In this document: positions 1 to 64,000 of the stretch, one piece after another | How positions within the stretch are numbered: the stretch's first letter is position 1 | Layout: each line of letters starts with the position of its first letter | Assembly (NCBI GenBank): GCA_051362555.1 | Contig: CM120640.1 | Coordinates: 22,864,225-22,928,224 of the forward strand | DNA from: Lingula anatina | Taxonomy: Eukaryota > Animalia > Brachiopoda | DNA: 64,000 nucleotides | Direction of reading: 5' to 3' | Program-made: the position numbers and the translations under genes | The notes under the pieces: model-generated | Databases searched by the model: none | What the model saw: the letters and a program-made list of their open reading frames with translations, nothing else | Told to the model about the DNA's origin: nothing

Positions 1-842
1 AAGATAGGTCAAGGGTCAATTTCAAGGTCACAGTAAATTGCCAGTATATGACTTCCTATTCAAGTTCAAGAGTAACTATGGACCTATCTCTGTCAAGTTT
101 GAAGTTAAAAGAGAAAGAAATAAGCAGAGTTCACTTCATGATAAAAAGTAGGTCAAAGGTCAATTTCAAGGTCACACTTAGATTGCCAGTATAGGACTTC
201 CTATTCAAGTTCAATAGTAACTATGGACCTATCTCTGCCAGTTTTGGAGATAAAAGGGAAGCAAAATTTGCAAAGTTCAGTTCATGGTGAAAAGTAGGTC
301 AAAGGTCAATTTTAAGGTCACATTTAGATTGCCAGTATATGACTTCCTATTCAAGTTCAATAGTAACTATGGACCTATCTCTGCCAGTTTTGGAGATAAA
401 AGGAAAGCAAAATTTGCAAAGTTCAGTTCATGGTGAAAAGTAGGTCAAAGGTCAATTTTAAGGTCACATTTAGATTGCCAGTATATGACTTCCTATTCAA
501 GTTCAATAGTAACTATGGACCTATCTCTGCCAGTTTTGGAGATAAAAGGGAAGCAAAATTTACAAAGTTCAGTTCATGGTGAAAAGTAGGTCAAAGGTCA
601 ATTTTAAGGTCACATGTAGATTGCCAGTATATGACTTCCTATTCAAGTTCAATAGTAGCTATGGACCTATCTCTGCCAGTTTCCGAGATAAAAGGGACGC
701 AAAATTTACAAAGTTCAGTTCATGGTGAAAAGTAGGTCAAAGGTCAATTTTAAGGTCACATTTAGATTGCCAGTATATGACTTCCTTTTCAACTTCAATA
801 GTAACTATGGACCTATCTCTGCCAGTTTTGGAGATATAAGGG
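1..842. repeat. Tandem array, ~5.8 copies of a 146-bp unit
   Basis: TAGGTC anchor recurs at 5, 149, 295, 441, 587, 733 (period 146, first interval 144). Units are nearly identical, e.g. GACTTCCTATTCAAGTTCAATAGTAACTATGGACCTATCTCTGCCAG. Confidence 0.97.
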
Positions 843-1696
843 ACTAAATGGTATAATTTTGGAGTTACCATAGTGTGCCATAAATTTCCTACAGAAAAAA
901 ATTAATTAAGATAAAGAAAAGGTCATTTTGGTCAAAATTCTTGAAATGGGAGGTGCTTTGAAGTTCCAGATGTTCAAATTTGATGAAATAATGTCATTTT
1001 TGACCACAAGTTGTCTGCTTTGCCAAGCCCGCACATTTTGCTTTCACCACCAGTATATGACTTTTTGATAAAGCGTAACTCGAAAACCGTATGGAATACA
1101 AAAAAACGGAGACCACCTCCAGTGTTGGGCTTTACATGCTCTACAAAATTAAAATAAGAATGGGTGCCTAGCATTAACTGTTCCCGAATTAGAGACAATT
1201 TTCAGTTTTGATATCTTATGGCCGCTACTCCCGTGAAAATGCACCGATTGACCCCAAATTCACGGAGATGAAAGATGACCCGAAGGGTAACACTTTCCAT
1301 TAATATTATTAGTTAAGTCTGTGTGGTGTCTGAATAAGAGCGCAAAAAAATTTTTTTTCGGCAAAAATTTTGTTTTTTTGAAAATTTTGGCCCGTTTGAC
1401 CTTGAAATAAAGGTCAAAGGTCAAATCCAAGGGCATATTTGAAATCTACACATATGACTTTTGGAAAGCTGTCTGTAGAAATTTTTCCCATAATTCCTTC
1501 CGTAGGGGAGATAATTAGCATTTAATTTTGCCATTTTTGGACAATGGTGCATTGCAATGAGTGCCACACCTAGACCCCAATACCGACAAAGCCCAAATTT
1601 TACGTGGAACGAGTTGAGATTATAGGTGACCTAAATCCAAGAGATGGGTATGGAGGCCCTTACCGTCTAGGAGGAGAAGCGGTAACGGTGACTTGG

Positions 1697-1766
1697 CGGC
1701 GGAGCCGCAGGAGCCGGCGGAGCTGCAGGAGCCGGCGGAGCCGCAGGAGCCGGCGGAGCCGGCGGA
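1697..1766. repeat. 9-bp GC-rich minisatellite (GGAGCCGCA/GGAGCCGGC)n
   Basis: Directly visible; it produces the spurious RRSRRS ORF at 1604-1996. Confidence 0.9.
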
Positions 1767-1869
1767 ACATACGGGTCGGGACTAAAACCATGAGTACCGC
1801 CAGCGCCTACGCTGGTGGTACAATTAATCTAATGGCTGCATTGCACGCTACATTGAAAGTATCACTTAC

Positions 1870-4092
<2,223 letters not shown>

Positions 4093-4140
4093 TTAAGGAA
4101 CACTGCACATCAAAGATTACTAGTAGTCTGATATATTACA

Positions 4141-4365
4141 CCCCATTTCCATAAAGTTTTAGATCGATCTATCCCTGTGGGGAGTCTCAGTAGATTACTG
4201 TCAGCTTGGCCAGCTTAAGCGTCTGTCCCGCCTACTAAAAGCTGTAAGGGGGTAATTAACTATGGTGTCCGCTCGGCTGACTGCAATTTAGCCTGAACCC
4301 CCAGGGAGTTAGGTCGACCTAAAACTTAATCTTTAGATCGATCTAAATCTCTGGGAAAGCAACCA
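4141..4365. mobile_element. Fold-back (palindromic) MITE-like element, copy 1
   Basis: Imperfect inverted arms (AGTTTTAGATCGATCTA.TCCCTG..GTCAGC vs GCTGAC..CAGGGA..TAGGTCGACCTAAAACT) around the core GCCTACTAAAAGCTGTAAGGGGGTAATTAACT (4230-4261), shared with 48458-48488. Boundaries are approximate. Confidence 0.6.
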
Positions 4366-4990
4366 TAGACTGCATTCAGAACAGATGATCCACGGACTAA
4401 CTAATCTGCCGAATAAATATGGCTGACCCACTTGCCTACTAAATATGGCTTACCCAATTCAAAAGCAATGGATCATCAAGACAATAAAATCTGAAATCTC
4501 TACCTTTCTTTTAAAGAAAGAGAAACAACATCCTGCTTCAGGACAAAATCTCACATTCAAAACATAAATAAGTCATTATGTTACGATTATCCCATCACAA
4601 TTCAATGCCATCCTTTTAATGATAAAACAATACCAATGACAGAATTTATTTCAGAAAAGAAACTTGACTGCTATAACGTTTTACAGCACTTTATCTCTTA
4701 CAAGAAATTGGGGAACAATGCCCATGTCTACAGATCAGTTACTATTAGCTTCAGTAAAGTCAATAACATTATCCCTTCTGCACCAAATTGTTCTCATGTG
4801 ATCAGAAGTTGACATCATGCAAAGCATTTTTTTAGTAGTAACCCAACAATGTGAAAAAACTTTGAGATATGGTATGTGGACTTCATTAAAAGCATTGGTA
4901 TGACTTGACATAACTGAAACATGTACAACAATGGCAATTAGTTCAAATATATTAAGGACTATGCAAGCCCTAATATTCACTACATAAATG

Positions 4991-5039
<49 letters not shown>
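4991..5039. repeat. (ATA)n microsatellite
   Basis: Direct inspection; source of the poly-Ile ORF 4735-5073. Confidence 0.95.
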
Positions 5040-5439
5040 GACCAAAGCTATGTACAGCACTGCAAGGATTCACATATATTTAGCCCTTTTAAACCGTATT
5101 AGTGACATTAATGATCTAAAAATTATGTTACTTTTATATGATATGACATCATATATATGATATGACATGAATTTTAAGAAACTCCTAGTTTACAGAAGCA
5201 GTAGCATATCACCAAGTAGAATAAAATAAACTTTGGTTGGTAAAATGTACATTCAAATAACCAACTTTCCTTTTAAAGGACTTGAATGCTGTACTGTATA
5301 TATAACTCTTTCCCAACAACACCTGTTACAGACGTAAAGGTGACTTGGCAAGCTCTTCTCAGTATGAAGAGGTATTTCCCAACCAATGATGGAAAAGGAA
5401 TTAAATCATCACTTTATAGAACCACACACATACACTTAA

Positions 5440-5462
5440 ACACACACACACACACACACACA
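5440..5462. repeat. (CA)n microsatellite
   Basis: Direct inspection. Confidence 0.9.
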
Positions 5463-5869
5463 TGATGTTCAGGGCATTTAAAGGTGAAATCAATAACGGA
5501 CACATGGCCACAAATAAAAGCTGACAGAATTTGCACACATATTTTCCAATGGTTTTCTCTAAAGTTCTGTCAAATCATGGTCTATTATACAACAGAACCT
5601 GTTTTGCTCATCACATTCGTAATGCTTTCAAAGACGACATTCCTGGAACATGATCTCACCGTTATCGCTAAAAATTTAACCTCACCTGACATGGATTCTC
5701 ACATTGTTTCTAGTCTTACATTACATCATGCTGTGCCAAAAGTCTGGTTTTATGCTATCTTGCTTGATTCACATTTAAGATTGACTAGACTGTTACTTTG
5801 GGATGGTCAATGGTTGCAGAAATTTTGTGAGTGTTTAAAAGATGCATATAATGCCAAATTTTGTGCAAT

Positions 5870-5990
5870 AAAACCTGACCAAATGCCACCAAATAGTTTC
5901 AAATAGCATAACTTGAAAAAAAAGCACTTAATATTTCCAGAAAATAACATTTGAACAGTTATTTTTCTGCATTTTTCTCTATATTCAAAC
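5870..5990 (+). repeat. Dispersed repeat fragment, copy 1 of 3
   Basis: ACCAAATGCCACCAAATAGTTTCAAATAGCATAACTT..ATTTGAACAG.TATTTTTCTGC is shared with 13912-14048 and, more diverged, with 37548-37668. Confidence 0.75.
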
Positions 5991-6400
5991 CCCTACACTT
6001 GCAAACCCCTATGGGACTGATGAAGAGTAAATGTAGGCGAGGAATGACAGTTCAAAGACTATTGAGCTCACTTGGACACCCACCACCTGGCAACCCCATG
6101 GTGATTCCCTGTGACTGATCACAAGAGCAGACAAAAAATTTTTCTCCACTGAAATATATGTATACATATATATAAAGAATAATATATATAGCTTTGCAAT
6201 TTAACATGCAAAACCTAATATACACCTATCCGACAATACAGCAAACAGACTTGATTTAAAAACAAGTTAGACTTACTTTATACCCGACACCTGCAGAAAC
6301 CCCCCCTTTTTTTGAAGCAGTCATCACAAAGATTTTAAGTCTTAACAAAAAGTGGTGTATATATAAACTCAGTCATATAGATCTATATGCCATACAAAAT

Positions 6401-6402
6401 AA

Positions 6403-6441
<39 letters not shown>

Positions 6442-6442
6442 A
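6401..6442. repeat. (AATA)n microsatellite
   Basis: Direct inspection. Confidence 0.9.
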
Positions 6443-7493
6443 GGTGTTACTGAAAACTATGACAAACAAGATGACAACCTATTCCATGCACCTATAAGTA
6501 TCCATACTTGTTCAAGTCCTTCCACTTATATTCACCTTCTTTGTGTATAGTGCCTCAAGCTACCACAGAGCTAACTTAGCTCATTAGGCACTGATATAAA
6601 GATGTAGTTCTAGTTAATTTGTATTGCCATTATTAGTGCGAAATAGATCATGTATTCAGTCAGACTGTCATTACTGAATTAGACATTTATGTCTTAAAAT
6701 TAACTGACACAACAACAATTTCCTTTCTATGGAATAAACCACACTGACTGCTCATGAAGCAGAGGCTATAAACCAGTATATGGACCAAAGACTACTTCAA
6801 AAGGCTGCAAAAGAAAAGTCAACTATGCAAAGACAATCGAAAATGTGAATTCAAAAACAGGTCAATTCTGCCATATTTTCCTTTTACTAAGTACTTGTTC
6901 ACTTCATGCTAACTTTGGCAGATCAAACAAACATGCATGCTGCAAGCATACATTCTAGACAAATATCAATCACACCAAAGACCAAAATTTAGTTCCCAAC
7001 AATCCTACCTTACAATGACATGTTATGCTGGCAAAAGTTGTGAAAGAAGTTCTGAAACATATAAGGTGAAATACAGTGTATCTGTTTTAAGAAGAGTCTA
7101 AAGTGTGGCTTGAGCACTAGGTCTAAAGTTGTATTTAAAAGTATGGTAAGTTTGTAAGGTGTAGGTTGTACATGTGTCATATATAGCTTGCAGAAAAAGG
7201 GCAGCATTAGGTACATTTGTAAAGCGCAGCTCTGGAAAGTCAACAGGCTAAGCTTCAAAGCTACAAAAGGAACTCGAATATATATTTGTTACAAATGGAG
7301 CATAAAGTGTTGACATAACCTCCACGAGTCAAAGTTTGCCAATTTTATGATCTACACAATGTGTCGGTGGTGAATTTTCATATTTATGGTTGCTGACTTG
7401 CACGAAATATTGCATCCCATTTTACACTTTCTAAAGAAAAAAAAAACGAGGCATTACTTTTCAAGCACTTAAAAAAAGATTCATAAAAAACGA

Positions 7494-7498
<5 letters not shown>

Positions 7499-7528
<30 letters not shown>
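7499..7528. repeat. (TG)n microsatellite
   Basis: Direct inspection. Confidence 0.95.
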
Positions 7529-7531
<3 letters not shown>

Positions 7532-7884
7532 TCGTCGGAGGGGAGGGGAGAGTAGTTCGAGGGCATCTCCCTCGATCTCTAGCAAGCAATTGTCATTTTT
7601 TTGGAGCTGATGCATGAATGGTACATAGAAGCTTTGTCCTAATATGAGTAGGGCACTATCAGCACTTAAAAAGTAAGTTAACGCTATTTCTTTATGCCTT
7701 AAAATCTCGTGGTTATCTTGCAAGTAGCTACTTGAATAATACCTATGTTCACAATCACAATTAACATGGTCTTCGACGCCATAATCGACTAGAAAAGTGC
7801 ACCGCATATATTCTAATGTGTGCCTCCAGAACATGCTCTGACGCTAGCATCTCATACAGGACAAGTATATTTGCTTGTATGAAT

Positions 7885-8297
7885 ACTCACGGTGACAACG
7901 AATGCTGTATTTCTGTGCAATGTGTTTTTTCTTCGAATGTATTTTCCTGTCAGCTGAGACGGATCGTAGACTGACGTCACGTCATAACATTGCGGTGCAT
8001 TGTGGGGTAAATCACTTGTTATTTACGTTTTTTATTTCTTTAATATATCGTTAGTTATGTCTTTGTTTAACGTCATATAAACTCTTGATAAAAAGTGTTT
8101 ATAAAATACATATGTTGTTCACTGATTGCTTTTAATATTGATACAACGAAGTCGAAAGTCAATGTAGATATACCAGACACAAAAGCTGCATTTGATAGAA
8201 CAGCAGCAAGTGAGCTGTTCCAGTGATACCCCACCAATTTTATGCAAATTAACGTCTCGTGGCTTGTAATGGCGCTCGATCTGTGAAATCGGTAAGG
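7885..8297. promoter_or_regulatory. Probable bidirectional promoter and non-coding first exons of PCMTD (-) and L3MBTL (+)
   Basis: Local CpG enrichment. Minus-strand donor GTGAGT at 7890-7885 and plus-strand donor GTAAGG at 8292-8297 face outwards. Between them: CRE TGACGTCA (7972-7979), ZNF143/Staf-like TGCATTGTGGG (7996-8006), CCAAT (8234-8238), octamer ATGCAAAT (8242-8249) and YY1-like AATGGCG (8268-8274). Confidence 0.6.
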
Positions 8298-11200
8298 AAA
8301 TTTTTACTGTTTCCTTCGATTTTATATTTCAAAACAATATTGCACACTTTTAATCGATGTTGTTATACAAGATTGTTCATAGTTCTTTACTTTGGTGTAT
8401 GTTGAGCAGTGATGTAAGTAATCTGTAGCTTAAAATTTGATGTTGAAAGTGTAGTTTTTGGTCGACTTCTCTTTTCGTGGGTATGACTTTTTCGGGAACA
8501 GCCCCAAGTAATAGACTGAAAAATCGACTTTGACATTTACTTTTCAAACCGAGGAGATGGTATGTTTATTAGATAATTATGTTTTATGGCAGCTTAGGTG
8601 TGTGTTTTCTTGTTTTGCCGTTGTTGAACAAAGTAAAACGCGAGAAACGATCGTTCACATCATGTTTCCATCAATAACGTTACCAGCGAAAACGAGGCGA
8701 CGTTTTTCAGATGCTGCGAGAAAGTTAATGATAATGAATAATTTCTGTTTTGCAATAGGTCGTTTTAAACAAAAAGTGGGATGGTAATTTCACTTCTGTT
8801 ATGCTTTTGTACCCGTGAAAAATGTGTAAATAACAAAGTGGAATTGATTAAAGAATTGAATGTCAATCGTTTTAAATGAATCATGAATTTCTTTTATCAT
8901 GATTTCCAATGAAAGCCATTTTAATATAAAAAATCATTGGCGTGGGTTAAAACGCATTTAGAAAGAAAAATACTCTTCAGATGTTGGAATTGAAATTTCA
9001 AATTTCTCCATGCTTTCTTCAGAATTGCATATACCATTTAAAGTAAAACATTTTAAAAGAACTGTAACAAAAAACTAAATGGTACTTCAGTTTTATTCCT
9101 TTTCTTTTTATGAATCTACAATGTTATATATTCATCTTCAGTTTTGCCAGTTTAAGTGCAAATCCTGTCACCTTTTAAGAGTGTTTTTTTCCTTTTTGGT
9201 TACAATTTTGGAAATAGTGCTGAAAGATAAGGCTGTTTTGTCACAAGTTGAAATAGCCCAGGTATTGCTCATGCACAATATATCTTTAATATGTATGTGA
9301 CCTAGCTTGCAGATAGCCTGTATATGTGGTTATTTCTATTTTTAGCTTTAGCTGTTTAAGACTTAAGCACAGTTAGGTTTAAATACATCAGTTACTCTGC
9401 AACTTTCATGCAATCATTTTAGGCTTCATAAAAGTTGAAATAAGCACATATAAAAGGTCACTAAAACATTTTTGAAACTGATGACTTTTGATATTTTGTT
9501 TCAAATTATTGATTAAATTTTAAGGTGAAAATCAGTTTTAAAGGACAAAAATATAAGGTGCAGCAGCTGAAAAAACTCTTTGTAAATTGAAATCAAATCT
9601 AATTGATTTCTGTAAGGCAGTAATGCTGTAGTGGTGAGAGGCAGCAGTATTGATTTTTTTACTGGTGTATGTATGCAAAACTATTAATATTGAATTGTGA
9701 ATGACGTTGGATGGTTATCTATGGGGAAGACGAAAAAGAAAGGAAAAATTCTTGTACAAATAGCCAAATTCTTTGCCTTTTGATTGTCTTGTAACAATTG
9801 AAGTGACAAGTAATGTTTTTATTTATCCTAATTTAAGGTTGTCCTTGAAGCACAAACCATATTATATGCATCTTTTTGAAAGCTACATATATGTTAAGTA
9901 TCACAATTCCTGCTGTTTGTCAGTATAATTTTAACTGTTCTTAGATGTGTTATTATAAATGAGTTCTTATTTATCATTATTATTATCTTTTTCAAACTAA
10001 ATGAGTTTTATATTTATTAAAATTAAAAAAATTAATTTAATGTTATAAATTTAATCTCATATATACTTCATGTGCTTATTTGCCTGCTAATCAGTTATTG
10101 TATGTTGAATATTTCATCTATCAATATGTGACTTTTTATGAATGTAATTTTGTCCACTAATGAAATACATTGCTCACATAATCAAAAATTTTATGTGAAA
10201 TGTGCCTCCTATTTTTGTGACTTGAATTATAATCAAATCGGCTACTTTATCATATGATTTAATTGTCAACAGTTGAATTCTTTTGTTTATAATATATATA
10301 AATGAAATATAAAGTAAAGGAGAGGCTATGATAGGAAAAACTGACAGCTGTAAAATTGCACCTCAAGGGCGGAGTAAGTTACTTTCAGCGAAGGCTTAAC
10401 TTATTTTACTATTCGAGTTACAGCATCCATGTTTTGTTTGATTTAGTCATTACCATCATGTCTCTATGTGGGTCATATATGATAAAGCATTTGGAATATA
10501 AGACAGCAGATGAATATTTGTTGAGTTTTGGATAGTAAGCAGATAGGGCACTAGGAAAAACAATTTGCCATATAACAAATAATGCACAAACAGAAAAGAG
10601 AAATTCTTATACATAAAGGAAGATATTTGATACTGATAATTTTAGTATCACATTACTCAGTTTGCTTCCTTTAAAAATAAATATATACACGTTGCCCTTC
10701 AATACGAACAAGCACATCTTTACTAGTATGTTGTAGATGCAGGTGCCAACCCAACAAAATGTAAGAGACTGCTTTCTCCTTGTCTGCTGAGAATGGTCAC
10801 TATTGCATATTGTGTTACACCCATTTTGTTCTGCAAGTAGACCAAAATAGTTGTGCCCATTGTAAAGAATAAAAACAGTCTCTGATATATAGAATGTGCC
10901 TGTCCCTTCCCGTAGACATGTTCAGCTTTGTCCTGTCGCTGAATTACATCACAGCGGGGTACATTCCAAGTTAGAATTATCAGATTTTGTAAGCCAAGTA
11001 CAAATTTAAGTTACTTTAATGGTAAATTTTGCAAAATGAATTAATAAATAATTAATTAAACAAATAAAATGATTAATAATAAGAAGTAAAATAATGATAA
11101 CTATAAAATAATTAAATAGAATATCAATGACAAAATAATGATAAAATGCTTAAATGAATAAAAATGAATAAAAACAAATAAATTATAAATAATAAAGATT

Positions 11201-11961
11201 AAAAAAGTGTTTTGTATTTTCTTTAGTCAGATAAGAATATATGTTAAGCATTTGATCATTTTATGGAAATTATTTAAAGAAACTATAAGGTGTGGACAGT
11301 GGCCATTATCTAAACGCCTGTGAAATGAAAATAAAATTAACTTTGTCATGTATCCTTCTTGGAATGAATTACTCATGTTTGCCTGTCACTGGAAAGAAAC
11401 CATGTCAGTGCCCGTCTAAGCCTTTCATAAGTATGTTCTTTAAGCGTAATTTTTTATTAGCCTTTGCTAGATGACAGACTTAAACATCATGAGAGAAAAG
11501 AACCTGTCTTAATCATATGATAAATACCTCAAAAACAGCTTATATTTTCTTCTTACAATTACTAGACCCCATGTACCATTGTTCTTTTTTGAAAAAATAG
11601 AACTTTCTTTCAACATGTGAATTCATTACTGCATTATGGATCATGCTGAAATGGTTAAATATATGTAATATGTCATCTGTTTGTAAAATAATCTTTTGCT
11701 CTGAATAAGTGTATGCTTAAATCAAGTTTTTACATAATGCTTTTTAAAGTCATTTAGTTTTAAGGTGTAGTATTTGGATAAACCTTGAAGGGAAATGTGC
11801 AATACAATAAAATTGAATTTTGCTTTTTATTAGGAAATTTTGTTTTGTGGCACAATTGGAAAATGAAGCTCTCTTAGTCTAAAAGTGGCATAATTTATAG
11901 ATATTACCCTGAGACCTTTTCTGTATAGATTGACTCTTTCCAGTGAAGAACTATCATCAAG

Positions 11962-14900
11962 ATGAACAACCAGCAACAGTTTTTACAGCAGCAGGGGCCA
12001 CAGCAGCAGCCACAGCAACATCCGCCATCTGTTCCCCCATTGGTTCAACATCCTCCTAATGCCCAGCAGTTCATTGCAGTGAACCAGGGGGGAGGTGTCC
12101 AGCAGGGGGCTTTGGACCAGCCCCTCATAGGTCAGCCTCTTATAGGACAGCCTATGGTGGGGACCAGTGGTAGCTTTCCAGGTGCTGTGGTGAGCACTGC
12201 TAGTTTCCAAGGAGGAATAAATCTTACTATATCAAATGGTAAGTAAGGAGATTGATTTAGACATACAAGACAGATAGATGGCCTAAGGTCTAGATATCAC
12301 TTTTTCTTTGCATGTCAGATTTGTATGATCATTACAGTATCATGGGTTAGATGCATAAGCCTCGTTATGTTTTTTGTTAATGTGTCAGAATACGTTTAGT
12401 TTTGTACTTTTAGATTTGTTTATGTTTTAAAATTAAGTTTATTTAACTGATCTTTATTTTTTTTAATCTGTATATTTTTAAGTGTTACCTAAAGATTGAA
12501 ATGAGGCAGCTTTGAAAAAAATTATTTTAGATGGCATGCCAGTAAAATGAAACCAGTTTTGTAGTGAAAAGATTCCTTCACTCTATTTTAAGTTGCCCAA
12601 AGCTGCTTTTAAGTTCATGGATGCATATCCTTTTAAATATAGACATTCCTGCTGATTCTGCTGATGTCATAAGTTCGGTAGATATTTCAGTCTTTAGCAC
12701 AATTCATTACATGCTACAGGAGTAGTGCAATAATCATAGAGTTCAATATGATTTTTTTTATCAGCTATTGCCAAAGCTGCCATTATCTAATATCAAAATA
12801 TCAAGAAAATTATGTTAATCAAGAAGAAAAGCTTGAGTAGACAGGTCTTTCAAAAAAGAAAAATTACAACTTTTAATGTTTCAATTAGTTTACATTTCAA
12901 AAGGGAAGATAAAGTTTTATCACATGATTTCTGACTCACTACATTTAAGTTCAGAATAAAGAAATATATCATTTTCACCTCTTTCTGTTTATTCTGTAGA
13001 TAATTTTGGAGTAATAATGCAGTATGAAGATCAAGCTATTTTTTTTTTTTAATAAGAAAGAAAACTAGAATTTGTAGTCGCATTGCGTAGTCACAGAGTG
13101 GGTGAGAACTATCATGAAAAGATTTTTTTTGAGAAGTCAGAAGATACCACACATTTGTGCTTGGAAGCTTTCATTTCTAACATGATTTGATATATAATAA
13201 TAAACTGGCTGTCATGATAGGTGCTTAACTGAAGGGGGTATCCAATATAATGAACCAGCATAAAGAAAATTGTTAAATGCTGTCCCATGTTTTCCTATGA
13301 CAGATAAACATTGGATGGGGAGATATCACAAGTGGGCTTTCCAATTTCTGATATGAAAAGAAGTGAACCAGGAAGTGAATGATATTTTAACCAAACAATA
13401 AGTACGTGGTTGGTTTATGATATTCAGTATAGATTGAGAGAAATTTTCCAGAGAAGAATGTTATCTTTGTGGAACTTGAATTAAAACTTGTAAGTTACTC
13501 TTAACTTGTCACTGAAAGCAGTATTTGTTGATGTATTTTCATTCTCTCTATTACTGGAGTGTTTGCCTATTTAAAAGCATTTTTGAAAATAATACTGCAG
13601 GATGAGCATTTGTGCAAATAAAGATGATATTACAGGGTGAGGAGACCCAGACCCATAATGTGTTAAATTTTTTTACTGTTAGAGGTGATCAGCCCTATTA
13701 TTAACATACCATAGTATGGTATGTAAATTAATTTATGATGCAAAAGGTGATTGGAGAGGAAGCCATTCATGTTGTAGATTGACAAGGCAAAGATGTAATA
13801 CATTAATCAGGGCAGAAATAATAGATATTTTAAGAACATTGAAACATTGACATATTAGTTTCTTACTTTTTTTTAGCAAGTTAAAGGTGCTTTTTGAGAC
13901 GAGTTGACTTTGTAGCAAATCCAACCAAATGCCACCATATAGTTTCAAATAGAATAACTTAAAAAATACCAAAGGACATTGTTATGTATCTTCCAAATAT
14001 ATTTGAACAGATATTTTCTGCTTTCTTTCTGTGCTATATGTATAACCCTGGTTTGTTTTCATTTGAATAATGATGGTATGGTGCATGCATCTGTAATGCA
14101 CCATACATTACTTAATCATATGGCTGACTTTTTCCTACTGGGGGACAGATAAGTAGGTAAAATTTACAATTACAAACAAAAATGTGAAGAAAGTGCATTT
14201 TTAATGTCTTTTATGGCTGATGGACTGATTAATGTCGGTTTATTTTGGCATGCCGACTTTATTTGAGTTGTGTGAAATACTGGTAGTATTGATTTACATA
14301 GGTTAAAGGGAATCTTGCTTCATATGTAACTTAAAGTTTTTAACAAATACTTACAACATTGATAACCTTTACTCTCTTTTCTCCAACTTGGCACTGGTTT
14401 ACCTAAACATGCTCATTTTAAGTCATTGGTTAAGTGCCTGTATATTATGCTTCTTTTATGGCTTCTGTAGTAAAAGTGTTGGGTTTTTCCCCCCAGGGGC
14501 CATCAATATTCGACCCTCTACCAGTGGGAGTGGGGTAGCTATGTCCAGGCCTGATGATGGCACCCCCCTTGTAATCCCTCAAACTGCTTTGGTGGCGGGT
14601 AAGGATCTTTTGGCTGTAGAGTGCTTTTGTAGCACCCACTGCATGTTTTAAGACTAGATAGTCATTCATAGTGATAAATTTTTATTTGTTTTTATTTTGC
14701 CTCTAGAGGTATGGTTTCAGTTTTCTTATTTGTGGGATTTTTAATGCACCAGCTGACTCAATGTTCTGAATATGCCTGGTTATGAGGAATATATATGTTT
14801 TCAACTTTTCAGCCACCATGGGTTCTCAGATGACTCCTGTGATGACTACTTCTGGTCTCCGCCTGCCCACATCACTACAGCCTGGCCAACTGGTCAACCT

Positions 14901-17900
14901 AAAGATTCCCAATGTCAGATATCCACCAGGTGAGGGGTATATCTGTGGTGGTTTACAATAATAATAATAATAATAGAAATAACCGCATTTGAAATATTAA
15001 TAGTGAGACTTTTTTTCATATCTTTGTCAAATGAGAAAACTTCCCAGCATACATAAATTCCTTTTATATTGAAAATGTCTAAATGTTATGCTTTTCTTTT
15101 TCCAAAAATTATGCAGGTTGAATCCAGGTACAACATGGTTCAATCATCTATTAACATAAAAATTTAAAAACGCATTATATTCTAGGCTCTCAAGTAGTGC
15201 TGGCCCAGCAGCCAGTCCATACAATCAGACCGAGTGCACCAGGAGCTCCAGTGGGTGGTACCAAGCCAGTGCAGGCCAATGCTGTACCAGGGATGCCAGC
15301 CCAGAGTGTGTCTGTTCAACCTGCTCAGTCACAGCCTATCCCCCTAGCACCTAATATAGCTCCTCAGGTGCAGAGGACACCATCACCCATCGTGTCCACC
15401 ACCAGCGCCACTAGCACCACCACCTCTGCGGTGGCACCACAGGTCAGTGTGGCACCGGTGGCACCAATCACAGCAGAAACGTCAACTGGGCTGGCAACAG
15501 TTGCACCTAGTGCTCAGACAGACGGTACAGATGGGTCAAAGTTAATAGGAGAACCACAGGTGAAAGTTGACAAAAAGGAGCCCCCAGAGAATGGTGAGAA
15601 AAGTGAGAATAAGATGACAACAACTAATGTAACTACTGCTGGTGCTAGTGCTGTGAACAAAACAGATACAATACCAGGGGATTTTGATGCCATGGACTCG
15701 TTAAAGTGGGAGAATGGGATTGGAATATTACCTGGAAGTGACCTCAAGGTAGGACACGACTTTCATATATACTTTCATAGATCACCCCTTGGTTAAAGAA
15801 ATTTAGCATCAAATGGTTAAATATATCTTATTTGAAACCATTTTCTGGATGTGGATGATATAAACAGTTGTGTCAAAAATAGTAATCAGCCCACATTATA
15901 GTATATTATATTTTGCTTTTGCATGGCCCTTTATATGGATTTTCTTTTATTGATTAATCTTCTTGTTGGTAGTTCCGTATGAATGAATTTGGAGGACTAG
16001 AAGTAGTGACAGATGATGTTGATGTTGAGGGAGAGGATCTTAAGAAGGACATAATACAAGAAGAGGGGATGGATGCTGGGTTTGAAGACTTGGAGGGTTG
16101 GTATATTTTCTGTGCTGCTAAGGTATTCAGACAAATTGTAGTGTCAGCATCCACTGTTCCTGTACCCAGAAAGTAATATGCAAATTCAATACTTCAAGAG
16201 TAAATAAATTGACAAACAACGATAGCAGTGTTGAATTTATGTGCTGTTAATTATTTCATATAAATTGTTTTTTTTTTTTTTTTTTTTTAGCAATATTGTC
16301 TTTTCATTTACAGACATCAAGGAAAAGTTGAGTGTTAGCAGCACTGATGAGATATGTCGGTGTGAAAATTGTGGTTGTTATGGTATTGCCAGTGAGTTTT
16401 GTAATTCTGGCCGATTCTGTAGCAAGTCTTGTGTGGGCATGTATGCTAGCAAGTAAGTGCATCTTGAACAACCTTTGTTTGGAATACGGCAATGTGCCAT
16501 GTTGTCATGTAATACCTGCATGAAACCAAATGCTTTAACAAGGTAACAAGATTGAGTTACTAGTTAAGAAGAAGTGCCAGAAATGTTCAAAATTTCAGAC
16601 TTTTAATGTGAAATTGTTGCTAAAAGCTTACCCGATTGAAACTAATTTTGTTGGCCTTTAAATTTTGTCCTTAAATCTCAATATAATTTTGTACAACTCT
16701 GACCCTTTTAAATAACTCTTTTGCACTTGTAATATCAATTTAAAATTTTACTTGTCATGACCAAAAATTTTTGCCATTCAGAGCTTTCATGTGTGAACTC
16801 CCATTTTAAGTCATATAATGACAGTTTTTCTCTGAACTGATTGTATTTTGATGTACTAAATAGTTTCTTCTTTGATCTCAGATTGAATCTTGCATTGGTT
16901 TGACTATTGCTGTGTAATTGAGTGTTGTGGTTTGAAGAGTCAAACTAAATTTTTTATTATGGCATCTAAACAGTTTCAGTAACATAGATTTAAATGTCTT
17001 TTTAGGAGAGGTCTTCTTGCAAAGAAAGGGCTGATTCCCAAAGCAAACAGCGCTGAAGGATTGAAGCTAAAGAAAAGGAAGAGGGCTATGATGGCTAGTG
17101 TAGGAAAGGAACTTGTCACCCAAGCAAAATTTGCCAAGAGACAGGAAGAAGAGAATGTTGCTGCTAAGACCAATGGGAATGGACCTGGTAAGCAGGAACA
17201 AAAGAATGATGCAGTCATTCAACAAGTTAAACCTAATATTGAAGTGAATAACTCTCTGTATGCCCTATCATCATCTAGAGCTTTAACTTGCAGTTTCAAC
17301 AACTTAAGAGGCAAAGGATGATTAAATGTGAAATGTTTGTTTTGATGGCAAACTATTTTAAACAGTTATGCCTTTTGTTTAAATCATTTGTTTACAGCAT
17401 TAGTACATGTCATGATCTTGGAACTTAGACTGCACCCTGAGGTGTATTAATCAGTAGAGTTTTTGTGTATTGTTGCTTTTAGGAAGAAAAAAGGGTTTTA
17501 ATTGGCAAACTTACATGGAGCAGGAAAGATCAGTGGCTGCACCAGATAGGTTGTTTGTAAATGTAGGTATCAGAATGTGGAATCAGTCTCTAATTATTGC
17601 TTTTGCAATAGTTACCTTTTACATTAAAAGGGCTAAGACTTGCCTCATTGAATTTTTTCAACCTTTCATGATATACAGCATATTCAAAAATCAACAAATG
17701 AGGTATTGGTGAAATGTTGTAGAAGTGTTAAGTTTTCACTTGCTATCATCCACACAGGCTTTTCCACAAAATAAGAATAGCTTCAGAGTTGGTATGAAGC
17801 TGGAAGGCATTGACCCCAAGCACCCATCATTGTACAGTGTTCTGACTGTGGCAGAGGTCTGCGGCTATCGTCTACGCCTCCATTTTGACGGCTACTCTGA

Positions 17901-20900
17901 ATGCTATGATTTCTGGACTAATGCAGACTCTCCTGAGATCTTTCCAGCTGGATGGTGTGAGAAGAGTGACAAAGAACTACAGCCGCCTAAAGGTACATTT
18001 AAGCCTTGATTATCACATCTTCGCTTGTCTCTCATGTTGACTATAGTGTTTTCTTAGCTAGGCTAAGCAAAAGGACTGTGCGCAGCTGTATTCAAGCTAT
18101 ATGATGTGCTAGTCAGCCATTTTAACATATTTATTCTTGTATCAGAGCCATTGATATCAAAAGTGGATAAAGTATCAACATAGCAGTGTTTTAGTTATAT
18201 TTTTTAGCACTGTGAAGCAAATGGGCATTATATTGCCCAAATACAAGGTGGTTGGTTTTTGACACTTCTGTATATGGTGCATTGGTCTGACCTCTGTTTA
18301 TAAGCAACTTTTAACCCAGTTGAAATAATATGGCTGGTGGTTGACTTTGAACACCATTGTTTCCACTGTCCTTTTTTTGTGCACAAAATTTATTTTGTGG
18401 TGAATTTGCACATATGTTTTGAAAAATCGATGCAAGTCACTTCTGTTTTACCAATTCTGGTGGAGCTTGTGTGGTGGAACATGCACATTAACTTTGAACC
18501 AATTAGTGGCGCAGTATTATACTAGCCTTACTTTTCCCTCTTAGCTAACCAGTAGGTTGGGTTGCATTAACTTTTCATTTCAAACAAAACTTAACGTCCT
18601 TTTCCATTTTTTCCATTGATGACCAACCCAACAGGGCTTGGTAAGTCAAAACTTAGTTTTGTAAAAGCTAGGCAACATTTTTTTTTTTTTCTTTTTTTTT
18701 TTCAAAATGAAATGAGACAAAATAGACTTGAATATCTGGTATTTTCCCAGTCAAAAATATTTGAACATTCTTAAATGGTTGAACATTAAAAAAAAACAAA
18801 CTTAGTACTAGGCCACTGCCGTGAAAAATAAGACATATGATACAAATAAATGTGAATCCACAATAAATCCTTGTTGTTATTCCTGATCTCAATTACAACA
18901 GAACAAAAGTAACTCTTTGGTTTTCACTGGTTGAGTTTCCTTGCTATGTAATGTATTGTATGAATAAAGGTAATTTGAGTCAATTATTTAGTATTTGACA
19001 GGTAATCCTGATTGATAACTGTCTTATTAATTATGTGAAGTTATAGTACATGTACCAATGCTGTTCTATTTAGGATTTACACCACAGACTTTCAATTGGA
19101 ATCACTACTTGAAGTTGTCCAAGGCTTCACCGGCACCAAAACATCTTTTTAGTGTACAACAAGCAGCTGTAAGTGGATTTTTGTGTTAACACATATTCTT
19201 ATAAAATCTTCCTTCCATGGACTTGAGCATTGTCAGTCAATTTGCAGATTGCAGCCAATTTTACTGTGGTGTTACCATTGATTGGCATTATGCAGACTTG
19301 AATATTGTCAGCATGTTAGTTGATTTCAGTCAATTCTTTCAATTAATGTCTGCTTACGTCTGATTTTACGTGCAGATATAAATTATTCATTATCATTTGT
19401 TCTGCCTAGAATACAGTTATGTTCAAAATTTTTCAATATCTTTCCAAAACTTTTTTTTTTTTGTAAAATGATATTGCTTTTGTTATAATACAGTTTTAAC
19501 ATGCTAAACTCCAATGTGTAGCATCACTGGCAAATCAGAAGAATTTTCAGTATTGGCAATGTAAAAAACAAAGCTACTAATCAATATCTTGTAATGCTAT
19601 AAGAAGAAAAATGAGATGAAATATTAGACTAGAAGCCATTAAGAAGCCTTTACTGCTAATCATTGAAAATGCTATTTGTATCGTTTACACATCTTGACAT
19701 ATTTCTTTCCTTTACCTTAGTCTGTTACACCACATGGCTTCAGAATAGGATTAAAACTGGAAGCTGTAGACAAGAAAAATACAGCTTTAACTTGCGTTGC
19801 CACAGTGGCAGATGTGGTTGGCGATCGTCTTCTAATCCATTTCGATGGTTGGGAAGACATTTATGACTACTGGTGTGAACCCACTTCCCCTTACATTCAC
19901 CCTGTGGGATGGTGTCAAGAGAATGGAAAGGCACTCTCACCACCAAATGGTTAGTTCTTCAACTCACATTTTCTGTGGTGTTTCCACCATTTATCTGGAA
20001 TGTACCCTATCAATTATTAAAAAAAAATTTTTAGATGTTGAAAAAACAGTTAAAACAATTTATAACAGGAAATTGTAATTTCTCAAATGGGAAAATGGAA
20101 CATTTTTTTAGGTTTGAATTTTGGATTTATTTCTAATGATCCCAACAAACTGTTTTTTTTTTTTTTTTTTCTCTAATATTCAGACTGTAAAGATGTGTCC
20201 AGTTTCACGTGGGAGGATTATTTACGACAAACCAAATCCCAACCAGTTCCCTCTAGAGCATTCAAAGCTGTAAGTATATGTCTGCAAATGAGAATATTAT
20301 GGTAGCAAGACTTGTTGTATGTCTGTATTAACATTTTATTTTTTCATTTCTTTGTTTAAAATGTTCTAGAACCAACAAAGATTATTATTAGATTGATTTG
20401 AATGCTTAGCACTAGATCATAGTTTTTATTTTGAATATGTGAGAGAAAACACCAGTCTGAATCACCAGGTTACTATTGTAGGAAAATGTTTGCTCTAGGT
20501 TTGGGAATAACTGATCATCTGTTGGCTGTGTATGTGTGTGCATAAGTATGAAATTATATATGATTCCTTCTTTTTGTTATACCATTGTCATTTAGAAGCA
20601 TCTTTAAAGATTTTAGTGATACTAGTCCCTTATTTTTCTTTGTTTGAAAAGGGATTCTGATTTCCATGAAAAGTTAAGTATTACTAGATGGTAATTGCTA
20701 AGATTTACAGCTAGGGCAACCTCACTTATATACTTTAAGTACCCGAGCAACCCTGAATCGTCAAAAGACACTATTGTCACACTTCAGCGTCCCCCTCTGA
20801 GATTTGAAGCTGGCTACAAACTGGAGGCAGTTGACAAGAGGAACCCGATCTTGGTACGGGTGGCTACAGTAGCTGAGGCTGAAGATTACCGTGTAAAGCT

Positions 20901-23688
20901 GCACTTTGATGGCTGGTCTGATGTGTATGATTACTGGGTGGACGATGACTCCCCAGATTTACACCCTGTTGGCTGGTGCAGCAAGACAGGACACCCACTG
21001 CAGCCACCTGTTGGTGAGTTGATGGTGGAATTGATTATGGACTCAAAGAAAAATTAAACTTTTATAAAGAAGAGTGCTAATATTTTCTGACTTAGACATT
21101 GATTTGTTATAAATTTGCTAAAGTGGGGATTTTAGAAAATGGTAATCATGGCAGTTAATAACTAGACATACCAGTGATGTCTTAACAATGAAAATAACTT
21201 GTATGTTGGACAGAGATGGCTAGAGTGCATTATTATGATACTTTCAACTATTTTTAGGTCCTGCAGACTTAATTGTGAATGAAGATGGCAGTGGGTGCCC
21301 CACTCCAGGCTGTAAGGGGATTGGACACATCAAGGGAGCCAAGTACATTGGACATCACAGGTGGGTGATACACTGTTATTGTACAGAAAGAAACATGGGT
21401 GTTCATTTGTGAACAACAAAATTTCTGTCTGATTAAAAATTGCTCTTATAGTAACTGTTTTTATTATGTACTAAATGAAGAAATGTTTTTTGTCTGCAAA
21501 TGGAAAGGTACTTTAGGAGATATAATTTCTATGTGGTTAAATTTTATGACTACTCTATTAAATTAACAGGTTTTTAAAATTATTTTTAAATGAATCCAAG
21601 GTCTTTGGGAGAACACTGTCACAGTTGCACAAACTTGAACATTTACTGAACTCTTTTCTTTCAGTGCTTTTGGGTGTCCATACTCTAATCTGAATATGAA
21701 CAAGGAAACCGCACTGGCAGACAGACTGGGACCTACGAGAACAGAGCTGGCAGAGATGAAAGCCAGAAAACTGAGTATTTCTCCTGATGAAAAGTGAGTT
21801 TCACTCACACAACAGTATATTATTAAAATAACAACTTTTGTAAAAAGCACAGTGTTAGGTTTAACTAAGTTGCCCTTATGTTAAAAATTCTGCGTTATGT
21901 TCATGGTTTTTTCCAGCACAGAAAAGAAATATACATAGTTTTACAAAATATAACAAAAAACTACAAGATGTGTAACACCCTTATACACTTGTATAACAGT
22001 AGCCATCTCTCTTTCAGTTTACATGTAAATAAAGATGTATATTAAACAAATAGAAATGACCAGCTATGCTTACTGTATTTCATGGTTGAAGCACTAAAAA
22101 AATGTCCATTGCTTGCCATTTTAATACTTGGCCAAGTAGCTGCAGCAGTATATTATCAGTATTTTTTTTTTTTTTTTTTTTTTTTTTGAAACACTTCTTT
22201 TGCCATTTACAAGACTGTTTTAAGTTGCTAATTTATTAATCTGGTTGAAGGTATTGACAGGTTTGAAATGACAAATTGTTCATAAAGAAGTGACGCAAAT
22301 ATGCAAATATTCCCTTTCATGTAGGAAGTGCCCCACTTCTGGTTGTGATAGTTCTGGCCACATAACAGGCAAATACACCTCCCATCACCGCATCTCTGGC
22401 TGCCCCCTGGCAGAACAGAACAGAATCAAAATGGAGGAAGAGGGTTTGATGAACGGAACAGGATACGAGAGGGATGATGACTATCAACCTGTGCGTCTTA
22501 CATACAAAAAGCTGCACAACAAAATACCTGGGAAACGCGGAAGAAAAAAGTAATATTGTAGCTCTAAAATTGAAATTTATTAAAATGGAAGCATTATTAT
22601 TATTATTATTATTATTTTTTTTTTTTTTTTTTTTTTATTTAATTTTTTGCAATGTATTAATGCATAAAGAAGTCGCTAGCTATTATCTTGGAAATTTGAG
22701 AAAGGCTCATTTTAGAATGAATTTGAAAAGAAATGTATATAGATGTATTATAATTGTATATTTTGATGTTTTAGGCATAAATTCCATGGAAACAGGCGTT
22801 TACTGAAGGAGGAATACAGAGAACCTAAAGGTACACCTCCTTTGGGATAAGTTATGATTAATTATTTTAATACAGCAACTCTTAAAGGGGAATGAAACTT
22901 ACGTTGTAGAATGCATCCAATGCTATGTTTCACATGCTTATCCAATAGACCAGAGTGTATTTAAGAGCTACGTAAAAGGAGTGCACTGCATCAATGTAAA
23001 AATGACATATTAATCTTCAGTCACGTACAGGGCATTACAGAGATGCCCTGCTTTATAAAGTCTACTCCTCTATTCCAGACATGCATGCCCTCCACCAGGG
23101 TATCCACCAGTCAGTGTTTATGCCCCCGTCAGCCCCTACTCCCAACAAAGACATGCCCCTGTGCTGGGAGCAACATTCCAAACTGTTGCCTGGTGTAGAC
23201 AAGATCCTGGGGGGCCAGGTGGCCAAGTGGAGCATTGATGATGTGGCCAACTTCATCAGGACATTGCCAGGATGTATGGAACAAGCTAATGTCTTCAAAG
23301 AAGAGGTGAGGGCTTTAGTTTTTTTACACAGTTCATTTTGACAGTGTACGACAGTTCAGTTTAAGTACAGATGCTTTGTTCAGTCATAAGCTTTTGTATA
23401 TTTCTTCATTTATTTAATGTTAACTACTTACAACTTATATTGTATTTGCAGTGGACCAACACTTAAGAATTATTTGCTACATATTGTCTTTATTCAGTAC
23501 TTATGTGATAATGGGCGTGCTTTGTATCAAGTAACAAGTTTAATATATTCGTTTTACAGCAAATTGATGGCGAAGCCTTCCTATTACTGAATCAGGCAGA
23601 TATTGTGAAAATTATGAACATAAAGCTTGGCCCAGCTTTGAAGATATACAATAGCATCGTCATGTTTAAGAAGACTGTTGAATTATAG
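11962..23688 (+). CDS. L3MBTL3: Lethal(3)malignant brain tumor-like protein (L3MBTL1/3/4 family): Q/P/A-rich N-terminus, FCS zinc finger, 3 MBT repeats, 2 C2HC zinc fingers, SAM domain
   Basis: Exons 11962-12238, 14497-14598, 14813-14929, 15186-15748, 15973-16096, 16314-16452, 17006-17187, 17483-17562, 17758-17992, 19074-19168, 19721-19949, 20184-20269, 20788-21013, 21258-21360, 21665-21793, 22325-22549, 22775-22830, 23079-23305, 23560-23688 (TAG), all GT-AG with compatible phases. Motifs: LPGSDLKFRMNEFG; [12 protein letters not shown]; [25 protein letters not shown]; [20 protein letters not shown]; [20 protein letters not shown]; [19 protein letters not shown]; [19 protein letters not shown]; [29 protein letters not shown]. 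Invertebrate co-orthologue of L3MBTL1/3/4, so the symbol is approximate. Confidence 0.95.
13912..14048 (+). repeat. Dispersed repeat fragment, copy 2 of 3 (L3MBTL intron)
   Basis: CCAACCAAATGCCACCATATAGTTTCAAATAGAATAACTT..GACATTGTT..ATTTGAACAGATATTTTCTGC, similar to the copies at 5870 and 37548. Confidence 0.75.
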
Positions 23689-24573
23689 GTCATTGGTGGC
23701 TTGAAAAAGGTGCTTAGGCCAACACCAACTTGTTTTTACAGAGACTTTTTCGCCATATTGCCAGCTTGGCATTTCATAATTTAGATATCATATGGAGTAT
23801 ATAGAAAAGAGGAACAAGACTGCTCAAGTAGGACGTAGAGTGCTTGTATGTGATTAGACTTCTTTAATCTGGAAAGGAAGATAGAAGTGCTTCAGTTTCC
23901 ATTGTTTTTGCCTTTCACTGCTTAAATCTTTATGCAGAGGTGTCTTAAATTGGAATTATGCTGCACATTTGTATATACATTTTAGTATGTACAGCATTCA
24001 CAGTTGTGGAAGTAGAAGCAGTACCTATTAAATAGAATCATCAATATCAGTGAGAATGTGCTTTAATTTTATTGGGAGAAAACTGATAATGTTTTACATT
24101 TATTTACAAAACAAATCTTTTTCATTGGTTTATTATACCATTTCTATCTATATGAATTATAGCAATATGTAAAGGGAGTACTACTGGTATTTTGAACCAT
24201 TGTGCAATAAACTGTCTCTAGATTATCTCGAGGTCTCTGCTTGTAGTTTTGCATAAAGGAATTGGTTGGTTTATGTAGTGGGTGTCAGTTTAGGACATGT
24301 CTAAACAATTCAACCACTTACTTGGTTATATTAGGATTTCTATAGTAACTACCAGTTTGTTTCCTTTTCAATGAAATCAAGTTATCATGTTTCTCTTTTG
24401 ATGCTTGATAGTAATCTACATATTTCATTGTAACATTTTTTGAAGCTATTATTTAATTATTTCTCTAAGAGAGATTAAGTTTATATATACTTGAGGGGAT
24501 TTATTGATGACAATTGTAAATATTTGTGGAAGAGGTGACTATCAATCTTTTCTCTGTACATATCTAGATAACC

Positions 24574-24579
24574 AATAAA
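24574..24579 (+). terminator. Candidate poly(A) signal of L3MBTL
   Basis: AATAAA ~890 nt after the stop, followed by a T-rich/GT downstream tract (~24610-24625). An upstream alternative AATAAA lies at 24206-24211. Confidence 0.45.
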
Positions 24580-25860
24580 TCATTTTATCCCAGGAAATCA
24601 AGCACTACACTTTTTCTTTTCGTGTCACTTCCCAAGATTGCCTCTTTTGAAATGTACTAAAGTGTTATAAAATGACATACCAAACTACAAAAAGTTCATT
24701 TGTATGACTAAAATTGGCATGTTTTATACATGATCTTATAAATGGAACTTGAAAAACTCTGGATAAATTTACAATGAGAGATTTATTCTGTAATTTTAAT
24801 ATACAGAGATGTATCATTTGGTAAACTACAACCAAGCAAGTAATATTGCATTCATGACAGGTACATTCCAAGTTTCAAATAATAAATTTAAAAAAATTCT
24901 CTGTTCAGGTTGACTGCATGACAAATATACATCCTAAACTAGGCCAGTAAAGCAATTATAATAATTAAAAATATTTATAGTCAGTAGTCATAAAGAAATG
25001 AAATATGAATAATCATTATGAACTAATCCTGAAATGAGGGTGTACAGTGCTGATGTCCAATGGGTCATCTTTCATTCACTTTCTAGATCAATTTTTAAGA
25101 TACATTGTGCTTCTGCATTTTTTCCACTGGTATATCTGATTTTGACTGACTGTTATTATGTTTTCCAAAAGCAATTTTACAGCTAAAGCATAGCAACATG
25201 TAAGATCTAAAACATTCAAAGGCAATTAAACAAATAGGAGGGAAAGTTAAATTGAAGAATCAAATGGATATTCATGAAGCAGACTGACAAAAAGTCATCA
25301 CTAGTCATGGAAATGACATATCATTAAATAAAGTCGCACATTAATATGAACTACATTGTACAGTTCAGAAAAACTATTTATACAACCAGTACAACATGTT
25401 ATTTTAGTTGTAAAATATCTGCTTATATAGCTATAATATATACATTGCAAAGATGATTGATATTTAAAAACAAACTTGAAATGAACAATGTGAGAAATTT
25501 CATAATGTCAATAAATATTTGATGCATTATATGATCCACAATGAATGAGGAACACCATCAAAGATCTGTTCAGATTCTATATGTACATAAAATTAACAAG
25601 ATCTCTGTACCATTCCTATAACAGCAGTTGATATATGATCAACAAACGTGCACTTAGTCTTGTAGGACTCCTTAATGTAACTTAAAACTGGACTTACACA
25701 ACATGTTCTTTAAATCTGTCTTTTCATAAAACTGCTCGATTGTCATAAGCTAGATATTTCTTTGCAAATCGCAGAGTTCATGATTCTTTTTTCTTCATTT
25801 AAAGATTTTTCTCCTCTGGTTTGCTGATCAATTTAACAGCCTTTACAGACATCTATAGAA

Positions 25861-28800
25861 TCACTTCAAGTATCTGAAATTAAAAAGAAAGAAATTTTGG
25901 TCAGTTTGTCTAGCTAACAAAATTAAACACATTTTGGATAGACACATAATAAAAGTCCCCCCACCAAATTCTCTGCACACACATGGCCACACACAAATAA
26001 ATATAACCTGGCTCCACAAGTGTGAAAGAAGAATAAAATTGCCATAACTATTTTCAAGGTCTGCCCCATTAACATCAAGATACATTTACATTATGTAATG
26101 TGTAAGAAAAATGTGAAGTGCAAATAAAAGGGAAAATTAGGATGAAGGAATTGCTTTTGAGCTAGAATATATGTTCCTCAATAATTTAGTAAAACTATTT
26201 TTCTTGTATGAAGAATTTGGAATGGCAAAAGTGGGCTGTGCAAGGATGACAGAAAGTTTGCACATGTGACTGAATGTGTGCAGATTTAAAGTTCAGATTA
26301 CAAAGAAGACAAGACTGGTAATGATGGGTTCATGATTGAAACATTAGGTGACCAGTACAGGATATAATACTTAAAGGCTGCACACAAATCAAAAAAAATT
26401 CTCCACAAACATGCTTCTGTTTAATGGTAAAGAAATGACCAAAAGAGAAACTGTGATCACCCAAGGCAGTATTTGTTTGGGAAAAATTCATTCGTGGTAA
26501 AGAAAGCATGGTGTGAGGTTGACTGTGGAAAAGTAATGTCTGTACACAGATGGTTCACACTCTCAATAACTCGGTCATAGGGTGAGGGTGGGGATGACAA
26601 TGTGAACAGCTATCAAACCTGCAAACAGCCCTATCACCCAAGCTAAGAATGTTTTTTATTCAGGATGTGGCTGATAGCAGCTTACCTTCATCCTGACTGC
26701 TGGAGAGAAGACAACACACAACAATTTATATCAACCACAGACTTATAAAAACACATAAAACAATACAAGACAAGACAACAAAGGGGAAAACAATGATAAT
26801 CTAAATTGCCCTCTGAGTGTTACCTTTGTTAAAAGTTGTTAGAATGTTAATATGTACACATGATGATAATATGGAAAAGGAGCAAAGCATACATTTTACT
26901 CAGGGAAAAGAAAGAGTAGAACAGTGTCCTGGGTAAAAGATACCACAGTGATGTTTAGTAACAGCTCAATGAGATTGATGTCTCAATTCCTGTTGTAATA
27001 ATGCAAAGAACTGCCTTCAAAAACAGGTGAATGGTGATGGCATTTTTAAATTACCAACCACATTACAAGTCATCTAGCGATATCAAAGGGAAAACTGAAA
27101 ATGTGCAGTGTAAGTAACATGCAACTTTTCAATTTATTTTGCTGTTTGCAAGCTAACGCAGTGTTCCTAATGTAATATTTAACAACATTCATGCAGCGTG
27201 TCCTTACTTAGCTGCCCAGTCCGTCCTTCCAGTGACCTGCACCTGCTGCCCTGACCGGACACCTGCCGAATTCTTATTAAGTGACGGTAGCACTGTGGGC
27301 TGCTGTCTTTTCCAGCCTCCAGCTCCATAATCTGAAAAAAATAAGGGTTAACAAGAATTAGGAAGAGATCAATGTAAGAAACGTGTATTAAAATCAGGCA
27401 ATTCAAAAGTCCTCTTTATTAATCAACTTTGATTTACAAATCAATCCTGAACTTCAGGCAGGATTTTGAGCATGGTAATATTAGCACGAAAAATGAGCAT
27501 GCTACCCTTGTAAATCATGAGCTAGAGGATAACATTAAGGAGATATGCACAGAAACTAAATATAAAAGGCATTTAACCAAAAATGTGCCAACTAAAACAA
27601 AATAAAAAGGCATGACTCACTGTTTTTATTTGCAGAGCCCAAGAAGGAGGGGACATAGCCTGTTGTAGTGCCCCCTGCATTAGCTGTGAAGGAAGAAAAA
27701 CAAAAAGGTGCAACCATCATAAGCAGAACAGACACCAAAATGAAATTAATTAAATTATCCATTATGTAATACACCGTTTAAAAAAGACACGTCAAAGCAA
27801 TCCAAAATAAATTAAATAAAGACACAAACAACATGACAAACAATACCTGAAATATCACATCAAAATAGTTTTTTATTATTACTATTTTTTTTTTTTTTTT
27901 TTTTTTTTTTTTGCATGTAATACTTCTATCAAAGGTATATATCAAAGGCATAAGTTTATAGAAAAACCTTTAACACGTGAACATTGCTTTTGCTGTACAG
28001 CACCTAGCTTGTTTAACCCAGCAGTCACTGTTGTTGTTACTTACCATTATTTGTCCTGTTAATGTTCATGGTCCCTACATTGGCTTTATTTGTCCCCCAA
28101 GTAGAGGCACTGTATTTGGCACTTTCTCGTGTGTTGATACCTTAGGGGAGAGAAAGTAAAATGGTGAATACTGCTTTAAAGTTAGATTATCTATTTAAGC
28201 TTTACATATTTTTAATCTTTATTTTTGATTGTTCCCAAACACCTTAAGAAAATGGTCAGACTCTTCAATGTGCTACTTCTTTACAACTTTACACATATTC
28301 TGGCTATTACACCAAGATGGTGATAACAAATGAGTTTTGGCATAGCTTGATTACTACTGTCAGTTACCTTACCTGGTAGATACCTGGCCTTGTTCAAGTA
28401 ATGTTGCTTTGCTGAAGATGCTGAGGATCTCCCAGAGCCCATTCTACCAACAGCACCAACTGGCTTGTGGACAGGCTTCTCTTTAAGACTACTGCAATAC
28501 ACATAGTATGAATAGATATAATATTCAACTGTTTTATTTAGAATTTCAATGCACAAATAAACCAAACTATAATATTCACCTCCTTCAAGCAGTGGTTTGA
28601 AAACATCTACCAAAAGAAAACTTACTTTATCGATCTTTATTGTTAACATGCAAGATTAAATTGTCACAACAGTTTATATTATAAATGTTGCTGATGGCAT
28701 TGGCCAACGCACATGAGAAAAATTACAAACATGCCAAAAAACTGTCCGGTTTACACCTGCCATTACTAACTAGCCTTAATGAGGACTAATCTTGTGCACA

Positions 28801-31800
28801 TTTCCATAGACACCATTCACCATTATTTACCTCAAGAAGTCATCATCCGTCTGTTTCTTTCCTACATGAGCCAATGGCTTTTTGTTTATACTAGAACTAA
28901 AGTCCATGTCATCCCAGTCATCCCAGCTGTCATGACCAGCACCCCAGCGCTTCCGTGATGTACCACTCTTTTTAGTTGTAGTAAATTCCTGCAAAATAAT
29001 AAATAAAATAAAATAAAATAAAATAAAATAAAATAAAATAAAATAAAAACATGCTCAATGGGAAAACACCAAAAACTTATTTGACTTCAACACTTCAGAA
29101 AACACAAGTAAAATAATTTTTGGAAATGTTCCATTATTTGTAATAATTTTTTTAAGCATAATACAAAATGCATACATCTTCACATCATGAATACATTTAG
29201 GTGCATTGGTCAAAACAAATGTAAAAACAAACTTACATTTGTTGTCTGTTTCTGTGCTTGGTTAGGTATGGCAGGTAACACATTCTGTTTCTGCTCTTGT
29301 AAAGGCCTGTGCACTTGCTGGGGGGCCTGATGAGAAGACACAGTGTTCCTCTGTTGCGGTGTTTGTGTTGTATTAACTCCAAGATTCTGACCAACTTGGA
29401 AATAAGGATACCGAAGTGCCTGACTTGCTGTTGGCCGTTTCTTAGGGTCCCAGAGCAAGAGATCTCTCATGAGACTGATAGCGTCATTGCTAGCATTTGG
29501 GATAAGTGTCTTAAGATTGGTGGGAACACATTGTGGCCACCTGAAGTTCATGGCTGCTGCTAATTGATGTCCCTCTGGCCAGTCCATCTGAATGAATCAC
29601 AGACAAAAAATTCATTAACAACTATAAAAATTGAATCTCATTAAGTATGATAAATGGTAATTATTAACATACATTAGAAAAGATTTATAAAAATTGATGA
29701 ATGACAACTTACAAATCAGGCAAAAAAACAACAGATATGAATTAGTTTGAAATCAAACTTTTTTGACATCTAAGGAATAATTACAATTTCAGGTTAACAC
29801 AAACCTTTGTTGGCGTGCCTAGGACAGAGCAGATTTTAAAAATCTCGTCAATTTCACTACTTCCAGGAAAAAGAGGGCGTAACGTGTACAGTTCCGCCAT
29901 GATACACCCAACTGCCCACATGTCAATAGGGGAGCTGTAATTGGTGGACCTGAGAAGGACTTCTGGGGCACGATACCTGACAGAAAAAAATATTTTCAAT
30001 TTGAATATTTGAACCATATTTTGGTGAATTTTTTTTAGCATGTACAGTGATAACTTATATTTCAGTTCTCTTTAGGTAAGGAAATCTTGAAACACTTTGC
30101 CAAAGTGTGCCATATGCTTAATGACATATGTTAATATAACTGTAACCAGAAAACAAATCATTACAACTATTACAATATTGGTAGTACATAAATACCATAA
30201 AAATAAAAGAAAAATGTTTCATTTGCATACCAATTTTTTTCAAACTCCAACTATTATATCAAGCAAGATTCTCAAAATCTGAATGACAATATGAAACAAC
30301 AGCAAATACACAAGGTGCTAGGTTACAAAACCAAGCTGCTGCGGCGCCATGGCTACAACCAAGCATTTTTTCCTGATAAGGTCAGTTCAGTTTCTTGTAT
30401 TATATATCACCACCCCAACACCTACAGTAAGTGCTTAGTATTAAAAATCAATAAATATAAATCATAGCTTGCACCATATACAAATATTAGTATTGTTAGC
30501 AAAAAAAAAAAAGAAAAACTAACCATCGTGTAGAAACATAATCTGTGTAGGGAGGTCTGGAGCGGATTTCTCTGGCCAAGCCCAAATCCGCAATTTTTAC
30601 CAGTTCAGGCCCCGTGCATAGGAGGTTTTCAGGTTTCATATCTCGGTGGAAATAACCTGGACAGTTATAAAGCAAGGATTATAAGGTGCACCATGCACAC
30701 AAATTGCAACCCACCACATGAACCCATGTGTGCCACCGAGTGTTGTTGGGAGCATGTCTCAGCATTAGTTACGACCACTTTTTGTTTACAGTAAACAAGG
30801 ATGGTAGCCATGGCAATTGAAATCAGCAAAAAAATTCATTGAGTATGATCACACAATGAAACCATCTGGGACTTTCAGTAATTACTGTAATTGATTTGCT
30901 GTGGTCATATCATAGACATGCAACCAACTTAATCCGGTTTTTAATTCATTATCTGTAAAGCGAAGCAGTCTCTCATGCTCACAATAATTTCCACAAAAAC
31001 CAAAAAGATGTATGCTGGCTGATTGCCAAAGCCTTGGGGATGGTTAATTATTTTCATTCCCTGGGGACTCACAGTGTGCATGTGAAACCATTTCCCTTTA
31101 CTGTGCAACACACACTATGCATTAGCCCATGCCACACACTGAATACAAAGACATCATTTTTACCATCTAGTGGACACATAGTCAGTGTAAGGTGGCCGTG
31201 ACCGTGTCTCTCTGGCCAAGCCAAAGTCTGCTATTTTAACTAAATCTAGGTCTGAGGTCAGAATGTTCTCTGGCTTTAAATCTCTGTGGAAAAAGCCTGT
31301 TAAAAAGAGCAACATTTAACAGATTTATGCTACTTCAATATTTATTCATAATAGACTGGAAAAGACTGTTTGTCGTACTCAATTTTCTCAATAAGCTTAC
31401 CTTGAAAAAGTAGAAAAATGAAAAAAGGAAAATAAATGAATCGAAGAAAGACAGGCAGAAACAAAGAAATATCTTACCATGTTTATGCATAAAAGCAAGC
31501 CCCTGCATCACCTGATATGTAATGTTTCTAATAGCAGATTCAGGAAAGAGTTTGTCTCTGAAAAAGTAAAAGAAAAATGTTACTATTAAGATTTCAAAGG
31601 TCATAAGTCAAAAAAAAAATCAAGAGAAAAAAGCTGGATGGGTATCACTGATCATTCCAGTAAAAACAAATAAGCCAAAACTGGGAAGTTCACAGAAAAT
31701 AGGTATATCATACAGTGTTAATAAAAAAACAACACATCATGTAAAATCATTTACTTGAATCATATATCCAGCTGACATTTAGCAGAATACTAAGTGTCTC

Positions 31801-34423
31801 AGATAGCAATGTATGATTTATCTTTAATAATACTGAAGTTAATTTTTTGCACACTTATTGCAGTTGTCTTGCTAACAGGGAAGGACTGAAATTGACAGAT
31901 ATAACTTAAAAATTCAACAAGTGTGTGTTCAATCCACCAAAACATTAAACAAAAGATTGTCTTCATATATCACTCATACTGTTGTAACTGTTATTGTGAG
32001 TTTTGGATACATGTAAATAACCAGACAGGTATCAATATGTATGAGCAAGCATCCAGCACCCTTTTGCCTACCGTCTCCCCTGACACTGACAACACTAATA
32101 CAATTTCCAATTGAGCAGATATTGATTTGCCAGACTGTGTGCATGGGTGTGTGTCACATACAGGTTAATGTGCTGCAAATCCAGCCGATCAATGCAGTGA
32201 GTGATGTTGCTGTCCGATATTAAAACACTTTGATTGAAGTAGTTGGTGGAAAAAAACAATTCCCAATGGTGTTGAAGGTGCCAGGCAACTAAGAATAATG
32301 TATTTTACTCTTTATCAAATTACCTTTTGTTTCTTTTAAAACGGGTTGTTTTATAACTGACCTACTTGTTATTATAAAGGGATATATTTTCAATGGAGTT
32401 TATGATCAATATTTCTCGAATGTTTGATTTTGTTATACTTTGAACAAAGATCTTTTTTGCGACAGCACAAATAAGCTGAATAATCAATAAAAAGTCATGT
32501 TATAAACTGACTGTTCAAAATGAAACATAATAACATATATTGCTTTCTAATACCAATACCAGTGCATCATTACAGTTTGCAATACACTATTCTTAATATA
32601 TTCTCACCTCGATTTCATCATGTCATATAAATTCTCCTTCATGAATTCAAAAACAAAAAACAGTTGATCATTTTCTCTGATTACTTCTTTCAACTTGACT
32701 ATATTGGCATGGTTCAACTTTCGTAAGGACTGAAAGAACAAAAAAAATTACTGCATAAAACATGCTATCAATATGTCAAAATATCAAAACACATTTAGTG
32801 TAAATAAATTTTTCAATAATATTTTTACACACACACACACACACACACCAACTACCTTATGGATTTTTTCATGTATTTCATTAATGATAAATATATAAAT
32901 TGATTCAAGTGCTTTTGAAAAAAAATTAACAAAGTGGTAAATTAAGTAATCATGCTAAACCTACAATTAAGTGGGTTCACCAGCTTTAAGGAATTAAAAT
33001 TAAACAAGCACTGAAGCAGTGACACAAAGTAAGGTCAGACTGGGCATGATAAAGTGAATTTTGATAGTTTGCCACCCATTAATTCCCTGGGTACCATGTC
33101 AACACTGTTAACTAAGGACAAAATGGTCACCATTCATGCCGACTTCTATCTGTTTGCCAATGGTATTAGGTTTTGTGTTTCTATGTACCTATGGGTAGAC
33201 TGAATAACCTACATTTTGCCTTCAGCATACCTATGATGCACAATTGGCTATACAACTCTGTCTAAAAAACTGTCAACCATCAAAGGAGCATCTTGTTGTT
33301 GTGTGAGCCAAGGACAAGGATTATACCATTATTTCATTATAATATCATCAAGAGAAATGTCTAATATCTAGTCTTTTAATCTTATCCATAAGTGCTTCAG
33401 TAGATCTCCTAATCCGTCTGACGTAAAAAAAAAAAAAACGAATTGGCAAATAAATTCACAATGATTCATACTGTGCACAAATACTTTACATAAAAAGCAT
33501 AATAAATTCTAAAATTGGAAATTAAAAAAAAAAAAAATTATCTCACAGCAAAAGAAGAAAATTAATCAGCTGTAAACCCTGTCTCCATAACAAACACCAC
33601 TCAAGGTATCCAAGAATCAATCTATATTAATCCTCAAGTTACACCTGGTAATTATGAAAATAGCTTCAGGTAAATCACCATATCTCTGGCTCCAATGCAG
33701 CTAATCATGATGTATTATCCCGTGGAAAAATCCATTTTCTCATCAAAGCCACAGAATGCTTGAATGCTCTTTTTCAAAAATACTTACAAACGTATAAGAT
33801 GGGTTCAAAAAAAAAAAAAAAAAAAGAGTACACACAAACATGATGACATATAGGGAAAAACCAACACAGTGATAACTTTATAAAAAAGAAAATCTTTCAA
33901 TTTTATCACTTACCTTGACCTCCCTTAGATTTAAGCATTCGTCCCACGAGTAGTACTTTTTCTTCATTCTGAATTTATATAAAAAAGGATTGTACAGGAT
34001 TAACAAAATCTATAGTGCTTCAAATACTTGATATAGAGAATAAGATAACATCAGTCACCAATTTCACCATTATAGATTAAAAGCAAAATAATAATTTTAT
34101 TCTATGTAGCTTTTCCTACAACAAACTGGCTTATATCAGTTCTTACTGGTGTAACGATATTTCAAATAAAAAACCAAAAACCAAAAATGAAAAGGTATAA
34201 ATACAGTTTAAATTAAGAAGGAGTTAATGAATTTGTAAAATTAATACTTAACGTCAGTTAACTCTACTAACAAAATAAAAAATCTGAAAGGACAAATGAG
34301 AGGTAATTAGCACAGCACTTACTTTTTAATAGCCACTTTTTCCCCTGACTCTGCTGCAGTGGCCAGTAATACACTGCCATATGTCCCATCTCCAAGCTGT
34401 TTTGAAATATTGTAACGATTCAT
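25861..34423 (-). CDS. MAK: MAK/ICK (CILK1, RCK family) serine/threonine kinase with duplicated activation-segment exon
   Basis: Exons 34423-34323 ([23 protein letters not shown]), 33968-33914, 32729-32608, 31557-31478, [31296-31164 OR 30656-30524], 29976-29805 ([16 protein letters not shown]), 29587-29237, 28988-28831, 28491-28373, 28140-28045, 27683-27621, 27331-27208 (..GRTDWAA), 25873-25861 (KYLK*). The TDY activation motif, KQHYL..RYLPG and C-terminal GRTDW.AKY are hallmarks of MAK/ICK. All phases are compatible. Confidence 0.95.
26686..26699 (-). other. Candidate 14-nt cassette microexon in the last coding intron of MAK/ICK
   Basis: tgtgtgttgtcttctctccag|CAGTCAGGATGAAG|gtaagc: pyrimidine tract, CAG acceptor (NAGNAG) and near-consensus donor. 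Confidence 0.45.
29001..29048. repeat. (AAAAT)n repeat forming the pyrimidine tract of a MAK acceptor
   Basis: Direct inspection; lies just upstream (on the minus strand) of the acceptor at 28989-28991. Confidence 0.85.
30524..30656 (-). CDS. MAK: MAK/ICK alternative exon B (HRD-DLG-TDY), 133 nt
   Basis: tccag|GTTATTTCCAC...CGATG|gttagt; encodes [45 protein letters not shown]; phase 1 in, phase 2 out. Confidence 0.88.
31164..31296 (-). CDS. MAK: MAK/ICK alternative exon A (HRD-DFG-TDY), 133 nt
   Basis: aacag|GCTTTTTCCAC...AGATG|gtaaaa; encodes [45 protein letters not shown]; phase 1 in, phase 2 out. Confidence 0.88.
32826..32848. repeat. (CA)n microsatellite
   Basis: Direct inspection. Confidence 0.9.
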
Positions 34424-35721
34424 TGTGAGGAATAGTTAGTGTTTCCCACTAATATTTTTTAAAAAAATTCTTTCTCTCTCTGTTTATATAGATATATTTC
34501 CAAATTTCTCCAGTATTTCATATAAAATTATGTGTCTTCTTCTTTTTCTGTTTTGCTATAATTGTGCCTGTCAATTGCACAATGTCCAGTATATATTTTT
34601 CTTTGAAATCAAATATGTTTTTGATTTTCCTTCCATGCTTATAGCTATACAGTCCCTTCAACTTTAAGATGACCCATGGACACCCTGAAAGGATAAATAA
34701 AAATACTTCATCAAATCTATTACTATCTATAGGGTATAGGTTACAGTACCCATACTGAAAGCGGTCAAATAAGTTAAAATACTTGAACTAAAGCTGCTAA
34801 ATACTTCTACATACACTATAATATCATAAGGACCCACCCCCACCCCCAATATGTATGAAAAAAAGACAAAATATTCACTAAAATAAGGGCCAAAATAACA
34901 AGCAAAGATATACCGAAATATATAAAAATCCACAGATTCAACGTTTGCATGCTATGTTTACCCTCCATGATGTACTGGTAGCATATGTCAAGAGAAATTG
35001 TGTCATGTGACTACAAATGCCCATTATGGACAGACTATTCATATATGTGATTTATATATGTTAAAATATTAAAAATATAACTCTTCTGTTATAAATATAA
35101 CGTATCCTTTATTCCTAAAGAAAACATGGATATTATATATTTTTTTCAATCAGATGACAACTGACATCAGAGAATTTAAACAAACTAAAACAATTGGGTT
35201 CTATAAGTCAAAATCTTAATATTCTTTCACAGAGGCAGCAAGTTACAGAGTTAGGTAGAGTCAGACAAGTCCTATTTGAACGGTACACCCAGACCATATT
35301 ACTACGTTAGACATGTACATACTAGTAATATAATTATACATGTACCACACAGAGTGCGTGCAAAAACTATACAGCCTAATAAAAAAAAAAAAAACACAAT
35401 TTTCACAATTCGACACACGGTAATAAATTAACCCTGCAAACACATTATTCAGCGCTTGACATCGATGTTTCAACTTTCAAAACATTTAACCGAGCCTGGC
35501 AACTAGTTGTTTCTTGTCTTCCTACGTTAGTTTGTGACCCAAACCGTGTGTAGAGTAATTTCAACATTTTTCAAGTATATTCTATCACAATTCCACAATA
35601 AAGCCCTCACAATCTACCTTTTCCATGCTGCCATACTGTTTAATAACCTTTCCAAGTCCAAACAACACTTCTCTATCCCTTAAAATAGTAATAAAACACA
35701 TTTTATTGGAAGGGTATCAAT

Positions 35722-35830
35722 CTTACCTTCTCGAATCCATGGACTCCATGTTGTTTATAACTATTTGCTTCATTTGCATATTGGATACTAAGGCTGTAAT
35801 TTAAAAACAGTCCGAAAGATGGCGCGTATA
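35722..35830 (-). promoter_or_regulatory. Probable MAK/ICK first (leader) exon and promoter
   Basis: Minus-strand donor AAG|GTAAGA at 35727/35726 can join the acceptor tttcag| at 34685/34684. Octamer ATTTGCAT at 35772-35779 and YY1 consensus AAGATGGCG at 35816-35824; CpG-enriched. Confidence 0.5.
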
Positions 35831-37260
35831 CCAAAGAACACTCCACACAGTCTCGTCAAAATTGTTATATCCAGGCTGTTGTAAGCTTAGTAAACATGTA
35901 AGTGAACAAATAAATAGACCATATTTTTTATTTTTAATTCAGCACAAGGATAGGGACTTATGCCAGGAAAAGCCAGATAATCACACTCATTCTCAATATA
36001 TAGGTCCATTTGAAGAAAAACAGAAAAGTGAAAAATACCGTAGGTATTTGCGATTTCTACTTTTTGTGAATCTCGATCTGCTCACAGAAAATGCTAAATC
36101 TAGCTTTTTTTGTAAATCATGGGAAAATTTAAAATTCATACCTTAGTAGTATAGAAATAATTCTTAATTAGTGAGGAAAAGTCAGTATTTTAGCAACGAA
36201 TATTATTTTAATTTGCACGAAGTTAATTATACATTTACTAACAAAAGTTTAATTGCGCTAAAGGGGTATTACGAGATGTGCGTTAATTTTAGCGACACAT
36301 TTGTCCTTAACCTCAAGAATATATTTTCACAATGCCCAGTAAGGAAGTTTTGGAAATTACTTTTTAAGAGAATACAGATTTGCCGTGTTTCGTGTAAAAC
36401 ATTTAGCATCTAGCTAATCTTGGATTTAACTTAATTGAAGATTTTATTAATGGCTAAAATATGACAAAAACTGCAAACAACTAAAAAAGGTGACCTGCAC
36501 TAAAAAACGCAACGAAGGTTTTTTCATTTTTTAAGGTACCCGGTGACACCGCAAAAGTTGCCACAAGCTACTTTTTTTATGCGAGAACGAATAAATCTAG
36601 TAATTATTTTTAATTTTTTTCTTCATTTGCTGGACTGATGTCAGTAAAATTCCACTGGGAAAAACAAGTCTTCCGTTCTCTTACTTTACATAAAACAAAA
36701 AAGTTAAATGGACCTATATATTGAAAATGAGTGTTATAACGTTAACGTTTCATGTATAATTAGCCCGATGAACATGCCGTTTCAAGCATCCTCTGAACCC
36801 AGGGTGAGTCTTTTCGGTTTCTTTTTTCATAACCTGCATCAAAACGACTTCATCGGCTCTCTTGGGTCCTTGTCATATTCATGGAAGCCTACTGGCCACC
36901 GGCTGGCAACCGCAAACGACAGGGTTTCAAAGACCAACTCATCGAACGCACTTGAAAAAAGGCCGAACGAAACGGAACATTGCAATGACGATTTGCAAAT
37001 TAAAAAGAGTTTCATAGTTAGCTTAGTTGTTGCGGATCCCACACATATTAAGTTTTATGTTTATTCATATTAAGGTTTATGCGCCACAATATTACTGGAG
37101 TTTGTCATTTAAAACACGTATGAACGGGTGCAGGCCCGATTTATGGCAAATACTCTGAAATATGAAAGAGGGGGGGGGGGGGGGGGGCTGAAACTTACCG
37201 AACTCAGCTCAAATTTATTTTTAAAATACGTGTAGGCTACTACCACATCAATTGTTATAT

Positions 37261-37309
<49 letters not shown>

Positions 37310-37547
37310 AAATAGGTTTTAAAATAAATATTTTCTGTACAAACGCAAAAAAATTGGTTTTTAAGTTTTTGTTGGATTTTTTATTTCTATTTTTCTTCTG
37401 TTGTTTATATCCCCAAAGTATGCTACATCTTTTAAAGCGTCTAAAAATTAATACCTTTGTACAGGTATTTTTTAGCGCGAATTAAAAAATAAACGTGAAC
37501 CAACCAAAGGGAATAACGTTCGCTGATTGCCATTTTTTTACCACAAA

Positions 37548-37668
37548 AGCCAACCAAATGCCAACATATGGGTCCAAATAGTACAACTAAGAGAATAAAC
37601 AAAAAGACATTGTTTAAAATTACCCGAAAAAAAGATATTTAGAATAATTTTTCTGCTAGCTTTCTGAT
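37548..37668 (+). repeat. Dispersed repeat fragment, copy 3 of 3
   Basis: CCAACCAAATGCCAACATATGGGTCCAAATAG..GACATTGTT..ATTTTTCTGCT, similar to the copies at 5870 and 13912. Confidence 0.65.
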
Positions 37669-37911
37669 TAATGGCGCAGAAAAGTGGTCACATAAGTAGG
37701 TTAAAATTCTAACCAAAAATTTAAGGAAAGGAGCAGTCTAAAGCTTTTTTATGGCTGGTGGAGTGTTTTTTTTTCAGTTTATCCCTTGGCACGTCGAATT
37801 TATTTGAATCGTATGAGAAACTAGTTGAAGTGGTTTATATGTGTTACTGGAAATCCACGCTCCGCCGACGCCCGGTTATTATGTACCTTTGGTGAAGCAA
37901 TGGTTAGAAAG

Positions 37912-38034
37912 TACCCTCTACCAGGGCGACTGATAGATTTTAACAGATATTCACAGATATGTCTCTAGCTAGATAGATTGTCATTTTGGGCTGAAGTCAT
38001 GACAAAAATCTATCAGTCGCCCTGGTAGAGGGTA
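37912..38034. mobile_element. 123-bp MITE with perfect 30-bp TIRs and 9-bp TSD (Mutator-like signature)
   Basis: TIR TACCCTCTACCAGGGCGACTGATAGATTTT at 37912-37941 and its exact reverse complement at 38005-38034. Flanking direct repeat GTTAGAAAG at 37903-37911 and 38035-38043. Confidence 0.9.
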
Positions 38035-38089
38035 GTTAGAAAGTACGAAAACTTTACTCGTGACAGTACTTCTGGAAAGATTTATTTAT

Positions 38090-38090
<1 letters not shown>

Positions 38091-38129
<39 letters not shown>
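38091..38129. repeat. (TATC)n microsatellite
   Basis: Direct inspection; flanked by (TTTA)n and poly-T/poly-G tracts. Confidence 0.9.
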
Positions 38130-38249
38130 TTTTTATTTGTTTATTTATTTATTTATTTTTTTTTTTGGGGGGGGGGGGGGTCAAAATGATAAGTAAAATA
38201 TGTAAATGCATAATTGACTCTGATCACTCTAAGAAAACGCTCCTCTTGA

Positions 38250-38440
38250 AACACGCCGTCTATTGGTTGTTTTTAGCCAAGGCGGATAACCCGGATGTTC
38301 ACCCTAGTTCATAACAAATAATTTTATGTTGCTAAACATCCTAATATAAATGTACATATGTTAGTATATATTGTAAAATTTACATATATTCACTATAAAA
38401 ATTAAATTTTATATAAGAATCCAACACATTGATTGGCAGT
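38250..38440 (+). promoter_or_regulatory. Probable Rab10 proximal promoter
   Basis: Inverted CCAAT boxes (ATTGG ~38262 and ~38432) and ETS-like CCGGATGT (38291-38298) within ~270 bp of the Rab10 ATG. Confidence 0.35.
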
Positions 38441-38520
38441 TTGGTCAAAGTAAAAACTGCCCATCCCATCATATAGGTACAAGGTGTGAGAGGCCATGAT
38501 AGTTGGAATGAAAATTTGAA

Positions 38521-41500
38521 ATGGCAAAGAAGACATACGATTTACTATTTAAACTCCTACTGATAGGGGACTCTGGAGTGGGAAAGACCTGCTTATTGTT
38601 CAGATTTTCAGATGATGCTTTCAATACGACTTTTATATCAACTATAGGTGAGTTGGCATCATGGTTATGATGCATTTGAAAGAAATAGGAAGTGAAACAA
38701 AGTCAAAACGAAGGGACCATGGCATAGTGTCAAAATTGAAGAATGAGTATGAGTCATCTGGTGAAGAGTTTTCTCACTTTTGAAAAAAGAAAGGTTTTTA
38801 TTTTGATGATAGATTACAACGATGATAGATCATGTCACCTTTTGATAAGTTAATACGTGTTACGTTAGATATACCCAAATGTATTCATTTTGTAAAATTT
38901 GTTTTCTGCTGTGGGGTGTGCTTCAAGTTCATTTATGTCACTGGGAATTGCGACCAGAAAACCGAGTTACAATACAACAGCAAATAGTGATAGTAAGTCT
39001 GCCAGAGTGTGTCTACTGTGCGATCATAGTTACCGTTTTTTCCAGTTGGAGATTGTCTGTCTTTTTAATAATTTTTTTTTAAGAACCATGGCATTAATAC
39101 CACTCCATGTCAAGATGTGTGTTGTTACCCAGCTTGTATATAGTTTGGAATCAGTTTAACATAAAATAACTTGTAAAAATGCTCCAACCATTATAAATCT
39201 TTGATTTTTATCACATCAAAATACACGCACTCCAGTAAGTGATGCCTGAAATCAATGTCTCTTTTCTTCTTCTAGATTAGTTGGATGATTTACTGAATAA
39301 TTGTTACATTTTATGGTTTTATAAAGAAAATCTTTAAGTACAACTGACTACTCACATATAATAAGAGTTGAGGTAATTACAGGGATGAACATACAAAATC
39401 AGTGTATGAATTGGAAAATTCAGTTCTTTGAATAGCAGATAAATTGATCAAAGTCCTCACATAATTGAAATTTGAATTATGTGGAAAATGAAAACCTTGA
39501 AGGCATTGCTTGTTAGCCATCAATATAGCTTAGCATTTCATAGCATGTCCAAAGGTCACTTTTAAAAGTGACATTTTGTTTAGTAAAGAAGCTAAAAGCA
39601 AATTTCAAATCAAGAACTAGTATGTTTATAAAGTGTTGCAGAGATGCATTTGTGTTGATACAAACAGGAAATGCCCTAAGTTTTAATGGGAATACTGATT
39701 GTTGTTTTTCTCATTTTGGTATTTGAGAATGCTAATTATGAAATTAAATTCTTTTCATTTTGGGCATTTCCTTTTCTGTTGATTTGAAAGTCTTTCCTGT
39801 TTTATCCTTTTTTTTTCCTCAATAAAAACAACCGAATTAAAGGATATGAGAGTGGTTTTTACAGCCATGTTTTTAACAGACAAGGTGTTGAACTGATCTG
39901 TCTGGTATCTGGTAATAAAGATTAAGCAGCAAGATTACATGCTTGGCTTCTGAATCAATAATGGCACAGATACTACAGATGCCTTAAAATAGCACGGGCA
40001 GCATTAACCACATTTGCAGAGATATAGTCATGAATGTTTAAATAGAACACTTAATTATTGATATCCATGATGGCATGGTCTGACATAGATAGGTAGCCGG
40101 GAAAAAGGCTCCATAAATGTTTACTGTATAAAATTGCATTTCGGAAGTATATAAAAAGTGTTATCAATGTCATGTCACTAATTATGCAAGTTTGCCAGTG
40201 TCACTCTCTTTCAAACTCAAAATACCACTTGTCAGTAAGGAGGAATAGCTAACCTGTGCCCTATGCATGATCCTTTCAAATTTACTGCAATTGCTGTAGC
40301 AATTTAAAGATAAATAGCTAATTTCTTGACAAGTATTTCACAATATTTCAGCATGAGTTCAACAGGATTTTAACAGATGAATGTGATAGCTAAATATTTT
40401 GGGTGTATTTTGTATATGCCACAGAATGTGTTTTTAAAAAAGATTGTTTGTTTTTAAGATGTGAAGAGTAGAATCATGGCTTATAAAGAAAAGTTTATAG
40501 TTATTGTTGTTTGTGTAGATGTTTAGGTGGAACTGATTTTCATATCATGCAAACAAGCTAATTTGCCTGGTATGTGAAACCTGACAACCATTGTTGCCAT
40601 TGGGGATGAAAACCTCTGGGTGCACTTGCTTTAGAGAGCAAAGATATTTTGTGTATTAGATAAGTGTATGCTATCTATTGTATTATTTCTAGGTATTGAT
40701 TTTAAGATAAAGACAGTTGAATTAGGAGGAAAGAAGATCAAACTTCAAATATGGTAAGTGTGGAATGGCATATTTCTACACAATGACTCCAACATGCTTT
40801 ATCATTGAGTATTGATATAATATTATTCATATCATGACAAGCTCTAGAGAAAAATCTAAGTAGATAACTAGTTCAGCTGCAAACTAAGAGCTATAATAGA
40901 TTAAATGGGGTTAATATAACCACATGCTACTTAATACAATCCATGTTCATTTTTAAATACAAGCAAATAGATCACATTTTTATTAGGTGGCTTTAAGCAT
41001 TCATGTGGCCCTCATTTTGATGAAGATATCATATCATGGTCATTTATTAAAACTAAGATAAATGGTTTAAGCATTACCAAAACTCATCTGCCGATGTTTT
41101 ACTTTAGGTTGATAAGTTTTGAATAGTTCTAATATGAAAGTACTATTGAGTTTTTCAGAAATATGCATTACTCGGTTTTTTGGTCTTTAAAAATTTTCGG
41201 TCACATAATTTTAAACACTTAACAATATTATGAACTTTTCAACAGATATGATAAACGTCTTGTGTTATATCAGGGACACAGCTGGTCAGGAGAGATTCCA
41301 CACAATCACCACATCTTACTACAGAGGTGCCATGGGAATCATGCTAGTCTATGACATTACCAATGCCAGGACATTTGAAAATATTTCAAAGTGGCTTAGA
41401 AACATTGATGAGGTAAGTCCAAAATCTATTGTTGAAATGAAAACTTGTTATAATACATCTTGAAAAGGAAGTGTAAGTATTTTTGCAATTCCAATCAGCA

Positions 41501-42243
41501 TGGGAAGCAATGAAAATTTTTGATTAAAAAAGAGCCTTTGAATTTGATTACCAACATGTTTATTGTTTCAGCATGCCAATGAAGATGTAGAGAAAATGAT
41601 TCTGGGTAACAAATGTGATATGGATGACAAGAGACAGGTGCCCAAGGAAAGGGGAGACGCAGTAAGTTGGGCATTCTGTGCAACCATTTACAAATATTGT
41701 GACATACACACAACACCTATATCTGTAAATAAAATCATAGGATGCATTGATTTTTTCTGTTGCCAGGCTAAAAATCCTAGTGAAATTTTGGCTTATTTTT
41801 GCAGCACGTTTTTTTTTTCTGCAGCTGTTCTTTTAGATTAAATTTCATCATTACAGATCGCCAGAGAACATTGTATTCCATTCTTAGAAACAAGTGCAAA
41901 GTCCAACATCAATGTAGAAAAGGCATTCATGGATCTGGCCCAGGCAATTCTTGACAAGGTAAACAATGATCTTTTAGATTTATTTGTAAGATAATTTTGA
42001 ATAATCTGTTCATGTGATAGCTTTGCAAATGGCAATCACCTTGTTACTAGTTTAGCTCTGTTCATGATAAATGTATATTTAATATTGCTATAGTCTTAAG
42101 TCATTATGAGTCCTAGGCAAATAAAGATGTATTAACCTGTATAATGGTTGTATTCTCAGACTCCCAGTCGGGATTCTCAAGGTGGAGGTGTGGACATAAC
42201 GTCACAGAGAGACCAAAACAAGGGATCCTGTTGCTCAAAGTAG
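38521..42243 (+). CDS. RAB10: Ras-related protein Rab-10
   Basis: Exons 38521-38647, 40693-40753, 41274-41412, 41572-41661, 41857-41958, 42160-42243 (TAG). Protein [87 protein letters not shown]-terminus and switch II are Rab10-type; the C-terminal CC is a prenylation motif. Confidence 0.97.
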
Positions 42244-44410
42244 TGACCCTGAACATTTTACCTTCAACTACTGGACTGTACAGAGCACCTTTATTATCTG
42301 GTTATTGAATGATTCATCATGATTTTATCAGTTAAGAGCACTGGCTCTTGTTTAGAAACTGACAACAGTGTTTGCTGCAAAGTGTTTCACTGACCTTTCC
42401 AGTGCATGGATAAACATAGACCATACAAACCACGTTCCTAAGTCTTCATCGACAGTGTTTTTAAGTTTGCAGACCCAGTGCAAAAAGGATAATGTGGTAT
42501 GAGAAGTTATTTATAAAAAAACTGAACACTGTATCTGGTAATTTTTTTTTATCCAGTTGTTGCTTGTTATTTATAAAAAAGACGGTTATTGTATCTGGTC
42601 CTTTTAAACCAAGCCTGAAATTATAAACAAGAGTCTTGTTTCAACAGGAAAAATACATAAGAAAGATTGATTTTATGTGGATGTGTGCAAAGATAAAATG
42701 GCAGATAATAATGACGCTTATCCATAGAACATATTGGAATATATTGCTGGGTGGAATATTCAAATTTAACATATATAATAGAGGTATGAATGTTGTGATT
42801 CCCAGCTGTAGCAGATATTCAGAGCACAGTCCAGAGCCTATATTTTTACTGTTCTTCATTTGTTAAACCTAAATTGAAATCCAGGATGAATTTCTCTTTC
42901 TATAGATTTTCAATTTATGCAAATGCAAAAAAAAAAAAAATCAGTTTGTTCAAAGAGCAAGTCTGTAGTTTGTGGAAGTTTACTAGAAAAATGGAACCAG
43001 ATTAAAAATAAGCAGAATGTCAATCTGTCAAGTGATTTATACTGTGCAAATGACACTGAGGCATCTGGTGACTCTGATACTTATTTCTGTGTACAGGCAT
43101 TGTCACATTATCTTGTAAATAGTGCAGTGCATATTTGTAAACTGCTGTCTACTGTCAAACTTTCACCAAAGTGTACATTTTAGGCTTTGATATTATTTCA
43201 TGTATTGTCAAAACATTTCTTAAAGCCTTTAATGAAAGGGTGTTTTTAACTTCTTGCCTTCCTTGAAAGAGTCAAATGAAATAAATATAGTGTGTAGTTC
43301 TAAGCATAAGCCTGTCTTTAACACTCGTATTTACAAAAAGTTGCACAATCTGCAGAAACGTCATGTATTTACTAAAGTTATTATTAATTACACTTTGTCT
43401 AAATAACATTGTATCACCATTTATGTAATTACTCTAGACCTGTACTGGCATGACTTCATTCACATATTTATTAGAAAGATTCTGTTCTCATTGGGTTATG
43501 TCAAAAAAAGATTGGGGAATTGTCTCTATATCAAGGAAGAAAGGCAGTTTTATGTATTACCTTTCGTTGCTTGTAGGTGTTCTATTGTATTAGTGTCATT
43601 GACAGGTTTATATCCTATGCAGTATACTGTCACTTGCTTTAATAGTTGTCCTGTGAAGTGGTTTTATTATTCACCTTTAAAAGAAAGGTTAACTGAATTG
43701 TTTCCTTTTCCAAAGACTACTTTGATTGATGAAGATTCTGTTTCTGTAGTGACAAAAGGCAGTTGAATGTTCTTAAATCACGCCATATTACCTAATTTTT
43801 TTCATTATGGATTAGAATTGATGAAGATGACACTGCGTATATGTCCATTGAAGAAAGACTTAACTATTCTTTTCTGAAATATTAGTAAATTAACTTGGGC
43901 TTTGTTTTGTAGAAGGGCTTCCAAAGAACATTTTGGATCCATTCTTACACTACACAAGTGGGTTAAGCCCTGCTTTTAGATTAAATTATAGTGGTACGAA
44001 AAGATGTGTATATTTTATTAAATTGTGCTTGTAACTGTGTATGCTTTCAACAAAACAGCACATTTCACATGATTACTCCAACAGTAGTAACAATGTAAGC
44101 AATGTGTAATTCTTGCAGTTTAAACATTTTTATTATGTGCCTTATTGTAAATTGTTTACTGTCTTGGTCTAGAACATCTGTCCCAGTGCTATTAGAATAT
44201 GTTGCTCATTAGTTGTCTTCTTGCTACCTTTATGTAGGAATGGGTTTTTTTTACAGTAGGAGCTGAGAACAGAATGCTGACAAGATGAATAAGTAAAGGG
44301 TATCATTATGTGGTATTAACCTGCTTTCACAGCAGTTTTAGCTGTTGGTGCTTGTTGGAGTATCTCATTTAATAATTAACATGCTGACACAGATTGCAGG
44401 TTGTCATTAC

Positions 44411-44416
44411 AATAAA
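44411..44416 (+). terminator. Candidate distal poly(A) signal of Rab10 (~2.2-kb 3'UTR)
   Basis: AATAAA followed ~25 nt later by a TGTTGTTTTT tract. Confidence 0.5.
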
Positions 44417-44626
44417 GGCTAAAATATTTGTAAATATGCCTGTTGTTTTTTTTTTTCATAATATTGATCACATCTTTGGGAAAAAAAAAAAAAATGGAAT
44501 GAAAGCTACTTGCCATCAAAATTTCTAAGAAGTCGCCAAATAGAACATTGGCTTTGAGTGTCAGACAAATTTCTACTGAATTTTATCTCGTCTCTATATA
44601 GACAAAAAAAAAATGTGACTTTGAGA

Positions 44627-44700
44627 CACTTTCAAATGCGGACAGAATACCTTGGTATTTTGCTCACTTTCAAATGCGGACAGAATACCTTTGTATTTTG
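44627..44700. repeat. 38-bp tandem duplication
   Basis: CACTTTCAAATGCGGACAGAATACCTT(G/T)GTATTTTG at 44627 and 44665. Confidence 0.9.
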
Positions 44701-45159
44701 TATGCCAGTTATCAGTGCGTACAGCAGTATTGGTGTGGAAGCATTTTGAGCGAGTTCAGCGTCATTTGGAAGAGTAGTTACAAAAATTGTCTGACATAAA
44801 ATTGGCCAGAATAAACAGATGAAATTGGTTGCTGATAATTTAAGAAATGTTTTACATGCTCTTTTTTTTTTTTTTTTTTTAATTCATAAAAGCCGCATAA
44901 AGAAAACCTAGGTATTGACTGTTGTAGAACGAAATGCCTCGGCAGTATGCAAGAATATTGTGGTAGATGCGCTCATGTAATTTTCAGTCAATTTATCAAT
45001 ACAACATCTTCTTAATTATTACGCATATGCTATCTCACCAAGAACATGATAAAATACGTTTTTCTTCTTTGTTCTAATAAGCCGGGTGGATATCTCATAA
45101 AATACTGCACAGCATGAGTCAATAACATGAAATTTCCTGGTTTAACCCAGTTTTTAAAA

Positions 45160-45457
45160 TAGGCTTCCGCACATGCGCGCCTTGCAGTGCTATGGAAGGC
45201 GGTGAGACTTACTACAAATATTGAAATCATTCAGGATCATTGAGTCAATTTTTAACTGAAGAGGTTTCGTACAAGCGATATTAATATTTTAACAGTATAT
45301 ATGCAGCTTTTTTTGTTGCTTACTTAATCAAAAAAGAAGTAAGCAGAATCAAACGAAAACCTGCTGGTGCTCCAGCTTCACAGCCCAAACCGCAAAGTCG
45401 ACGTCAACTCGGACCTAGTATTCTGTTATGGATGAGAGAAATATCCGGAGCGTGAGT
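45160..45457 (+). promoter_or_regulatory. Probable promoter/leader exon of the SAM-like-domain gene
   Basis: CpG cluster with NRF1-like GCACATGCGCGC (~45169-45180). Donor C|GTGAGT at 45451/45452 can join the acceptor cacttttcag| at 47820. Confidence 0.45.
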
Positions 45458-47951
45458 AAACTGTGTTGATAATTTTGCTTTAACTCAACAGGAAAAGACA
45501 GGGTAGAAGTAATAACTTATTTTTACTTGGCTTCAATAATCAATAGTGCAGGGCCCTTTTTGGCTTCAAAAGAAATCATTTGATCAGGGTCGATATTTCT
45601 GATTATACATGTAAAAGTAACAAAAAGTTATTTTTAAATAAAAAAGTGGTGATCCTAGAGAGAGAGGTAGGTAAGTACTAGTGTAATTTGCCACTTGATT
45701 TTTAATATTAAAGACCATAAGTTTTCATTCATGTCAAACAGAATTAACTATAGGTCTATCGATGGTTTATGTAATACTTAATCAAGGATTTATACTTGAC
45801 TTATTTAACAAGATGGGTGTATTAATTAATTCATCAACTCTTGAATTTGAGAATGGTGGTATTTGTGTAGAAGGGTTTGTAGATGGCCTTGTTTTGAAGC
45901 ATGCCATATTACTTTACTAGGTGAATAAGGTAGGCAGTAATTTGCTGGTAGTGGAACATTATGTTTTTCATCTCACAAGACTGGTGTTCTGTTTCAGTAT
46001 TGACCGGTGAATTGCCAAGGTGTGTTAACAAGTAAACAACTGTGTGGTATGACCAGGGGTTTACAATTGTCCAGTGCCCTGTTTGCATGGACAATAAAAA
46101 CTTCTGTTTTCTCAGACTGGCTGCATGGGCCTGGTCGTGTAAATAACTGCCTCTATATAACATACCTGTAATAAAATGTTATTGCTACAGGCTGTTCTTC
46201 GGGGATCTGATGACAAAGTATTTGTTTGGATCATCACAAATCAAACCATTATAATTAACTATTTAAAGGGACTTAAAACAAGATTTTGGTGCTATAATTT
46301 TCAAATACTAACTGGCCATTTCAAAATTCAATAATACTCTAGTATGTAAAAATTAGATTTTAAGACCATGCTTTCGTTCATGTGGCTTGAACTGAGTAAG
46401 AGGCTATACACACGTTTGTTGTATTTTCACTTTCCATATTTGAGTAATAGAAGTCATCTAATTATAAATTGAAAACAATAGAACATGCCTTTGGATATTG
46501 GTACAGATTATAAATCTAAATAAAATTCATAGTTTTTGTACAGTGACAATTTGTATATTGTCTGCTCTAGGTCTGCTCTAGATAAAAATTTACTGATATA
46601 AGAACACGAATGCGAATGGTAAAAGGTCCGCTTTTTCAGAAAAAGAGTCCCCCTCTGAAATTGCAGGCTACAGGTCTGTCATCACTACACGGCTTCCTGT
46701 CCACCTTTCTCAAATTAATGAATGCTTCCAAACACATAAGAAAATGATCAAAAGTGGTTAAAAATATGTTTGACATGCAAACAATATATTAAGAAAGAGA
46801 AAACGCATGAATGGGTCATTAGATTGGATTATGGCTTCATATGGTAACCAGTGTATAGGAATGAGGATTGTATACTACATGTTTAGTGGGTGGTAGTGTG
46901 CAGAGATTACCAACTGGAGATATACATTTGATATGTTTACAGCAAGAACAACCAGGTCAGATCGATATGATGAGCATATACATGTATATGTCTGTGTCTC
47001 TTCCTGTCACATACGTCCATAAAACAAAATGAATCCAGCATAAATATTCATTTTTTTTCTTTGTGTGCATTTGTGTGTGTGTGTGTGTATTTGAAATTTT
47101 TAGTAGAAAACAGGGATGAGATTCTTCTGACTGTCGGCAAATTTCTGGCTTCTTGGGAGCCAAAAATATCATTGGCCTAGGCGGCCCCCTGGCCCCCACG
47201 CCATATTTTCCTACTTGTTCACTATGGCAGTCTCATCCTTGAAAAACTGTTTTGGTATTTCGTCTTATTTATAGGCCAGCCGTCAATGGTTTGTTTGTGT
47301 TAATGGTTTATATTAAGTCTGTTTTGACATTATGGTATTTGGTTGATATTTGTTGAACGTCTGACATCTTCTGGAGGTGATGGTAAGTTCTCTGTCAATG
47401 TCTGGTCATGATTGATGCAGAAGAAAATAGATCATCATGGTTTTTATCAGTTTCCTCCCTCCCCCGTTTTGATCTTGAATTAATATATTGTTATATAAGA
47501 CTTAATTGGCATTGTTGAACATGTTGGATTTTTTAAATGCATTATTTCTTACATAATTTATATATAAATCTTTATGGATTTTTATGTACATGAGGAACTT
47601 GCACATGATGCAATATGAAGTATATTCAATTCCACATTGCAACAGTGTTTTGTTTAGACTTCATAAATTAATCGGAAGGGCAATGTTTTGTTAAGAAGGC
47701 AAGGGAAAAAAAAAAGAAATAGTAAGACTGTAATGTGACATTTAGACATGTACAGTATCCATCATTTTGTTTAATTCCATGTTTGAATATGAGGTTCAAT
47801 GTTTATCTTTCACTTTTCAGGTTTAAAGAGACCATGTAAGCCAGGAAAATAGTCAAAGGGATGAATCGGGCCTGCATTTACCAAGAGAGTTCACTGTGGT
47901 TGTAGCACATTTTGCTCAGTGAATTGTGTAGCCAAGGGAGAAAAAGGAAAC

Positions 47952-48281
47952 ATGTCAGAACCAGAATGTACAGAAGGTGGCATTAGAGAACCGTTGCAGA
48001 TAGTCGTAGGAGAGGCTGACATGGACGTCAGCAGCAGCGGAGGAGGGGATGTTGAGGACACACCAAGAAGGGAACGCAATGTTTCCTTCACTGAGTTCTT
48101 ACGGAGGCATGGACTGGGAGAGTTTCTGCACCACTTCCCAGTGGAGATGTCGCTTATGAAGTTCCGTACATTACATGGCGAGGAACTGGAGCAGATGTAC
48201 AAAGTGAAATCTGTGCCTGCCAGGGAGCTGTTAATGAGGGCAGTCAGGATGGCCAGAGGGGACACAGAGAGCGATAATGAG
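47952..48281 (+). CDS. First coding exon of an unidentified large gene; SAM-like helical domain
   Basis: Exon 47821-48281 bounded by ttttcag| and |gtgagt, with coding-like GC content. MSEPECTEGG..SFTEFLRRHGLGEFLHHFPVEMSLMKFRTLHGEELEQMYKVKSVPARELLMRAV resembles the SAM pattern (FL..HGL..Y/F..F..L..L..L..R..L..A). Ends in phase 0. No downstream common exon was recognised in the window. Confidence 0.7.
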
Positions 48282-48356
48282 GTGAGTATCTGGCTTTTTC
48301 TTCCAATTTGGCATTGATTTGCCTGAACCCTACTTTGTCAGGCTGGTTTAATGTAA

Positions 48357-48606
48357 GACCCTGTTCCCATGCCTACATCGATTTAGCAGGATAGATCCAT
48401 CTCCTGGGAGTTTCTTGCTAAATTGCATTCAACTTGAGCAGCTTAGATGCCTCGCATGCCTACTGAAGCTGTAAGGGGGTAATTAACTCGTTTAGCAGCT
48501 TCAGTAGGCTTGTCAGACATCTAAGCCAGTAAAGATAAAGGCAATTTAACAAGAATCCCTTCAGAGATGGGTCAATCCTGTTAGATCTAGGTATGGGAAT
48601 GGGGTC
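48357..48606. mobile_element. Fold-back (palindromic) MITE-like element, copy 2
   Basis: Ends GACCCTGTTCCCAT...ATGGGAATGGGGTC; inner stem GCCTACTGAAGCTG...CAGCTTCAGTAGGC encloses TAAGGGGGTAATTAACTCGTTTAG. Confidence 0.75.
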
Positions 48607-51600
48607 TTGATTATTTGAAAATGTATTTATAAAAGCAATTATTACCAACAAATTTGATAAATTTGTTTAGTTTTAACACGTTTTCAAAGAAACACTTTTG
48701 ACACATTTACTTTTCTGCTCTTGTATTGAAATATATGAAGTGAAGGTTAATGTCAATTGATCAATCAGGCGCTGTGCTTGGTCCAATCGTTGACAACAAT
48801 GGAATGCCAAGCCCTTCAGACAGGTGATGTTTTTGCACATTTGTTGCCTATCTGTCCAATCTGATAGGTGGTTGAAAAAATCGCGAAACCTGTCTCTCTC
48901 TAAATATATGGACAAAGGATGATCAAATTTGTCTTTTCCCTAATATAATTCAACAGGCTAATATAATTCAACTTTATCAGACTCTTTACACATTTTAGTA
49001 TGGATTTCTTTTGCTTTCAGGTGTATTACTTTTAACAATTGAAAAGTGAATTTGGATAGATCTGTAATGTTTGCAACCCTGACTTGGTCTTTATCTTTAA
49101 TTAATAAGTACTAAATTGACAACCAAGGTGGAGTTTTATAGCCCATCATCAAAGAGTTCAGTGGAGTCTGCCTTTTGTCCAACATACCTTAAGGATCCTT
49201 ACTCCCATGCCAATGAGCCATTAAACTACATCTGATGCCCTGTTCATGTGCGAGGGCATTTTTATTTCCCACTGTTATAAAGATTATAGACATGCATTGC
49301 ATAGATATCATGGTATAATTCACATGTTCACGGTCTTCTGTCCTTCTTTTCATTGGAAAGTTTTCATAACTCATCAATTTTACCTAAAAACAACCCTTAA
49401 GAAGGAAATCTATGTCACAGGGTTTTTTATGATCAGCAGGTAGCAACTTAAGTGGTCATTTGTAGGGCGATTGGCCATACAAAAAAAGGACATCAGGGGT
49501 CACATCCTAATTTCCTCAATGTGGTCATTATCAGTCTCGCATCTAATATGCATCAGTTATATCTGAGTTAAATATATGCGTACTCCTGGACCACATACCT
49601 CTCTCAGCATGCAACTTCTGTATCATGAGATTCCCTCAGAAATTAGGGAAATGATTTATGTTTATGAAGGCAAATGTCTTTATCTTTAGGATATATATGC
49701 AAGTTGACTTTGTCTATTTCATGAGGCATGTAAAGAGGTGACATCATTACATTGGAATTACCTGCTTAAGGTTAAAACTGGCACTAGCATATCTTCCATC
49801 ATTTAATTATTGTATTTTTTATTTATCAGATCCTACCATATGACATCATGTTTTAGATGGCGTCATTTGCTGGCAGATTTTCCCCCCATCTTTTCCCAGT
49901 ATATCAAATGCTATGCATGTGCTGTATTTACATTCAGTTCCAGGCACATCTAACACATTTCATGAACACTGGCCCTTCTTTACCACGAGTTTGGATGTGA
50001 CTGTAGCATATTAAACCTGCTTGCTTTGGTGTTTGTAAGATATATGCAGGTGTGAGTTATTATATTACATAAGTCCTCAGTTTACCTTTTCCCTCTGTTT
50101 ATGTCACCTCTGTAGGTCAACCTGGGTTGAGTACCATTGACAACTCAGAGCAGTATAGCGTGAGGGGGGATTATTTTTCCAGTTAAGTCTGCTCTAGATG
50201 GATATTGTTTACTTAATTTTTTGTCATAGTTTTTTTTTTCTTTTGTTATCATACCTGTTGTTTTGTCTAATACCTTGAGTTGCTGAGTCATCTGAAGGAA
50301 ATGCGTGCAACTATCTCTCAGTCTCATCTGCTAGGTGAACATTTATCTTATGGGCCATTACCTTTAAATGGGCAAAGATGACCTTTGTTGGAGAGATTTC
50401 TAGGCTATATGCCATTACTGTTATTTCAGGATAAAAAATTAGAAGTTACATGAATATGTAAGAAAGGATTTGGCAGTTTTTAAGGAAGAAGCATTGTGGT
50501 GATTGTGTCTTTGTAATGTGCCATGCATCTAGCCACAATATGTGAAGGGAACTGCTTAACTCTATTACTTTGTCATGTATTGCATTTGACATTTGCATGA
50601 TTATAGGAAGAAAAATTTGATTTTCAGTCATGCTGAAACTAAATTGTCTTGATGTTCGTGGTTGATATGAGATCATTTTCATTTACTAGTAAAAGATATG
50701 ATATCAGTCAGCACTGCTGTACAAATATTCTGCAGTTGTTATCAAGAATTTGCAAGTCGTGACAAAAAAATCAATTCCACATTTTGCTTATATTTCTCAT
50801 TCATCAAAAAAAGAATACAGTAATTGTTGATTCCTTTAATTTCTAATTCCTTGCTTCAGGACAATAAGTTACAAATGGATGGCAAACATTAGTGAGGTAA
50901 AATTGATTTATCATTGGCCACACGTTCTTACAAAGCTGTGGGATTTATTCATTAATATCTCACTTGTTTGTTGCATGGAGTTGGCAACAAAACTCTCGTA
51001 TCCCATAATGCTTACTAAGAATGTTAAAAAATAAAGCCGGCATCAAGTTCCTGAAGCTGATCCACAGGGGCTTGCCTGGGGCTGATATTAAGCCATTATG
51101 TGTTACTATGAGCTGTATTACAAGACCAGGTACTGTGAATCAAAATCCCACACAGAGAAGATAATAAAATTAATGTTGCACAGTTATTGTAGTCATTTCA
51201 GTTTGAGAAAATTTGCTTTGTAGGTGCACGGCGTGGTTTCTCTAATGCCATTGGGGTTATTGACTGTTTTGTGGATTACCCTAGATAAAAGAAAAATCTT
51301 GATTGCAACTTACTTTTGAGATATTAAAAATCATCATCTCAAAGGCTTATTAATTTGCCTTTTGTAAAAATTTGTCTTTAATTGGACTTGAAATTTGTAT
51401 TGTGTTCTGTCATGATATATATGTATCTGGTATTGGAAACTAGTATCCAAGATAGTTGGAAACTTTCACGTTCATTGAGCACTCTCTGTATGTATATATC
51501 TAATATCAAGGAAGAGATAGTTACCATTTGAGATGACTTCTATTGCCTACTTCTATACGGTTGCTGCAATATAATTTTTCTATTTCTGCTTATAAACAGT

Positions 51601-54600
51601 AGATTTTTTTACTTATAAATGACATACTCAATTTTTGTGCCATTAAAAGATAAAGAAAATAATGGTGATGATGGCCCTTCAAGTCAGTATAATCTTAGAT
51701 AGATCTGTTATATGTACACTGGGTCCAAGGTGTTATGTTTATGGTTAAAAAATAAAAGCTCATTTATCTCATGGTCCACAGTCTCTAGGATCATGTGCTT
51801 CATAATCGTAGAAAGGTAAAAGATGAAGCTTGACCTTTCGATTGCCTTTCCCTTTGATTGAATAAAAAGCATGTGCACTTCCTTACATGCTTATTTAATT
51901 GATTTGTGGTTACTGGTCAACGAAGGGATTTTCAGTCACCCACGTGTTTCTCCGAGCTGAACACACTTCATTATCTGGCTGTGTCATAACACAAGTACTA
52001 ACTAAGGTCTGGCACGCAGTGGCTTTGTTGTATTTTATCGGAAAATAAAGTCTGGTGCAAGATGTGGGTTGGAGATTTTTTGTGTGTGTTGGTAGAAATG
52101 TCATTTCCTATTGGATTTTCGCTGACTTTGTTTGCCTTTAGTCAAGGAAACAGTCTGCACTGTAGATTAAACAAAACTCTTGGCACTTGCCTTTCTAATG
52201 CATTATCACTCTAGGCAACTGTATAAATCCATTTGTATAATGGATGTTGTTGCAACTTTCTTGCTTCGACATGGCATATCAGTGATCTGATCACGCTAGG
52301 AGATTCTCAGTCCTTATTAATTGATTTTTTTGCCATTTATATATTACAAATTATGTTAATGTATATGTGTATGTTAAGGGACTTCATTCTCTCCCTTCTT
52401 AAAATCGTTTTAATTTATTGATACAAATTATTTTTCGCCTGTTCATGTAGTTACTGTTTCCACATGCAATAGGTACGAGGAAATCAACTTGACATATCTG
52501 TATAGATTTTAGATTAAGGACCCAGAGGTATCCAGCAGTTTTACAGTAACAAAATGCATGCACGTTCATATAGGGTCAGTTTCCCTTGACCCGTGTATTT
52601 GCTAATGTAGGGTTGGCAGGTAGATCATAAGCTGGTGATGTTAATTATACGGGAGAGCCAAACAGAGAGCTTCATTGTTAGGTAATGAGTCTTACGGTAA
52701 AATCATCTGAAGTACAACTTCCTATTAGGATTAGCCTTAGATATAACACCCAGAGGGTGAAGATATAGCACTGAAAACAAATTTCCTTTGCTCAAAAAAA
52801 GAAGAGTTGATTTATTCCAGACTGGTTGTTACTTTGTTAAGTAACTTGACCAGTCGCCAGCAGACTTAATTGATGAATAGATCTGGTACCAAAAAAATCT
52901 GACGTCAAACATTTTTACTGGTCTTGGAAAATGTGCACCTGTAACTTGATTACCAGATTGTGTGATGGTCATTATTTGTCAAGAACTAGTACGTTTTGAT
53001 TCTGAGTTTCACAGTGCTGATAAACATTGAAGTTACTAAGCCAATCACCAAGGCTTAAACAGAAATCAATATTTTTTAAATCAGAGGTGTAACAGGTTAA
53101 TAGCTAATGCACTAAAAGTGCACTAAAAGGCTTAAATGTTTCTTAAACATTTCTATGGTTTGTCTGAATAGGATTTTCATTATGAGTTTTATTTGCATAT
53201 TAGAAATCCATTGTAACATTTGAATGTATAATTTTGATTCCCTTTGTATTATCTGTTATGATATATGATACAGCTATAGTAATATTTTCTGGATGCAATC
53301 AATTCAAGTATAGTTCAATCATTTTATCCCACTCTTGTTGATGACTTTATACCAACATCTGCCTGTGGTGTTCATTGCATCCCAGTAGATATGATGCACT
53401 CACAACTGTGGTATATATGATTGGATTGTCTTGTTGCTATTGATGGCAAGCAGATGAGAGACGGACACTAATCAAGTCTGTTTAAAGACTGTGTATTGGT
53501 AAAACGCCCCCTAGTGGTGAACTATTTATCAATCTATTGAGATGTTTTAGTCATAGTCATTGACAGTGGTGTAAATAATTTAACTCTTAAGTTTAAATGA
53601 ACTGTTATAAGAATCTCGTTTTAAATTGTATATTTGATGAAATTTAATTTTGAATAAGAAACTTTTAAAAGCAGATATAACTGCATATATATATCAAATT
53701 TGGTATAGACTAGGCATGTTAATAATTTCCCAAATTTTTGGGTGAGCTAAACATTTACAAAACCTTAATAAAAATCAAATAAGAATTCAGGATTATCCCT
53801 GTATCTTAAAAAAAGGATGTGCTGAAGTCAAGAGTTTCTAATTGAGCTATATGTTGAGATTATTTGCAAATATTTGAAATGCGGTATTTGCTGCAGTAAC
53901 ATAGTTACTAGTTGTTTTCTTTTTGTTAATGAGCAGTGTGATTGATGACAATTAGCCTTTTATTTTATGTGGTATAGAAATAATGCATGTTGATAAGGCC
54001 CACCTATTACATGAAATCAGTTGAGTTATGGCTTTAAAGCTTGCTGTGCAAACATTGCACCAGTGTTGAAGCCCTCCAAAAGATATTCATAGCTTGTTTA
54101 CCTGTAGTAAGTTGGATTTCTAATTAAATCCCCATTCTCCACCTGCCAAATCACGGATGTTATTGTAGATAGAAGAAGAGCTTGTATACAGGTAGCAAGT
54201 ACTTTTTTTTTTTGCTTTTATGAGGATCGAACCAAGCTGACCTCTGGTATCGGTGTATTATCTTGGGCTCTCCTACTCTAGTATTTTGTTCACATCCATC
54301 AAAGTCAACTATTTATGGCTGTTGTGTTATTATTCTTTTGCACCGTTTGCTTTACAATGCAATATCAGACTGTGGATGAATAAGGGAAGCAAATGAAGGC
54401 TGTAACAACACCCTAGGACTCGGCAAGGTCTGTAAGTGATACGTATATGGAAGTCAAAGAGGAAGAGAGATACTGAGATGACTTTCAGTGTGTTGCTTAA
54501 TGCTTACCTTGACCTTGGCTAGAAGATTAAGCAGTAAGGAATTTTTTTGGTAAACCACGATGGTGCCCTGGCATTGGAGATATGAGCACGATATGATTCA

Positions 54601-57600
54601 GTTCATTTGTACAGCAATACAAGTTTCTTATTGACATTGGGATTTTCAGGCTAATTGCTGAATGACCTCCAAGCAAGAAAGAACTGAGATAGAGATAGGG
54701 GAGGCTGTGCAGAGAGTGACTCAGTAATCCCAGTATTGGGGTAAATTGTTGTCTTGCACATAGGCAGGTGTCTGAAGGAGTGTTCGTATAAGGATTCTTG
54801 GCAAAAAAAACTTATCCAAAGCAATCTTGGATGGAATTCCAATTAGTACATTACTTTGGTATTATGTGTTCAGTTTCTCATTTATTCGATCCAAAAACAG
54901 GTCTTGGACCAGTGAGCTGTTGCTGTTGCTGTCTGGTTTAAACTACTTGCCTTAATAGAAGTGGATATCTGAACTGCAGCACTGTTTGCTGATCAACGGA
55001 GTGGAACTGACTTATGGTTGATGCTGTTCTTGCTGTAGGTTAACAACCCCATACTCTTATAGAGGAAGCTGGGATAAACATTTAACTTGGAAGCTGAGAA
55101 GAAACACTTGAATAGGACAGGGCTGATGCATTCGGAGAAGTCTTCATTGATAGTCTCTGCCAGGCAACTCTGCCATTTACGTATACTTATATTTCCAATA
55201 TATCGGATTGAAGTCAGTTAATTGCTATCGAAGGATCAAAGACTGGAAGAGGAAACTTGCGCCATGAGTGATGCATTACTATTGACATTAATATTAATAC
55301 AACTTTTGGAACCGTGACCAGAGTGGATGAGTAACATTATGGATCATTTACAGTTATTGGCTGACCATGCTGTATTGGGCAATTTAACTCACCCTTTACT
55401 CACTGGGATCAATTATGGCCTGTGTCAATGGCCATGCTGCTTTATGCCAGTCAGAAATGCTGGGTTTTATTTGGCTAAAAGGTGAAGGAAGTCAAAACTG
55501 GATAAGTTTATATCCTATCAGGTGCTCAGCTGGTAATGAGAAAGGCAGGGGGTTTAAAAATAAGGTCATTTACAGGATTGAACTGAGGATTCCTGGGCAC
55601 TGCAATGATATAAACTCAAGTTATTAACAAGAATTGATTTGGTGAATATTCTTGGACAGAACATAAGTATTTTCTTTACTATATGAAGGAGTCGGTTTAA
55701 CTGAATCATTTGCTAGACTTGAATGTAGGCAATGTTGTATTGCATTTATCAGCATGTAATCTCTTGGATAAGAAGTTCACTAGATGCTACTCATGGATTA
55801 GGCATCTTTTGAAAGTATATTGTTTGGAATGCATCAAAGAGAATCTGATGCAGGCAGGAAAAATAACTTTCACAACAGGAATCTGTTTCAGGATGAAGTA
55901 CCACTGAGATCGTTCAATCCCTGCCTGTGATTTAATTTATTAGTTGTCTTTGCTCTGGAAAGCCTGCCTTTAAATAAAGATGTAATGATTTGTTTTTACC
56001 AGGCAACAACAAGGCAAAGTGATGTAAAAAAGACTGGAAGTACAACTGAATTGTGGGCGCATTGATCTAAATTTAATTGACTCCATGGCAGTGTTATGCC
56101 ACACTTAGACACAATACTGAAAGCAGTAATGCATTTATGCTGGGAATTATAATTGATAGATGAAGACAAGGTGGCCTTTGCAATTTTAATGGCTGCATTG
56201 TCTGTATATTTATTGATACCATAATGACATGCCAGGGTTTGACCACTTTTTTTCTCTCCAAAATAATGAGATACTGTTTGCAATTTCTTTTCGCTTGAGG
56301 CAGGTCAACCTGAACAGTCATTTTCATTACAGAGTAAATTTCATTATAGTGACATCATTTTCTATGTGTGATTTTCATCAGATTCAGATTAAGCCATCAT
56401 TAAGATTAGAGATTACATCTGCATTATAAGACTGCTGGTTGCCCTTCTGTCTTCAACCCTGCCGAGTCGATTAGCCCTGTACAGCAGATTTTGATTGCAA
56501 AACTGAGAAATGAAAAATGACAGATGTATTACACGCAAAATTGGAATTCATCCTGCATCAAGAATGTCATTCAGGTTCTTGTAAACCTAGCACAGAGTTG
56601 AGCCAGATCAATTGAAGGAACAGAAATCATTAAAAATGCTCTTCCTTGAGGGAAAGTCTACCAAATTGGAAGAGGATTTTGTGGTTCAAAGCCAATTGGT
56701 GAGGAATCACGGTGGGAGCTGTTTGAAATACTAGGCAAATTTGGAAGATAACACCCAGTTATCAAATACATAAGTTCACAGCATTTTACTTCTGAATTGA
56801 TGAAGAGTGAACATATTGCTACATTTTCAGAAGTCTACTGACGTATGAATGGTTGACCACAAGAAATATGAACTTTGTAGAGGAGTGTATGTTACCTAGA
56901 AAAAAAACTATTGTATGAGAAAAGGAACAGGAAATGTGTGGATTCTTATATTTGGAGGATTGTTTGATCACGTTTTACTTTTCAAGGCAATTCTTTCAGA
57001 CTTTTTGTAAAAATAGGAAGACTTAAAGCTCATTGCTTTTGTTTAGTGTTGATGATGTTAAGGGCTGACGTCAGACATCTGGCTAGTTTCATTTTCCAGC
57101 TGAAGTTATGAATTATGATTTAAAGAGAATAGTGGAAAGGAGCCTTGGTACTTTCAGAATATCTGTAGTAGGCATTATTTTGGAAAATGTAACAGTAGAT
57201 ATTTCATCAATTTAACATTGCTAGGATGTTATCTATGATTGATAGATCAATAGAAAAGTGCAAGCCTTTGGGTAGTTTTGTACTGAAGAGTAAGTGTAGT
57301 GCTTTGCCTTGCATAGCACAGAAATTGATGGCTCTGCACTCGACACTCTAGGTAATGGTGGCATTTCCTTGAGAGTGAATGAAGTTTGTCCGAAAAATAG
57401 CATGAAAAACCATAAATTACTAGAAATTTGCTAGAGCTGCTTAATTGGGTTCCACTGGAGTGGAACTGGTTTGAATACAGTTCTTGGTGATTTTGAATGT
57501 TGGAGACGTTCATTATCAGGGATAATACAAAGTTACAAATGGATTTGATGTCTTCAATGTAAAAATGCATCAATGGTAAAATCAATGGAAACTTTTGTTG

Positions 57601-57949
57601 AGTGGGAAAAAAAATGATTTGAAGAGAAGTGCCTCGATGAAATTTAAAGAACTGAGCAGAAAGACCATACTATCTACGGCAGTTTGTTTAGTAGAGACAA
57701 TGTAAATTGAGCTTTAATCTCCACTGAGGAGCTTGCGCATCTTTGGATTTTATAAGTAATCGACTTGTGATGCCGCCCACTGGTGATGATCCTCCTGCAC
57801 AAGTTTTCCATAAGTTATTGGTCATAGAGTTTTAATTTGGCATATGCTGAATTTGTCAGAGCAGTGCAAGCAAGGAAAGAGATTCAAGAGCACAGAAGAC
57901 ATAGATGTAAATTTCGTGATGAAATAAGAACTTGCTTCTGTTATGAAAC

Positions 57950-58741
57950 ATGGCAGACAAAGGACAGCTTTTTGTGAGTAAGAAAACCATGAAAAAGAGA
58001 GGAACTCCTAAAGGGGATGGGAAAAAGAGTTCCTTGGTAGATACGGGGACATTTGTAAAAGATGAGAAGGCAGCTGTTAAACAAGATTCAAAGAAAGGTG
58101 TCTTCACCTCCTTTTGTGAAATCAAATCTAATTCTAAAGACGTAAAGAATTATACTTCATCACTGGATGTTAAGGTTGAAAAACAGGCAAAGTCTAAAGA
58201 GGAATCTGAAAGAAAAGAAAAAGACACTTTACAGCAGCAGGATGATAATAACATGGGAAATAAAACTGAGGTCACACAGGATATAGAACACAAAACTGAA
58301 GTGACACAGAATTATGTGAGGGACAATGAACAGTATAAACCAACAGTTGGAAGACAGGGCTGTGATTGTCCTGTAGGTCACCTTCAGGACAGAGATGCAG
58401 ACAAGGATCAACCACAATTGACCGCTCCAGAAAAAAATCAAAATGAACCACAAGGAAGACTTCTTTCCTCTAGTATCTTAGCACTAGCAAGAAAGGACAA
58501 AAAGGGAATGGCAACTGAAGTAAATGGAGACGGCAATGCTTCAAGACCCCATCTGTGTCCAGTTAATTGTAATGAAACAGTTTTTAGACCCCACAGCAGA
58601 AGTATCACAATTAGTGACCTGCCAAGCAATAGAACTCCCATTATTTATGAGGAAGATGCTCCTGTTATCGTTCGAAGACGAGGCACGACTCTACGAGTCA
58701 GGATTACACCTCCAAACTCTGCTAATTGTATGGACACAAAG
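57950..58741 (+). CDS. Probable alternative first coding exon (264 codons, charged/low-complexity) of the same plus-strand gene
   Basis: A 269-codon stop-free ORF is unlikely by chance in this AT-rich DNA. ATG context is AACATGG. Donor AAG|gtagta at 58741/58742 is in phase 0, like the 47952-48281 exon. Contains an internal KTEVTQ duplication and a C-terminal RSITISDLP..VRRRGTTLRVRITPP segment. No recognised domain. Confidence 0.55.
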
Positions 58742-59187
58742 GTAGTATACTATTTATGAAATACTAACTCCCACTTTGTTATATCTGCTTTTATTAGAAT
58801 TTTAGATCAAATGTAGATGTGCATGCTATTCTATCTGCCCTTGTCATTTTAAAGCCATGAATATTAATAGTGCTTTTTTATAGCCTATATCTACCAGATT
58901 ATGAACCAAAATCTCCAATTACTGGCACTTACCTAAATACTGAAACAGTTGTTTTCCATTAGATGTTTTATGCAGCTCAGCTAAATTGGCTTTTTTTATT
59001 AATGTTTGCAATACAGCAGCAACATGATGGTTGCTGATAAGATAGGTTTGCTAGCCAGTTCTCTAGCGCTGGATAAAAAGTTCAGTCATTCCTGTTCCAA
59101 ATTGGGTATTTTTCTTATAGCTGTGGTCATAAACTGTTTGATAGAACAACCATTGTATAATAAGAATCTGAAGAAAATGTGAGACTT

Positions 59188-59422
59188 TGGGAGCATTCAG
59201 ATAGATATAAAGTACTAGTTGGGTCAGTCCAATTCTGCAGGGGCTCTCGATAAGTGCAGTTGGTTTAACTGAATGACACGCCTCCGCAAGCAGCTACTCG
59301 ATAATTAACGTTCGTTTGAGTTCAGTTTAATTACCCCCTAGCTAGCTGCTCGAGGAGGCATGTCAGACAATAAGGCTGATTCCACTGACCCAACTAGTCG
59401 ATGTGTGTATCTGAATGGGGTC
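59188..59422. mobile_element. Fold-back (palindromic) MITE-like element, copy 3 (core in opposite orientation)
   Basis: Ends CATTCAGATA...TATCTGAATGGGGTC; arms ACTAGTTTGGGTCAGT / ACTGACCCAACTAGT and GCCTCC..AGCAGCTA / TAGCTGCT..GGAGGC; core TTAATTACCCCCT (59327-59339) is the reverse complement of AGGGGGTAATTAA. Confidence 0.65.
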
Positions 59423-62400
59423 TTTGAGACAGCTAATCGTTTTATGAGTGCGAGTATAGTGTGAGCTGCCTCACCCCTTGACTAAGCCTGGAGAGCATTT
59501 TTTCCCTTTGGCTGATAAAGCAGATGGCATTATCTAAAGTGTAAAGTCATTTTTAAGATAAGTTAATTCCAGCAGTCTTGTCAATTGGCATCATGGAGAA
59601 CTTCAGAGATTCCAGAAATTAACTTACTGAACAGTTCAGAGTTATAACAGCATTCTTGTCCTACAAAAGTACTTTGTAGGAAGCAGATAAGTTGAATTGA
59701 TATATCATTTATTGTTCAAAATGTATTGGCCTTTATGCTCAAAATGCTACAAACCTTCAGCACAAATTTTCCTTGTTATTATGCATGTATGTGTGTGTTT
59801 GTTAGTAATTCAGTGACCCTGAAGTCCAGATACTTGTAGGATCTTCAGACAGCAAAGAATTGAAAAATTTTGATTTTGCTGAATTATGTTGACATCGTGA
59901 AATGTGTTTGTCTCATCTAACACATTCAGGAAACCACTTCTATCACAAAGTTGGGTTACAACTCTCATCCCATACAGATGTTTTATTAGAGCAACATTAA
60001 AGATTATTAGAGCTCTTTTTTTTTGTCTTAAATCAATCTACAAGTATGCATAAAATGAATGAGTTTTCCAATTAAAGTAACATTTACTTTATGTATAATT
60101 GGTAGAAATAATCAAACAATTTTCTCTGTATTGTTGTGTCAGCTACTCAGAGCTAAAAACATTTTGATTGATGTCTACATTACTGTATGACATAACACAG
60201 TTGATAATTTTATTAAAGATATTTACTTGCTCTTAAGCATGTTCTAAGGACATTTTAAAGACATTTAGTCAATATGTTCTCAAAGTTATGTTTATTAATG
60301 AAAATGATAGTCTGTAATGAAAAATAACATTTTGAATAAACAACACTGTGAACATTCGAGAAGAAATTGATGACTTAAGTGGAAAACTAATCATTGTCTT
60401 CTACTGTGGTTCTATTTCTAGTAAAGTTGTGATGTCTCTCCACATACTATGTCTACAAATGACGTGATCCAAATTTTTACCATCCTCATCTCGTGGCAAT
60501 TCTAGTGACTAGTGAGAGATTATTGGATGGCTATGGTTAGAAATCACAATCATGTGTCCTGCTGAAATAATATTCATTAAGTCCAATTGTCGAAACTGCT
60601 GATAATGGGCCTGAAGTCACTCAGTTAATCCTACAATATATGTCAACAGTGTTTCCTAGTATCAGAAAAGTGCAAGCAGCAGCTGTTTGCTTGATTTTTC
60701 TGTTAAAAGACACCCCCTGGAGAATGGGTAATATACTGGTTCCAAATTCGGTTGCATTTGCATAATTTCCCCATTATCTCTTGCAGTCCATCAGTTCCTG
60801 TCATTGAAAATTTGAAGCAAATATCTCTCAGTTTTGGAATTGGATACAGTATGGATATTTTACTTGAAAACTTGTTTGGAGTTTTGGTTCAACCGTGCTC
60901 TTAATGTTAGTTTATTGTTAGAAAAACTGGAAACCTCAGACATATTTTTTAGTAATCTTATTGTCTGTCTTCAATCATCAGGTTCTACCTCTAACAATAT
61001 TAATTGTCTAACAATGATTTATATGGGAGGGGGGTTGCAAACTGAGCTGGTCTTCTAGCCTTATTTATGATGATCTAGTGGGACAACTCTGAATACCTAG
61101 TGGATTTTGCCAAATGGTGATAAAAGTTTTGTATTAAAATGATAGCTATGATAATAGCTGAAATAATTGGTTGTATATTAAGGAAAGCTATGGGTAATTC
61201 TTTTTGACCTTTTTGATGTCTTAATATGCAGGAATAAAGTGCAATTTTGCTGTATTGTCTGACTTAAGCTTATTATTGATCATGATACCAATACCACGCA
61301 ACTGGTGATATTTCTGCAGTATTTTCTGTGGTTCTTGTATGATATTTACATTGATACAAAAATGGCAAAAATTACCACTGCTGCGTGAAACAATTTGCTA
61401 TTAAGACAATCTGAATGATCTAACATTGACAGATTAATGGTGCCATTGCATTGTAATTAGGTAATATTTGTCATGATCAATAGGTGAATGATCTCCCAAA
61501 CATAGCATCCATTATAATTAGTTTTTTTTTGCTGTATGTGAGCCCTACTCGGTCTTTCTTTAAGATCAAGTCCTCAGAAAATATTGAATCAGTATAGCAG
61601 GCACTTGACTTGTCATTTGTCCAGTCAGTTAGCTGTTGATAGGATGGCATAGCTACATGTATTGTACTGTGGTCAATGTCGTCCAATTATTGCTATCCAG
61701 CAGACAAGTTCCTAGACTTCAGCTGCCTGTGTCGCTTGGGGAGGAAGCATTCAGCATGATGAATGCAGAATCAGTTGCACTGGTTAAAGAACATGTCTAT
61801 GGCAACTCGCTATTGAAACAACAACATGTGGCAGGAAATAGCAGTTTTGTAGCCGCAGAGCCAGAGTGTGTCTTTTAAGCTGAGCTAGGCTGAGCTGAAC
61901 CAACAGCTTTTATGTTATATATGTATAAATCAGGGTCATTTCAGAGGTAATTGTAACCATGTCATGGGAAACAAAGCCAGGTGGACTGGCATTTGGTGCA
62001 AGTTGAGTAGAAATTGGAAACACCAGCTAAACTGGCACAGACAGTCAGACTGTTTCTGTGTTTCATTGTTTGTCTGGAAACCTATGACTGGACTTTTCTT
62101 TGTATACTCACCAGATGATTCACCCTATGACATCATGGCTACTGTCTGTGTATATCCAGTTATTATTTAAAAGGCAATTATGATGAAAGGACCAGAAAAG
62201 ATAACAGCTGGATTGGATGGATATATCAGAGCACATGGTTCAGTGGAAAAGGGTAAAGGAAGCCATGATGAAAGTTATTGGCTTCTGGTTTACAGATCCA
62301 TGAAGCAGGACAGGTTTAACATGGCAGAATGTTACATAGGCTTCTGCCCCAAAGTTTCATCTGTTACTGAGCAGTTCTGTGAATTCAGAAGGGCTGATGT

Positions 62401-64000
62401 GCTATGAAACCCTCAGGTTAAAGAACAATGGTCTTTGCTCTATATATTTCAAACCAAGTTCAGATTAACGCAATACTCAGACTAATCACATTTGCAGAAC
62501 AAACTGCAGAGTAAGATGTAGGAATGCCTCCGAGGTTTGAAGGCGATGGACTGCTGATGGTTATACTGATTGTTTATGTGCATGTGTGTAGATATCTCTA
62601 CTGTATTGGTTATATGTTCCAAGTTTACTTAGAGATATACACTCTTGGGTGGTGAGTTTAGAACTGGCCTTTCAGATTCTAGGGTATCTCTGCCATTGCG
62701 CAGCCAAGCTTGGAAAAAAAATTGCACTTTGTGTATTCGATTATTCCAGGAGATCTAGCAGTGATTAAATTGGTCCATCAGAAAACATTCTGTCTCATAC
62801 AAAATGCGCTTGCAGACTTCAGCAGGATGTTCCAGGAAGTGGGCTAGCTGCAGAAATGTCAGCAGATTGGCAAGGAACTTTGCCTGGAACCTTGAGTTGG
62901 TTTGTAGCCAGGTTTAAAGGGATGTCAGTCATGTCAGCATAAGACATTGGCCATTGGATTGAGATCAACAAGAAATATTTATAGGTGTTGTATTTTGCTG
63001 ACACCTATGGTTTCTATGGAAACTTCTTTCGCCTCGAAAGAAATTTAATTGGTTCAATCTCATAGCATATCTCTATCTGTTTCCAATCATAATTGTTTTT
63101 TTTGCTTCATAAAAGCTGTAAATTGGTGAGAATTGGTGGTTGATGCCTGGGAGAAACATGTAGCAGTATCAGCCTAGGAGCTAAAATGGAAAAGAAAATC
63201 TCATTTTATTTGGTCTGAAGAGGAAATATGCTTGATTTAATGGTACTTCTAAGTTATGGGCAATTTTAGGCACATTTGATGCATCAATTGTTGCAGACAA
63301 CAATGAATAACAAAATGCATCAAAATTTTAATTTCAAAATGCAAGCATGTGGACTTGTTCCAATACTTCACTTGGAAGTCTGATGGCTTTGCATGTTCCA
63401 CAGGTGGCAGCGTCATTTATTTCTAAAAAAGGGAATTATTAACAGTTAGGGGCACTGTTTCCTGGTGCACCTGAGAATAATTGCAGACAATTAGCTGCCT
63501 GGTGATGATAAAAAAGGCCATCACCTCAGAATTTCCATATAATCCATCACTAAAGAATGAAAAACAAGAACATATTGATGGATATACTAATACAATTTAT
63601 ATATGGATGCCAGCAGACAGTCAGCAAGTGTTTGGAAACCCTTTGACATGGCAGACAGAAATGGGCAGTTGCCCTCTCAATTCATGAATAGACACAGCTG
63701 ATTTCTGAATACCCTGAGAAAGGAGAATGATATTTATGTGATCATTTTTGTCTACATACTGACTCACTACAATATGGAATATTCAAGGCGAAGATTGGTA
63801 AGGTTTTTTATTCTAATCATGAAATTATGATTTTTAAAAAATAGAATGATATAATTCTTAGTATATCTGTTTCATGATATATAATCAGCAACCACATGAT
63901 AAGCACCTTGGTTTTAGTACTAGTACTATCAATAATCAATGCAATGTAAAAATAGGGCCATTCACACTAGCAAAAAAAACACTTGTCCAGTAAATCCTGG

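Follow-up and report, generated by a model that had tools for sequence, protein, structure and literature searches.

A tandem pair of mutually exclusive exons spans the catalytic loop and activation segment of a MAK/ICK-family kinase in Lingula anatina

Can a single gene of the MAK/ICK family offer two versions of its catalytic loop and activation segment through a choice of exons, and would the two resulting kinases differ in function? This question is raised by a 64,000-nt stretch of the genome of the brachiopod Lingula anatina (assembly GCA_051362555.1, contig CM120640.1, positions 22,864,225 to 22,928,224; hereafter the window, to which all Lingula coordinates refer), which contains a MAK/ICK gene on its minus strand. 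The nearest relatives of the encoded kinase carry the names MAK, ICK or dyf-5. The family is characterised by a TDY motif and by ciliary roles in vertebrates, as described in the available part of PMC11273301; judging from this family membership, the Lingula kinase may also act in cilia.

Gene model, exon pair and expression

With either of two alternative exons, here called A and B, the coding region consists of 13 exons, all on the minus strand. The first, counted from the ATG (34323..34423), encodes the Gly-rich loop and the VAIK motif, and is followed by exons of 55 nt (33914..33968) and 122 nt (32608..32729, matched by loose read ends past 31559) and by a constitutive 80-nt exon encoding helix alphaE (31478..31557). 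Exon A (31164..31296) and exon B (30524..30656) come next, separated by a 507-nt intron (30657..31163). Downstream lie a constitutive 172-nt exon with the YRAPE motif and helix alphaF (29805..29976), a 351-nt exon that ends the kinase domain (29237..29587, matched by loose read ends before 29805), and six tail exons within 25861..28988 (28988-28831, 28491-28373, 28140-28045, 27683-27621, 27331-27208, and 25873-25861 with the stop). The labels beta7, beta8, alphaE and alphaF and the roles of K127 and N130 follow standard kinase nomenclature.

Translated with exon A, the model is identical at 528/528 residues to RefSeq XP_013413843.1 (isoform X2), and with exon B it is identical at 528/528 residues to XP_013413842.1 (isoform X1). 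The exon pair had thus already been machine-annotated, and the residue differences between the two RefSeq isoforms are confined to the ten sites at which A and B differ. Both isoforms match Pfam PF00069 at residues 4-284, and the remainder is predicted to be disordered (pLDDT <50 across most of residues 291-517 in the AlphaFold model of isoform A), giving an N-terminal kinase domain followed by a long tail of low structure.

Two features of the tail exons and one neighbouring gene deserve mention. In the last intron, a 14-nt stretch resembling a micro-exon (26699-26686, minus strand) is preceded by a pyrimidine-rich AG and followed by GTAAG; if included, this putative micro-exon would exchange the conserved KYLK end for a short acidic one. 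A tandem acceptor, CAGTAG, is found at 28494-28489 (minus strand), of which RefSeq takes the first AG; use of the second would drop one Ser. A convergent gene on the plus strand (approximately 11900-23800) encodes MBT repeats (Pfam PF02820 at 20821-21021, E 3e-31) and, by eye, a C2HC finger and SAM-like exons, a set of features that we presume to be that of L3MBTL proteins.

Exons A and B agree in length (133 nt), in phase and in having AG/GT ends; 91 of their 133 nucleotides are identical (68%). Each encodes residues 120-164, beginning just before HRD and ending with STRW, and 10 of these 45 residues differ (121, 126, 131, 133-137, 144 and 150). Exon A encodes F121, L126, I131, T133-S134-D135-L136-D137, a DFG motif and T150, and exon B encodes Y121, M126, L131, C133-T134-G135-P136-E137, DLG and I150; both contain TDY. 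At identical residues, 22 of 33 codons differ. An initial annotation of this DNA had described two intact exons with valid splice sites and identical phases that differ at 10 of 45 residues and at many synonymous positions, which agrees with our comparison. Its proposal of an old tandem duplication with purifying selection on both copies is supported by saturated synonymous divergence between them (pS 0.93) against a pN of 0.12. No third copy was detected by blastn within the window. Translation likewise confirms its prediction for the two other splice forms: joining A to B stops the frame after residue 172, at the ninth codon in B, and skipping both stops it after residue 171.

Nine Lingula RNA runs were found by species label, and junctions were counted in eight of them, from three studies, using 6-26% of each run and requiring three reads from two start places per junction. 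All four junctions named in the initial annotation as the ones to look for were present, namely 31478>31296 (22 reads) and 31164>29976 (23) for exon A, and 31478>30656 (21) and 30524>29976 (23) for exon B, amounting to 45 reads for A and 44 for B. Among these 89 junction reads from eight runs, no A-to-B or skip-both joint reached the three-read threshold, under which rare or decayed RNA could escape. Regarding the earlier description of the exons as obligately mutually exclusive, the reading frame bears it out, but the reads cannot separate exclusion at the level of splicing from decay.

Both exons are used to varying degrees, with A:B junction reads of 0:13, 10:8, 1:1, 2:0, 2:0, 9:6, 9:11 and 12:5 in runs X1 to X8, respectively. 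At the upstream junction alone, run X1 yielded no reads for A and eight for B (Fisher p 0.0014 when compared with all remaining runs taken together, the run having been chosen post hoc), and permutation tests of heterogeneity across runs gave p 0.023 upstream and 0.051 downstream. This shows, on small read counts, that exon usage varies between samples; because mates may count twice and the tissues are coded, it is not proof of tissue specificity. The four variants listed inside exons A and B are all synonymous. None is listed at base 30583, which creates the DLG motif, at a depth of up to about nine reads (run X1), and DLG is also present in RefSeq isoform X1.

Junction reads for both exons, together with the two RefSeq isoforms, refute the reading that one copy is an assembly artefact or a decaying pseudo-exon. 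With a DNA identity of just 68%, splicing of both copies in three studies and only synonymous variants in the exons, we give this reading practically no credence. The Lingula pair is a real, expressed and old pair of mutually exclusive exons in a MAK/ICK orthologue, with one exon per productive mRNA.

The cassette in other lineages

A corresponding exchange is found in RefSeq proteins of the nemertean Tubulanus polymorphus, of which isoforms X1, X4 and X5 carry Y121, T134 and V150, and isoforms X2 and X3 carry F121, S134 and T150. Isoforms X1 and X2 both have 577 residues and differ at seven sites, all within residues 121-150, and this pattern in the protein isoforms points to tandem exons in this gene as well. 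Two metagenome contigs (L001 and L002) contain a MAK gene whose exon sizes of 101, 55, 122, 80, 133, 133 and 172 nt are those of Lingula. On L001, the tandem copies (10170-10302 and 10332-10464) are split by a 29-nt GT-AG intron; the first has F121 and DFG and the second Y121, T134 and DMG, which is the same order as in Lingula. Without the exon, the kinase domain is identical at 219 of 241 residues to that of the bryozoan Watersipora, with which it clusters at 99/93, suggesting that this gene is likely bryozoan. An 11-nt perfect inverted repeat (10108-10118 and 10519-10529 of L001) flanks both of its alternative exons.

At the level of annotation, as distinct from genomes, no second version was found in Babylonia (five isoforms), Littorina (seven) or Mercenaria (three), nor in oysters (among the 15 of 35 members listed), mussels (13 members), Branchiostoma (among the 15 of 20 members listed) or three decapods. 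The annelid Owenia is represented by a single record. Its exon (DMG, Q153) is placed with the second bryozoan-like exon at weak support (SH-aLRT 83), a hint that the cassette may predate the three phyla.

None of the 28 other metagenome loci contains two HRD exons. A profile search of 1.84 billion representatives, which detects only pairs whose intron reads through in frame, returned, among its best 150, six proteins that were matched in two or more stretches. Just one of these (P0001, from the L001 gene) represents a tandem exon pair; the others are repeats, duplicated domains or chance matches. The MAK genes of L003-L005, L007, L009, L010, L013-L017, L021, L023, L024, L028 and L029 break after PPYTD, inside the segment that forms one exon in Lingula, and resemble the rotifer records P0029 and P0096. 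A scan of prokaryote genomes yielded bacterial kinases and one short MAK-like contig (L031). The MAK-like segment of the latter (407-532, 77% identical) lies on a 2.3-kb contig of a bacterial MAG and is likely eukaryotic contamination.

What the exchange changes in the kinase

HRD, K127, N130, D143, G145 and TDY are identical in exons A and B. In both, TDY occupies residues 157-159 of the activation loop, the same position as in zebrafish Mak according to the available text of PMC11273301. To judge the differing sites, 177 distinct segments from all proteins collected served as background. T133 of exon A occurs in one of these segments (Cys in 169), D135 in two (Gly in 168) and L136 in two, and L144 of exon B occurs in six (Phe in 169); the remaining six differences (121, 126, 131, 134, 137 and 150) are common. 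In the background, 1.3% of pairs are separated by 10 or more differences. As far as this sequence comparison goes, the unusual changes are those in the beta7-beta8 turn of exon A, at the position of the MAPK ED site, and in the DLG spine residue of exon B.

In the AlphaFold model of isoform A, residues 131-134 and 138-141 form strands and residues 135-137 the turn between them, and the fold matches that of CDK2 (TM 0.9 of the target). Neither the 60 best sequence matches nor the Foldseek rows listed, both topped by CDK2, included a solved MAK/ICK structure. Residues 135-136 align without gaps to E160-D161 of p38alpha, the ED site on the beta7-beta8 turn, and exchange of this site between p38 and ERK2 shifts docking-peptide affinity, according to the accessible portion of 10.1101/2022.08.23.505039. 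We found no evidence for the use of a MAPK-type docking groove by MAK/ICK kinases. The residue that distinguishes DFG from DLG belongs to the hydrophobic spine, and the L180F mutant of Nek7, which converts DLG to DFG, has an activity similar to the wild type (excerpt of PMC2807034), whereas in the inactive state of Ror2 the DLG motif is displaced (excerpt of PMC3492919). The MAK records P0167, P0221, P0238, P0268, P0493 and P0548 (butterfly, Owenia and others) likewise have DLG or DMG instead of DFG, and the presence of this change in several MAK lineages indicates that it arose more than once in the family.

The initial annotation had anticipated two catalytically distinct kinases. This remains unproven, because HRD, K127, N130, D143 and TDY are the same in both exons, and the Nek7 result likewise speaks for a neutral exchange. 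Instead, since the ED-site position and spine residue 144 change, we think it probable that the gene produces two active 528-residue kinases with the same catalytic residues that differ in docking and ease of activation, not in chemistry. Exon A places Thr-Ser-Asp-Leu where nearly all relatives carry Cys-x-Gly-Pro, in the beta7-beta8 turn, by which docking selectivity is set in p38 and ERK2; exon B retains the usual turn and replaces Phe by Leu in the regulatory spine. Against such tuning stand, besides Nek7, ten other MAK records (among them one labelled as butterfly and one as plant) in which DLG was seen without a second version, the first exons of the nemertean and bryozoan-like pairs, which keep C133 and G135, unlike the odd turn of A, and the presence of DFG in both Tubulanus exons.

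Some of these observations also fit functionally equivalent duplicates, which would stay intact only because each enters about half of the transcripts and has to encode a working kinase, whose differences are tolerated drift and whose frame makes double inclusion harmless. The identical catalytic residues, the prevalence of most differences among orthologues, the roughly 1:1 use in runs X2, X6 and X7, the lack of conservation of the unusual residues across phyla and the neutral Nek7 exchange all agree with this. However, synonymous saturation implies long retention, over which one would expect the loss of a redundant copy; usage differs between runs, and A has three residues that are rare among the 177 segments. 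Equivalence of the two exons is therefore unlikely in our view. We regard it as more doubtful still that one exon (B with DLG, or its bryozoan-like counterpart with DMG) encodes a kinase of low activity, or one activated in a different way, which damps the other. A non-Phe spine residue does occur in the second exon of both genes for which DNA is available, and the displaced DLG of inactive Ror2 would suit such a switch. Yet Tubulanus has DFG in both versions, DLG or DMG is the sole version seen in several MAK records, e.g. that of Owenia, run X1 contained only B among its 13 junction reads, and the Nek7 mutant argues for activity with either motif.

The Lingula exon pair can be compared with known exon swaps in kinases. 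According to the supplement of PMC8373072, as far as it was available, CAMK2D resembles Lingula in having homologous alternative exons within the kinase domain that include HRDLK, but these comprise 24 residues from alphaE to HRDLK, without beta7-beta8, DFG or the activation loop. MAPK8, MAPK9 and MAPK10 (JNK1/2/3) and MAPK14 (p38alpha) are CMGC kinases with tandem alternative exons of equal length, as in Lingula, but the exons encode 24-27 C-lobe residues after the activation segment and leave HRD, DFG and TxY constitutive. FYN (FynB/FynT) shows a tissue-regulated swap in the kinase domain, with paralogues keeping one exon each (PMC9741552, in part), but it affects the SH2-kinase linker and the beginning of the N-lobe (PMC8373072). 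All 14 HRDL places in the available PMC8373072 supplement belong to these six genes (CAMK2D, FYN, MAPK8, 9, 10 and 14), none of which swaps DFG or the activation loop, while the Lingula cassette exchanges HRD, beta7-beta8, DFG and TxY in one piece. In the same human tandem-exon catalogue, MAK, ICK, CILK1 and MOK have no entries and HRDI and HRDV do not occur; since 9 of its 32 DFG places were examined, it may hold a kinase with another spelling of the catalytic loop. The available supplement text of PMC9741552, which is short and may lack the fly list, gave no match.

In the vertebrates, MAK and CILK1/ICK belong to the same family and are alike in this segment except for a few sites, but are two genes. 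A parallel between the exon pair and this gene duplication had been drawn in the initial annotation; it is weak, as L/M126 matches but the paralogues differ at just 4 of 45 residues (in three of three pairs). The Lingula exons, with 10 of 45, have diverged more than vertebrate MAK and ICK, and at other sites. T150 is present in some vertebrate ICKs but also in a fish MAK, and residue 126 is M in both nemertean exons and L in both bryozoan-like ones.

No paper on this exon pair was found in the literature outside subscription journals, with matches judged by title and opening of the abstract, although the database MetazExp may hold the Lingula event as a row. What is already known are the two automatic RefSeq models; the region exchanged is unusual, and its recurrence in two other phyla is new. 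The pair offers a natural two-allele experiment on whether MAK/ICK kinases have a MAPK-like docking turn and on the effect of DFG to DLG in a CMGC kinase.

Exclusion and origin of the cassette

As the A+B and skip forms are out of frame, with stops that in both lie upstream of the last junction by over 900 nt, decay would remove both. Among human clusters of such exons, 60% have lengths not divisible by three, and in 9% the distance from donor to branch point is below 50 nt (available part of PMC5740500). The 29-nt intron of L001 lies below this limit and would itself be too short to splice. The Lingula A-B intron (507 nt) is not too short for splicing; of all 12 introns in the coding region it has the highest GC content (0.40 vs. 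0.22-0.32 in the other 11), and its last AG and a branch-point-like site lie 103 and 112 nt before the acceptor of B, respectively. Steric exclusion through another branch-point-like site, 38 nt from the donor of A, was set aside because AG dinucleotides intervene between that site and the acceptor of B. The intron contains four GCATG motifs of the Rbfox type, which is not significant (p 0.055; TGCATG p 0.18).

A 12-bp RNA helix is predicted between 30815-30804 and 30356-30345 (minus strand), enclosing exon B together with the branch point predicted for it. Among 11 neighbouring intron pairs it ranks first in strength; it was equalled in 12 of 1000 shuffles (p 0.012, uncorrected, best of three tests), and has a pair probability of 0.85-1.0 in a 600-nt fold. 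A second helix partner is weaker (-17 vs. -26 kcal/mol), and no competing helix formed in the local fold. Being the best of three tests and without covariation, the helix is a lead only. Docking-site/selector switches of the Dscam type rely on a single site that pairs in turn with the selector of either exon, with compensatory changes in relatives; in Lingula, one strong helix is predicted around B. Exclusion in Lingula would probably be enforced by nonsense-mediated decay, perhaps aided by the looping out of B.

We lean towards a single origin of the cassette in an early lophotrochozoan. The same exon, with the same boundaries and order, is duplicated in the two genes for which DNA is available (Lingula and L001), and in all three pairs one exon has Y121 and T134, a combination found in 6 of 177 background segments, and the other F121 without T134. 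The Y121+T134 exon is the second in both genes with DNA. The phylogenetic signal is mixed: none of the 11 branches of the exon tree was starred, and orthologous exon clades (p 0.34 and 0.12) and species pairs (p 0.36, 0.39 and 0.41) alike withstood the AU tests. A four-way comparison of distances did not improve on background pairs (fractions 0.50 and 1.0). Informative sites were likewise divided, with two matched and one crossed for Lingula-Tubulanus, two matched and two grouping by species for Tubulanus-bryozoan, and one of each kind for Lingula-bryozoan. The Watersipora model carries Y121 although it falls with the first bryozoan-like exon.

Independent duplication of the same exon in brachiopods, nemerteans and bryozoans retains a considerable probability, if somewhat short of even. 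Convergent tandem exon duplication is common between human and fly orthologues (PMC9741552, in part), the species-pair clades survive the AU tests, and residues are shared within pairs, i.e. L126 and L141 in the bryozoan-like and M126 in the Tubulanus pair. Such sharing could also reflect gene conversion, however, and in the convergent calcium-channel cases described in the same source every one of the ten events concerns a different exon, as opposed to the identical exon, boundaries and order in two genes and the threefold split into F121 and Y121+T134 found here.

In its most specific form, a single origin would mean one duplication on the stem shared by brachiopods, bryozoans and nemerteans, confined to that group and kept since the Cambrian, with a lock that differs by lineage; we offer this only tentatively and consider it unlikely as a whole. 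If true, an ancient splice switch would exchange the docking turn along with the regulatory spine and the activation loop in a single cassette, locked by a too-short intron in bryozoans and by an RNA helix and decay in Lingula. Should the cassette be truly absent from molluscs and annelids, it would add a rare shared character at the genome level to the unresolved spiralian tree, in which, according to the available parts of two 2026 studies, relationships among phyla are unsupported and, in one of them, few genomic synapomorphies are expected (PMC13271739, PMC13674499). One exon pair cannot settle this tree because loss and convergence are both common. With the cassette in three phyla, the question is nevertheless cheap to test, as one tblastn search scores existing genomes. 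Eight single-exon frames (P0477, P0478 and P0483; P0487, P0495, P0503, P0517 and P0543) carry the bryozoan-like L141 and fall into two types, one with F156 and the other with Y156, I131 and DFGQ, which may be the paired exons of other bryozoans.
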